NCBI GenBank assembly: GCA_010405405.1
Contig: MU004236.1
Location: forward strand, 1-64,000
Reading direction: 5' to 3'
Origin: Microthyrium microscopicum
Lineage: Eukaryota
DNA: 64,000 nucleotides
Made by a program: the position numbers and the translations under genes
Shown: positions 1-64,000 of the stretch, in pieces
Layout of the letters: every line of letters starts with the position of its first letter
Position numbering within the stretch: the first letter of the stretch is position 1
The notes under the pieces: generated by a model
The model's database searches: none
What the model was told of the DNA's origin: nothing
The model's input: the letters and a program-made list of their open reading frames with translations, nothing else

Positions 1-95
1 TAACCCTAACCCTAACCCTAACCCTAACCCTAACCCTAACCCTAACCCTAACCCTAACCCTAACCCTAACCCTAACCCTAACCCTAACCCTAACC
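1..95 (+). repeat. Telomeric repeat tract (TAACCC)n, left chromosome end
   Basis: 15 perfect TAACCC units plus TAACC at the start of the window; complement of the TTAGGG telomere used by filamentous ascomycetes. Confidence 0.99.
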
Positions 96-149
96 TGCAA
101 CAATGCTCAAACCATCCCCCACCCCCATTCTCCAATAAAACAATAATTC

Positions 150-410
150 AAACTGCGCGCTGCGCGCGCAATCAACCCCCATCTCCATCACTAGTTTCTC
201 AAACTGCTTCTCACATGCTGCGCATTTTTTTACATGATATTCTACTAATACTAACCTGCTTCCCGTCCGTACGCTATATATATTAACTACTTGCTTCTCC
301 CTTGCACGCTACGCATTATTTTCCGCTAACAACAATCTGCTTCTTACCCGCGCGCTGCGTATCGCGAAGCTAGTTTACTACTAGTTCTTTACTGCTTAGC
401 ACTACGTATG
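150..410. repeat. Degenerate telomere-associated repeats (~40-55 bp period)
   Basis: Motif CTGCTTCT..(C)ACGCTGCGCAT recurs about 6 times (~151, 202, 254, 290, 336, 391) with transition variants (gctgcgcat/gctacgcat/gctgcgtat/actacgtat). Confidence 0.55.
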
Positions 411-1780
411 TTACAATTCCTATTCTCTGCCTTTGCGCTCGGACGTCGCGTACGTAAATCCTACACGTTCATACTGACAAAACTGCAACTCCAGCACTGG
501 CAGCTTTGTACTCTGGACGCCGCCCGCTCTCGTGGACCCCTTAAACCCTTATACACCTGGCTATGAGCAAACTTTTCATACGAAAACCCCCGCCTAGCTC
601 TTGTGTGCCATGTGTGCCCTTGCGCCGGGTGTAATCTCACGGTTTCGCCTTGGTCTCATCGCAATTCCGCGTGCGGCATGAACTTCATCCCGGCTCTACG
701 CGCCATTGACCCTTCCGCGCCGGCCATCTGCCTTCTCCTCCATGCTTCCACACCACGTTACGATCACCTGTCTTAATCCCACTCTGTAAGCGCATGTCCA
801 TCCTGGCCCCATGGGCGGCTTCTCTCCACTGGGCCAACGAACTCGGAATAAGCTGCCTCAATGCGCGGGCCATCGCCGTCTTGACGGGCCTGGGTTCAAC
901 ACGGATATGGACGTGCTTGGTTAACGGGCTTCGCATCCGGATCTGAATGGAACAAGCTGCGTGGACGATGATGGGCCGGGTCTTGATTTGGCTGAAATGG
1001 GCTGTGGGTATGCACGTGGCTGAGCGGCCTGCTCGACGGGCCTCACACGCGCGCATGCGATGGGCTGTTGGTGTGGACATGGACTGCGGCGTGGAGTGCG
1101 ACGTGCCTCACGTGTAAACGTGGATGGTATGGGCTGCGGGCGGCCAGTTACTAGTATGGACATGTGTATAATCGTGCTGGGAGTATGGCAACGGGCATCC
1201 TGTGCTATTCGGACCCATCACGGTGCTAACAAACTAGCTTCTGCGGGTTTAATGTGTCTTCTTTCTTTATATTTGGCCTTTTGTATGTCGACACCATGGA
1301 AGTAGTTACAGCAGCCGGCGGTATATGGTGGCCCATGGAAATTCTCTCTTGTCTCCCGTTCTTTCTTGCTGAACAACTCTGCTTTCTCCCTTTCTTGCTT
1401 TCCCGCATGGTGGATGGGATGTCGTGTTACTTGAAGCTCACTCATGCGCATGAATTACCCCCTTGGGCGTCTTTGGCTCCTTCGCAACGTCTTCCACCGC
1501 ACCGACGCCGTCAATACCAAGTCAAAACCGAAAGCCGGTCCACCAAAACGGGCATGCCCCGCCAATGAGTACAAAAACGGCGGCTTCCCTCGCCTGCCCC
1601 AGTGAACTTGATTTTCTCTGCGGACCATCAAATCACTGATGCGCCCAGCGTTGATGTGGTGACGGGCTTTGCGTCTGGACGGGCTTTGCGGTTGGCCGTG
1701 AACGGGGACCAGAATGGGGATTGAAACATACTGTGGGTCATGTCTTGAAATGGAGCGGGCTGCGGCTCACCAACTTCGAC

Positions 1781-1842
1781 GGGAACGGGATGTGGGTATC
1801 AACGTGGATTCGATGGGAACGGGCTGTGGGTATCAACGTGGA
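1781..1842. repeat. Tandem duplication, 34-bp period
   Basis: gggaacggga/ctgtgggtatcaacgtgga at 1781 and 1815; related copy tgggctgtgggtatgcacgtgg near 998. Confidence 0.8.
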
Positions 1843-2737
1843 GTGACATGAGCCTTGCGTATAGCAGTGGGCCGGGACGGCCCTTGATCGGTATGGTCGT
1901 GGGCGAAGCCGGGCTACGGATATGAACTTGCAAGATGTGTTTGTTGCGGGTTTGTACCTTAGCGAATCATCGTAGTCAAAGTATAGCAACGGGCTCCATC
2001 TGTTGTTGACAAGCCATACTGCTCTCCGATCTTATAAGCCCTCAATGATCTCTGCCTCCATAACGTTCAGTAGAACCATCAAGCCGTCGTAACCATCGTA
2101 TGGATCTGATAACAGATACTCGCTGTATATGCCAGCCTCATAAATATTGCTTTCCTTCCATCTCGGACGAGTTGTTTCTTGCTCAACTACAAGCCCAACT
2201 CCTATCGTTTTCCTTCTGCTTCTCTCTATCTACTTCGCCTAAATGCGCACCAAAGTACTCGTGCCGTGAATGACTTGTCAAAGACAACTCCGCTCCGAAA
2301 TCCACTATGCAAGACTTCCAATACGAGTGCTCGAAGCTCGGGGACCGACTCTTTTATCTCTCATCGCTAGCCTGGTACATAGAGGTGCGGATGGTTGCGC
2401 AGTGCTCGGTGGGACGCGCGCTGCTAATCGGTATCAACGGCTCGTTGGCGGAAAATATGACGACCTGGGTAACGCGAGCCTAGTAGTGAGTGAATGCCTT
2501 GCTTACAGTGGCTATGACTGCCACTCTTGTACCTGAGCAGCGACGGGAATAGTGAAGAACCTGTGGTGAAGTGCAGTCTCAAGTCGTGTGTCAAGACTCA
2601 AAATAGTCGCGTGTCAAAATCATACATGGCGGGAAGCGCGCGGCTCCCAACCAACGCGCTTTGAATCTTACCTCTTTCTCTTTCCTGTTGCCAGAATATA
2701 TTCCACCAGAACGTTTTCTGACTAGCCCTGATACCTA

Positions 2738-4708
2738 CCCATCCCTAAGACTAGACATCCCCGCCAAGGGATGCCCGCCAGCTTACCCACTAGCCAGTTC
2801 ACCCGCCAGAATGCTAAGAGAAACGTAGGTACTCAAATTTCTACTACTATACTACTAAAAGTAAAGTATTTATATTTTTAATTAAATATATTGCTTAAAA
2901 TACTTATTAGGTACAATTAGATCTTTAAAATCTTCATCTTATAATAGTATTAGTATTATAGGATCCTTAACTTTAATCTATCCTTTAGTAGCCTTCTTTT
3001 TAGCTTCCCTTGCTTCTTAATAACATTAAGCAAGATCCTCTTTATCTTATTTCTTTATAACTACTTCTTAAAGAAATCTAACTAGTATAATATAAGGCTT
3101 ACTAATGAGCCTATTTACAGACCTCTTAAATTGCTTTATCTTAGCCTTTTTAGTATAAGCTACTATTATATCTTTAATCTACTTCCTTAGAATTTAATAT
3201 TAAGTAAAGATAATATTTAACGCTTTTATATACTTCTAAAAAGCTTTAAAAGGCTTATAGATTTATATAGTTATTCTTTATTAAATTAAATTAACTTCTT
3301 ACTTTATTCTTAGTATTAAAAGTATCTTAAAGTAGGCTTTATTAAGCTCTAGCTATTCTTCCTCTTTAGATATCTATTCTTCTATCAAATTATCTAGAAC
3401 TATAGATAGATTAAAAGGCTAAATTCTAGACTCTTTCTAGCCCTTTTTAATTATTCCTAACTTTATTATTTTATAGTAGATCTCTATAATCTAATCTAAA
3501 AAGTTAACTTTAGTAATACTAGAGACTCTAAGCCTTACTAAATTACTAATAGCCTTTTTATACTAGTACTTATAAGGCTAAAACACTAAGACGTCTAGAG
3601 GTTATAGAATCTATAAAGTATAAGGTAATAAGAAGAAGAGAATTATCTTATTATTAAGGTAAAAAGAGAGGAAATTCTTCGTAGTTTAACTCTTATAGCT
3701 ATTAAGAATTAAGAGCCTAAATTTACTCTTTTAAAACGTCTTTATAGCTTCGTTAAAGTACTTTATCTAACTAAGAAGGATCTTATTATTTATATAAGCT
3801 AATTCTAAAGTATTAAGATACTAATTGTTAGGTAGGAATATTAAATAAATCTAATCTTCTTATACTTTACTAGATTTTAATTATAGGATAACTTATAAAG
3901 GAATATAATTACTAGTAGTACTTATATACTCTACTATAGTAATAAGTTCTTAATTTAATTCCTTTAGAGCCGTAATCTATTACCTCTTTTTACCTAAAGT
4001 TATAGGAATAACGATACTCTCTTTACTACTAATTCTAATACAGAATCCTCCTTTATTAATATTCTAAAAATCTTTAGCCTAAATTCTAAGTCTCTAAAGC
4101 TTTCCTTCTAATTTATTATACTAATCTTTTATATCTTTTAGGTCTTTAGCTACTACTCGTTTAAGATCCTTTAGATTATTAGTTTAGAAGGATAATTTAA
4201 CGTAGAATTACTTTATAAAGCGGCGCGACTAGTAATCTCTAAGCAATAGAAGTTTAAAATCTAGCAAATTATTTAGATAGTCTTTAAGTAACTTATAGGC
4301 GGCTATTTTAATCGTAAGAATATTCCTATTAATGCCTAGCTTATAGAGATCCTTTATAAACAAAATAATTGCTTATTCTTCGTATTATTAAAGACATATA
4401 TTAGCTCTACGTCGTTTACTTCTTGTTTTTACCTCTTAAAGGCAATCGTTAAAGGTCCGCGGATTTATACTATATACATACGTACATTCTAATTTAGACT
4501 TCTAACCACTACGTTTCTACGCGGATAAGGCTTTAAGCATAATAATAAGACGTAAATTAAAACAATAATATAATAAGGAACACGTAGGGAGATAGGATTA
4601 AGAAGATATATTTATTTTAGGCTAATTCTTAGCATTCTAGCGAGTGAACTAGCTAGCAGATAAGCTGGCGGGCATCCCCTGGCAGGGATGTCTAGTCTTA
4701 GGAATGGG
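2738..4708 (-). mobile_element. Fot1/pogo (Tc1-mariner superfamily) DNA transposon inactivated by RIP
   Basis: 82-bp TIRs (2738-2819 and 4627-4708), flanking TA (2736-37, 4709-10), 1971 bp, very AT/TpA-rich interior. Minus-strand 3570-3715 reads LLILNSYKS*...LLPYTL*IL*PLDVLVF*PYK, a RIP-mutated DDE_1 motif (LLILDGHxSH...LPPHTSxxLQPLDV). Confidence 0.95.
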
Positions 4709-6575
4709 TAGCCCTAAGAATCATCCGACTACATTCTCCCATACGCTCTGGCTTTGCATTTGCCTCTTTGGCTTGTCAACTAACAATATTGACTCTGGCA
4801 CATGTCATAAGACAGTAGAGTATCTAGCTCAGAAAAGGCTTTGCTTAACGTGCATACTGTGAGCCGTGGATGAAAAATCTGGAATATGATCAGCTTCGCT
4901 TCGGCCAGATCAAATTGAGCACTGGTTGGAAGGGCGTCAAGGGGCGACTAAGCTGATACGTTGACCATGACCATGTATCTGTAGTCACGATGTCCTTATT
5001 CGATCTTTGGCTATCTAAAGCAGTCGATTTTCAAGAGATCAGGAAGCGCGAGGTGGTGCGGTCTTGTAATTTTGTCAACTACGAGCATGCCCGGTCGGAA
5101 TACTTCAGGGTAATCTATATGATCGTTGTTCTTGACCCAGCCCGGTCGTTTCTATGAACTTGAAAAGTACGACAGTCATCGATCCTGCCGCGGTGTCTTT
5201 GGCAACCAGATATCATGTACCAGAATCTCGCAGTATACAACTCGGTCGACTTTGCTTCATCCTCTTCGGTCGCCACACCACCGGAAAGAGCCAAGCATCT
5301 CGATCCTACTGAGACCTTGTGCGCAGCCGAAATATCCACATACACGAGGTCAATATCTTCACTATCGATGGTCTGGAGTTCGAGGCTTTTGGAAAGTGCA
5401 GGTTGATCTTTTTGTTCTACTTAGTTGCAACCGGGTCAACGGAGCTCCACCGTTCAGGCGTGGCAGGCGCAGGAGTGCCGGGCCTGATATGGGCTACGAT
5501 GCTCAGGCAATCGCATTGCGTTCCACCAGACATAGCAACATTGTGATAGATTGACTCTTCAGTCGCCCCAGGACGATTCACTACACAGGCAGCTTATACC
5601 CAGACATATCCAGGAACCCTTTAAAGACATTCGGCAGAGCTCTGACGGCAGCAGCTCTCAAGCGACAACTAACGATAGAGCCGAAGAAAAGCTAGGAGAA
5701 AATAAAGCTGCACAAAAGAGCGTGCTTCAGCGGACGAACAAACTGTCACCTCTTACTAACGTTTCTCTAAGTCGGTCAGCGGTTATGTCTTCATATCCTG
5801 GTGAAGAGTACTCGTATATTGTGGAACAACATCACATGGCTGGTGTTCGGCACTGAGACGCTCGATAGGAATGATCTTGTTTTCATCGGGGCAGGTAAGT
5901 ATACAGAAGCAAGATGGGTGTTTGGCTGCGAGCAAAGCCCAACAACCGGCATCCGCAGGACTTTTTTGTGTTTTCTGAGCCCGACTGCAGCAGCGTCTGA
6001 TCGATAGTTACTGCCAAAGCCCATCAGTGTATGTCAGGCCATTCTACCACCAATGCCAAGCGCGCAGCAGTGTAAGCGAAGCTTAGCAAGGCAGCTTGGC
6101 AACAGAACAATGTGATACCATATTACCATCAAAGCTACAACAAGAAGCAAGCGCAGTAGTTTTAGCGTAATGAATGCTAAGTCTGCGAGTAACGACTTAG
6201 ATCGGAGATAGCGTCTGAGCGATGTTTAACGGAGAGGTACACCACGCCCTTTGTGTGTGAGAAACAACGAGCCATAATTTCCAGCGGCCAACTCGAGGTC
6301 CAGAGGTTTATGGGAAGAGGCCAAGCAATACAGATATTACTGCGAAGAGATGTTGATGTGTTCCTTTGAAGGTCACTAAACTCAAAGCCGAGCTAGCTTA
6401 GAGTCGTTCCAAGGGCAGTAAAGAGTACCGCGTATTCGATGCAGGAAGTGGGACGAATCTACGATTACGGTAAAGAATGAGGACGGAGAGACTGGTTGCA
6501 GCACGCATAAGGTGGGTGTAATCAAAAAGTCTTTTCAGTGTGAGACCATACAATGCTAATTACAGGCGATGGCAG

Positions 6576-6670
6576 CCATAACACCCGATCAGAGCCATCA
6601 AGTGCGCTGGGTACCATCGCACCCGATCAGAGACATTAAGTGCGCTGGAAGCCATAGCACTTGATCAGAA
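6576..6670. repeat. Tandem array of a 38-bp unit (~2.5 copies) built from alternating-orientation 19-bp halves
   Basis: Units start at 6576, 6614 and 6652: ccatMRcacccgatcagagMcatYaagtgcgctgg. Confidence 0.8.
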
Positions 6671-9371
6671 ATACCAAACGTGAGATAACAAGAGCCTTTG
6701 TGCTATAATGCGGACCACTTGACTCTACATAGCATGCGTAATTGAACAATATAACTGACACTACCGGCATAGTATTGACCTAGTTACGCACTAGCATTAT
6801 CAGATTTGCGCACCATCAATGGGCATATACATAGCGAGGCCCTTATGTGTTGATTTCATAGGTACCTTACAGATCGGAATGGGCGGCTTGGATGGAGAAA
6901 AGTGCCCGCCAAGTCGCGAGGCTTGGGATAGATCTTCATACCTATTGGAGATGTATTTACTTTGCCTGAAGATGTGTCTTAGTCATTGAACTTACGTAAC
7001 TTAGGGATCTAATAGCTGTAAAAAATGCTGCGTATCTGCGCTGGGATTCGTGGTCTCTCCGTGGATGCACTGAAGTTCAAGGTCTATTAGAACTCTAAGC
7101 CCCGGTGATAAAGATGTGCCAGGATAGATCAGATTCACCTCGGGAATGAATGGCTAGGTTGCAAATGGTGCCTGGCACGACATTGCGGCATGTTTCTGAA
7201 GCCGGTGATACCTCTTCGAAGCAAGTCTGGGCTGTCATCGATAGATCTCAAAACCTCCACTTCAGCAACAAAGTTTGAGCATATTGCATATTTTCAAGTC
7301 CAACTGATTACTTTCGATATGCCTGGAAGAAAATTGCTGATGTGGGTGTCGTCATGTGGTGCAGTGTCGACGGCTCATGCTGGTCTTTTGACATCACTCT
7401 AGACATCCAGCCCAAAAGACGTTTTGTTCGCAGTTCCTGCTAGATCACAAAGATACAATACTCTATTCTTATGCATTGGACTCATCGGGAACTGCAAAGC
7501 ATTGCTTTAAAAATATCCAGAACATAATGGCTGTACCCGAAGGAGGTGAGGGAACAAGAAATGTAATGCTTACAGGACTCTGGGTAAGAATAACCTAACA
7601 ATACCAATCACTATCTTATCATTCATTTCTCCTTGTCACGATTTCAAGTTGCTCCATTACTGTATTTGCGCTAAAAGATTTATGTAAAGAGCGAGAACTT
7701 CCTAAGGTACCAATGACTTGATAAGTATAAAACACGCTTTCACGAAGTTTGTGGTAGCAATCCCTTCAATGTGGTGCTCTTGAAGATCAAATACCTGCAG
7801 CATGCTTCCACCTTATTCACCTGTTCCATTCCTCCTCTTGAAGGGCTTTCATTGCCCATATCCAAAAGGTGAGGTCCGTTTCATCAAACCGAGAAGCGGT
7901 GAGAAGGCGCCGGCGGCTACGGCCCACAAGCCCGCGATAACGACGGCTCCGATCCTCGCTTTCGTAACCCTAGAGAAACAGACAAAGAGCGAGCCGAGAG
8001 CGCGCAATTATAACGCTTCAGTCGTTCTGGTATCGCCATTATGGTTGTCGCTGCGGATGAAGTTAGCCGTGGGGGCTCTTTACCATTGTCCTGCGGCTGG
8101 AGTTCAGACGGTCAAGAGCAAACTGCGAGAAGCCAATGCTCTACACGAGGCGGATAATGGAGGGCCCAAAAGAAAGATGCGAACATTCGCTAAGGAAAGT
8201 ACGTATTGACATTGAGAGCTACATATAAACCCCCGAAAGGTGCAGTCTCTCGGCGGTGCCCGGGTTCGGTACAACCTATCATTGTACAACGAAGCTCGCT
8301 TAGCCAAGATCATTTAGTATTCAGGCACAAACGGATGCTCCGAGTCCAAGGATACAAGCTTGCGAGGCTCGTATGCATTTGGATGGATTGGAGCTATGAG
8401 GCACTGGCAATCTGTCTTGGACTGGATGACAATCCAAGATGTGAGAGGGGGGAAAGGGACTTCTTTCGCCCATTGCGGACAACAGGTAAATATCGAATTG
8501 GCATAAGATGGCCCACTAATAGCAACTGCGAGAGATATTGCCTAGTTGGTCAGTTGTTAATATCGACTACTTCATAAAGTGCAGTAATGATGTCTTGGAA
8601 CACATCGCTAACCCAGCCGCTCTACCGCATCATCACGAATAGTACACCTCCACACATGTGGTATTTCCAGGTGCTTCAGAAGCGCTCAACACCGCAACCA
8701 TAAATATGAAGCTCTGAAGATTTGGAGCGTATTTATAGGCTAACATATTGTCAGACCATAACAGGTCGGACCGCAACGGGCCAGGCGTGGATAGTACGTC
8801 GGGAAAAGGGGCGAGATGACTTAGAGGATCAAGAGAGGTGATGCAGAGTCGCATGTGAAGAAGGTCGTTGACAACCTCATCGAAGACTATCTACCGGGGA
8901 TAAGCCATCAAGCAGCAAGAGAAACGCACATGGAAACCACGTAGTCACTGTTGAGTTTCTGACTGGTGCAGTAGACACATTTGCTAAGACTAACTTTGCG
9001 GGACTCCTCTTGTCGCCGAGTCCCACAGGATACTCAGACTATGGACCTGACTGCCAATGCCGAGCCGCAAACGCCCAACACGAGCAATAAGAATGGCAGA
9101 TGGCGCCGGCAGGACTCCCACTCTCCCGAACCATCGCTTGTGTCTACCGCGCGCGGCGCCACCATCAAGCGGGCTCGTCGCCAGCAAATCCGGCTCCGGG
9201 GCGTTAGCAAAGCCGACTCCATGGAGTCAGCAAAGCCGGCTCCAGAGCGTGGGCAAATATCCGAGTCCCAAGAAGTTCCCAGCCCCAGAAATTTCCGAGC
9301 CCCAAGAAATGGCGAAGGCGAGTCGGAATTGGATGGCCTGCTGGGTGTCAGCGGTGGTGGCTTTGATCCTG

Positions 9372-10680
9372 CTATCCAAACGGCTCGAGCGCATCTCTAA
9401 TGCGGCTCAGAGCGGTCTGAAGATTGAAGACCATATCGGAGGCTGCTGGACCACGGTGCTTCCAAAGCCAGCCCTCCATGCGCTTCCAAACAGTCACCGA
9501 ATTGTTGTAGTCTTCTTGGCAGTTAGCAAGCTCCAAGCAGGCGACCCGGTACGCTTCGCTGGTCAACAGTCACGTTAACTTGCAATCCAGGGGGCCAGCC
9601 TATGACTCCTGGCGGATTGTCTAGGAAAGGACCTTGTAAAGATTGCAACGATCTGAAAGTGCTTGGCGCCCCAACTCATCTGGATCAAGTCGCAGCCAAG
9701 TACTGGAGACCAGGATGTTAGTCGATTTGTCCAGCATATACCGCAGATAAGGGTCACAGCGAATGCTTCTTATCTATTCTGTGCATTAGAGTATGCGTAC
9801 TCACCCGCGCATCCTTAACTCCCCGGCGGTTCGATAAAGCCACGACACTATGCTGTCTTCAACTGAGGACAACAACACGAGAGTCTTGAAGGGCTGCGGC
9901 GCTGCCCCCACGCGCATATGCAAAGCTCTTCCGTTGAGGGCATCAACAACTGTCGTCCTGCGCACGCCGATCCGTCTTTCACGTTGTTCTGGACATAAAG
10001 CAACATCTCGCCCGGCTTCAAGGTTCTGCTATCCAAGGCTCGCATGATTCCTGGCCAGTATGAGCCCACCCTCGAGCACACTCTCTGGAGACGGAGACTT
10101 GCCTTTGGTCATGTTCTGGGATCGGCGCAGTTCTTTCGCGAAGAAGGGGTTGGCGTGCGCGGCGTAGCGGTGGATTATGGTACGGACCGGTTGGAGGGCG
10201 CGGTGTAGCAGTTGAAGGCGCAGTGTGGCGATGGAACTGCGCGTCATAGTGATGGGATTTCACGATATAGCAGGCGGACGAGGGAGGAGCCATAGAGCTA
10301 AAACCCGAGTCTTGCAAGTTGCGCGTGAGTGGATGATGAAGTGTATCTGGTCATGGCCACGCATATTGGTCATGTCGTTCGTTATTGTAAGTCAAGAGTT
10401 TGGCAGAGACAGGACGCCATGAGTGAGGAGAAAGTGTTTCGCGGAGAGACGGGATATAGGGAGCGAGAGTTCGATATTGTCATTGCGTTCCAGGCCAAGT
10501 ATATGAGCAGCTTATCTGGTATGCGGATGGGACTAGACCTGAGCAGGAGGCAAGTCTATGGTGTGACTTTAGCACTACTGATGCTCCAGGGCAGGGCCTT
10601 AAGAGGTATTTTTCAGAAGATTAGCAAAATGAGAGCCGGGCGGAGGACGTCTGTCAAACTGGGGTTCTGGAAGCATATTA
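9372..10680 (-). pseudogene. Probable decayed protein-coding gene, unknown product
   Basis: A minus-strand frame links ORF fragments 10029-10247 and 9372-9566 through scattered in-frame stops, with a GTGAGT..CTAAT..TAG intron remnant near 9775-9805. No recognisable domain. Confidence 0.4.
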
Positions 10681-11909
10681 AGAGCTGGGAGGAGGAAAAA
10701 TACTTGACAATGAAACTGAAGTTGAAGACCAAGATGGAGTTGGGAAGACCAGAATATTGATTGGGTATCCAAGCGCGCTGCACAGGCCATCATGCAAGTC
10801 ATGATTTGCCGCGTTGTTTGTTTAAGCGCAATCGATCCAATGTTCTCAGGGGTAATAATTGACAACATCCTACTACTTCAACTTGTCATTTTAAATGCTG
10901 TCCTCCAAATCAGCTTATTCGGCGAGACGAAAATGGGGCCCTCTGACAGAGCTCGCTCAATCTAGGTAGTGGCTTGTTGAAATGGAACACAAACAGCAAT
11001 TATCGGTTCATTTCCCACTACTTTATTCTGCTTACGGCGAGATGTATGCTCTTCCGAATGCCAAATGGGCAGCTTCAAAAATGAGTAAGCACCTCTGTAT
11101 CTCGACTCGCTCGTCCCAGTCGCCCTTCCGGGTTCGCCTTTGTTCACACATTTTCTTGCCTCCTTTGCCTCTCGTATCAGTTCTTGCTCTCTGTATATGG
11201 TTAGCTCCTCATTAGCTCAATAGACAACTACATAATGTTCACGAAGCTCGCTGTATATCTCCCATGCTATTGGTGCACTAGGTGGATTCTGATCACACGG
11301 CAATTCCAAGTTCTCGTCGATGAAGTGCTTGAGCTTTTGGAGGAATGTGATCATTCTGGCGCTTGGGACCATATACGGCTGAGAAGGGGTGACTAACTCG
11401 CCAAGTGGTTTGCGATTTTGCTCGGTTGTCAGGCGATGCTGAAGTAGCTGGATGTTTTGGCTTGACATGGCGGAAGGTTAGTATGATTTCGCCGGTATAT
11501 CCTGCCGTTCTGCTCGATATGGTGAATGTGAGGTTGACTTGATATGGGCGTCGCTGTTGTTCAAAATGAATGTTTACGGGTAGGGATTCGAGGTTTTGGG
11601 GATGTGGTCTGAGGGAGAACACGCATAGGACACGAATTCCACTGTGGCTTCGAGCATGCAATTACAGCTTCTATGGATTGCCCCTTCGTTTAAGTACAAA
11701 TTGTATGTGATGGATTCGATAACTGCTTATCTCACCAGCTAATTTTGCCTCAGTAACCTTATCTATCATTCCTTCGCCACACTTTTCCTCTCCCCCCATT
11801 GACTATCCCCTGGCTTCACTGAGATGTACCTGCGATTGTCTCTTGACTGAACTAGCAATGCCCATCAAGGATCCCGCAGAAGTTCCACTAATCCAGGCTT
11901 GCATCTCTA

Positions 11910-12900
11910 AACATGAAACTCCGGCAATCTACCATCAACGTGTCTCTCACCGCAGACATCGAAAAGAAAATTCAAGAGGTCAAGGCTCTAATAGAGCGAC
12001 TCGCGGACAAGTCTAAGGGAGGTTGAATCAATGGAATAAGATTACCAACAAGAAAACCGAATGCCACATCAAAAGCAAATGACGACGCCGTTACACTACT
12101 CCAGAGCCAGCACGAAGTCAAATTGCTCGCTGCTTCCAATGCGAAGGCCGACGCCGTCACACGGCTACAGACCCAGCACGGAGCTGAACTACTCGCAGCA
12201 TCCAAGGCAAAGAACGACGCCATTACGTACATCAGGAATGAACATTAAGATAAGCTTACCGCGGCATTATACGCAAAGAATTACGCCATCACATCTCTAA
12301 AGAACAAACACCAAGATGAACTTACCGCGGATCAAAGGCAAAGGAAGATGCGATTGCTTTACTGCAGATCCAACATACTGAGGCATTGACTGCAGCATCA
12401 AAGGCGAAGGATGATGCGATAACATCTTCTCAACAAACCCACGATACGATAATGACAGACACTTTGGACTCCAATGAGAAAAATCTTTTAAATAAACATA
12501 GACAAGCTATCACATTACTTAAGAAAGAGCATGAAGAAAGTACTAAGGCAGGTTTGATTCAGGAACATGGCATCCTTCTTGTCAGCGACTCACGATCATG
12601 CAACTGCCATCGAAACCTTGTCTGGCCAACACGCGCATACAACAAATCTCGTCCAACAGCAACATGGTATCGCGATAGATGCCCTGCAACGTGCCAAAAA
12701 GGATAATATCAACATTTGGACAGAGGAAGTTAAGTAATTGACGGCGGAAAGCATCGCCAAGGATATCATTATTGAATCACATGAATCTCTCATTGCTAGG
12801 ATTACTAGTCAACATAAAAAGGCCACCCAGCTTGCTCTAATAGAGCAAGAAGAATAAAACCAGGAGCTTGCCCGCATACACGATCAATTGACCATATGGC
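11910..12900 (+). pseudogene. Pseudogene of a coiled-coil protein with 22-aa (66-bp) tandem repeats
   Basis: Six 66-bp units from 12063 to ~12457 encode AASKAKxDAITxLQxQHxxELx. In-frame TGA/TAA stops (CAA>TAA in unit 3) and a 1-bp deletion in unit 5. Confidence 0.75.
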
Positions 12901-13347
12901 CCACGATGAAAAACAATTCTTTCAGAAACTATTTGCCTAGGACCGCCAGTCAAGTTCGTGAGCAACACCCCGATGTTCAAAGTTACTACCATGACTCATG
13001 CTCGTAGCATCGAATCCATCGTCTATGCCAAACCTGCACCAACATCTAAGTCTTCCCAAGCATCCAAAAGCTTGCCTTCCAAGTCCGTTGTCTCGTCGTC
13101 ATGATTCCTATTGCTACGCCCTATATGCCATGAATCCATCTTTGGCCAAGTGGATCGAACTTGAGCAGCCATCATGGAGAAAGACTCCGGGAATCTAGTC
13201 TTCATATTCTTCTCCACAATTCAATTAGTCTGCAATAGATGATGGATATCATACCCAGTAGCCCTGTGAAGGATATGTTTAGATTTATACTAAAGGGAAG
13301 CGGGACTTCTCTAACCTTACTTAGTCATGCCCTTTGTTTAACTTATC

Positions 13348-15420
13348 CTACAGTTTTGCCTTTATACTTGAAATTGGCTGCCATATCTGCACTTCTTTTT
13401 GTGAATAATAATCACTAGGGAAATATTTAGGCCCCAAGACTTTCTTTACGACCTTTCCAGACGGTGTTTTTGGTAGTTCACCTTCTACTACTCTCAGCAA
13501 GGTCGGCATTTTGTATCCTGCTAGTCGTTCCTTCAAATCGCTTCGAAGCTTGTCAATGGTCATCTTCGACCAAGCTGGATCATTGACACTGCCGAGACTG
13601 TCATGTTGCAAAGTGAGAATTGCGCCAACTTTTTGCCCATACTCATCATCAGGAACACCAACGACAATGACTTCCAATGCGTACGGTAAAGCAAGGATTT
13701 CACGCTCGATATCAAGAGCGGATATCTTGTATCCACCTGATTTTATGATGTCAATCGAGGCACGGCCAACAATGAAATAATATTTTCCACAACGCCGAGC
13801 AACTAGATATTTAGTCAGTAAGAGAAAGCCAAAAACGGTGAAACAACGAGCTTCCATAGAGTATGATGTCCAATACCACTGATTTTTGAAGAAACCAAGA
13901 AAACAAGGGTTATCTCAAAGCAGAGTCAATTTGCACTCTCCTGGTCAGGGATCAAAGGTTCCAATAGTAAAATGAGGTGGATGGTAGACATTGCACTCAA
14001 TGGGAGAATTCTGTTTGTTATCCTGCTGTGCTTAAAACTTACTATCGCCAGTTTTGAAATATCCTTGCTCATCATGAGCGTTCTTCGTGGCTTCAGCATC
14101 TCCGAGGTATTTGGCAAACATGTACTGTAAAGTCAATGGTAGTCATCACTCGAATGAAATGACTGACTGGGCTTTTCACCAGAATCTCGCCTTCATCGCC
14201 TTCACTCAACTTGAGATCAATTCCCGCGACCTTTTCTCCAACGGAGCCATCTGGTACATTCTCATCACCAGGATGAGCTTTGATGACAGCCCCAAATTCT
14301 GTTGCTCCATATCTCTGTAGAATCTTTTTGCCCATAACTTGTGTCCAGAAGTCGCTGATCGGGTATGGTAAAGCAGACGATCCACAAATCGCTGTGCGAA
14401 ATTGGCGAGCCCCAGCTAGATATTCCTCAACGATACTTCTCGGGAGCTTGCTCAGTTTCTGTTGAAACAGTCGCCTCATACGCATATAAATGGTCCTGAA
14501 TGGTTGTTAGACTTCAATCGGTCGACGATTGTAACTTACGGAACTCCTGAAAAGAAGGTGATTCTCTTGCTCGGATCTTTTGCTCCTTCTCTCCATCTCT
14601 CCCACATCCAAGTCTCGTCAAATCCGCCGCTACGAAACTCGATACAACAGCCAGTGATCAGGAATGGAAACAAAGTTATTCCAACACCAGTCGCATGGTG
14701 AACTGGTAAGACATGTAACATCACATCGTCTTCTTTCAGACCAAAGATATCTGCCACTGAAAGTGCTCCGTCGAATGTATATGCTCGCCTCATAACAGCT
14801 CCTTTTGGCGGACCCGTTGTTCCAGACGTGAATATTACCAGTCCTGGATCATTTTCATCCAAATACCGATTTGACGAGATGACAATCTGATCTAATGGAA
14901 CATCTTCACTTCCAAGAGACGGCTCGATAGGAATGCAACAAAACTCATGGTCGAAAGAAGACCTGATGGACTGTTGCAGGCGCTTTCCCAGATCCAGGTT
15001 TTTATCACAGGTCAACATCATCAAACTCCCAGATCTTTTGATAAAATATACCGCCTCTTCTACCGGTAGAGCTGTAGTCAAAGGAACTGCAGCAGCTCCA
15101 AGAGCCAAAATCGCGAGAACCGCCACCACATAGCAATATCCACCCGGCGCCAGCACTGCAATATATGTATCTTGTCCTGCATGAATTGCTTTGACTTTCT
15201 CAACAGGGAGAATTTGATACAGCGTTTCACGAAGACTCAAAACGTCGTTGAGCAACTGGAGATTATCGCGTTCCAAGTTTGCGCGTACATCGCGGATTAC
15301 CGGTTTCGGAGGCAGTCGACTGGCGAGTCGCAAGAGTCGTGAAAAGAGGGGTGTACAAGGCAATGTGTTGCGGTCAAAATGCGATGGAACAAATTTTGTT
15401 CGATCATCCATGGTATACAT
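13348..15420 (-). CDS. AMP-binding acyl-CoA synthetase (ACSF3/malonyl-CoA ligase-like) with C-terminal PTS1 (AKL); 3 introns
   Basis: Motifs IFTSGTTGPPKG, RYGATE, YFKTGD, GRASIDIIKSGGYKI, LPKTPSGKV. Introns ~14496-14539, ~14126-14168, ~13803-14042. Ends KAKL*. Confidence 0.93.
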
Positions 15421-16084
15421 ATGAACAGTTGCTTGGTATTAGAGTACCATAAGAAAGATGAAATGCAAACTACCGTGGATCTCCAGAATACGCACTCGTA
15501 GGTACAGGACGGAAATAAGGTCAGTTGATGCACGCTCATTGCCGGCGGATACCAATGGTTCCTGGCGGCAACCGATGAGAACACATATAGTGTACTCATC
15601 TCCTCTCTACTAGCAGCTCACGGTATAGATAGTTATCCAAGTCACTACCTGTTAGGAGCAGGCGATCATCTTGTCTCGCGTATCGCGTCGTCGGCGGTCC
15701 TCTTCGCAAGCTAAGTACCGGTACCTCTCCTTTACCATCTATGAGCGGCACAGACATCATGGTCACCCCTCTAAGCCGTCAACATTGAAGATCGCGACGA
15801 TAAAAAAGGTGCTCACAAACGAGTGTTCTGACTTTGGCGCGCATGTAACTCAAATCATGCGTAATGGCATGGCAAGAGAATGGGTGCTCAACGCTCGTCT
15901 AAATTTTTGTAAATAGCGCAAAGTGCAAACGAGCCTGACAGCCCTGCAGCCTTATTCTCTACTGCCCCTTTTCCCGCCACTTGCTTTTAACTGCCAACGA
16001 TTCTCGATATCTTTCAAACAGGTCATGAAATTGAACTCAGGCCCGTCATGTAAAGAATGGTACAACTCATCTTTACTAGCAGAT

Positions 16085-16112
16085 CCGAGCATCCGAATCC
16101 GCTTTTGCTCGG
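16085..16112. promoter_or_regulatory. CCG/CGG inverted repeat in a divergent promoter, candidate Zn2Cys6 site
   Basis: CCGAGCA-N14-TGCTCGG between the divergent ligase and SDR genes, with more CGG triplets nearby. Confidence 0.3.
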
Positions 16113-16407
16113 TGATCAAGCACAATCGTCATTAACCAAACTTTATTCTAATCGGTCTAGGACGGCTTTTGCGGTTTTTGGGATTCGGGTGACATGCTTT
16201 CAATCCACCCAATGATTTAACTCAGGCGGCTTCTGCGGCTTCTGGAATCTGGGCACAAATACAAGGTCAAAGAAATATTTAAGATGAGCTTCCCACTCTC
16301 AATCAGCACAGAAGATCAGAAAACTCCAGATCTGAATCAAGTACTATTCTATATCCATTCACAATCCGTCTCATTTTGCTTGAACACTGCCTCAATTATC
16401 CCACAAC

Positions 16408-17647
16408 ATGCCAGGATTTGGTGATATACGACAATTCATGATTGGACAAGCATTTGGTTCGACATATATACCGCAAAATGCGGACTTTACAGGAAAGACA
16501 ATAGCTATCACTGGCGCGACTGCTGGGATAGGCCTTGAATGTGCAAAGCATCTGTAAGTCGTTGTTTTCAAAGCTTGTTTCCTCACAAAGCTAATTAAAT
16601 CTTACAGGGCTCGTCTCAATGTTCATACACTAATTCTTGGTTGCCGTAATCTCGAAAGAGGCAAGACTGCGAAGAATATCATCATTAATCAACCAAAGTC
16701 CAAGATTTTGACCTCCATCGAAGTTTGGGAAGTTGATCTTGCGAACTTTTCATCTGTCATTTCTTTTGCGAAACGCATTCAACAGTTTCCAAGACTCGAT
16801 GCATTCATTTCAAATGCTGGAATTGAACCTATGATTTTTCAATTGGCTGAAGACATTGAAATGACACTCACTGTTAATGTTGTGTCAACCATGCTGTTGA
16901 ATATCATGGTTCTTCCCAAACTTCGGGAAACTTCTACCAAATACGCCAGTCCTACCACGTTGACAACTGTTGGTTCTTCGGTGCATATTTTCGGATTGAC
17001 GGAGAACTTGTTGGACAATTTGCATAACAAGTCAAAGGATACTTTTGATATATTGAGTGATCAAAATACCGCCGACTTGGGAGGACCGGATGCTGCGATG
17101 AGTCCACGATATGCTTTAAGTAAAACCATACTTCATGCACTCTTGGGTCGTCTAGCAACGAAAGCATCAAGGAAAGATCAAGAGGTGATTGTAAATTGGG
17201 TGAATCCGGGATGGTAAGTCCATGTACCTATTCCTGTCGACCTTTTCTTAACAAGATTCCAACCATGGCATTCCATACTTCCAAGAACAAGGGATTGGAG
17301 TTCCAACACCTGTTGAATCAGCAGACGATTGATACTAAATTTCACTAACGAATATCAGGTGCGAAAGCGAAATCTCTCGCCATAAAAACGCACCATCTCT
17401 GAGTACCAAAATTTCTATTGCTTTGTTGAGAAGAACTGCCGAACAAGGAAGTCGAGAACTAATTAACGCTATTCTTATTGGAAAAGAATCAAATGGTTGT
17501 TACTTGTCGGAATGTTCTATAAAGCCGGAGTCCGCTTTCTTACGAAGCAAAGATGGTCAACAGTTTGCAGACCAATTGTGGCGAGAGTTGATGTCGCGGT
17601 TTGAAAAGCTATCACCAGAGCCCAACTCCATTCTTGCCCAACAATAA
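16408..17647 (+). CDS. Short-chain dehydrogenase/reductase (retinol-DH/WWOX-like SDR); 2 introns
   Basis: TGATAGIG Rossmann motif, ISNAGI, catalytic YALSK, VNPGW|CESEISRH. Introns 16554-16607 and 17214-17358. Confidence 0.93.
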
Positions 17648-17978
17648 AAATTTAGAATCCTCGATTGTTCTAATCTATCTCTTTGACCGCCATCTGTCAA
17701 GTTTTGTCCAAAGGGCTGGATGTGACATATCGTGCCTTTTTTACCGACCTATATTATTCACTCAACAATTGCTCCATCTGCTACAAGAGCCTCTTTCATT
17801 AATTAATCTCTATCGGATACAAAATGTCAAAGCATTCTTTCTCTAGTGGATTGTATCTTCCCACACAATCTTCGCCACGAGCATGTGCTATTTTGAATAC
17901 TGGAGCGGGTACTGGATATCTGCCCGTACTACGTACAGAATCCAGTGGCTGCCATCATACTCGACTGAAGCATAATGT

Positions 17979-20262
17979 TCATAGCAGGTCACTATTCGTA
18001 GAACTTCCAGTCGTGAATTCCTCGTTAAGAGAGTTTATAAATTCGGACCAGTTGACGTGAGCATCGATATTGTCCCCAGACTTGAGTGGAAGGAAGGCTT
18101 GGTCATGTTCCAACTCCCATAGGTTTTGACTTGCCATTGTAAAATCATTGCTGGTAAGTGCTTCTCCGAAAGAACCATTACCCTGCTCGGATACTTCGGG
18201 AAATATCGTAGAAGAAGCGTGTGAATTATACATCATGGTATCAGGTGTAGGATTGGCTCTCTGTTGCTGAACTCTACGCATCAGTTTCGATATTGGTCTC
18301 CATAGCATCCCATTGTCACTGTCAGCGATCAGTCTGGAGTACCGACGATATGCTTCGAAGGCGACGGCGTATGGATATTCGTCATCCTCCGTGAATGGTC
18401 TGCTGGATAACTCTGCCAGAACAATAGCAAGTGCATGCCATTGAACCCAAGATTTCCATGCCCAAGCAGCATATTCTGGGGACTTTTTCTTTATATCTTG
18501 CTCGAGTACAAAAGTCGCATGCTTGAGTACATCAAAATCATCTGTTGGAGGTACTAGGCCAGCGAATTGTCTGTATGGTGGTCTTCTAATACCAAGATGC
18601 ATACTAGCAATCAAACCTTTTGCCGCTTGCTGAGTAAATGACTGTAAAGCTGACGCATTTTGATCATCGTAGGAGTATTGGGCTATGACATAGCTCTCAA
18701 ATTCTCGCAGCACTTGTAATTTTGCTGGCCAGGCATTCTCTACCAGGTTTGGCATGCTCAAAATCTGTTTATGTGTAGCCATTGCTTGAACCATAAGTGC
18801 GAACAATGACATTTCGTTGAATTTCGAAGTTGATATTTGATGTTTTCCATCAAAAGAGATGTCCTTGCCATTACAATAAAGTGGTGGTGGTCCGAGATCG
18901 TTCCAATGGATTATTGGGAGTGTGCCTCTATCGAAAGATGCGTGGGTATCAATAAGCGCGATGCAATACCACAATCTACGGCGTAGCTGTACATCCAGAT
19001 GATTTGAGATTCCCGAGTCTCCTTGTCCAAGCTGTAAAGCGGTACCAATTCTGACAGCGACAGCCAGTAAAGTCCAAGCTGTTGCTGAGTTGTAAAAAGT
19101 TCGATGTGCAAGCTGAAATAGAAGTAGAGTCAGTTCGATGTACAAAGTCGATTACGAGTTAGGGGCATCACACCAGATATATGACAAATGCTTGTAGCAA
19201 GCCCACGTTGGGGCGCTGTATTAATCTTGCCTCTGAAATCGCGTGTTCGGCGGCTTCACGATACTGCTCAACTGAACCGGTTCGATCTTTTATCCCTAGT
19301 AACGGTCAGATCAAAGTCTTGAGCCAAGCCAAATATTCGAAGATAGTGCTATCAGCGAAACGAGTGTGCAAGATCAGACAAGGTTGCTCCCATCGATTGC
19401 AATTTCTGACACATACCAAGACATCTTGCTTCCTCATCAGTAACTGTGCATAGCGACATGAAGTATATTGAATATTCCAATGCTTTCAAAGAGTCTGAAT
19501 TGTGACCATTTGCCTTCTCATGTATGGGTCGACAAATGCTGTTCAATACTCGAGGCCAGTCTAGAAGCTTATACAAGCAGTCAACTCTTTCTTGATACAG
19601 ATCTAGCAATAGACTCTGCAATCTTTCAGAAGGAACCGGATTGATAGATGGTCCACTTTCTCGAGAAAGTGGCTCATTTAGCCCAAATAATATCAATTTC
19701 TCCGTTGGATGTCCATCATTAGGTTCCGATGGTGACACTGTCAATGGATTTTGATCATCATCTGGCTCATCAAGTATGTCACGAAGACCAGCAATCTAGA
19801 TAATAAGTCAATGGCACACTCTTCTGACCACACAAATAGACAAGACAGACTACGCTCATGTAGTACCTACCTACCTCGTTGGAAAGTGTCGTCCAAAACT
19901 CGGGGGCAAGAAATTCGCCTGCTCGACTCCCAGATGGATATACGGGCTTTAGTTCGGGTGAAACCGTTGTCATATTTTGTGTATGATTACTATGGTTGCT
20001 TGGTGCCTTGTATATTGAGTTATTTATTGGTAGTATCCGTTGAAGCTACACTTACTTGTTTCAAAAGATTTTCCAACCGGGCAACACGCTCATCCAGACT
20101 AGTCTTCTTCGCTCTGGCACTTCTACCTCTGGGTAGACGAGCGCGCTGAACAATTTCACAAGTGCTTCCCAAACTTATACATGCTGAGCAGGGGTTGCGT
20201 TTATCACATCGAATCTTACGTCGCTTGCAGCGTTCGCATGTCAAGAGTGGTATTGAGTCCAT
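17979..20262 (-). CDS. Zn(II)2Cys6 transcription factor with fungal-specific TF domain; multi-exon
   Basis: CERCKRRKIRCDKRNPCSACISLGSTC; downstream AVRIGTALQLG...RRRLWYCI middle homology region. Confidence 0.92.
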
Positions 20263-21286
20263 GGGCAAGAGACCAGCAGTCTTTGAAATTCCAACGTGAT
20301 CGTCCAGCCTGAAAATGCATGTAGTGTGATCGTTAAGTGAGAAAGAGCTCGTCATTGTATGGAGCTAGCAAGCTGGGCAAGATGATGCTAACTCGCGCCG
20401 GATTTACCATTGTTTTAAATCCGAGATCCCTTGATGTAGAAAATATATGGGGAGGTGGCGCAGCTGCCACTGAGGCGGCAAGGCGCTGGAAACTTCATGT
20501 GGTGTGAAAAGTCAGCCTTCTCAATCTCTGGCAGACTATTCGAGAGTCAAGCTTCAAGGCTCTCCAATGCTATTCCGATATTCAAGACTCTTGCAAATTT
20601 CGTGAATCGAATCTTGTAGACAAGGGATGTTGGGGAGTAAACCCTGGACAAGTAATGGCATGATCTTGACAGCCGAGGATTCTAAAACTAACGTTTGTAT
20701 GCTCAATTTCACGTGCTGGTTGTCTACATGGCAAAGTGGCGGTCTGGGATACTGAATTGAGCAGGTCACCAAACTCGATTGACATTCATAGACTCCACTG
20801 CCTTTGGCGGACTATGATCCCTCGTCATATTAATGGAACCACATGTTGCGATTCATGTTTGTATTGACTAAGAGATATCCAATACATCGATCGCAGCTCT
20901 CCATATAAGCACGTTGTCTAGAAAGCACCAATCCGAATCTGCGATCGCTGCATGGTTGCCGTAGACAACCCACATTGAGTAAACAATGAGGGGGATCGTA
21001 TACAAGGATTGAACTCAGAGACCTTGAATGGCTTTTATTCCATCATTACCATAAGCGAAGAACTTTCTTTTGGACATATGCCAAATTTCAGGAGTAAAGA
21101 AATTTGTTCCTACCGAGGCGACGTCGATTATCTGTCATCGCGATTTCATCATGTGCGAGACTAGGAGGACCAAGCATAAATAGACTTGATGAGAACATTT
21201 ACTCATTGCCACGAAATCCAATTGCAGAATCACTATTACAAACAAACTAGTAACTTACCATTGAACACTACAGTCACTAACCCAAG

Positions 21287-22033
21287 ATGATTTTTCAAAG
21301 TATCATTTACGCCGCGCTTCTGGTTACTCCCATTGTTACCTCTCCAGTTTCAGCCCCCCGAGCAGTCCAGGAGGAAACACTCGCAAAACGAAGCGATGAC
21401 ACGATCAAGAATGTCCTCCAAGACGTCATCACCAAGACAAATGCTCTGACAGCAGTTGTGAATAGTTTCACTGGAGACGTCGCTGGAGCCGCACCTGTAA
21501 GAACTTGTCCTTTTAGAACCATCCTACGTTATAATCATAGCATCTTTTGGCTCCCAAAGCATTTTATGGGCGCCACAGACTGTGATGTATTTTGACTGTG
21601 CAGAAAAGACCACTTGGCTCTTTTACGTGTGTCGGCTCTGATGTATCTCTCTGGCAATCTTATGCTAACGAATTAGATTCTTACAGATTCAACAGACCTA
21701 CAAGGTTCCCTTACCAATGGCACAGGCGTTATCAACAGCGCATCAAGCCTATCACTTGAAGGAGTCCTTGTTCTCTTACCAAGTGTATTGTCCTTGGACA
21801 GTTCGGTGGAAGGTGTTTCAAACGCACTGATCAACAAGAAACCTACCTTTGATTCAGCGCAGCTGAGTTCGGTGGTGCTCCAGCAGCTTCAAGGACAACA
21901 AACCGCAGCACAAGGTTTGGTCACTGTTTTACTTGGAAAGCTCCCTTCATATTTGCCTTCAGCTCTCGGAAAAGCACTATCTGCGCCAGCACTTAATGCC
22001 TTAGCCAAGGCTGTCTCTACGTATGGGGGATAA
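21287..22033 (+). CDS. Secreted HsbA/Mp1-like hydrophobic-surface-binding cell wall protein; 1 intron
   Basis: Signal peptide, Kex2 KR site, helical domain with LINKKPTFD..VLQQLQGQ. Intron 21497-21676 joins the two ORF-track pieces in frame. Confidence 0.8.
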
Positions 22034-22786
22034 ATTTGAGGGCGTGTGCAATGAAAGTGTCACATTTTTCTACTGAACAAGAATAACTGCGTGGCCAAAT
22101 CCTGAAAGATTGTTTCCAGCTTGGAAGTAGAGCTTAATCTATTTCGAATCCGTTTCGTGATGTCAAGAGAAATAAAACATCATTAATGAACAATGCTCCA
22201 TTCCAGCATGAAAATCAAATGCGGCTTTTAATAAGCAAAGAAGTCAACATGGTATGAAAGGTCTTGTGGTTTGCACATACTCGCGGATCTACAACTGTGC
22301 TGTTACTGCTTTCAATCAGGCAATTGTTGGACCAAACGAGCGGCATGCTCAAATCACGCACGGTAGCTACCTAAGTGGGTAGGTATATACGCCTTTCCTT
22401 TGAAGATCCAGTTATGATTTACTTTGAAGTCGATCTAATCAAAGATTTGACTTTATTCTGCTTGACGAGCTTCTCTTTGTTTTATTCTGCTGTCTCTAGG
22501 AAATAGTGACGACGAGAGTTCTTAACCTACCTCTAGGTAATTAAAGTTCTTGTATAACTGGATTGAAATCTTATAGCGTACCCGTTGTAAGATCAATCCT
22601 TAGACTATTGTTCTTGGCTCGTAACTCGGCCGGCCCACTTGTTTACGGTACCAATTCTCGAATACAAGAAATACGAAAGGAAACCACCGTGTCAATAACT
22701 GAAGGAAGCCATGCTTCCAGTTTTCTTTTTGTCAAATAGAAGATTACCTTTCGTCCTTTTCCTCAAGCACTACAGAAGAGCCTAGG

Positions 22787-24356
22787 ATGTTTCAGTCAAA
22801 TTCTTTCCAAGACAGCAAGCCTTTATTCACAAGTCAGCGGCTCGTTGTCAATCCGAAGATCGCCGAACAGAATAAAACAAGTCAGATATATTGGCTAAGC
22901 GACATACGATGGATTCACCACAAAATCGTCTATTACAATCCTAGCTCTGGCAAAATCAAGAATTACTTTTTCAGGGATGGCTTCGCCAGTCGTTGGAAAA
23001 GATTACCTTCTAAGCCCACCAAGCTACAACTCGGGCAGAATGTGTCTTTCTGCCGTTCACTATCGACTTTCTTGAAAAGCTTAAAGATCAAAAATATTGC
23101 AGACGCTTTCACAGGTGGTCAGGGGCCTTCCGGACCAGGTACTGATTCCTCTCGGCAAAAGATGTCCGGTACCTACCAGACTGCTCACCATCACAATGTC
23201 ATGAATAGTTCGCTCCTATAACCTTCCTATGGAGTTGCTCCTAGACATCGCTGAATACTTGAGCCCCATCCACCGAGCTATTATGCAGCGCGTTTGTAAC
23301 AAGTTTCGAGAAGGATTGGCATCAAGCAAAATCTCACCAGAGTACGAAGGCTATACTGGAAGCTTAGATATCTTCGTTGGAAGATCAAAAGACATTATAC
23401 AGTTCAGTTGTCTACTGAGGCGGGATAAGCACCGCAAACTGCAGGAAGAGTACACTCGGATGTGCGATGCGTCGCCTATAGAGTCATCGCTGAATCGATT
23501 GGGATGCTCTGGATGTCTTACTATCCACCCCAAGGAGAGCTTCTCCTCGAAGCAGCTAGCTATTCGTTCGCAGAGCCGTGTCTGTACTGGACTTGAAGGC
23601 TCGTTTCAGATTTGCCAACATTTCTCATTTTCCGGCGAGTGTGTTTTTCGGGCGCTTCGCGAAATGAAGAATGCAGAGCTTTTCTGTCAATCTCACCATC
23701 CCTCAAACGTCGGCGGCAAAAGACTGGAGTTCCGAGCCGAATCTAGATCATACCCTCGTATTGGTTACCATGGTGGACACACAATCACCGTGGATCGTCT
23801 AATTTCTATTCTGATTTTGGGTACGAAAATAGAAATCCCACCAACTCTACTTGACTCGTCTATAAGAGGCCGGTGTGTAGATATATGCCCACATCTCAAC
23901 ACTACCAGTCCAGAATTATTCAACGGAAAGCCAGTCATCGCTCTGGATTGTGACCCTGTTCGATCACGGGAAGTGCCAAGAATGCGATACGATCAAGGAA
24001 TTCTAGTACCTGCACCCTGGGAACATCGATTCGTGGATGTTCGTTTGGGATGGTATAAGCCTTGGTTTCAATGCCGTCATCCGGATTGTTACACCCGCTA
24101 CTGCCTCAGAGAGATAGACATGAGAGTGGTTTTGGTCATCAGCCGTGACATCTTTGGCTCTCCGACTCATCCAGGCTGGAAAGCACAAATGGAGGCCGAG
24201 TTGGGGTTCGAGGGTACGTTGAAAACTGACAGTATTGATAGAGAGGCAAGGTTGGATGTTGTGCTAGAGCCGAAAACTCCAGAATGTGCAGCCCGTTTCA
24301 ATAAATGTAAAGGGGAATGTGCCCTGGCAAGATATCAACAACTCATGGAGTCTTGA
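22787..24356 (+). CDS. F-box domain protein, apparently split by a 1-nt frameshift at ~23219
   Basis: Removing one base joins ...SSLL to NLPMELLLDIAEYLSP...RVCNKFR (F-box consensus). Cys/His-rich C-terminal part (CSGCLTIHP, ICQH, CPH). Confidence 0.65.
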
Positions 24357-24370
24357 CAAGTCTTAAGTAC

Positions 24371-24583
24371 CAACCGGTGGACAAAATAACTGGCGTGCCC
24401 CAATTAACTCTAATGGCTCCTACCAACGCTTCCAAATAGCAAATACTATAATTCCCATCACAATCGATTGATAGTGGTAGAATAAACGTAGTCCTTGGGA
24501 AATAAAGCACTCGATAACAAAGCGTGGCAGATGGGAGCCATAGAAGTCGATGGGGGCACGCCAGTTATTTTGTCCTTCGGTTG
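24371..24583. mobile_element. MITE-like palindromic element, copy A (213 bp)
   Basis: TIRs caaccggtggacaaaataactggcgtgcccc / gggggcacgccagttattttgtccttcggttg; flanks AGTAC(C)/AGTACC. Confidence 0.85.
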
Positions 24584-24771
24584 AGTACCTAGACAAAGGG
24601 GCAAAAAACAAATGGCGCGTTCACGTCAATCAAGAAGTCTCTTATTGCACGGTTGACAAAGACGACGAGAGAAAATTCTGGGAGGTCAAAAGGCGAGATA
24701 AGGAGAGATGGTAACCTATTGGCTCGGACTAAACAACGGGTATCGAATGGTAATAGAAATACAGCAAATGC

Positions 24772-27237
24772 TCAATGTCCCACACCACCAACAGCCCAAT
24801 CTATAATCTCTCCATCACCTCTAGGTGGAAAGACACCTCTATCATCATCGCCATCATTACCATGACCATTACCGCCGCCGTTCATCAACTCTCGCTGTCG
24901 TTCGATAGCTTGTCTATTGGCTCGCTGCCTTCTGTACATCACAAGACCAATCAGCACAGCGCCCAGCCCAAGAATAACAAACGACTCGAGCAGTCCATCG
25001 AGCAATTCCGACCAAATCTCCTCGTCGGTCAAGTCAATGTCACTGCCATCCCAGCCCATACCCAAATCATCCCCAGTATCTGCACGTGCTGCGGCTGCAT
25101 CTGCTTCGGCGGCAAGAAAGGCGCTAAACCATTCTTTGAGTGAGTTTGGGCGGTTACGTCGGCGTGGCTCGTCTTGTATGCTTTTGGCTGAGCCACGGGT
25201 CCAGCTGTTCCAGTAGCTACGTATTCGTAGTTTAAGTAGAGCAAGTTTGACAGGGAGATAGGCTTCTTTGTTGATTTCGAGGGCTTGATCGTACCAGCGC
25301 TTGGCGAGGTGAAAGTCTTGGTCATGACCACCAAGGCCGTTTTCGTACATCCAGCCCAAGTTCCAAAGTGCTTGTGCGGATTGCATGGTTTCGGCAGCGG
25401 CTTGGTAGCAGGCGGAGGCTTTGTCGGCTGATGCATCACTTCCCATGCCGTCGAGGTAATAGTCGCCCATTTTGACGAGTGAATCGATGTTGGACTGGCG
25501 GGCTGAGCGGGTCCAGTACAGTAAGGCGAGTGTTTGTGTTGTTGGAATATGTATGCGATTCGAAAGGATTGGTAGTACTTGCTTGACTGCAGGGGGGAGT
25601 GGGATTCTCAACAACGTCTGTCGTCTGCGAGCTTTATCTAGCAAGAAAGCGACATTAGTCTGAGCGACTTCGAAGCCTTGCTCTGCGGCCAACATGTAAT
25701 CCAGTAGCGCAAGATCGATATCTCCAGCTTCAAATGCATTGTTAGCTTCTGCGAACGATGCCACTACAGGTTCAGCGCGCTCCGATACTAGTTTGAAGTG
25801 ATGAGATGCTATTTCACAGGATGGTTCTTGTCCAATGCCGCTTTTCTCAATCTCGGCAAGGTAATAGATGGCTTCAACATTACCTTTCCTTGCTGCAAGC
25901 TCAAAATATGCAGTAGAGGTTTTGATGTCGCCAATATCCATATAGAACATCCCCAGATAGACTTGGGCGCCAGGGTGCTCTTGATCAGCAGCGGCTTGGA
26001 AATATTGATAGGCCTGTTTGGAATTCTGCGGAACACCAATCCCATCCAGGTACATCAGCCCAAGGCTGTACTGCGATTGTGAGTTGGCCAAGCTGAGACC
26101 TCGTTTGAACCACTTTTTAGCCAGATCGTAGCTTTGCTCAGTACCTTCTCCACGCAAGAACATCCATCCCAAGAATCCAGCAGATTTGCCAGCCAATAAT
26201 TCAGTCACGGCTGAGACATCGGGATTAACCTTTCCAGATTTGCTCCAATAGGCTCGAGCAACTTCCAGGAAATATCTCTTGGCAATGGCAAAATCCGGTT
26301 TCATTTCGCGTCCTCCATCCCAATGCATTCTACCCAGGTTGAAGGTAGCCTTAATATCACCCTTACGGGAGAGTAAATCCAACCACTCAACAACATCTCC
26401 TTGGGATGCGTGTGCGTCGGAATTTGCAGGACCGTTCCTGGAGTTGTGCCCTGAGCTACTGACGCTCGCACCATCGCCATATATACCGCCAGCTTCATCC
26501 GAAATTCGATATCGGTGCTTCAAAAGAGTATTGCCACCAGGAGGTCCGGATCGGATATAGTTGAATGCTCTGTTAGCAACCTTGCCCCAATATCGAACGG
26601 CAATTTGACAATCTTTTGGGGTTCCAATTCCGTAATGATGTCTGTATGCCATGGCCATTTGTGAACGCTCGTTTCCTTGATCTGCGGCAAAAGTATAGTA
26701 GAGCATAGCCTTGGCTTGATCTTGTTCAACAACACTTCCAAGGCCTGTTGCGTAGAAGAATCCAACCATATGTTGAGCAGAGCTGTTTCCTGTCAAATCT
26801 GCGAGCTGTTTATATCTGTTGAAGGCTTCTGATAAGTTCCGTGGGTGACTGTAGTTGCCGAAGAAATTCATATCCGCCAAAAGGTATATCGCATCCGAGT
26901 GATTGCCAGAAGCGGCTTGTTCAAGTAGCCGCCGAGCCTGTGTGAGTCTATCATTGTGACCGAAAGACACTGGGGTATCTGCTCGTGAGCCCCCTAGATA
27001 GAAGGATTCCACTGTATTTTTGAGATAGCTAGCGACTCCAACGCTTTGCCTGGTGGGAAGAACATTGCTTCTAGGACTTATTGTTGTAAGGACGTGGATA
27101 GCATCCCTATATGCGGTATCCGCGGGACGACCGGATGGTGATGTGATGTACTCGCTGGATGTTTCTTGCGCGAATGAGGGAGAGGATGAGGAGAGAAGAA
27201 GGAGTGCTACAGTGGTCGTGGTCAGCTTTGATCGCAT
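24772..27237 (-). CDS. HRD3: ERAD-associated Sel1-repeat protein Hrd3/SEL1L
   Basis: 821-aa ORF with signal peptide, many Sel1 repeats (AQHMVGFFYATG, AAEQGFEVAQTN, SLVKMGDYY, DFHLAKRWYD) and a C-terminal TM helix. Confidence 0.95.
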   Translation of the reverse strand: MRSKLTTTTVALLLLSSSSPSFAQETSSEYITSPSGRPADTAYRDAIHVLTTISPRSNVLPTRQSVGVASYLKNTVESFYLGGSRADTPVSFGHNDRLTQARRLLEQAASGNHSDAIYLLADMNFFGNYSHPRNLSEAFNRYKQLADLTGNSSAQHMVGFFYATGLGSVVEQDQAKAMLYYTFAADQGNERSQMAMAYRHHYGIGTPKDCQIAVRYWGKVANRAFNYIRSGPPGGNTLLKHRYRISDEAGGIYGDGASVSSSGHNSRNGPANSDAHASQGDVVEWLDLLSRKGDIKATFNLGRMHWDGGREMKPDFAIAKRYFLEVARAYWSKSGKVNPDVSAVTELLAGKSAGFLGWMFLRGEGTEQSYDLAKKWFKRGLSLANSQSQYSLGLMYLDGIGVPQNSKQAYQYFQAAADQEHPGAQVYLGMFYMDIGDIKTSTAYFELAARKGNVEAIYYLAEIEKSGIGQEPSCEIASHHFKLVSERAEPVVASFAEANNAFEAGDIDLALLDYMLAAEQGFEVAQTNVAFLLDKARRRQTLLRIPLPPAVKQVLPILSNRIHIPTTQTLALLYWTRSARQSNIDSLVKMGDYYLDGMGSDASADKASACYQAAAETMQSAQALWNLGWMYENGLGGHDQDFHLAKRWYDQALEINKEAYLPVKLALLKLRIRSYWNSWTRGSAKSIQDEPRRRNRPNSLKEWFSAFLAAEADAAAARADTGDDLGMGWDGSDIDLTDEEIWSELLDGLLESFVILGLGAVLIGLVMYRRQRANRQAIERQRELMNGGGNGHGNDGDDDRGVFPPRGDGEIIDWAVGGVGH

Positions 27238-28018
27238 GTAATGAAGCTCATTGAAGCTTACAGCAAAGAACTGCGTTTATCAGCGCAGACATGATGACGA
27301 ATATGACGAAAGGAATACAAGCATGGTTATATGGGAGTCATCGCCATGAAGGACAAGAGTATGCGAGCAAACAGCAGACAGCTCTTGGATGGGTAGCGCA
27401 ATGGTAATGGAGTAATGCAGAAGCAACCGGTGAAGACGGAAATACCTAGGTAGGCTTGGAGTAACAGGTAGTAGCAGTACTGACAACTGTCTTGTTCTGG
27501 AAAGCGCAACTTTGGCCTGTAAAAGCGTGTTTGCAGGGATTATCCTGGCCTAAATTAGCTCAAAAGCCACGAGCTGCTGAGCCACGAGAACACGCCGATC
27601 ACTGCGCTTTTGGGAACAAACGCCACACATCACGATCTTTAATTCCCATATTGATCTCGACGATTACCAACAGCCCACAAGCCCAATCTTGATCCTCACT
27701 AGTGGCAATATTTAGAAGTATAATGGGAACAGAATCACGGTAGAACAAATTCATCCAATACCTTTCTAGGGCTCTTTAGAGCTATGCTTCTTGCAGAATG
27801 TTCTGTCCACCTGCGCTCTGAAGCCACCACTCACGCAATCTGGGGCAAGCCGAGCCTCATCTGACGTCAAGCCTGATCAACTTTCTGCCAAGTTTCCTCA
27901 ATTTTGATAAGCCTCAGACTTTGTATTTAATGGTAAAGTCCTGCCAAGATTCTTTGCACAGTATTCACTTTCAAATCTCTTCCGCCAATCCCCTTTTTCA
28001 AAATCAAAAATCAAAAAC

Positions 28019-28390
28019 ATGGCTCGCGACCCCTCTTCAACTGTAGGTTGTTTGCTTTTGCTACCATAAGGCTGCCAAGAATAGATCGGACTACTAACAC
28101 ATACCTTAGTCGGATGTGCTATTGTACTTCCTAGCCATCTTCCTACCTCCAGTATCAGTCTTTCTTAAGAGAGGTTGTGGGGCGGATCTTTTGATCAACA
28201 TTCTTCTCTGGGTACTGGGTTGGATTCCTGGCGTCATTCGTAAGCTACCATTTGATATGCCTCTTGTTGCACCTCTTTACTGACCTCTGCGAAAGATGCG
28301 TGGTATATTGTGTCCAGAAGTGAGCGAAGAAAGGTGGTTGTAGTCCAACAACCTGCCCCAGTTGCTCCAGTCGGTGGCCCAGCCTATTAG
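28019..28390 (+). CDS. PMP3: Pmp3/UPF0057 plasma-membrane proteolipid; 2 introns (not in ORF track)
   Basis: Spliced product MARDPSST|SDVLLYFLAIFLPPVSVFLKRGCGADLLINILLWVLGWIPGVI|HAWYIV. Introns 28043-28109 and 28240-28295. Confidence 0.92.
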
Positions 28391-28467
28391 TGTACTATAC
28401 CCAAATTGCAAGCGGAGTTCTGGTTGAATTGTCTTATTCTATACTATTATATTCCAAATAATACACT

Positions 28468-28680
28468 CAACCGCATGACAAAATAACTGGCGTTCACCCA
28501 TCAACTTCGCTGGCTCCCACGAACGCTTTTAATTAAGAGGTGGTAAAAATTCCATTGAATTCGCTAGAATACTCCACTCGGAACGCCCTATATGGTAAAT
28601 AAAGCACTCGATATTCGAGTATGCTGCGTGGGAGCCATCTCAGTGGGTGGGGGCACGCTATTTATTTTGTCTATCGGTTG
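28468..28680. mobile_element. MITE-like element, copy B (213 bp)
   Basis: caaccgcatgacaaaataactggcg ... gggcacgctatttattttgtctatcggttg; flanks TACACT/TACACC; shares internal aaataaagcactcgata with copy A. Confidence 0.85.
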
Positions 28681-28881
28681 TACACCAAGCTTGAGCATAG
28701 GTTTCATTTAGTTTCTTTCATGTCGAACTTTGCGGTAAATGAATTGACTTTGCTATGCTAGACGAAAAATAAAATACCCAAAACAATATCATACAAGGTC
28801 ATGAATGTTCCAACGACGCACAGAGTCATGGTGGATTGATGCAAGGTAGCTTCATGACTTGCAGCTTCTTAGCATTGCAGT

Positions 28882-29805
28882 CTATCCCCTGTGCGAGTGC
28901 CGTGCCGCTTCAAGCTCCGCTGGATTTAATGATTGCCCTTGCATATGAGCGGCGTCGGGTGCCTCATATGGGTATTGCTGTACAGGTGAAGGATTCGGTT
29001 GGTACAGTTTCTCTGCGGTTGACTGATAATCGTATGGGGCGAAGGCGGAAGAAGCTGCTGTTGTAGGCGTGGCCTTATGGTTTTTGCGTAAAAGCAATCC
29101 TATCAAGACGCCAAGCGCTATAAGAAGCGGCATTCCAATCCCTGTCTTGAATTAGATATATATCTGCCATAACTTGGAACAAAACCTACCCAATCCTACG
29201 CCCAATCCAACTTTAGCTCCCGAAGATAGTCCACCGTCGTTGGTATTAGCATTTGGCGAAGACGGGAGAGATGAATTTGAGGAAGAGGAAGATGACGGTC
29301 CTGCTACTGATGTGGCAGATGAGGTCCGAGATGAGGTAGTTGAGGACGAAGCTGCGTCTCGAGTGATGTTGAAATAAGACGATACTAGACCATTCGGTCC
29401 ACTTTCTGAGCCTGTATAGTTGAGCCAAAATAGAAATACCGGAGAGTCGTCAAGGCTGAAGTCCTGAATATCCACAGTCCATTGTCGAATTTGTGGTCCT
29501 GCGGCATTGGTGATGACTACAAACAGTACAGTTTAGCTGAAGGCCTTCATAACGACTAGGACCTTTAAAAAGGATGACTTACCAAATACTGGTTTGTCGG
29601 CTCGTCCTGATCCTTTGCCAACAATGTTCTGCCATAGTGTAACGTTATAGTTGCTCAAAGTCGTATTCCATGATAAAGTCTGTGATGAGCCCAAGACCCA
29701 ACTTGGAGGTTCTCCCTTGTTATTATATTGCGGACTAAAGAAGCCACCATAATCAGCAGCAAGTACGGTCCTTAGTACAAAATTCGCGAACAATAGACGC
29801 AACAT
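28882..29805 (-). CDS. Type I membrane protein with Ser/Thr-rich stalk (Mid2-like cell surface protein); 2 introns
   Basis: Signal peptide MLRLLFANFVLRTVLA, SSYFNIT followed by a Ser-rich tract, GLSSGAKVGLGVGLG|..PLLIALGVLIGLLLRK TM helix, short cytoplasmic tail. Confidence 0.8.
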
Positions 29806-30547
29806 CGCAAACTCGGGCAAAAGAAAGAGACTGAAAAATGGGTCTGTATCGAGCAATGTAAAAGAGAAAAGAATTAAAACAGCAATCCATTACGACCGGG
29901 CAGGTGATTTTGTTCATTCTTGACTCGCAAAAGGCTGAAACGGAGTGATAACGACTGCGGCGCGTAGATCCAGATCAAATTGGAAGGAAATGGGCGGCAC
30001 AGTAATGTGGCAGCGTCTATCTGCAGCGGATAGCCTGGAAGGGTTTCATACCCCTTCCTCAAGAGCACAAATTTCGAATTTATAGGCCGAAAGCTTGTCA
30101 AATACGATGAGAAACTTAGCATCTTGGCTATTGGAAGGGATCGTGGGACACATTGCCGTTAATCGTAAAGTATCATTCGCTTGAGCCGTTCTTCAAACCA
30201 CTTCGCGTGTAGGCAAACCAAAGGCAGCCAAACACCGATCGCTCAACATGAGACTTGAAGACTCGGCTTCCAGAAATGAAATCTTTAATGGAATAGACAA
30301 TAGAGATGAAATTGTGGAAGAATCTTAGTTTCGTTGTGGGGACTCAGTTGATGGAAGATGATAGGATCAACGGTGGTTCTCAGATCTATCTCGAGTCATG
30401 AGATAAGATTAGATTACCGCTACCAAGTCGCTATTCTTCAGCCTTTCATGTGAAATATCATCCATCTCCGCGCAACTCCATTACCTTTACCAAACATGAA
30501 CTTCTCGTAAGCTTCGTATCATACTCTAATTCAATCCTATAAAAGTA

Positions 30548-31367
30548 ATGGCCACAACAAATTTTCCTAAGATACAAGGTGGCGGGTCTCTCATTTTAGC
30601 CTGGCAAGTGCGCGGTCGCCCCATCTTGGTTATCGGTGGTGGTGATGTAAGTCCCTTCAGTGCCAATCATTTCAAGCTACAAACTCACAAGAAGCCAGGT
30701 CGCTGCCGGTCGCATCCTCAACTGCCTCGATGCCGACGCAATCGTCACCGTCGTCTGCCCGTCCAGTGGTCTCAATCCCGAAGTCGCGCACCGAGTGGCC
30801 ACCGGTGTCGTAACTCACATCGACCGTCCATTCGAAGTTGCTGATCTTGATACCACTCCTCCTCCTTCCCTCGTCATGTGCGCCGTCGATGACCCAGTCG
30901 CATCTTCACAAGTCTACAAAGAATGCCAGTCACGCCGTATACCCTCCAACATCGCTGATGTACCGCCTGAATGTGACTTTTACTTTGGCAGCGTTTATCG
31001 AGATGGCCCGTTGCAGATTATGGTCAGCACAAATGGCAACGGGCCACGGATGGCGGCTCTGACGCGGCGATGGATTGGCAAGCGATTACCGAAGAATGCT
31101 GGCCGGGCAATAGTACGCGTGGGCATGCTCAGAAAGAAGCTGCGGAGCGTAGCACCTGCGCCGACGGAAGGTGAGAAGCGGATGAAGTGGATGACAGAGG
31201 TCTGTACCAAATGGAGCTTGGAAGACTTTTGTGAAATGTCAGAAGAAGACATGGACAAAGTTTTGACGTATTATGCCCCAAATGAGGTGCCGTCACTCAA
31301 AGAAGTACGAGGTGAAGAAGAGACTGAACCAGAAGTATTCGATTATAGTTTTGGTTGGTGGATATGA
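30548..31367 (+). CDS. MET8: Siroheme biosynthesis precorrin-2 dehydrogenase/sirohydrochlorin ferrochelatase; 1 intron
   Basis: GGSLILAWQVRGRPILVIGGGD|VAAGR, NIADVPPECDFYFG, ISTNG-like VSTNGNGPR. Intron ~30647-30698. Confidence 0.95.
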
Positions 31368-31470
31368 CACGATGTACACGAAGGATACGCAAAGTGAATC
31401 ATGACGCTGGCAATTTTTGCCGCATGATTATCATTAATTTGGGTATTTCCCATCTTGTTCATACAGGACA

Positions 31471-33361
31471 TTATACGACTTCAATAATCGACGCAACCAA
31501 AGAATGCTCAACATCCTTCTTCCTGAATCCGGGCGCACGACCTAGACATATTCCTGATTTGATGATTTCTGGATTTGGTTAGCGAATTGTCCAAGAATTT
31601 GTATAAATTTGCAACTTACCATCAACAAAGCTGCTGACATCTATCGTTACTCTCCTCATGCTTGGAGATTTACTTCGCGATGTAGAATCACTCGGAGGAA
31701 GCTCTAGTGATCCAAGTGCATCCAAAGGATCCCACAGGCTAGGTGGTTGAGCGCTCGACCACCCTGAAGCAGGAAATTCAGGAGTTCTTGAACCACCACC
31801 CATCAACCAGCTAGCCGCAATATTTGCATCATTCATCCAAGCACTGCTAATTGAATCTCCAAGTCCAAGCTCTGGAAAGAGTCTTGCGGTGGCATCATCG
31901 ATGATTGCTTGACTGACTGGTACTGTACTTCCAGAAACATCTGTAATCGAATTCACAGGCCATGCTTGTTGTGGTTCGGGAGTTGGGCTGACGGAAGGTA
32001 GTGCACCATTCTTTCTTAGCAGACTGACAAGTATACCATTGTCGTCAACATTAGCCTCAGCGAATGTGCTTCGTGGGTCGATACTGAGGCCGAGTTCTCG
32101 GAGGTAACCTTCCACGTCGTTGGAATCAAACCATTCTCCTTCATATTCTTTGATATCAAACTTGAGCTCAATACCGGGATCATATCCAGTGTCGGTATGT
32201 TCTAACCGTGCACTCGCGTTGATTGGACCTTCTTTGATGATATAAGTGTTTTGTTTCCGTTCCTTGGGATAGTGGGTACCTGCTCCTCCAAGATGAATGA
32301 AAGGAGTGGCATAGAATTCCAGGGGTTGATCGACTGGTCGTAACAACATACGTCGTATCCTTTCCATAAGAGCGGTCTGCGTGTGATACAAAAGACTGAG
32401 GCGAAATGTCCATAGAACTCCTTCCGGACGCTGACTGGAAGTAGCAAGTAAATGATATCCCCTTTCCAGCGCAGCACGATGCAGTCTACGACTGAATGTA
32501 GTCTCTTCTGTACTGAATGTGTATGGTGCTTTGAGAGTCAAGGTGTTGAGAAGGGACGAATTTCTGTTCATATCTGGGAGTTCTTTTGAGGGAAGAGCCA
32601 GCTCAGCTGAAGAAGTGGAGTTCGTGGAGTCAGCTGAGGGTGATGGATATAGGGGGAAGTCGTTGAAGTCTGGATATTCCTGTGCTGAGAGAGCATTATT
32701 GGATTGGTTTGACATTGAGATGAGAGCGGCGTCGAAACCTTTAGGATCCAATGGCATTTCCGGTGGTGATAAAGCACTACCAGAAGAACTATCGTCGATT
32801 ATCTGGACATAGCCAATTCCCATGTCAAGGTCCTTGGTTTGGTAATCTGGTTGAGGCTGTTCAAAAAGTGATTGCGTGGACTCTTCGTGGCGCACGAGTT
32901 GTTCGTATTGCATCGTCTCTGGCTCAGAGTCACTGTCAGTGCTAGAAGAATTGTCTGAAGCTTTCGCAAGGAGAAGAAAGTTGTGTGTAGTTCTCTGCAG
33001 CTCTTTGACAAGTTGAGGTTCCAGCAAGTTCGATGTCACTAGCTTATCATTGAACTCCAAGAAGCATTTGTTCATTTCCTCGATTGTGCTTTGGAGAGTA
33101 GCAACTCGGGCGTTTAATGAGCTGATGGTGTTCTCTTTCCGTTGTCGATAGGCCCTTTGTGCCAATCGTATTTGTGTTCTACGCCTCTGCAATCTGCGTC
33201 AGTAGACACGCCAAACCGGAGTTGAGCGAGCGAGAACGTACATCCGCAGCTGTCTCATCTTGTCCATCAACGCGAGGTCTTCCTCGGGCTTTCTTGCTGT
33301 CATCTTCTGAATCCTTCGGGGCGACACGTTGTCTCTTTCGTGATATTCGTTCGGCGACCAT
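31471..33361 (-). CDS. bZIP transcription factor; 2 introns
   Basis: RGRPRVDGQDETAAD|RRRTQIRLAQRAYRQRKENTISSL basic region plus zipper. Last exon after the ~31569-31619 intron ends CLGRAPGFRKKDVE...IIEVV*. Confidence 0.9.
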
Positions 33362-34441
33362 GATGTTAGATGCAATGGGCAGAATCAAATGTGTGGTGAG
33401 GCAGTTGTAGCAAGATTATATGGCGCAACTAGGAATACTTTGTACAGAAGAGCTATAGACTAGTTGCCATTATAGGATGTTGGAATGTGTAGGCAGGTAG
33501 TTGGCTAACGACAAGTTCTGGTTGAAAGATAAACAGGGTTCAAACAAGATGATAAATGATGAGTGTCGCAATGCCGATGCGAGAGTCTTAGCTAAGCTTC
33601 GCACGCTCTTGCCAAAGAATGCACGCAATAATACTCTACAGCCTTCTGATTACCGGAGTTAGACGCAGAAGTGACATATATTGGCTACTTCAGTGCTGTG
33701 TAGTACTGTAAGACTAGACACAAGAGGCTCGGTTGGGAGTTGGGAATTGATGATTAGTGAACTGCCGCATGCCGCCTATTCCTCATGCTGACCTGAGCAA
33801 AGCCACCAGATCAGTGCACAGGTGCAGTTCATCTGGCGCCCCTTACATTTTCAACGGCATTTGATTTGCTCACTGACCCGGGGATTAAATTGAACTGCGA
33901 GACTTGACCGAGATCTCCCCTTCAAGGACCGCGTGCGCTTAACCACAAAATATCAAGCTCTGAGCTTGATCATATTCTACTACGCATATGCCGCGTCAAG
34001 TCGATGGCTCTCTTCATCGTGCCTTTGCGTTGTTGAAGACCCAGTTTCTCTGCTTTTTTATACTCATTCATATATGCGAAAGGTAGGATTTGGGTCGTCT
34101 TGGTCAGACAGCTGGGATGAATGCGCTGAAATGCTGACAGCTTCAACGAAAACTAAATTTGGCTTAGAAGGGATCAATTTAACCCAGGCATAACAATTAC
34201 AGAGTGCTCTATCAGAGCATTGGACCTATGGCGGGCGAATTGAGCGACACCGTCCATCGACTAAGAAGTATAATGACTGCTAGTAATGTCTACTACTTCT
34301 TATCGAAGCCGCTAAACCCATCCAAAGGCGCAAACAAGCGAGCGCGTCATCAAACACAGCGAGAATTTCAGCATTTCTTCTTACGGTGGATCCCAGTTTT
34401 GATGCGAGCTCGCATATCCAAAGCCCAGAGCGACACAGTGC

Positions 34442-36648
34442 TCAAGAAAGCGTACTGAAATCCCAATTCTCAGCATTAGACCCAGTGATCTGTGTGTTGC
34501 CAACTCCATTCATGAGGGTATCGAAGAAAGCTGTATCAAGGCCTTGGAATACCCAATTATCCATGCTTGCAGCAGCATCAGGGAAAATAGGATCTGGCTG
34601 GACAAAGAAGTCTTCCAGTTCTGCTTCAGCCACGTGCGAAAGGTCTTCTTGTGCTCGTGGTGCTGCCATTGTGGTTGATGCTTCTATTACAGCTTCGGAC
34701 AAAGCATTGATGGGCTGACGGTTATCGTCTCTTGGATTTTTGATATGGATAGACCCAATGCCACCGATCGTAACACTCTCAGCATGCTCTTGTTCTGTTT
34801 CAACAGATTCCAGGGTCGTGATGCCTTCGCGAGCAATTCTGAGAGCTCCGATATATGGTACGTTGATAATCAGTACCTTTTGATCATCTTCCAAATTGGC
34901 ACTGGCTTCTTGTAGGCTTTGTGTGCGACTACTGTATCCCTCTGCAGCATTTGCTTCCGCTGCCAGCAGGTCTTTAAGCAAACCGGCACATTTTGCAGCA
35001 AGAACATCTTTATGCAGCTCTGACATGGATGTCATACATTCAAGAGCTCGCTCCACTATTGCTCTATCGCCCAGCCGCTGATGTACCAGTAAGTTGTCTC
35101 TGTCTTCTGGGCAGTGACTCACTGTATGAGCCAGTATCAATGACATGCCCGCAATAAGCGCCATGAAGTCACCCATACGACAAACAGCGCCATATGGGTT
35201 GTATTCGCGGATCGCAATCTCTCGTGCTAGAATTTCGCGACTAGCATTCACACAGGCAATCTTGGAATAGACCCTCTGCAAAGCATGACTTGAACTTAGC
35301 ATGTATGGCAAATGAAGCTGGGTAATCAAAGTGTAATAGAGCATATGGTCCCGAGCTCGTTTTATCTCCTGGAAAGCATCCAGTGACTCTATGTCAAGGC
35401 CCACAAAGGAGAGTGGACGCCAGAAAGTAGACGGCCAGTTCTCGGCCATCTCGATCAGTTCGCGATCTATCTTCCGAGTGATATCGAGAGCTCGCTGCGA
35501 TGAATCGATCTGATTACGATCAATAATCTTGGCCGTGACATTTACTAGTGTACCAATATTATATGTTCTCGTTCCGTCGACTGCTTCCTCGACTGGTAGA
35601 TGGATGTTCTGAATATCGTTAAAAACAGATAAAGATGAAACGTGTCATGGGATGGAGGAGGTGGATCGTGTTAAAACTTGTGGGCATTATGGTTTCTTAC
35701 CCCAGTGCTCGTAGGCAGTCCCAGCAGCAGAGATAGAATACGTTCCATACAGACAATACAGCTCCACATAGTCTCAGGATCAAGATCGTCCTTAGCGTTG
35801 ATGACTTTGAAGCGATAATGGCCTGGACGATGAAGACCAAGTAACTGTGCTGCCATCACAGCGCGACGCATTGTTATCCAAGCACGTCGAATATTTCCAC
35901 CATCAATATGATAAAAGCCTTCAAGAATGATGTTTTGAAGGTTTTCCAGTACTCCTAGCAGGAGATCATTTGAAGTGACCCTTTGTATTGCCGAATCTGC
36001 AAGTTCGTGCATTATGATGTGATGATGCTTAGAAAGTCCAGGTAACACCGTGTTTGGAGAAACATATTGTAACGCTGATGCAAAGAGTAGCATTTGCCTT
36101 GCCAACAGGATTTGATGCGACTCGGGACGCAATAAATTTGTGATACGGAATTCCTCATCTGGAATTTCTTCTTGTCTGCCAGGCTTGAAAGTAGATCTAT
36201 AGCAATACCAAGTGAATCTGACCAGTTTCGAGTGCAAAATTTCGAGGTCTTTACGACATGGGAGGGCCTTTAGAAGAGCCTGGATGTCTTTGGAGGGAAC
36301 TGGTCGCTCTGCGATTGAATTGCCACTAATTGGTGCTCTCTCAGTTTCCGAATCATTTCTATATCCAGCGGTTACTCCCTCGATTATAGTCAGCGGACAA
36401 TACTAGATATTAGTTTGGCAACTGACAGTTTGATTAGAATTGACAGTATTGTTTTCATTTGTCTCCGGCCCTCCGATCACTACGATTTGACTGACACATT
36501 TAGTGCCACGACGACGGCAAGGAATACAGACATCATGGTGGAGTGCAAAGTTGCATTTGACCTTTCTATTTCTGCATTCCCAGCAACTGTGGGTTCCTTT
36601 CCGGACTTTTCTTCGTCTTGCTATAGCTTCGCCCGCGTGAGCAGTCAT
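34442..36648 (-). CDS. Zn(II)2Cys6 transcription factor; about 2 introns
   Basis: RKGTHSCWECRNRKVKC..CIPCRRRGTKC; fungal TF domain RRAVMAAQLLGLH...ERILSLLLGLP. Confidence 0.85.
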
Positions 36649-36875
36649 TGCCAAGTGTCGTAGAGCGGTACGGCGACAGCTTCGGACGTCACGGTGCTAG
36701 AATCTCATCTGTCCGAACATCAAGATGTAGAAAGATCATTCCCGGAGTCGGTTAATGTGTAGAGTTGCACGTTGCAATGCGGACGAACGAGAATTTAAAG
36801 GGGTAAACATCTTGGTTCAGCCGAAGTGCAGCTGACAAATCCTGTAGTTCGACCGAAACTCTCGAAATCTGCACC

Positions 36876-37071
36876 CAACTGGGCGACAAAATAAGTGGCA
36901 CACTCCCAGCAAGTATGATGTCTGCCTCCAGCTAAGTGAATTCCTATTCAACGCGTGTAATACTCGATTGCCCATCGAATGCGGTGGGGATTAACGAAGC
37001 TTTTCTTTGAGAAGTGCGATGGGAGACATCATACTTGATGGGAGCGCGCCATTTATTTTGTCAGCCGGTTG
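36876..37071. mobile_element. MITE-like element, copy C (196 bp), in a divergent promoter
   Basis: caactgggcgacaaaataagtggcacactcccagcaagtatgatgtct ... agacatcatacttgatgggagcgcgccatttattttgtcagccggttg; flanks TGCACC/TCCACC. Confidence 0.85.
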
Positions 37072-37352
37072 TCCACCTCAAAGTTCGTGGACAGTTCGTA
37101 AGAGCACCTTTCAATGTCGATGAACTGTGTGTTGGATGGTAGGCAGCAAAGATATCGACCTGGATGCGCGCAGGTGGAGAACAGAGTACTCAAGCTGGAT
37201 GGAATGACATGTTCGGAGATAATCTTCCTCCAAGATCATTGGTCTTCCTTCACGGTCTTATTCGACCGAAGCCAGCTACCGTATAAATGGCTGTTAGAAT
37301 CTCGATATTTCAATGATTAACCCACTCAATTGAATGCTTGAAATACCTCGAA

Positions 37353-38459
37353 ATGACACAAAAGATCTTACTTCATGGTGCTACCGGCGAAACCGGAGGT
37401 GACATCCTTGATGGCCTGATAGAAGATGGCAGTTTTGTACGTGTTTTTCTTCAAGATTTTCCAGCGTTAGAAAACGAAGTGGCTAATAATGATAGGAAAT
37501 TACTGCTCTTATACGTCCACAGTCATTGCAGAAACCTGCTACAAAGGCACTGGAGCCTAGAGGCGTCAAGATTGTCGTTGGCGATCTTGAAAAGCAGAGC
37601 GTTAAAGAGATTGCGGAGCTTTTGGCAGGCTACGACACCGTTATCAGTGCAGTCGCTGCCACGGCGCAACTTGATCAGCTTAAGCTTGTTGATGCTGCTG
37701 CGCAAGCAGGAGTCAAACGCTTTGTGCCTTGTGGGTTCACTACCGTATCTCCACCAGGCGGTGTGATGACCCTCATTCGCGCCCAGAAAGAAAAGGTCCA
37801 TGAAAGAATCTGGTACCATCATCTTCCATACACAATCATTGATTCCGGCTACTGGTACCAGATCTCTTTTCCAAGATTGCCTTCAGGAAAGGTTGATTAT
37901 GCTTTGATGGGAGACAAGAATACCATTTTTGGTGACGGCAATGCTCCAAACATGTTGGTAGACAAGAGAGATATAGGGAAATTTACTGCAAGGATTATCA
38001 AGGACAGCCGTACTCTCAACAAACGTGTCTTCCTGCACGCAGATGTTCTCACACAGAACGAGATCATCACAATTATGGAAGAGAAGAGCGGCGAGAAGGT
38101 CGAAACTAAGACTGTAAGTTGTATTCCACAAGCTTTCTTCGGTATCTTATACTAATTTTTCACAGGAAACTCACGATGATCTTGTTGCGAAGATGCATGC
38201 CGCACGAGAGGCTCACAAAATAGATCCTTCGAACATTATGAACAATGTCGCTGTCTATGGTTCCGAGTATGATGTATCCAAATACGTCAGAAAGGATAAC
38301 ACTCCAGAAATCGCGGTCTATCTAGGCTATCTCGACACTAAGGAATTGTATCCAGACTTCAAGCCAAATACCTTTTCAAGATTTGTCGACGAATTGTTGG
38401 CAGGGCAGGCCAAGCTGATGTATCAGAACAGCGATATGTTCAAGAATCTGGGAAAATGA
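37353..38459 (+). CDS. NmrA-like/isoflavone reductase family NAD(P)-binding oxidoreductase; 2 introns
   Basis: ILLHGATGETGG, VVGDL, DTVISAV, AGVKRFVPCGF, PYTIIDSGYWYQ, DKRDIGKF. Confidence 0.92.
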
Positions 38460-38478
38460 ACTCGTTTCGACGACTACT

Positions 38479-38680
38479 CGTTTCGTCGACTACTCCCATC
38501 GATTGCGATGGCTGCCATAACACTTATTAAAGAGCGGCTACTTTATCTACCATCGTAGTCGATAATCTGAAGTAAGTTTTACGACGCTGATGGGAGTTAC
38601 AGCAATCCTTCTTTAAGAAGTGTTATAGCAACCATCGCAGTCGATGGGAGTAATTGTCGAAACGGCTCTGTTATTTTGTC
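38479..38680. mobile_element. Long hairpin, variant MITE-like copy D, immediately 3' of the NmrA stop
   Basis: 55-bp arms 38479-38533 and 38610-38664 (48/55 complementary by eye) contain the CCATC-N6-GATGG motif; right end gttattttgtc. Confidence 0.75.
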
Positions 38681-40138
38681 CACGAAGAGAATGTTCCTAT
38701 TAGGGCAAGTTGTCTCTGATCATGTGTTCTTTTATTGAAAAACTTTTGTAAACAAACTATTTCGGAATGTGACTCTAAGTGAACGAGCGACAGCATGGGT
38801 GTGTGGAGACATCTTTTTTCCTTACCATACCGTCAAGTGGAAAGTGAGCCGGAGGATCCATGGGTTATCTATATAAGAGAAATCGAGAGGTTATGGGGTA
38901 AGAAAGGTGATGTGACAGACATCGAAGTCTGCGGGAGCATCACCAAAGGGACTCAATTTCGAGCACTGGCTTTACGGAAATGCAAGCTTCGTGCCGTCCA
39001 GCAAATTCTATATCCGTTCTATCGGAGTGCAATGGTTCGAGCCGTAAAGAAGTCACCTAGTGGGAGATTTGTTTTCGTGATATCAAGAAGCCTCGTAGCC
39101 AAAGGCCTCCAGTCCAAAGCATTGGCTCGCCATGGATGCTGGGTAGCATGCATCTCTTTGACCAGGAATGGCTATCAAAACCAGTAGGAATCGGATGCAT
39201 TTTTGCTCCTAGTGAAGACTTGATAACATAATGCCCAGCATCTTACAAGCCGTCTTGGAATATATACTGCAAGAAGCAATTTGATCAGTTGACGCGCAGG
39301 TTGGGATGACAGTTATATGTTAGATATTCGCTCTCCTAGAACATGAGGACGTAAGTATCGAGTCGTCGGTTTGTATCTAGAGCATAAACATGTTCATACC
39401 CATGAGTCTTGAGTGCTGCAAGTCTACGACTTGATATATCTGTAATGGCAAAGAGTCTACTTTCCCAACTCTCAAGGGGTTTTCGGCGAGGTGAAGTACC
39501 GATCCGTTGGGTCCTTTCAAGTAAAAGAAGCACACTCGCCATGGACTCGACGTTTGCCTATACTTATGTGTATATCCACGCGGGTTCTAGGTGTAACGGC
39601 AAAGCAACGCAACCACGCAATTGTCTTTCATACATGTACATGACATGCTGCGCGCATCATCGTGTCGCGGTTTGGTCGCGGTTTGGATCAGGAATGTAAT
39701 GCGCATTATTCGAGGAGAATGCCAGTTCTTAACACACGAGCAGCTCTGTGAATTTTGATCGCGTAGTTTTCATTGTAATGATCAAGAAAGATGAGGAGAA
39801 GTTGGAGTTTTGGTAGAAGGTGTACTGTAGATGGAGATGATTGGGTGTCGCTATGGACGACCGCGCAGGGGCCCGAGCTTTCTCGCGCCTTCCAAGGTTC
39901 CCTCTTCAACGATTAAGGCTCGAAGGCTCTAAGCTATTCCCTCCACCATCAACCACCATCTCCATCAAACGCTTTGGATTTCCTAACTCCTCTGTATTTC
40001 TTGTTTGAAAGCCTTTAGCATTTGCCCTTGTGCTTCACCTTGTCTTTGTTTTGCACAGTCCTCCTCCTTTTCGTCTCCTATATCCCTGATCCCGCATTTG
40101 TCGCATCACGTCAATATTTACGGTCCCCGCTGTCCACC

Positions 40139-41143
40139 ATGGGCGAATCAAGGTGCGCCTACCCTTCGCTTTACTATTTGGTCTCTCGGAATATGACATT
40201 GATCCTAACAAACGTTTAACATCAGACAAGAGCTACTAGCATGGCTAAACAACCTCTTACAGCTCAACATTACGAAGGTTGAGCAGTGCGGTACAGGGTA
40301 AGGCTCAGGCCCAACTTGTTCACGACATTAGCTAACCATCCTCTCTTATAGTGCGGCCTATTGCCAGATCTTTGACAGCATCTGGAGTAAGTTTTGGTTC
40401 TGTCATCGTTATCGTCAAATCTAATCTCGTCTAGTGGATCTTCCCATGTCAAAAGTCAAGTTCTCCGTAAATACCGAATACATGTACATTCAAAACTTCA
40501 AAGTCCTACAAAGTACAATCCCTTGCCTACCTCCAAACCCAGCGATCGATCCCTAACCTTTCGTAGATGCCCTAGTCAAACATGGAATTGATCGAACCGT
40601 ACCGGTGGAGGCTCTGATGAAATGCAAGATGCAGGACAACCTCGAGTTCCTCCAATGGGCTAAGCGATACTGGGACCAATACTATCCAGGTGGTGATTAC
40701 GATGCAGTTGCTCGTCGCAAGGACAAGTCTACTACAGTTCCAGCCATGGGCAGAGCACCAGTCAACTCTTCGGCCGCTCGACGCCCAGCCCCCGGTGCAG
40801 GCCCTAGGACGCGCACTCCACAAGGAGGAGCTATGAGCGCGGCCTTGAGTCAAGAAAACAACGCATTGAAGGAGACAGTAACTGGACTCGAGCGGGAGCG
40901 TGACTTTTACTTTGCCAAACTGCGCGACATTGAACTTCTTATCCAGAACGCTATCGAAGCGGATCCTGAGCTTGACAAGGAAGACGACAATATCTTGAAG
41001 AACATCCAGGCCATTCTGTATTCAACAGAGGTGAGCAACTTTTATGTTGACATTGTTTGGGCTATCAGAGCTAATACCCGCAGCAGGAAGGATTCGAGAT
41101 CCCAGCAGAGGGTGCTGAGGAAGTAGAAGAGGAGACGTTTTGA
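40139..41143 (+). CDS. BIM1: Microtubule plus-end tracking protein EB1/Bim1/Mal3; multi-exon
   Basis: MGESR|QELLAWLNNLLQLNITKVEQCGTG, KCKMQDNLEFLQW, LERERDFYFAKLRDIE, ILYSTE|EGFEIP...EEETF* tail. Confidence 0.96.
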
Positions 41144-41672
41144 ATGCCGGTATCAAAAGGCTAGATGAATGGATGAGGCTTATGAATGTTATGCACAACA
41201 ATAGATGATCCTCGGATCAAGTGGGATCATGGATGGGATATGTGGTCCTAGGTTGTTGTTCTGACATTGGCATACCCCCTGTGTAGTACCAAACGAGTAA
41301 AAAGGAAAACATCAACATGAATCCAAGAAAAGACCCATTATTCTATATCTCTTCGAGTCCATGAACATGCTTTTGATCTGTCTGCTTGAAGTATTTAACA
41401 GCGATGGCGATATAATCATTTCCTGGTGCCTGGTCAAGTCTGGTCAAGTGAAATTGGTGGTCTCGTGCCGACGCCAGTCAAAACCGCAGCCTCATGTTCG
41501 TCATTTGACGCATGGACTTGGCCGACATCCACCACTGACCCATATTCTTCTTTCCTAAACAAACCACCACTGCACCCACAGCATCAAGAAACGCATATCC
41601 ACTCCTTGCACAATCTCTTAGATGCCAGAACCTTAACAATACCCATCTGGAGTCTCAAAACACGCGATAATC

Positions 41673-42764
41673 ATGCCATACACCCTCTCTATCCCAACGA
41701 CCACCCTGCAATCAGACTCCTCCAACAAACCATACACATCCTATCACCTAACTATCACAACACCACTACGCAAACTCGTCCTAACTAAACGCTACTCGGA
41801 CTTCGTCTCCCTTCACACCGCCCTCACCAACGCCGCCGGCGCCTCCCCTCCCACCCCGTTGCCGGGTAAAAGCTGGTTCTCCCGCACTGTCAACAACCCC
41901 AAACTCACCGAATCCCGCCGCGCCGGCCTCGAATCGTACGCGAGAAGCATCGAAGACGCACCCGATGGAAGGTGGCGCGAAGCCGGTGTATGGCGGTCCT
42001 TCTTAAACTTCCCAGCCTCTCCTAATGTCCCTCCCAAACAAACCAACGATGAATCTACAGAACGCCCAACTATGAGTGCAGCCGCATGGCTAGATCTACA
42101 CACAAATCTCAAACAACTACTACAAGACGCTCGTAACCTGCTAGCCAGGCGTGAGGCCGCAAGCAGCACGACCGCCGCCCATGAAGCCAGTGCAGGCGCA
42201 AAGAAATCTCTAGTCAAAGCACACACCCTCATCGTCCGTCTCGAAGAAGGTCTACGAGGCTTCAGCACAGGTAAAGGCAGCGAACGCCTCGGCGATGGCG
42301 AAATACGACGTCGGCGAGATTTGGTCGCGCGTGCCCGGAAAGAACGCGAAGCTCTCGAAGGTGTGCTCAATGCCTGGGTAGCCCGAAGCAGCGCACCCCA
42401 AGCCTCCTCAACACCATCCTACTCCTCATCACCAGTACGCAGCGCAGCAAGCATGCCAGGCTCCTACCAAAGCTCGGCGACCGGCAGGGGCGGACGTGTC
42501 CTGGGTGGCCCAGCAAAAGAGACAGAGAAAACGAGGCAGCTAGACAATGAGGGCGTGTTGAAGCTGCAGAAGGAGATTATGCAAAATCAGGATATGAGTG
42601 TTGATGCACTAGCCGAAGCGGTGCGGCGGATGAAGGGGATGGGTGTGGCGATTAATGAGGAGTTGGTGGAGCAGAGCCAGTTGCTGGATGTGTTGGATAC
42701 GGATGTGGATCGGTTGGGTGGCAAGGTTGATATTGCGAAGAAGAGGATTCGGAAGCTCAACTGA
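41673..42764 (+). CDS. VAM7: PX-domain Qc-SNARE, vacuolar morphogenesis protein
   Basis: N-terminal PX domain (KRYSDFVSLH..PLPGK..ESRRAGLESY), C-terminal SNARE motif (ETEKTRQLDN..QD..INEELVEQSQLLDVLDTDVD), no TM. Confidence 0.93.
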   Translation: MPYTLSIPTTTLQSDSSNKPYTSYHLTITTPLRKLVLTKRYSDFVSLHTALTNAAGASPPTPLPGKSWFSRTVNNPKLTESRRAGLESYARSIEDAPDGRWREAGVWRSFLNFPASPNVPPKQTNDESTERPTMSAAAWLDLHTNLKQLLQDARNLLARREAASSTTAAHEASAGAKKSLVKAHTLIVRLEEGLRGFSTGKGSERLGDGEIRRRRDLVARARKEREALEGVLNAWVARSSAPQASSTPSYSSSPVRSAASMPGSYQSSATGRGGRVLGGPAKETEKTRQLDNEGVLKLQKEIMQNQDMSVDALAEAVRRMKGMGVAINEELVEQSQLLDVLDTDVDRLGGKVDIAKKRIRKLN

Positions 42765-43057
42765 TCTACCTGTATCTTATTCGCGGCATAGCTATTTTGT
42801 GGCGTTGATTTTGCTTTGGTTGTTGGTATACCCACTGTTTGATGAAAGAGCGAGAGATCAAGATATACATATGCGAATTTGATCATTGATGGTATGTTGT
42901 ATCTTATTTGGATAACGAAATATCTAATTGTCTTTGCTTGTCAGGTAGGTTCTTCTCATTCCTACCATTTCGACATATCTTGCTCAAGATTCTAGTCTCG
43001 GACAGTAATGCACATTCAAAGTTATGACTCACTGGCATCTAGGAAAGAAATACATCA

Positions 43058-43251
43058 CGACTGCCTGGCAAAATCAATGGCGCGCCTTTATTTACTCCAA
43101 TATCTACCATCTATTACGCTTTGCCAACGACTGCTTTATGCGCCATAGAGGGCGTTTATGTTTGGCAGTCTTATCGAATGCAATGGCAAGTATAACATCG
43201 CTTACTTGAAGGAGGCGATGGGAGCGCGCCAATTATTTTGCCCTGCCATTG
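43058..43251. mobile_element. MITE-like element, copy E (194 bp)
   Basis: cgactgcctggcaaaatcaatggcgcgcc ... gatgggagcgcgccaattattttgccctgccattg; flanks ACATCA/ACATTA. Confidence 0.75.
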
Positions 43252-43665
43252 ACATTAATATCTTGATAGACGAGCTCCGACCAGATACACGACCCCATAC
43301 TCATAAAAGGTCTTCCAATATGACAGATTATAGGTGGATCGCTTTGGTCAAGCCCTCTTGAAATAGCAACAAGTAATGCAATACCGGGTAACTTGGCCTG
43401 CTTTGACCAAAATATAAAGTTCATTAATCTAACCAGCACGATCCACTCTCTTTTCTGGTCCAACAAGAGCTTCAAATACGGAGTGAAGCTTCCCATGTAC
43501 AAAATCGCTTAACTTTTTGAGAAATTAGAAGACAATGAACTCCTCGTGATTTTTGCCAGCTAAATGCCTGGAGATTGTCGCCTTCACATCGCTGTGTTCT
43601 CATAAACCTGACCGTTCGAAAGATTGCAAGAAGCAACCGTGGGCATACCCGCGCCCAAGTCCAAT

Positions 43666-45017
43666 ATGCTACTTCCACTACTCCTAGCTACCAGCCTATA
43701 TGCTTTACTCACCGTAGCTCAAACGCCCAAACGAACCATTACCAAAACTGATGGTCTACATTTCAACATCGATGGCGAAACCGCCTACTTCCCCGGCACC
43801 AACGCCTACTGGCTCCCCTTTCTCAAGAACAACTCCGATGTCGACCTCGTACTCGATCACATGGCGCAAGCAGGTCTGAGAATTGTAAGAACCTGGGGTT
43901 TCAATGATGTCAAGACCGCGCCAACTGACGGTACCTCGTCATTCCCATCATCTCTCACACTCACTGACTTCTCATAGGCACAGTCTGGTTCCAATCATTT
44001 CCATCCTCCGGCGACCCAGTAATCAACACCGGCCCAACCGGCCTGCAACGTCTAGACTACATCATTCGCGCCGCCGAGACGCGTGGACTCAAGCTCATCA
44101 TCCCATTCGTCAATAACTGGGCAGACTATGGCGGCATGGAGGCGTACTATGCCTACTGTATTGACAATAACTCGAAAGTGGATAAGAAAGAGCAGTGGTA
44201 TCGCAGTGCTAAGTGCCAGGCGCAGTATCAGAAATATGCGAGGACAATTATTGAACGGCATAAGGAGAGTACGGCGGTGTTGGCATGGGAGTTGGCGAAT
44301 GAGCCGAGATGTAAGGGGTGTGATACCAAAGTCGTCACGGAGTGGGCGCGAGAGACGAGTAAATGGATTAAGAGTGTTGATTCGAAGCATTTGGTTGCTG
44401 TTGGGGATGAGGGATTTGGGGTTAAGGTTGATGGGTAAGTTGAGTGATGTCTTATTGACTTCTCTGAACCGATTGTGTTATGAGGGTTCTGTCGAAAGGC
44501 TCGATTGTTTTTGATCTTCCACGAGAGACTGACGAGTTGACAGGAAAGCGGGAGATTACTCCTATTCTCATGGCGAGGGGACGGATTTCGCCAGCTTAGT
44601 CGCTCTGCCTGATATCGACATGGGGACTTTTCATTTGTATCCAGATCACTGTACGTTCTCGAAGCTGCCAACCCTTCGTCAACACTAACATTTGTAGGGA
44701 ACGTCACTGTTGCATGGGGCAATTCATGGATACAGCACCATGCCGCCGTATGCGTAGCAAACAACAAGCCGTGTCTATTTGAGGAGTATGGTGTTATGGC
44801 ATCAGAAAAGTGCTCACAAGAGACTGGCTGGCAAGCAACCGCACTCAAGACCAGGGGTATTGCTGGCGATCAATACTGGCAGTATGGAGATACAGTGTCC
44901 ACTGGCAAAACTGCTGATGATAAGTTTACTGTCTACAAAGATACAGCTAATTGGAACTGTATGGTTGAGGCTCATGGGAAGAATATCAAAGCCTCAAAGA
45001 CGGCCAAGGAAATATGA
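43666..45017 (+). CDS. Secreted GH5 endo-beta-1,4-mannanase (subfamily 7-like); 3 introns
   Basis: Signal peptide, [25 protein letters not shown], acid/base [17 protein letters not shown], nucleophile FEEYG. Confidence 0.94.
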
Positions 45018-45127
45018 GAAAAGAACGGAGGTATTTCCAAGATTGCCTCACGATCGAGATTCGATGCAATTTCATGACGCTTTCTATTTTTCGTTCATTG
45101 CTTAATCTCCTTCTGACTCGGAGCTCC

Positions 45128-45308
45128 TGGTCGCTCACAACAACTTTAAACTGCGAAGATGCTTCAATTACTAGCGCAATCAACGGATAGTCGACGGTTC
45201 TACGGAATCCAAGCTCTAAATGGACATAAATAACCGGTCCTGAAGCGTAAGAGATTGTAGACATCGCGTACTTGTTGGGAGCGCACCATTTATTTTGTTG
45301 ACTGATTG
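45128..45308. mobile_element. MITE-like element, degenerate copy F
   Basis: Clear right TIR cttgttgggagcgcaccatttattttgttgactgattg; partial left arm tggtcgctcacaacaac. Confidence 0.55.
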
Positions 45309-45337
45309 ACATTATAACAATTGAAACCTCACATGAA

Positions 45338-47290
45338 TTAATCCAGCAGCTGAGGCATTCTTTTCCAACTCGACAGCACAGAAGCTGAGTGTATTGTTTT
45401 AGGATGGTCTAACCCCAGCACACGTTCCTGTACTGCTACGCATCGCTCTAACAGTTTGTTAGCCTCTGCACCGCGCCCCGTAGCGTTGCATATCGTTGCA
45501 TATTCTTTGATCGATTCCATCGTTTGAGGATGCTCCGGCCCAAGTACCCTCCTAGAAGTCTCTAACGCTCGCGTAGCCAGCTGCTCCGCTTCACTCAGCC
45601 GACCTTGCATATGATATATATTTGCCATGCTTGCCATGCTTATAATGGTGAAGATGTTTTCTGGCCCTACTAGTTCGATAGAAGTTTGTAGTATTGACAT
45701 CTGAAGCTGTTCGGCATCCCATAAACGATATTGCGCTGTATATATTATTGCCAAAACCAGCTTTGCTTCCAGCGTCCCCAAATGACGAGCTCCTAATGCC
45801 TTCTCGTGGTGTCTTAGCGTCGATATAGCGAAAGTCTCAGCTTCGTTCCACTTGCTTCGAGGATAGAGAATGTGCACGAGTTCTAACATAACTACGAGCG
45901 TAATTTTATGGTACTGCCCTAGCACTCTTTGTGACGTGGATAGGATCTTCCGCTGCAACTTCTCAGCTTTCTCAAACAGCCCCTGACATCGGAAAATCAC
46001 GCCTAGTCGGAACAGCGAGTTAAGAGTCAGCTCATGCTCTTCACCAAGATGTGCTTTGCAGAGCACCACTGATTCTCTGGCTATCTCTTCCGCAGACCGA
46101 TATCTGCCCTGGCCAAGAAGAATCTCTGCGAGGCATATGATTGAATTCATTGTTTTGGGGTGCTCATCACCCTTGGAGAGTCTATTGAAAGAAAGCTCCT
46201 CTCGAGTTCGACTCTCGTCTTCTCCGAGGTATCGGGAAATAATCTGTGTTGAAGCTTGTTCAATGATCGGTCCGAAACGGTTCACGAAGATCTGTGGCAT
46301 GGTGACCTTGCGATAGCTGAGAGCTGGACTTTGGCCGGGAAAGGAACTGGCCCTAGACTGGAAGACGCTGGCGAAGGAAAGGGCAGGTGAAGGAACTTCA
46401 AGGCCTTGATTAAAGGATGACGATCGACTCATAGAAATCGATGCCATCGAACCTGAGGCTGGTGATCTCGTTTGAAAGCTAAGTGCAGTTGGAGTAGCTG
46501 CTGAAGTTACTATGAGTCTTATTGACTTTGGGCGCAACCAGAACTTACATGCGATAGAACTTGGAGAATAGACCTCGTCACTGGCAATATTCTTCCTCTT
46601 CATCCACCTATCGATCTTCTCGGGATCAACTGTGTGTTCTCGAAGTCTGAATCGAAGTTCTCCTCTATTTGGATCATTTATTTTCCTTTGTTGTCTTTTT
46701 CGTACGATGACTTTCATCTCGCTAGGCTTAACGTTTTTATCCTGACCCCATTGACTGATACGCAGCCTGTACTGACGAGGTCTTCGTGAAATTAGTGAAT
46801 GCACCTGTAGTGTGAAAATCTCAGGCCACATCGAAATGGACCCTGTTCTACTACGAATGTGTAAAGAAATGGAATCTTACGTCGCTTTAAACTCTGGATA
46901 TTCCTCTTCTATCGTTTGGATCACCTTTGGAAGAGGAATGTTTTGGGTGACATGTAAATCAAGAACTCGGGATTTGACAAGTTCCCAATCTTCGAGACGT
47001 AATGTGGGCGCCTTACCTTTGCGAGACTTCGTTGGCGGAGCTATACATATTGGTTCTCCGTTATTGGGATCGTTGATATCAGGAAGCTGGTCCCCGTCTA
47101 CTGTGGTCCTCCGAGCAACGGTGTCAAATACCACAGAGTTCATCCAATCCGAAGAGAAAAGATCGTCCCCGTAATCAAATAGACTACCGTAATCGGGGTA
47201 TAGTGAGCCGGAGAATGAATCTGGCGTTGTTTGCATGTTGCTCGTGGAGAAAGCGCTCTCGTCGGGATGGTCAGCAGAAGGACGATTCAT
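45338..47290 (-). CDS. Clr5-domain protein with kinesin-light-chain-like TPR repeats; 2 introns
   Basis: Clr5 signature EDWELVKSRVLDLHV..LPKVIQTIEEEYPEFKAT|PRQYRLRISQW..KN; about six 42-aa repeats of type LGxEHPxTL. Confidence 0.85.
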
Positions 47291-48156
47291 GGTCAAAGGT
47301 CTGCCGAATTATGAGATCCCGTCGCAGCCTCGCAGGTCAGAAAGCACTCAAGATAGTAAAAATGAAGACGGCATATCACGCTTGATATCAAAGTAGAGAA
47401 TCGGAAGGTGAAGCTGGGCAGTTTGCAGAGATGCGGAAGACGTGGCGATTTTCTACGTCTGATAGTTTTGAGCAGAACACTGGGTCAAACTCAGCCTGAC
47501 CAACTCCCACGACAAAAGTACTATTCAGCAAGGATCATTGTAGTTCTCGATCCGTATGGTCCATTCTCCTGCATGGTGTTGCAGGAAAACTGTGCTGATA
47601 GGTCGTCGACTCCTACAGTTTGCAAAACTACAATTGTGAATCCAGCCAGCTTTCTTCATCGCCAATAAAACAAATCTGCCTCGCAAAATTGTTGAGAACC
47701 CGGTTTCGAAGGGGCGACCAGTATTCGAAAGGAAACTTACGTGGCTCAAAAGTACAATATCAGTGTTTGAATCCAATTATAATGCTGTTTATCTGTCATG
47801 ATTTGCCAATTTTCAAACAAGGCAATTGTTCAAGCGAAATTTCAAGCCCGGCTTCATGGACCATATTTGGCATTTATTGCCAGGACAGTACTTTTGCAAA
47901 AGTCACAATCATCCAAAGTCACGGCTATTGCTCTGATATATCCCCAGTGTCAACGTTATCCGTTAGCAAGTCTCGTAAAAAGTACTATTCTGCGTCTTTT
48001 AGGATGTCATCAAGCGTTCATAAATTGTATAAGTAGCAAGACAACTTCATCATGAAGCTCTTTCATAAGATGTGAATGATATCACAAGCCTGTTGTAACT
48101 TACATGTCCCTCATCCACGCCTCATCATATCTCTTCGACTGTCAGAATCCCCTACA

Positions 48157-48327
48157 ATGTTTCATCCACTCCCAATCGAACTTAGCATCGCCATTTTCTA
48201 CGGAGTTCTTCAAATTTTGATTGGCCTAGTCTCTCTGTGGCAGCAGTGGCAGATTAGTCATCGACTTCGTAAGATAGCAACGATTTTGGAGAGACTTTAT
48301 AAGATCCTGACTTATACAGAACATTGA
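48157..48327 (+). CDS. Small single-TM peptide (39 aa spliced or 56 aa unspliced)
   Basis: Good ATG context (acaATG), hydrophobic IELSIAIFYGVLQILIGLVSLWQQ, canonical 51-nt intron 48269-48319 (gtaag..ctgac..cag). Confidence 0.5.
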   Translation: MFHPLPIELSIAIFYGVLQILIGLVSLWQQWQISHRLRKIATILERLYKILTYTEH

Positions 48328-48422
48328 GATGCGACGGGAGTTTCTTTGCAAGGAACAACATACAGTGCTCCAGGTGGTTGGTTCAATATGGGCGTGCATG
48401 GCTTGTAGTTGGAGGAGTATAT

Positions 48423-48636
48423 CAAACGGGTGACAAGATAGCTGGCACGTTCCCATCCAGTATAATGTCTATCATCTGCGCCGCTTTGCTACTAGAAGCT
48501 TTAGCTAATGTTGAATTTCTATATAACTCAAGTTGCCCCTGAATGCATTAGGGATCCTTGGATCCTGTTTTTTAAAACAGTGCGGTGTGAGGCATCTTAG
48601 TTGATGGAGGCACGCCATTCATTCTGTCGCCACTTG
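48423..48636. mobile_element. MITE-like element, copy G (214 bp)
   Basis: caaacgggtgacaagatagctggcacgttcccatc ... gatggaggcacgccattcattctgtcgccacttg; flanks GTATAT/GTACAT. Confidence 0.75.
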
Positions 48637-49148
48637 GTACATGCCTATAAAGCTATAAGAACATAGGAACTTGCATCCTGGAACAAAACTGGCTTGGAGA
48701 ATCGAATACTTGGTAGACTAGAATTGAATTGCACTGTATAGCGCATTTCCTGTGAGGTTTTGATGTGAAACATGGAAAAATTGTCCTACACAGCAACAAA
48801 ATCGGGACGTCGTAGACCATTGAAGAATACAAAAACTCGCCTGCCTAATCTGTTTAGTCGTCATCTGAGTCCTTCGATACAAAAGCGGCAGGCCAATTAT
48901 AAGGCCGTGGTGGGAAATTTTCCGAGATCTGCTGTTAATATATTGAGAACATATCAATCCGGCACATAGCAACAAAACATCATACCACGCACCCTATGAC
49001 TGGCAAAGACGATCGATCTTAATTAAACTAGACCTGGGGAAATTTGGACGCATAAATCACTTTACCAATATAAGATTATGAAGTATGCAGCTTAAACATT
49101 TCAACCTTTTGGTGTTTTCGAAGACTCTCCGTGACATACGTACCAGTC

Positions 49149-50279
49149 ATGAAGTACTATTCTCTAATTGCTCTGCTCTTTGCAGAGACTGTCTATTCCC
49201 ATGCTACATGGAACAACTTCTTCGTAGATGGCAAGGCTTCGAAGGAATGCCTCCGTGTCGTCAGCACCAACAGTCCAACCACAAACCTCGCCTCGCCGGA
49301 TCTACGATGTGGACCTGGTGGTGCGAAACCCGCAGCAAGTAGTTGTGCGGTAAAGGTGATATACACGGATGCAATGCGGGTATTGAATCAGTGTTGACGC
49401 TTTCCTAGGCTGGCTCGAAGATTGAGATGCAAATGCATCAGCAGCCAGGCGATCTCTCTGCATGCCCACCAAAGAATAATCCTGCGATCGGCGGCCGGCA
49501 CTTTGGACCCGTTATGGTAATAAAGATATTCCCGTCGAGAAAATACCTCTTGCGCATCAGGAATGTCAATTCTGCTGCTCTGTTTTCATGGAGGAACACC
49601 ATTGATTTGCATTGCAGCAGGTTGTCGGCCCGTATGCCGAGTTAACGACTATGACGGTTTCACTGACAGGTTAGGTCTACATGTGTGAAGTAGCGGACGC
49701 AGCAACATCTTCTGGCGACTGCTCGTGGGTCAAGGTCGCTGAAGACGCGTATACTGGAACTGAGAGTAGTTGGGGAACGGTACGCGTGGTCAAAACCAAC
49801 CATTCCATGGACCAACAGACTGACGATTCAACAGGAAGTTCTAAACAATAACTGCGGCAAGCGGGCGTATACGAGTGCGTGGCATAAAATGAGTGCCTTA
49901 AGGAGACCTTATAAGCTGACGCTGAACAGTTCCTAAGTCGTTAAAGTCAGGCAACTACCTCATTCGCGCGGAGGCTCTGGCACTTCATAGCCAGCCAGGA
50001 CAATCATATATTGCATGCTCGCAGAGTATGTTTCAGCTGCCGTGGAGTGGATAAATGCACATACTGACTTGAATAGTTAACGTTACTGGAGGAGGAAGTA
50101 CAAAACTACCAGCTGGCGTTAAATTCCCTGGAGCTTATACCGCTACGTAAGCTGTCGTGTATATCTCTTGGCTAATCTCGCGCTGACAATATATCCCTAG
50201 TGAGGTAAACAAGAACATCTGGGTCAGCAACTTGAAGTACACCGCACCAGGACCGAAAGTATGGGCGGCAACGGCATGA
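49149..50279 (+). CDS. AA9 lytic polysaccharide monooxygenase; 6 introns
   Basis: Signal peptide followed by His1 (VYS|HATW), NSP..DLRC, HFGPVM|VYM, WVKV, PKSLKSGNYLIRAEALALH..QSYIACSQ, FPGAY, PGPKVW. Confidence 0.92.
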
Positions 50280-52513
50280 AGAATCAGAATTATGTACAGA
50301 CACACTAAGGTAGCGCTGTGAGAATATCAAGAATTAGAAAAAGATGAAGAGTATTTTGGGTACCGGAACGTGGAATTGAAGACCGTCAAGACTGTACATG
50401 AGATCTGAGTTCCGACAATACATCTCATGCATGTGAATGAAGATAGGAAATAATCTGACCAGTCAAAGGCACAGACTGCGCCTCGTTCTTTCAAACGACA
50501 AATGCGCAAGAAGGAAGTTAGTTGGATGAGACATACAGTTGAACGAACGTAGCTCCGGAAATTAGACCTGGCCGTTGGAATATCGACAAAGAGATGCAAT
50601 GCAAGATGCGAGGCAATGCAAGAGGGATTCAAGTAATCAACCACAGTTGGTTTGTCGTGGTTGTTGGCGATGGTGATGTCTCTCCTTCGCCAGCAATGGA
50701 CATGGAAAATTGAATTCTTAGGAAAGTAACGTCGGCTGCAATGCTTTTCAGACACATTTCCAGGCTCGATGTCGGTCCTGAATTGATCGCGTGTTCATCG
50801 ATTCGTTATCAAGGTGTTGATATTGGTATGTGCAGAGAATTGACAGCTCGTCGACGGTTGTCGGTTTGGTGTCACTATTCCTGGAAGATCAACACGAAAA
50901 TTACCCCGATTAGCAAAGCGGGATGCCACTAGTCTAATCTCAGTACCCCTGCTCCTCGTTTTTTACACGCCTCAAGAGTCAAAATAGCGCCTCCGTCGCG
51001 TTTTTTCCACAAACCACCAAGGCTTTCAAGCTTTCAAAAGCTCGGCATCAGCATGAACTGCACTGTGATGTTGCAGATCATTTCAAGCGAAAGATCTGCA
51101 GATCACTTCCATGATCGTTTGTTCGCGCTTTACGGGGTACCCCAGAAGCATATCCCGAAGTCTCGTGCTCTTCCATTGATCATTGGAAATTTGCAAGTTG
51201 TTGTCATACTTACAATGCTTCATCAATATTTTATCGTATGATGGATCGCTAGAGCCTCCTGATGCTCGGCCAAAGCCGCGTACTAAACATGAAAAAGGGT
51301 TCAGATGGTTTGATCGTAGTTAAAATGTGTCACGGCGTTTGATGCGGGGCCGGATCTGGACTCGCACATAGTGACAGAGTCAGTTTGATTTGCTGAGAAT
51401 ACGCAGTGCAGTGCTGGTTCGTTCTTTTGCAGACTCCAGAGTAGCGAAAGTGGCAGAGCTGACACATCTAATCGACGTTAGTACTGTACGCCTACCTACG
51501 CGTCTATAGAAAATAACTTCGCGAAGCGAGGAAAGATGGGGCTCGTGAAAGTAAACTATCTGATAACAAGCGACGCTATCCCTGAAATCCCTGAACTCAG
51601 AGCGCCGATGAATGGTCGGTCCTACAGCAAAGTGTACATCTGGACGGCATGCGAGCGAAAAGGAACGAGAAGAAAGTGTTCTTTAGTACGATGGATCAAC
51701 GCCACTTGCGGCTGCTTGAAGTGTAGCCAATGAAACTTGGAATAAAGTGAAGCTGACCCTTGGAAAATGTAGGGACTAACAAGTGGGAACAAGACCCCTT
51801 GGGCCTTGAGCAAGCCTCCTGGGTACCGTGCCCTGGCTTGCCTGAGCTTGTACCGTACAAGCTACCGTAGATGCGTCCACTGCACTGGCCATGATGGAGA
51901 AGAAGCTACATCGTACATCCTGTTAAGCCAAAAGCATGCATCGCTGAGGAGTTCTGTCTGGCCTCCCACTGCTCAGGCTGGCATCACTGATGGCGGAGTT
52001 GCCGTCTCCAAACGTAGCATCTCAGAGCCTCAGACACATTGGATCTTTGAGGCTGGCTAGACGACAGTCAGGGAATCTCCCAGACAGTTTGACCGTCAAA
52101 AGAGTGTATCGATCCGACCATCGATCTCGGATCCAGAATACCAAGCCTCAAAGGGGGCCTTCTGGACGGTTTGTGGCTTTCGTGATATATGCTGCTAAAC
52201 CCAGATAGGAGCTGCCACGGCCTCGCGCCTGCCGCTTGTTAGTTAGCACTGCAAGTTGTACCCAATTCGCCAAAAGAAGTCGTTCCTCAAAATGCGCGCC
52301 TGTGCTGCCTCGTGTCTGGTGCTTTGATCTTTGATGCTTGGTCTTTCTCTTCTCCCAAATTCCTGGGTCCATACTGTGCCGTCGTTGCCAATTTACCATT
52401 GTGCCTGTCGCCTGTGCCCACAGCTGGAAACTGTCCATCGTATAGTCGTGATTTCCATCTTCTTTGTCGATCGCGTGGCGAGCTCAGCTTGAAGTACAGC
52501 AGCTTGTCGTTCC

Positions 52514-55294
52514 ATGGTACTACCAACAGTCATTAACCTCTTATGCTACGACTCCTTGATTGGCGGTGAATATGGTATGTCCCTTGCCTCAAGGTATAAT
52601 TGTCCGAATACTAAAAACATACAGCCCAAAATACCGCCCCAATCGGAGCCGGTGGATGCGAAAGAGTTGTACAAGAGACTCGAGGTTGTATATCGCCAGC
52701 AAGAAACCAGATTAAGACGTCGTACTTTGGTTCATGAGCTTTTACCGATAGACAGCAACCTCAGTGTTGAGACAAGTCTTTCTGCGCCGCTATCTAGCTC
52801 TCTCAATCCTCCGGGCGACTACAGTTATGGCGATTATAGCTACGATATTGCAACAGACCTTGGAGCAGACTTCGGAAACACAGCTCCCCTACCACCAACT
52901 GCTCTCCCAACTCGACCAACCTCATTTCTTCCTCCTGCGAACGAACCATTACCACAAAGCTTACAACTGCTTAACCGACTAAGCACCTTTGGAGAGCCCA
53001 GGAACAATAGACATACCCTTCAGGCTAACCATGCAGCAAGCAACAACAGGCATACTCTCCAACCGAACTATCCATTAGCCGACCTGTTTAGCTCTAAACT
53101 TTCAAATGAACTTCAAGATGTTGGACAAGCTGCAAGGCTCGGTGCTAAATCAAACTCTCGCCCCAGCACATCATGGAATGCTGAGAAGCATAGTCGACAG
53201 ATTCATAAGGAAGAGGAGGATGACGCGACTGAATTAAACATATCTGGTCATCCGCAGCGGCCAAAGTCCTTGTACAACATGCAAGCGCTCAACTCTCATC
53301 CGGTCAAATTCACAGATGGAACAGGAATAATCAAACATGAATCGTTACGCGAGGTGCAATCCGTGCCTCAGCCGGTCCAAATTGTCAACCATGAGCATAC
53401 TATGCCTAGGATCGCTCCTGTATCGTCCATCAAAGACGATTTCCATGCTTTCAATTTGGAGCCACCTGCTGTGGCACGAGACGGCTATACCACAACTGGC
53501 TCTGGACTATCCTCGGCTACTACCATTGCACAAGGTCACTCAGCGTCATCGTCAAAGAGTAATCGCAAATCTTGGAATCCGAAAAGCTTCATTTCTCGTA
53601 TGAAAGAGAGGAGAAGCGGTCCAGACCAGCCAATTCCTGTACCAATTCTTCGGGAGCAGTTTTCGGCCTCGATTCCAAATTTACATGAAATCGTCGTTGA
53701 GCCTGAGACTCTTGCCCGTCCCGATATGCCAAACTTTGGTCATTCTGCCCCTGTGGTCCCACAATGGGAGCGACCTATTCCTCGGCCACAAACGACAGCA
53801 TTCGCACCTTTCAAATTCGAGGACTACCGGTTTTCTGGGGTGTCTGACTTTGGATCGCTACGTGATTCTGATCCTAATGGACACTTTCGTCTTTCAGATC
53901 TTGATTCTGGGCTCGGTTTGTCAGATACCGGCTCGAGTGCAGGCGCAGAAGAAATGCCTACACTGATGCCAGGCGCAGAAAAGAGACCAGACTGGAATAA
54001 GATTGACACATCCAGAAAGCGAGATAGCACTATGCTACTGCAAAGTCGTGCGCCCGGCGAAAGTGGCTCTCCCACCAAGAAAGCTTATCGAGAATCGGCT
54101 CTCCGTCAAGAGGTTGCCTCGCAGGACGAATTTGCTTTCGACAGCAGCCTTGACGATAGCTTTCATAGCTTTGATCATAGCTTTGATCTTCAAGATGAGC
54201 CACCAGAAGATGAAGGCGTTTTTGTCAGCTTTCCACAAGAACCGTTGACTCCTGAACCAGACTATGGCGCCCATGAACCAACTCATCATGTCCGAACAAT
54301 ATCAGCTTCTGCTCCAATCACACCGCCACCTGTTCCTGAAAAGACTACAAAGGCAAATAAACGAAAAACTCTCGACCCTCGGCAACTCTTCTCAAGCACT
54401 AGGACTTCGTCTGTCAAACAAAGCGATCCATCCACGCCACCTAGCCGATCGAGATCAAACAGGTACACCATGTCGCACAGCTCCTCTCACGCTGTGTCAT
54501 CGCCTCGTGATACCAGGCCTTCGTCACGGTCTCAACCCATTGTTATCGCTCCTCACACTGAAGAGCCAATGCCAGACACTAACTCCTATCTCTACGATCC
54601 TACAAATCAGTCTCACTCCATATCTCAACGATCTCATCGGTCACAAAATTCTAGCAAGATGCATTCCACACGAGCATCTATGCATAGCCCACTTCCACCA
54701 GCCGACCTCAACATACCACCTCCACCACCAGTGCCAGCCAAAGAGCTCGCCAAAATGACTCCTGCTAGTATAGCTTTCCTTCGCGAGCAAGAGAAGTTAC
54801 TCATGCGTCGGTCAACAATGCAGCATTCGAATTCCTATATGCAGGAGAAATTCCGCGCTTTCGATGATCAAGGCGAGATTGGCGTTGCTTTCAGCCCAGC
54901 AACCCCCTTCACTGGCGTAGACTCGGCCAGCTCAAACACACACACTCCCCGGATATCTAGTAGCCTTGGATATTCACAGTATGGAAGCTATCAAAGCTAT
55001 CAAAGTCCTGCTGAGCAACAAACCTCCTTCTCACAGTCCATGAACACACGCTTCGCTCTAGCCTCATCACCTCCTCCCGAATCCGCCGCGCAATCCGTAC
55101 GTGGAATCGTAACATCCCCCCACACCCGGCAAGGAAGCGTCAACTACCACGGCATGTCCTCGACGCGCAAAGCCCTTGGCCGTCACATGCCCCAAGCGAC
55201 CACCAGCATGATGGAACTCGACAAAAGTACCGGAAAAATTGCACCACCCAAACAAAAGAAGAAGAGATGGTGGAAAGTGTGGAAGCTGGTCTAA
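52514..55294 (+). CDS. Large Ser/Pro-rich, probably disordered hypothetical protein
   Basis: 926-codon open frame with a probable in-frame 51-nt intron near 52574-52624; basic/Trp C-terminus KKKRWWKVWKLV; no recognised domain. Confidence 0.8.
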   Translation: MVLPTVINLLCYDSLIGGEYGMSLASRYNCPNTKNIQPKIPPQSEPVDAKELYKRLEVVYRQQETRLRRRTLVHELLPIDSNLSVETSLSAPLSSSLNPPGDYSYGDYSYDIATDLGADFGNTAPLPPTALPTRPTSFLPPANEPLPQSLQLLNRLSTFGEPRNNRHTLQANHAASNNRHTLQPNYPLADLFSSKLSNELQDVGQAARLGAKSNSRPSTSWNAEKHSRQIHKEEEDDATELNISGHPQRPKSLYNMQALNSHPVKFTDGTGIIKHESLREVQSVPQPVQIVNHEHTMPRIAPVSSIKDDFHAFNLEPPAVARDGYTTTGSGLSSATTIAQGHSASSSKSNRKSWNPKSFISRMKERRSGPDQPIPVPILREQFSASIPNLHEIVVEPETLARPDMPNFGHSAPVVPQWERPIPRPQTTAFAPFKFEDYRFSGVSDFGSLRDSDPNGHFRLSDLDSGLGLSDTGSSAGAEEMPTLMPGAEKRPDWNKIDTSRKRDSTMLLQSRAPGESGSPTKKAYRESALRQEVASQDEFAFDSSLDDSFHSFDHSFDLQDEPPEDEGVFVSFPQEPLTPEPDYGAHEPTHHVRTISASAPITPPPVPEKTTKANKRKTLDPRQLFSSTRTSSVKQSDPSTPPSRSRSNRYTMSHSSSHAVSSPRDTRPSSRSQPIVIAPHTEEPMPDTNSYLYDPTNQSHSISQRSHRSQNSSKMHSTRASMHSPLPPADLNIPPPPPVPAKELAKMTPASIAFLREQEKLLMRRSTMQHSNSYMQEKFRAFDDQGEIGVAFSPATPFTGVDSASSNTHTPRISSSLGYSQYGSYQSYQSPAEQQTSFSQSMNTRFALASSPPPESAAQSVRGIVTSPHTRQGSVNYHGMSSTRKALGRHMPQATTSMMELDKSTGKIAPPKQKKKRWWKVWKLV

Positions 55295-55773
55295 AAGTTT
55301 TACTCTTTTTGCAACTAATGGGCCGGAAAAGCGGGTGTATAATAGAACTGCATCTTGGCAATTCTCCCCGAGATTGGACGGCATTTTCTGGTTTTTCTTG
55401 CATAGCGTGGACTCTTACATGGGCTCGTTTTCTGTTTCTATTATACTCTAATCTCCTTTGGATAGGTCCGTCGCGATAATGAGTACATATATAGATGATC
55501 GAACGACGGGCAGAAGACTGGGAATGATGACATGTATATTTCTGCTCTTTAGAGCACATATCTAGAACTAATGCCATATTATAATCGTACTATCATTATC
55601 ATCTGATTTCATAACCATTTGTGTCGTGAGCCAGCCATATGCTTAAGCGTACTATTTGTCCAACATATTGAGATGCTTTGGTGTCTTCCAATACATCACC
55701 CACTTCAAGTATTGCTGTTGTTAATGTAGCCAAGCTGTACGGTATCCCTTACAAACATCCGTCAGGACCTTGA

Positions 55774-58126
55774 TCATTTCTTCTCTGCCTGGTCGTCCGT
55801 CTTTGCTTCAACCTTTGGTTCCGTCTTTGCTTCTGTCTTGGCGTCTGCCGTTGCATCTGCTTTGCCTTCTTCTTCCTCCTCTGCCTTTGATCCCCACCAA
55901 CCTCCTGTGAGAATGTTAGTGAGAAGCCAGTTTTGACGATTAAAATATTGACATACCGAGAGCATCTTTTCCTCCTTGCAGTTTTGTCGTCGCCCAGTCC
56001 ATCACTTTCTCGTGATTGCGCTTCTCTACCTTCTTTTCAAGGTCTTTGATTTGCTCATCATCTCCCTTGCCTTCCTTTGTATCCTTGTCTTCTTGTTCTT
56101 TGGTCTCCTTTTCTTCCTTTTCTTGCATTTCTTTCATATCCTCTTCCTCCGCTTCGACAAGTTCATTATCGAGGTCCTCAAATCCAATCTTCTTCAGTAT
56201 ACTTCCAGTCAAGAAGCGATATTGCAAATGTCCAGAGACAATATCGCTGACGTCAATGTTTTCGACGCCTTTAACACCCTCAACCTTCTCCAAGCCAGCG
56301 ACTCCAAGTTCCATGGCATTGGCGCGATATAGGAAGGCGAGAATGTAATCGTTCTCAGAGTAGACATTGACAAGTCTTCCTGAAACCGCTGCCCGCATCT
56401 GTCTCCAGTCCCAAGACTGACTTGACATCGGACTTCCAAGTACTACGGCATTCTCGACGAGACCGAATTGCTTTCGCTCAGCAAGTTTTCGCAGGCAAGT
56501 TTGTATCACCCGTGCACCAAGCGAATATCCAATAAGTGTGACTGGTCGCTCTCCCTGAACTCTGTTTGCAAGTGCATCAGCTAGAACTTCTCCAGCCTTG
56601 TCTGCTCGTACCAGACCAACGCTGAAGGGATTGTCGACAACATGAGCCATTTTGATAATTTTCAGGGGCCACAACTCTGCCATCATTACACCAAGAACGC
56701 TTCTTTTCAACAATTGCTTCTTAGCATACACCCACGCAGTTGTCCGTAACATTCCAGTGATTGCATTTCCAAGTTCCAGCAGTTTCTCAAGCTCCCATCG
56801 CAGCGCAAAACCTTCAATAGAGGACGATAGCACCCGCCATGGTTTGACTACCTCCTCTTTGTCGGTGAGCCAGCCTGAAATTCCAATGGCAACTCGAAGT
56901 CTTCGATATTCCATCTCGATCTTCCTTGGTCGGTGGTGTTTGTGTATCTGTACAAAACCAAAATCTTCGACTTCTTTTGCATATTCGTCCATCATTTTGC
57001 CAGACATCTTCGCACCATAGGCGCCAAAGAGACTCCCTACTACCAAAGAGCTGCTTGCCAGACTTCCCAAGTATCCCGCGGCGGCGAACTCTGCTATTCC
57101 TAGGCCGCCCATCACGGAGCCAACTCCTGCCGCAACAATGGGAGCTGCCAAACCTCCAGTGACACCGATAAGTGCAGCACCAGCGGCAGTCGCGAGACCG
57201 ACTTTCCATTTCCGCGATGACGCATTGTCTTCCGCCGCTTTCTTGGTCTCCGCGTCAGCCGACAGCTCAGCAGCCGTAAGCAAAGTACGAGCAATACTAC
57301 TCTCATCCTCCGACAGCACTGCCAGCTTCAAATTCAGACTACTCGCCAAATTGAGCAAAAGTATTCTCGAATAAGCCGCATAATGCTCAAGGCTCAACAA
57401 CAGCAACATAACAGAGTGTAGCACCACTTTGCGCTGATCCTCAGACAATTCCGTCACCAGTTCCGTCTTCACAGGTGGATATAATTCCTTGAACAACAAC
57501 TCCGCCTGCTCACTCTTTCCCTCATCTTCATCCCATTTCTCGAGCTTGACATCCTCATCCTTCTTACTATCCTGCGCCGCCGCATCACCCATCTTCTTCG
57601 TAACTTCCGCCACCTGTTCCTTGACATGGTCCTTCTCGCCCAGCACATCGCCAATTCGATCCAGCGCTTTCTTGCGCCAGCCATCGTAGAACTCTAGAAC
57701 ATCCTTCTTTAGCTTCTGTACTTCCTCCTTACTCAATTCCTCTACAATGCGCTCGCGCTTCTTCTGCGCTTCCTCGGCAGCCTCGACATCCGCTTTGCCG
57801 ACATCTAGGTCTGGATTATCGAGCGGATTTGCGCCGAGCGGGCCAGCGGTGAGCTCACCAACAAAGCGAGGATCGAAGATGGCGGTGATGTTGCCGCGCA
57901 TTTGCACGCAGATGCTGGCGAGGAGAAGTGTTAGGGCGGCGCGCTGTTCGGGGGTGGGAAGAATGGTGTGGAGGGATTGGTTATTGTCGTCGGGGACATC
58001 TTTGAGGGAGGATTTGGGACCGGACGGTTGGGTGCTTGTAGATGTTGATTTTGGAGGTTTATCGGATTCGGCTTCAGCGTGCTTGCTGAAGGGGTTTAAG
58101 CTGTGGAGATGAGGTAGTTTGTCCAT
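55774..58126 (-). CDS. DUF726/TMCO4/Mil1-like alpha/beta-hydrolase-fold membrane-associated protein; 1 intron
   Basis: GAALIGVTGGLAAP, ISGWL, DNPFSV, RPVTLIGYSLGAR (GxSxG), NVYSENDYIL, GHLQY. Terminal exon after an intron at ~55906-55956. Confidence 0.92.
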
Positions 58127-59105
58127 GGCTGGTGATAGGCGTTTTCGGAGCCCGGCAAAAGTTGTGTTGCGGTTGTAAAAGGTTGGACGCCCGTAGCTAT
58201 ATTATGGCATTTTGGAATCTCTCAACAGTTTCAAGATTTGGGGATCGCTGGCAGAGTGGATCTAGATAGCCTTGCTTCTGTCGGTTGTAGTGGGGTGACC
58301 CTGTACAGACTTGCATGATGTGTGATGTCAACTTCTTGTTTGGTGGTTATGATTCGCTCATTACTATTTCCACTAGTTAGGATCTTGATAATGCAAATAG
58401 TACTACCTGATACAGGGTATTGTCTATACAATCTGGTAATTGCTATAATAATGGAAGTATATATCAAGTGAATAGAGGAGATGACAGTAACATGGGATTT
58501 CATAATGACATATATACCTCTCAGGGACCTAGTGTCTGCTGCGTTCAGAGACACTTCAAGTACCTATAAAAGTACATTAAACTCTTCTTCCTATCCATGT
58601 CGAAAACCAATTAAGCTGTTGGGTCTGCATACAGCTGTTGCGAGCTAAGCTGCCAGGGGGTGGTCCAAAAAGCCTCAGCCTTGCACTCAGCCTTGTCACA
58701 TCACTACTTATTACCTCACCCATAACAAGCTACACTGTTGTAGGCACTCGTTTTAAAGAACATAGGATGCTAAGCAGTAGCAAGTCTTATATAAACCATA
58801 TCATATCTTGTTCATGTGGCATCTAAAGCTCAAGCACTGAGCGTCCTCTTGCAACCTTCCCAGACTGGAAGCATAGAACCCGTTTCGGGAGACAATACTT
58901 GCGGGAGACCTCCTGTATTAGGACCTTTCAACAGGAGCCTTAATATGATGGAATCAGCCAGTCAGTCTACTCTGGGAAAGAGCTCATCTGTAGCTAATTT
59001 CCTTTTCCCCTCCTTGATGAGACTCCACAGTGAATTATTATTTCTGTCCTGACTCCGTCAACCTTCTCCTCTCAACCTTGAGATATCGACTTTCGTTTGC
59101 TCACC

Positions 59106-61197
59106 ATGTGGGACATCGTATTCTCTCTTGCCATCTTCTGGGGTAGCATCCTCGGACTTGGTATGCTTGGAAAACTCACCAACTCTCTCTGGCATCTGCG
59201 CGCGAGTCTACAGACTCGAGAGCCTGAAGGTCATGCACGTCCTCACCCCATCCAGCGCCTCTATGCCAAAGCCAAAGGACTGCTGTATGGCTATCTCATC
59301 CTGCCTCCTCTCTTTGGATCGTTCCATCGCCGCTTGCTGTTTGGCGATTTCATCATGCCGACGCGTATCGAAGCACTTGTCATCTTCGCCTTTTGGGCAC
59401 TGAACATCATGCTTTGCTCTGTCGAGAACCAAGTCATCATCAAACGCGCCCCGTAAGTCCTCAAATGATTGGACCTTTATTCACATGATGTACTAACAAA
59501 TCAGTGACTCTGCTCATGTTACAACTGTTGCTTCACTCATCTATCGCCGAACGGGCAAAATGGCTGTGGCCAATCTACCTTGGTTGTGGATTTTTGGTGC
59601 TCGAAACAACATCTTCCAGTGGGCAACGGGCTGGAATTTCTCCACGTTCAATCTCTTCCATCGCCACATTGCTCGAGTCGTTCTGTTTGAAGCAATCGCT
59701 CACGCGGGAGCCGAGACTTGGAGTCGAATCAATCGTAAGTCAGTGCTCTTGTACGAGTGAATGTGGCACTAAAATCAGACAGAAGGCAAGTATGCTCAGA
59801 TGTTCAGCGCAACCTACGTGCAGGTGGGGCTTGCGGTATGTGTAGGCGTCTCAAGTAGAAATCGTGCTTTTCGCTAATGTTGAGTACCTAGACTATCATT
59901 GCTATGGGTCTGATGGTTCTTCTAATGTCTTCCATTGCATTTCGTCGACACTACTACGAAGCATTCTTGGCAGCTCACATACTTTTGGCTGTTGTCGTCT
60001 TGGTTGGCCTGTACTTGTAAGCTTGATAGGTTCCGCCCGAGCTGACTCACAACTAACGTCTTCACAGCCATATACCAACAAGTCATCCGGAATATCAACC
60101 ATATCTCTGGTCCATCGTTGCCATTTGGGCGTTCGAACGCCTGCTTCGCATAGTCAAATTGGTCTACTGCAACATCAGACTAACATTTAGCAAGCACGTT
60201 CTCCAAGTGTCCAAGTGTCTAGCGTCCTGGGATCCAGCTTCCGACATGGTAAAAGTCACTATTACCCTGGCCCACGACATTTTGACTCCCAAAGCCGGCC
60301 AATTCTACTTCCTATATCGACCAGTTGGATGGAAAGGTTGGGAAAGTCACCCATTCACACTAGGCAGTTACACTCGAGCTGGCCCAAAGCAACTGGTCTT
60401 CTGGATCCGTCCATTGGACGGATGGACCCAGCACCTCCGAGAAGTCTGTCGTCGGTCCCCAGGTTTGACCACAGCTACCCGTCTCTTTGTGGAAGGGCCA
60501 TACGGCCATCCTGCACGTCTCTGCCACTTTCCGCGAGTGTTGCTGATCGCTGGTGGCAGCGGCATCTCGTCGGTAGTTCCATATGTGGAAGAGCACGTCC
60601 ACCGGGCGTCCGTGACTCCTGTAACTGGCGAGAGTGCTGTTCATACTCGCCGCATGGTAAGGTTCTTGCCGTGACTTTCAACGCATTCGATGGCTCCCAT
60701 AGTATGCGTTTCTGAACGAGTATGATGGTTCCCATCGAGTGTGATGGTTGTTTGACCGTTTTACCCCGACAAGGCCAAATGGTCTATTCGCCATTTATAC
60801 TGACAGTTTTTAGGCACTTGCAACTCGGCAGCTGGATATTGTCTGGTGCTGCCCACAGCGATCTCTACTCTACGCCGTAGCCGAAGCCGAACTATCACCA
60901 GCCTTGAGTCGTAACGACATCACGATGCGCTTCTTCTGTTCCGCGAGCTCGGGACACACCAGTTCGGAGGAGGGGACCATCTCAGAGGTCGATGTGTTGG
61001 TGGCCGAAGGCCGACCAGATTTGAAAGCTATTGTAAGTGAAACTGCACGTGAACATGGCGAGAGCGAAGACTGCGGTGAATTGGCAATTTTGGTTTGCGG
61101 GCCAGCTAGTATGGCGGATGAAGTAAGAATGGCGGTGGTGGAAGCGACTAGAAATGGTGCTCGTATTGAGTACTTTGAGGAGACTTTTGGATGGTAG
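59106..61197 (+). CDS. Ferric/cupric reductase (FRE, NOX family); 5 introns
   Basis: Heme His pairs FHRHIAR..AIAH and FLAAHILL..H, FAD motif WESHPFT, EGPYG, LIAGGSGIS, VCGP, terminal EETFGW. Confidence 0.9.
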
Positions 61198-61331
61198 AAC
61201 CTTCGGGTAGGACTCAGGAGCGAGAGGAGCTTTTGTGCTATTAGTGTTTCAGGGTGATAGCTTCGTTTGAAATAATACGGTAACGAATCGAAGGATTGAT
61301 TTTCTTTCAAAGACTCTACTTACTAGATATT

Positions 61332-61542
61332 CAACGGCATGGCAAAATAACTGTCGTGCTCCCATCTGCGGTGATGGCTTCCATGAACGCTGAAGAAAAC
61401 ATGCTTTACTCCCCATCCTATTCGATCAAAGGCTGGGAAGTTAAGACAGTCTTTGGCAAATAAAGCACCCGAAAATGGAACGTAACCTATGGCAGCCGGC
61501 GAGGCTGATGGCGGGCGCGCCATTCATTTTGCCAGTCCGTTG
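61332..61542. mobile_element. MITE-like element, copy H (211 bp)
   Basis: caacggcatggcaaaataactgtcgtgctcccatc ... ggcgcgccattcattttgccagtccgttg; internal aaataaagcac as in copies A and B; no clear TSD. Confidence 0.8.
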
Positions 61543-61706
61543 GCAATCTTGGTCCTGGTCTATACAGTGTCATCTTGTTTGACAATAGTATATTTCATGT
61601 TGACTTCTGTTGCAACCAGGCATCTCGACCGACAATAGATGCTCTCAATGGACCGCAACCTTGCTGCATGTTGGTTTGGGGAGGAGGTTGGAGTTGTGAG
61701 AGGTTG

Positions 61707-61890
61707 ACTGTCGTTGACGAAATAAATGGCGTGCTCCCAGCGAGTGCGATGGCTCCCATAGAAGACGATCTGCCATCGAGCGCGTTCAGACTTGGACGTT
61801 TCATTGAAGGCGATAGGAAATACAACATTTTCATTGAATAGCGTTCGTATGAGCCATGGACGCTGATGTGAGAACGCCGTGCATCGGTTG
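61707..61890. mobile_element. MITE-like element, copy I (184 bp)
   Basis: gacgaaataaatggcgtgctcccagcgagtgcgatggctcccat ... gagccatggacgctgatg..cggttg; flanks AGGTTG/AGGTTG. Confidence 0.65.
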
Positions 61891-62245
61891 AGGTTGATGG
61901 ATGACAGACGACAACGTCCTCGGACCGTTGCGGTAACTACAGGTACCAGGAACCGGGATCCGACTCCGTCTCAGCATTGGCTTGCCTTTGCAATGAATTT
62001 CGACGTGTCACAAATTCAATCATGACATAAAACCTGTTGTAAATTTCAGCTGCCTACATTGAATCCTTCAAAATATACAATCAAGCCCACCTCAACCCAA
62101 AAAATTCCGTCAAGCCATCCTTCGGGGCACCAAACCCATCACCACCGAAATCCAGCCTTGTCTTCAGCCTTATCCGTCCACTAGCTCAATCAAAAGACAT
62201 CCCAAGCGATATTGATAGTCCACGCTACATACAGCCTCCAACGTG

Positions 62246-62840
62246 ATGGCATCTGCATCAGGAAGCTCAATGATCCCCACCAGACCATCCGCCTCAACCC
62301 CCGCCGCCATCACCCATCCCAAAATCCGCACCTTCGAAGAAGAGCAACAGCTCGACGAAGCAACTCGCATCCTAGAAGGCCAAACAAACCTCATCCACCA
62401 TGCCACAGACATGAACCAAGTATGTACACTCCTGCCTCTCTCCTTTCCCCTCATCCCTCCCTATCACACCACGGACTAACACCTCCTAGTCCCTGCCCCA
62501 AACAAAAGCCTACTTCACCCGTCTAGCCCACAGCATCACCCAAGCCCCCGAACCAGACTGGCCCATGATAAACAACCGCACGACCACCGGCTCACCTTTA
62601 GCTGGCACGATCGCGACTCCTTTGCGCCGATATACCGGCAAGACAGCTTCGTCTCCTGCTCCACCGACATCTGCGCCACTGAGTCCGCGAAAGCATGTGC
62701 TGGTTGAGGAAGCGAGTACTGGACGGAGGCGGGCACCGCCACTGGATGATGTGGAGATGGGCGAGAGTGGTGGGAAGGATACGGGGAAGGCGAGGAAGAA
62801 GAGAAGGAGTGGGGCATTGGAGAGTGGGAGACGGCATTAG
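62246..62840 (+). CDS. Hypothetical protein with basic C-terminus (possible NLS); 1 intron
   Basis: Intron 62420-62489 (gtatgt..ctaac..tag) joins ORFs 62243 and 62565 in frame; C-terminal ARKKRR. Confidence 0.75.
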
Positions 62841-63230
62841 AGTAGCTGTGTGATGGGAAAGGGTATGAAGTTATGGAGGATTGAGCTATGGATGATGGTC
62901 AGATGGTTCTGGACTTGGTGTATAGACTTTAGACAACGATTTGCAGGGAGCAAAGACATAGAAGGCGCGTTTGAGTGTTTACATTCATGAATTATATCAT
63001 GAGGCATACCGAAGAATGCCAAAACAATATCTCCCAAGGGCCAAGGCCTATTCAGAGCCAATATGCATCTCCAACTCTTCAATAATAATGTAGTCCATCT
63101 TCATAATGACAGGCTTTAAACCGGCTTCATTCCCATTTTCTGCGTTTCATGACGTCTTCATATGTACATGTTAATATCTTTGCATAATCCACATCCAATA
63201 ATCCACATCCATCTGATAAAATGCTTCCCA

Positions 63231-63488
63231 TCAAATGCCTTCATCCATGCCCACATTTCTCCACCAAGCGCCTTTAGTTTCATCATCAGCCCCCAACAAC
63301 TCTTCCGCATCACCAACTTGTCTTCGTTCGCTGATTTCGGGGAATGGCTGTGATTTGAGCCGCATGGTTTTGGCGGCAAGGAAGGATGCGGTGGAGCGGT
63401 TGGAGAGGGAAGAAGGAGAGCGGCTTGCAGTCGTCAATCCTTGCGGCGTCTTTCGGGCCTTCAAGGCGCCGCTCATGACTGGTAATTG
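63231..63488 (-). other. Candidate stop-codon readthrough extension of PDK (85 codons in frame)
   Basis: CAA TAA CAA TTA context, downstream stem-loop, open frame QLPVMSGALKARK...WWRNVGMDEGI*. Confidence 0.6.
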
Positions 63489-64000
63489 TTATTGTAGAGG
63501 CTCTGAGGATGAGGAAAGTCTGTTGAGGTGTAGGTAGACGTCTGTTCCGTAGCTATATTGCTGTTAGTTAGACTGTCTAGGTTGGTACGATGGTTCGGCA
63601 ACTTACCCTTCCATGCTGATAAGCTTCAAATCACCTCCAAAGTACCGTGCGTATAGCCTCGATATGGGAAGTCCATAACCGAATCCTGCCATAGGTGCCT
63701 TAAAGTCCGACTTGTTGAAATCGGGGTCCAGGTTCGGAGTTTGATCCACGGTAGTATACATGTACGTCCAAACCAAAGGTATCGCAGATCTGGCAATTCC
63801 ACCTCCTTCATCCGATATTTTGATAGTGATGTCCTCTTTTCCCTCTGCCACAATGACCTTGGTGACTGGAAACTCGTCCTTGTCTTGTCCATGAGTTTCC
63901 ACCACAGCACGTAAGCTGTTTTTGAGAGTTTCGAATAGCATGTGCGATAAATGTCCAGGAACATACATAAAATTGATTTCCGGATTGCAAACAAGTTGAA
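63489..64000 (-). CDS. Mitochondrial pyruvate dehydrogenase kinase (PDK/BCKDK family), 3' part; continues beyond the window
   Basis: GHKL motifs FETLKNSLRA, ISDEGGGI, YMYTT, PMAGFGYGLPISRLYARYFGGDL. Intron 63553-63606; last exon YGTDVYLHLNRLSSSSEPLQ*. Confidence 0.95.

Follow-up and report, generated by a model that had tools for sequence, protein, structure and literature searches.

A conserved TMV-type stop codon context and probable readthrough into a constrained C-terminal tail in the PDK gene of filamentous ascomycetes

To our knowledge, verified chromosomal readthrough genes are few, and in most of those described from filamentous fungi the extension either uncovers a peroxisomal signal or requires RNA editing. 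The primary papers on readthrough-exposed peroxisomal signals are reportedly Freitag 2012 and Stiebler 2014, and those for the TMV CARYYA and yeast CARNBA contexts are said to be Skuzeski 1991 and Namy 2001. The readthrough PTS1 genes of fungi and animals (Ustilago PGK and GAPDH; MDH1 and LDHB) resemble the gene described here, that of pyruvate dehydrogenase kinase (PDK), in that a metabolic enzyme carries a C-terminal extension conserved in fungi. They differ in their UGA CUA context and extensions of about 10-20 codons, compared with CAR-NBA and 60-141 codons in PDK, and they end in a PTS1 tripeptide, whereas the PDK tails end in EG-(I/V/L/M) or GGEV. By the PTS1 consensus the PDK tail is not a PTS1 exposed by readthrough, in agreement with the initial annotation of this DNA, which described the extension as free of PTS1.

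The TMV replicase stop has the context UAG CAA UUA, and the CAA TTA at our locus is identical to this hexanucleotide. As in the TMV/yeast CARNBA type, which 62 of the 64 versions of the locus fit, downstream RNA structure is neither needed nor found. TMV is a plant virus, whereas the present gene is a nuclear, cellular fungal gene that uses all three stop codons and shows conservation to about +21. The CARYYA and CARNBA readthrough motifs are described in PMC4132726; the accessible part of that paper also mentions UGA_CUAG and MDH1, and gives TAA with CARYYA as much less efficient than UGA or UAG in mammalian cells. Two other recoding systems are known from filamentous ascomycetes. Stop-loss editing of many genes in the sexual stage is described for Fusarium and Neurospora. 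Among the genes of F. graminearum edited in this way, DBF2 likewise gains a conserved, largely disordered kinase C-terminal extension past the annotated stop (PMC13123824, in the available portion). According to the same portion, this editing requires a UAG stop within a hairpin, occurs only in the sexual stage and has its conservation confined to Sordariomycetes; in PDK the stop is other than UAG in 35 of 64 versions, the hairpin has no conserved equivalent, and strongly conserved motifs stand in place of a generic destabilising tail. The gene PaYIP3 of Podospora also has two products, one long and one short, and its recoding is conserved in filamentous ascomycetes, but it works by programmed frameshifting rather than readthrough and the gene is unrelated (PMC3777964, in the part available).

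The DNA analysed, called the window here, is a stretch of 64,000 nucleotides from Microthyrium microscopicum (GCA_010405405.1, contig MU004236.1, positions 1-64,000), and the PDK gene lies on its minus strand. The initial annotation had read the PDK frame as ending in CAA TAA CAA TTA on that strand (motif at 63483-63494), as staying open for 85 codons after the TAA to a TGA at 63231-63233, and as encoding there a Ser/Arg-rich linker and a WWRNVGMDEGI end; the sequence bears out each of these points. It had also quoted the in-frame ATG at 63474-63476, without discussion. The features of the locus are as follows.

63607-64000, minus strand: ATP-binding kinase domain of PDK, in an exon truncated by the end of the window; last residues ...GGDLKLISMEG
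63553-63606, minus strand: last PDK intron, 54 nt, GT..AG, spliced out in the one RNA contig from run X1
63492-63552, minus strand: final coding segment of the PDK frame as annotated, (G)YGTDVYLHLNRLSSSSEPLQ, as read from the sequence; 99 of the 120 best homologues end at EPLQ
63489-63491, minus strand: TAA, proposed leaky stop; a stop stands at this codon in 78 of 78 sequences
63483-63494, minus strand: core readthrough context CAA-TAA-CAA-TTA (-3 to +9), of the CARYYA/CARNBA type
63471-63482, minus strand: extended nucleotide-conserved stretch CCA GTC ATG AGC (+10 to +21), from third-position information
63234-63488, minus strand: putative readthrough extension of 85 sense codons, beginning QLPVM, with a variable Ser/Arg-rich linker and conserved blocks
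63474-63476, minus strand: in-frame ATG, fifth codon past the stop, a possible rival start site
63300-63338, minus strand: most conserved tail block, EISERRQVGDAEE (52 tails aligned)
63234-63266, minus strand: C-terminal motif WWRNVGMDEGI, directly before the second stop
63231-63233, minus strand: TGA ending the extension; the tail end is homologous in relatives

The window gene is a mitochondrial protein kinase of the PDK/BCKDK family. Its exon at 63607-64000, whose 3' boundary is set by an RNA contig joint, matches Pfam HATPase_c (PF02518, E 3.8e-9) and is 96% identical to annotated fungal PDKs; the kinase fragment in the window shares 95-96% identity with PDKs of many fungal classes. The N-terminal four-helix domain (PF10436) lies beyond the window end and was judged from full-length relatives, which have both PF10436 and PF02518 and match human PDK3 with E 8e-81. 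The last exon reads ...YGTDVYLHLNRLSSSSEPLQ on the minus strand and its frame ends ...EPLQ-TAA. The codons at the junction are CAA (63492-63494), TAA (63489-63491), CAA (63486-63488) and TTA (63483-63485), and the extension at 63234-63488 encodes QLPVMSGALKARK...SERRQVGDAEE...WWRNVGMDEGI.

Stop codons make up 0.0429 of the codons in the window, and 85 open codons would be met by chance with P about 0.024. The 28 long frames of the window include none that stays open for at least 85 codons past its stop and none with CARNBA at that point. One genome cannot separate signal from chance; comparison of related sequences does. Of 80 related loci, 77 hold the exon end, making 78 sequences with the window, and the other three begin at or after that point. 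The 78 sequences represent 64 distinct versions, of which 60 were placed on a tree and 60 entered in the frame test.

A stop is found at the exact homologous codon in all 77 related contigs and in the window, with a sense codon at that position in none of the loci. The distinct versions carry TAG in 29 cases, TGA in 26 and TAA in 9, and the identity of the stop has switched at least 5 times on the tree. The window's own stop is TAA, which weighs against readthrough. Of the 64 versions, 62 match CARNBA, the yeast readthrough consensus, and 35 match CARYYA; the CAATTA of the window fits both. The codon before the stop is CAA in 52 versions and CAG in 11, and the first codon after it CAA in 62 and CAG in 2. 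The second codon is always NBA, with the exceptions of TTG once and CAA once; it has changed at least 10 times on the tree, with NBA kept in all but one (TTG) of the 60 versions there. Its last nucleotide, +9, is A in 62 of 63 versions although the residue varies between L, R, S and P, and +15, the third position of a Val codon, is C in 59 of 63.

Third-position information is high to about +21, compared with 0.1-0.4 bits upstream of the stop, and pS over tail residues 3-9 is 0.45 against 0.70 elsewhere. Positions -1, +6, +9 and +15, which are synonymous or fall in residues that are not conserved, are nearly fixed, whereas other third positions are free. Codon usage in the gene itself is different: across five PDK ORFs the Gln codons CAA and CAG stand at 41 to 63 and third-position A at 16.7%, although Fisher tests on codon usage overstate independence, since the sequences are phylogenetically related. 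Over the region from -30 to +62, RNAalifold predicted 0 conserved pairs in 35 sequences, and the signal would appear to act independently of a downstream stem-loop or pseudoknot.

Beyond the stop, the tail remains in frame and free of further stops as far as the conserved motifs in 62 of the 64 versions, despite lengths of 60-141 codons and many indels. In the 60 versions tested, stops number 0 in the tail frame, as against 316 and 274 in the other two. Pooled pN/pS of the tail is 0.50 (median dN/dS 0.32), compared with 0.99 and 1.14 in the shifted frames; it is 0.41 in the well-filled, conserved columns and 0.91 in the linker, which evolves almost neutrally, and the last 21 codons before the stop give 0.068. 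With pS at about 0.7, synonymous sites are saturated across the lineages that carry the arrangement. Mean pairwise identity drops from 0.617 over the last 45 nt of the tail to 0.276 over the 45 nt past its stop.

The stop, its context, the open frame and coding-type constraint are therefore all conserved at this locus. The initial annotation had called for an alignment of orthologues and for a synonymous-biased pattern after the stop. The alignment kept the stop (78/78), the context (CARNBA 62/64, CARYYA 35/64) and the open tail (62/64), and the pattern appeared as pN/pS of 0.41-0.50 against about 1 in shifted frames, so that comparison with relatives speaks for the readthrough interpretation. 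It had further named a missing context, early stops or frameshifts in orthologues, and polyadenylation ahead of 63231, as grounds for rejection; these outcomes were not seen, except that a second in-frame TAA lies inside the tail in two versions (L037 and L046), both with degenerate end motifs. Either the tail can decay or these contigs contain errors. On the strength of these comparisons we consider it probable that PDK undergoes programmed stop readthrough of the TMV type, driven by linear context and conserved in Pezizomycotina, the filamentous ascomycetes.

Three short motifs stand out in the tail: QxPVMRDxW, E(V/I)SERRQVGD and the C-terminal WWRNVGM(D/E)EG-x. In the SERRQVGD block (52 tails) E, R, Q, V and D are invariant and S, E and G nearly so; one clade ends in GFF(R/K)GEGGEV in place of the WWRNVGMDEGI-type motif. 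The window tail sits on a long branch, with at most 65% identity to any locus. Searches with the tail returned 49 homologous short ORFs and, in a representative library, 176 clusters at 50% identity, the best 150 of which are all 30-180 aa long. No Pfam family matched the tail, a search of the ESM Atlas gave no usable match, and its profile against PDB sequences found no PDK and only a chance-level match to a nickel-binding protein (E 0.2). Folded alone, the tail reached pLDDT 59 and pTM 0.17; by these predictions it has no autonomous fold and is not a stand-alone protein. AlphaFold2 of a read-through protein (alignment A2) gave a mean pLDDT of 63, with residues 388-506, which include part of the kinase core, below 50, and a complex prediction that paired the 445-aa kinase core and the 87-aa tail scored 0.01.

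The RNA for the window comes from run X1 only, as assembled contigs in which minority variants and ends are not displayed. The X1 contig is spliced and hence derived from RNA. It has the last intron removed and keeps the TAA, with no joint or base change nearby; as two convergent transcripts are fused in it, it does not fix the poly(A) site of PDK. Spliced contigs from three other species, 98-100% identical to their genomic counterparts, retain TAG and continue for 166-278 nt after the stop of the tail. As for annotated proteins, 99 of the best 120 among 5461 PDK matches end at EPLQ, as does ORF1 in six classes of Pezizomycotina among the matches listed. Another eight of these 120 gene models reach the tail through eight different ad hoc introns, with junctions at MEG|F, MEG|D, MEG|E, GTD|Q, LSSS|E, HLN|H, EPL|H and EPLQ|P, most of which delete invariant kinase residues. 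One of the eight, P0050, was also the sole fused protein to come out of a tail search among longer proteins. Gene finders thus detect the coding potential of the tail (8 of 120 models), and the 99 of these PDK proteins that lack the extension, together with the 8 that reach it by invented introns, point to a systematic annotation error.

The fungal stop sits at a position where mammalian PDKs run on uninterrupted (...ERLPV(Y/F)NKxAW...). The C-terminal tail of mammalian PDK1-4 occupies the same place in the protein, the fungal stop falling just before the LPV(Y/F/M)xxxxW segment. When a read-through protein was aligned by phmmer with human PDK2 and PDK3, the match continued over the stop and for 15 residues past it, with LPV and W conserved. 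The mammalian tail differs in being contiguous coding sequence and in having no detectable similarity to the fungal tail beyond about 15 residues; no mammalian counterpart of the SERRQVGD and WWRNVGMDEG motifs was detected. In mammals the tail makes cross-subunit contacts and takes part in L2 binding. PMC4813202, in its accessible part, has PDK binding the L2 lipoyl domain of E2 and cites a paper whose title concerns a C-terminal DW-motif.

Under readthrough, most ribosomes would terminate at the TAA (63489-63491) and release the annotated kinase ending ...SSSEPLQ, while a fraction would decode the stop by a near-cognate tRNA and continue for 85 codons. The product would be a kinase isoform with a largely disordered tail bearing the three conserved motifs. 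Translation of the tail in this way is suggested by its sequence conservation, and the stop may have been kept because both products are needed. By analogy, the tail may act like that of the mammalian PDKs and contact the other subunit of the kinase dimer, the E2 lipoyl domain (as the initial annotation proposed) or both; since the tail profile alone matches no mammalian PDK, this analogy draws on position and about 15 residues. The readthrough share would then set the amount of kinase able to dock on the PDH complex.

The main alternative products of the same DNA can be weighed against these data. The tail could be a separate small protein, made by termination-reinitiation, by internal initiation at the ATG 12 nt past the stop, or from its own transcript, which we regard as unlikely. 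The fifth codon after the stop is indeed Met in 55 of 64 versions, the first ATG past the stop lies at offset 12 in 54 of 63, and a fixed spacer of 12 nt would hold both frames aligned without readthrough. However, Met5 is replaced in 9 of 64 versions (T5, L2, R1, N1) through at least 7 changes on the tree, and in the versions without it the next in-frame ATG comes only beyond conserved residues. The Pro and Val codons between stop and ATG are conserved as residues, and the synonymous variation of the Pro codon (+12: A38/C22/G3) fits translation of this stretch, which moreover aligns with the LPV of human PDKs. The stop context is that of a known readthrough consensus, and the tail's predicted want of an autonomous fold likewise tells against an independent protein. 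The N-terminal half of the window tail is basic, Ser/Thr-rich and acid-free and could pass for a presequence, whereas most relatives' tails begin MRDEW and contain acidic residues. TGGGA is the TURBS core motif of viral reinitiation; it occurs in the 63 nt upstream in 0 of 63 versions, which is a weak test. That the frame is an untranslated relic, decaying after a nonsense mutation, or a conserved non-coding element of the 3' UTR, seems very unlikely. The uninterrupted mammalian PDKs make an ancestral nonsense mutation a plausible origin, and the second stop in two versions and the nearly neutral linker (pN/pS 0.91) would suit decay. A relic, however, would gather stops and frameshifts, whereas 60 versions hold 0 in frame against 316 and 274 despite many indels; substitutions are codon-periodic (pN/pS 0.41 in conserved columns), conservation ends exactly at the second stop, and the arrangement spans lineages whose synonymous sites are saturated (pS about 0.7).

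The other two alternatives act on the RNA. Removal of the stop by A-to-I editing, with UAG becoming UIG and read as UGG, is very improbable. TAG, the editable stop, is found in 29 of 64 versions, so that editing could add to readthrough in TAG species, and the available part of PMC13123824 reports 403 stop-loss edited genes in F. graminearum with conserved edited extensions. The remaining 35 versions, the window among them with its TAA, have TGA or TAA, and the same part treats a TAG-to-TAA change as an editing-blocked allele, an edited UAA still being a stop. Structure prediction on 35 sequences gave 0 pairs around the stop and so no conserved hairpin, and the transcript contigs carry the unedited stop, although contigs drop minority variants. 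PDK terms had 0 matches in the 4 supplementary files of PMC13123824, files that may give gene identifiers only. It is very unlikely that kinase and tail are united by alternative splicing around the stop, the route taken in some public gene models. Such models number 8 among the best 120 of 5461 PDK homologues, P0050 included, but they use eight different junctions, most deleting invariant kinase residues, and where P0050 has its junction the window lacks an AG. The residues directly after the stop are conserved, which argues against a splice that skips it, and RNA contigs, both for the window and for three other species, follow the genomic sequence without a break between the last exon and the end of the tail. 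A cryptic intron running from GTCTAC in the last exon to a CAG after the stop was considered and rejected; it deletes invariant residues and is missing in all transcript contigs.

Readthrough of the PDK stop would represent a deeply conserved cellular use of the classical TMV/yeast hexanucleotide with all three stop codons. We found no description of PDK and readthrough in fungi in a literature search outside of which most subscription journals lay. It is possible, and we suggest it only tentatively, that PDK once had a contiguous tail into which a leaky stop was introduced in an ancestor shared by much of Pezizomycotina, and that fidelity at one codon has since decided the share of kinase with a docking or activating tail. 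If this were true, termination would leave a subunit that lacks the tail and docks weakly or is dominant-negative, and readthrough would make the fully competent kinase. The efficiency of readthrough, which release-factor activity, tRNA supply, carbon source or stress could change, would directly regulate how much pyruvate enters the TCA cycle. Published work that annotated this kinase or tagged its C-terminus in filamentous fungi would then have covered one of two isoforms. The reading of fungal PDK experiments may be affected, for example the study of three A. nidulans kinases, a presumed orthologue among them, that used GFP fusions (PkpA::GFP and others; PMC6027865); in the accessible part of that paper 'stop codon', 'readthrough' and 'C-terminal' occur 0 times. 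The gene is a central metabolic regulator and offers a natural series for the co-evolution of context and stop identity, in which TGA is found mostly with CAA-CGA and TAG with CAA-YTA.

The end of the pyruvate dehydrogenase kinase (PDK) gene was read from the window sequence, together with a neighbouring gene on the opposite strand:

63607-64000, minus strand: PDK exon encoding the ATP-binding domain (Pfam HATPase_c, E 3.8e-9); the gene runs past the window end at 64000
63553-63606, minus strand: last PDK intron, 54 nt, GT..AG, between the two PDK exons seen
minus strand, read before the stop below: last PDK exon, encoding (G)YGTDVYLHLNRLSSSSEPLQ
63489-63491, minus strand: candidate leaky stop TAA, in the context CAA TAA CAA TTA CCA
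63231-63233, minus strand: second stop TGA, in the same frame as PDK, closing an open frame of 85 codons
62243-62840, plus strand: small convergent gene of ~175-183 aa, Ser/Pro/Arg-rich; its intron, 62420-62489, is confirmed by an RNA contig

The initial annotation proposed that the TAA is leaky and yields a C-terminally extended PDK; both the stop context and the 85 open codons it described are present. The extension, or tail, translates as QLPVMSGALK...EISERRQVGDAEE...WWRNVGMDEGI, and its fifth codon is an in-frame ATG. Stop codons make up 4.29% of the codons in the window and the chance of 85 open codons is ~0.024; the window has 28 other long frames, and past their stops no open run of this length occurs, nor does the yeast readthrough consensus CARNBA. 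One sequence is insufficient to decide the matter and relatives were therefore compared.

Most relatives are metagenome contigs, in which a scan with the tail alignment found 80 loci. A stop directly follows EPLQ in the window and in all 77 loci that include the end of the last PDK exon; the other three start at or past the exon end, and no locus has a sense codon at the stop position. The 64 distinct nucleotide versions have TAG (29), TGA (26) or TAA (9) as this stop, with at least five switches of identity on a tree from which the stop and the six bases 3' of it were excluded.

Short predicted ORFs include 49 homologues of the 81 residues that start at the tail ATG. A profile of 34 homologues matched 176 clusters at 50% identity among 1.84 billion representatives; the best 150 of these 176 are all 30-180 residues long and include no full-length kinase. 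The only fused kinase-tail protein among the longer proteins searched is a Pyrenochaeta gene model whose intron removes the last exon. The tail ranges from 60 to 141 codons across the 64 versions, with many indels, around the conserved blocks QxPVMRDxW, QGLT, AMxLK, E(V/I)SERRQVGD and WWRNVGM(D/E)EG-x, the last of which forms the extreme C-terminus. The expectation that orthologous 3' ends would share these properties is borne out: the stop is kept in 78/78, the PDK frame is open as far as the conserved motifs in 62/64 versions, and substitutions are of coding type, with a pooled pN/pS of 0.50 and a median pairwise dN/dS of 0.32 (0.99 and 1.14 on shifted codon grids), ratios that understate constraint because synonymous sites are saturated (pS ~0.7). 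The 68 well-filled columns have a pN/pS of 0.41, the variable linker one of 0.91. Sixty complete versions contain no stop in the tail frame, and 316 and 274 in the other two frames; mean pairwise identity is 0.617 over the final 45 nt of the tail but 0.276 over the 45 nt past its stop. Judged from these comparisons, the tail is conserved as coding sequence, and PDK annotations almost never include it.

The two exceptions, L037 and L046, each carry another in-frame TAA within the variable stretch of the tail and degenerate C-terminal motifs (WWKHVRMEEAM and WWKNGGMEEGM), and the tails of their near relatives L016 and L020 are intact. The second stop may reflect lineage-specific decay of the tail, double readthrough, or a contig or assembly error. 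The WWRNVGMDEG motif is not universal, since one clade (loci L074-L080 and the Pseudogymnoascus protein P0280) has GFF(R/K)GEGGEV in its place on a shorter tail of 60-90 codons, while keeping the stop, its context (CAA TCA/CCA GCA) and the SER(K/R)QVGD block.

The bases around the stop are themselves constrained. The stop is followed by CAA in 62/64 versions and by CAG in 2/64, and the next codon is CGA (27), TTA (21), CTA (5), TCA (5), CCA (4), TTG (1) or CAA (1). This second codon underwent 10 or more changes over the tree and specifies differing residues (L, R, S, P), but it ends in A in 62/63. CARNBA fits 62/64 versions and CARYYA, the TMV and plant readthrough hexanucleotide, 35/64, so that the context predicted for orthologues is widely found. 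Immediately 5' of the stop, CAA occurs in 52 versions and CAG in 11; by comparison, five full PDK ORFs have CAA 41 : CAG 63, with A at 16.7% of third positions. Upstream third positions carry only 0.1-0.4 bits and those from -1 to ~+21 are strongly constrained, a Val codon past the stop being GTC in 59/63 versions. Simple (Fisher) tests on this codon usage overstate significance, the sequences being related, and tree-based counts are safer. RNAalifold found no conserved base pair from -30 to +62 in 35 diverse sequences; the signal thus appears linear.

The hexanucleotide of the window allele, TAA-CAATTA, is exactly that of TMV, as the initial annotation had recognized, and fits both CARYYA and CARNBA. 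According to PMC4132726, CARYYA is what promotes readthrough in TMV, its near match CARNBA enhances readthrough in yeast, and each of the six bases counts; in mammalian cells CARYYA gives ~15% readthrough, with UGA about equal to UAG and UAA much less. The TAA of the window is expected to be the least leaky stop type and its readthrough efficiency may be low. Stop and second codon co-vary among the related loci: TGA is mostly followed by CAA-CGA, TAG by CAA-TTA or CAA-CTA, and TAA by CAA-TCA, CCA, CGA or TTA, a hint that the optimal downstream context is not the same for each stop codon.

The probable mechanism, stop-codon readthrough, is of a known kind. No earlier description was known to the initial annotation, and our full-text search, with most subscription journals outside its scope, returned no account of readthrough or an extended isoform for fungal PDK. 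The available portion of PMC6027865 contains no occurrence of 'stop codon', 'readthrough' or 'C-terminal'; in that of PMC6540932 the search terms co-occur in matter irrelevant to fungal PDK readthrough; and four supplementary files of PMC13123824 gave no match to PDK terms. As far as the literature searched shows, novelty lies in the gene, in how deeply the arrangement is conserved and in a stop splitting an ancestral tail.

Annotated PDKs were sampled as the best 120 of 5461 homologues (E 1e-20 or better) matched by a full-length PDK. Of these 120, 99 end exactly in EPLQ, 2 in EPLH or EPLS, and 11 are truncated or otherwise different; the remaining 8 (P0050, the Pyrenochaeta model, and P0202, P0210, P0233, P0247, P0251, P0280 and P0301) contain the tail, reached through eight different junctions, and several lose invariant kinase residues. 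These look like introns invented by gene finders, a recurrent annotation artefact; the stop is apparently bridged because the tail scores as coding. EPLQ-ending members among the matches listed, with lineages checked for seven names, belong to Dothideomycetes, Eurotiomycetes, Sordariomycetes, Lecanoromycetes, Leotiomycetes and Xylonomycetes. For named species the tail is documented solely in mis-modelled proteins, from Curvularia, Paraphoma, Stagonosporopsis, Pyrenochaeta, Pseudovirgaria, Aureobasidium (two models) and Pseudogymnoascus, the last with the GFF..GGEV variant; lineage was checked for Curvularia and Aureobasidium (Dothideomycetes) and Pseudogymnoascus (Leotiomycetes).

RNA for the window comes from one public run, as a single 3830-nt contig aligned to 62300-64000. 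It omits exactly the PDK intron 63553-63606 and a second intron, 62420-62489 (GT..AG on the plus strand), with no other joint and no base difference, and so derives from spliced RNA. The TAA is retained and no splice removes it. Since the PDK transcript and that of the convergent gene ending near 62840 are joined in the contig, it gives no position for the PDK poly(A) site. The 3' end of the convergent gene lies ~390 nt from the tail stop, and the two transcripts overlap enough to be assembled together. Among related contigs the last intron is absent from 14/77. Four of these (L024, L040, L043 and L054) are, missing introns apart, 98-100% identical to the intron-containing L025, L044 and L050, and represent spliced transcripts from three species; each retains TAG, stays collinear along the tail and extends 166-278 nt past its stop.

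These transcripts contradict alternative splicing that would skip the stop and join kinase to tail, as does the mutual inconsistency of the eight gene-model junctions, and we consider it the least credible route to a translated tail. Removal of the stop by A-to-I editing is scarcely more probable: it requires UAG, and 35/64 stops, the window's included, are not TAG. Such stop-loss editing is blocked by TAA, according to the part of PMC13123824 available, and cannot be the conserved mechanism here. The frame and substitution statistics contradict the view of the tail as an untranslated relic. Separate initiation at Met5, making the tail a protein of its own, is improbable, if less so than splicing or editing. 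The ATG is frequent (55/64 versions), but it is lost in nine, with at least seven changes on the tree; the Pro and Val codons before it are conserved as residues with synonymous variation, the stretch from stop to ATG aligns with human LPV, the stop context is a readthrough consensus, and the viral reinitiation motif TGGGA is absent from the 63 nt upstream.

According to PMC4813202, PDKs bind L2, a lipoyl domain of E2. For comparison with known PDKs under readthrough, the intron-less locus L042 was translated with Q in place of the TAG, which falls at residue 446 of the 533 aa. This protein matches human PDK3 with E 8e-81, and its alignments to PDK3 and PDK2 cross the stop and reach 15 residues beyond, pairing fungal ...LSSSSEPLQ-stop-QLPVMRDGW with human ...LS(S/T)xSx---ERLPV(Y/F)NKSAW. 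The fungal stop thus interrupts, at the start of the C-terminal tail, a sequence that codes without break in mammals. Past those 15 residues the tail has no detectable similarity to mammalian PDKs; folded alone it has no confident fold (pLDDT 59, pTM 0.17). The mammalian PDK tail, with its DW motif, makes cross-subunit and L2 contacts and is required for full activity. We infer that a readthrough isoform would carry a short-linear-motif tail with a docking role of the same kind, and that the retained stop would set the ratio of short to long subunits. The position of the C-terminus is invariant, ...M-(D/E)-E-G-x-COOH, in the window (63234-63266) and in related tails. We take this end to resemble, loosely, acidic EEVD-type C-terminal peptides, which are ligands of TPR domains.
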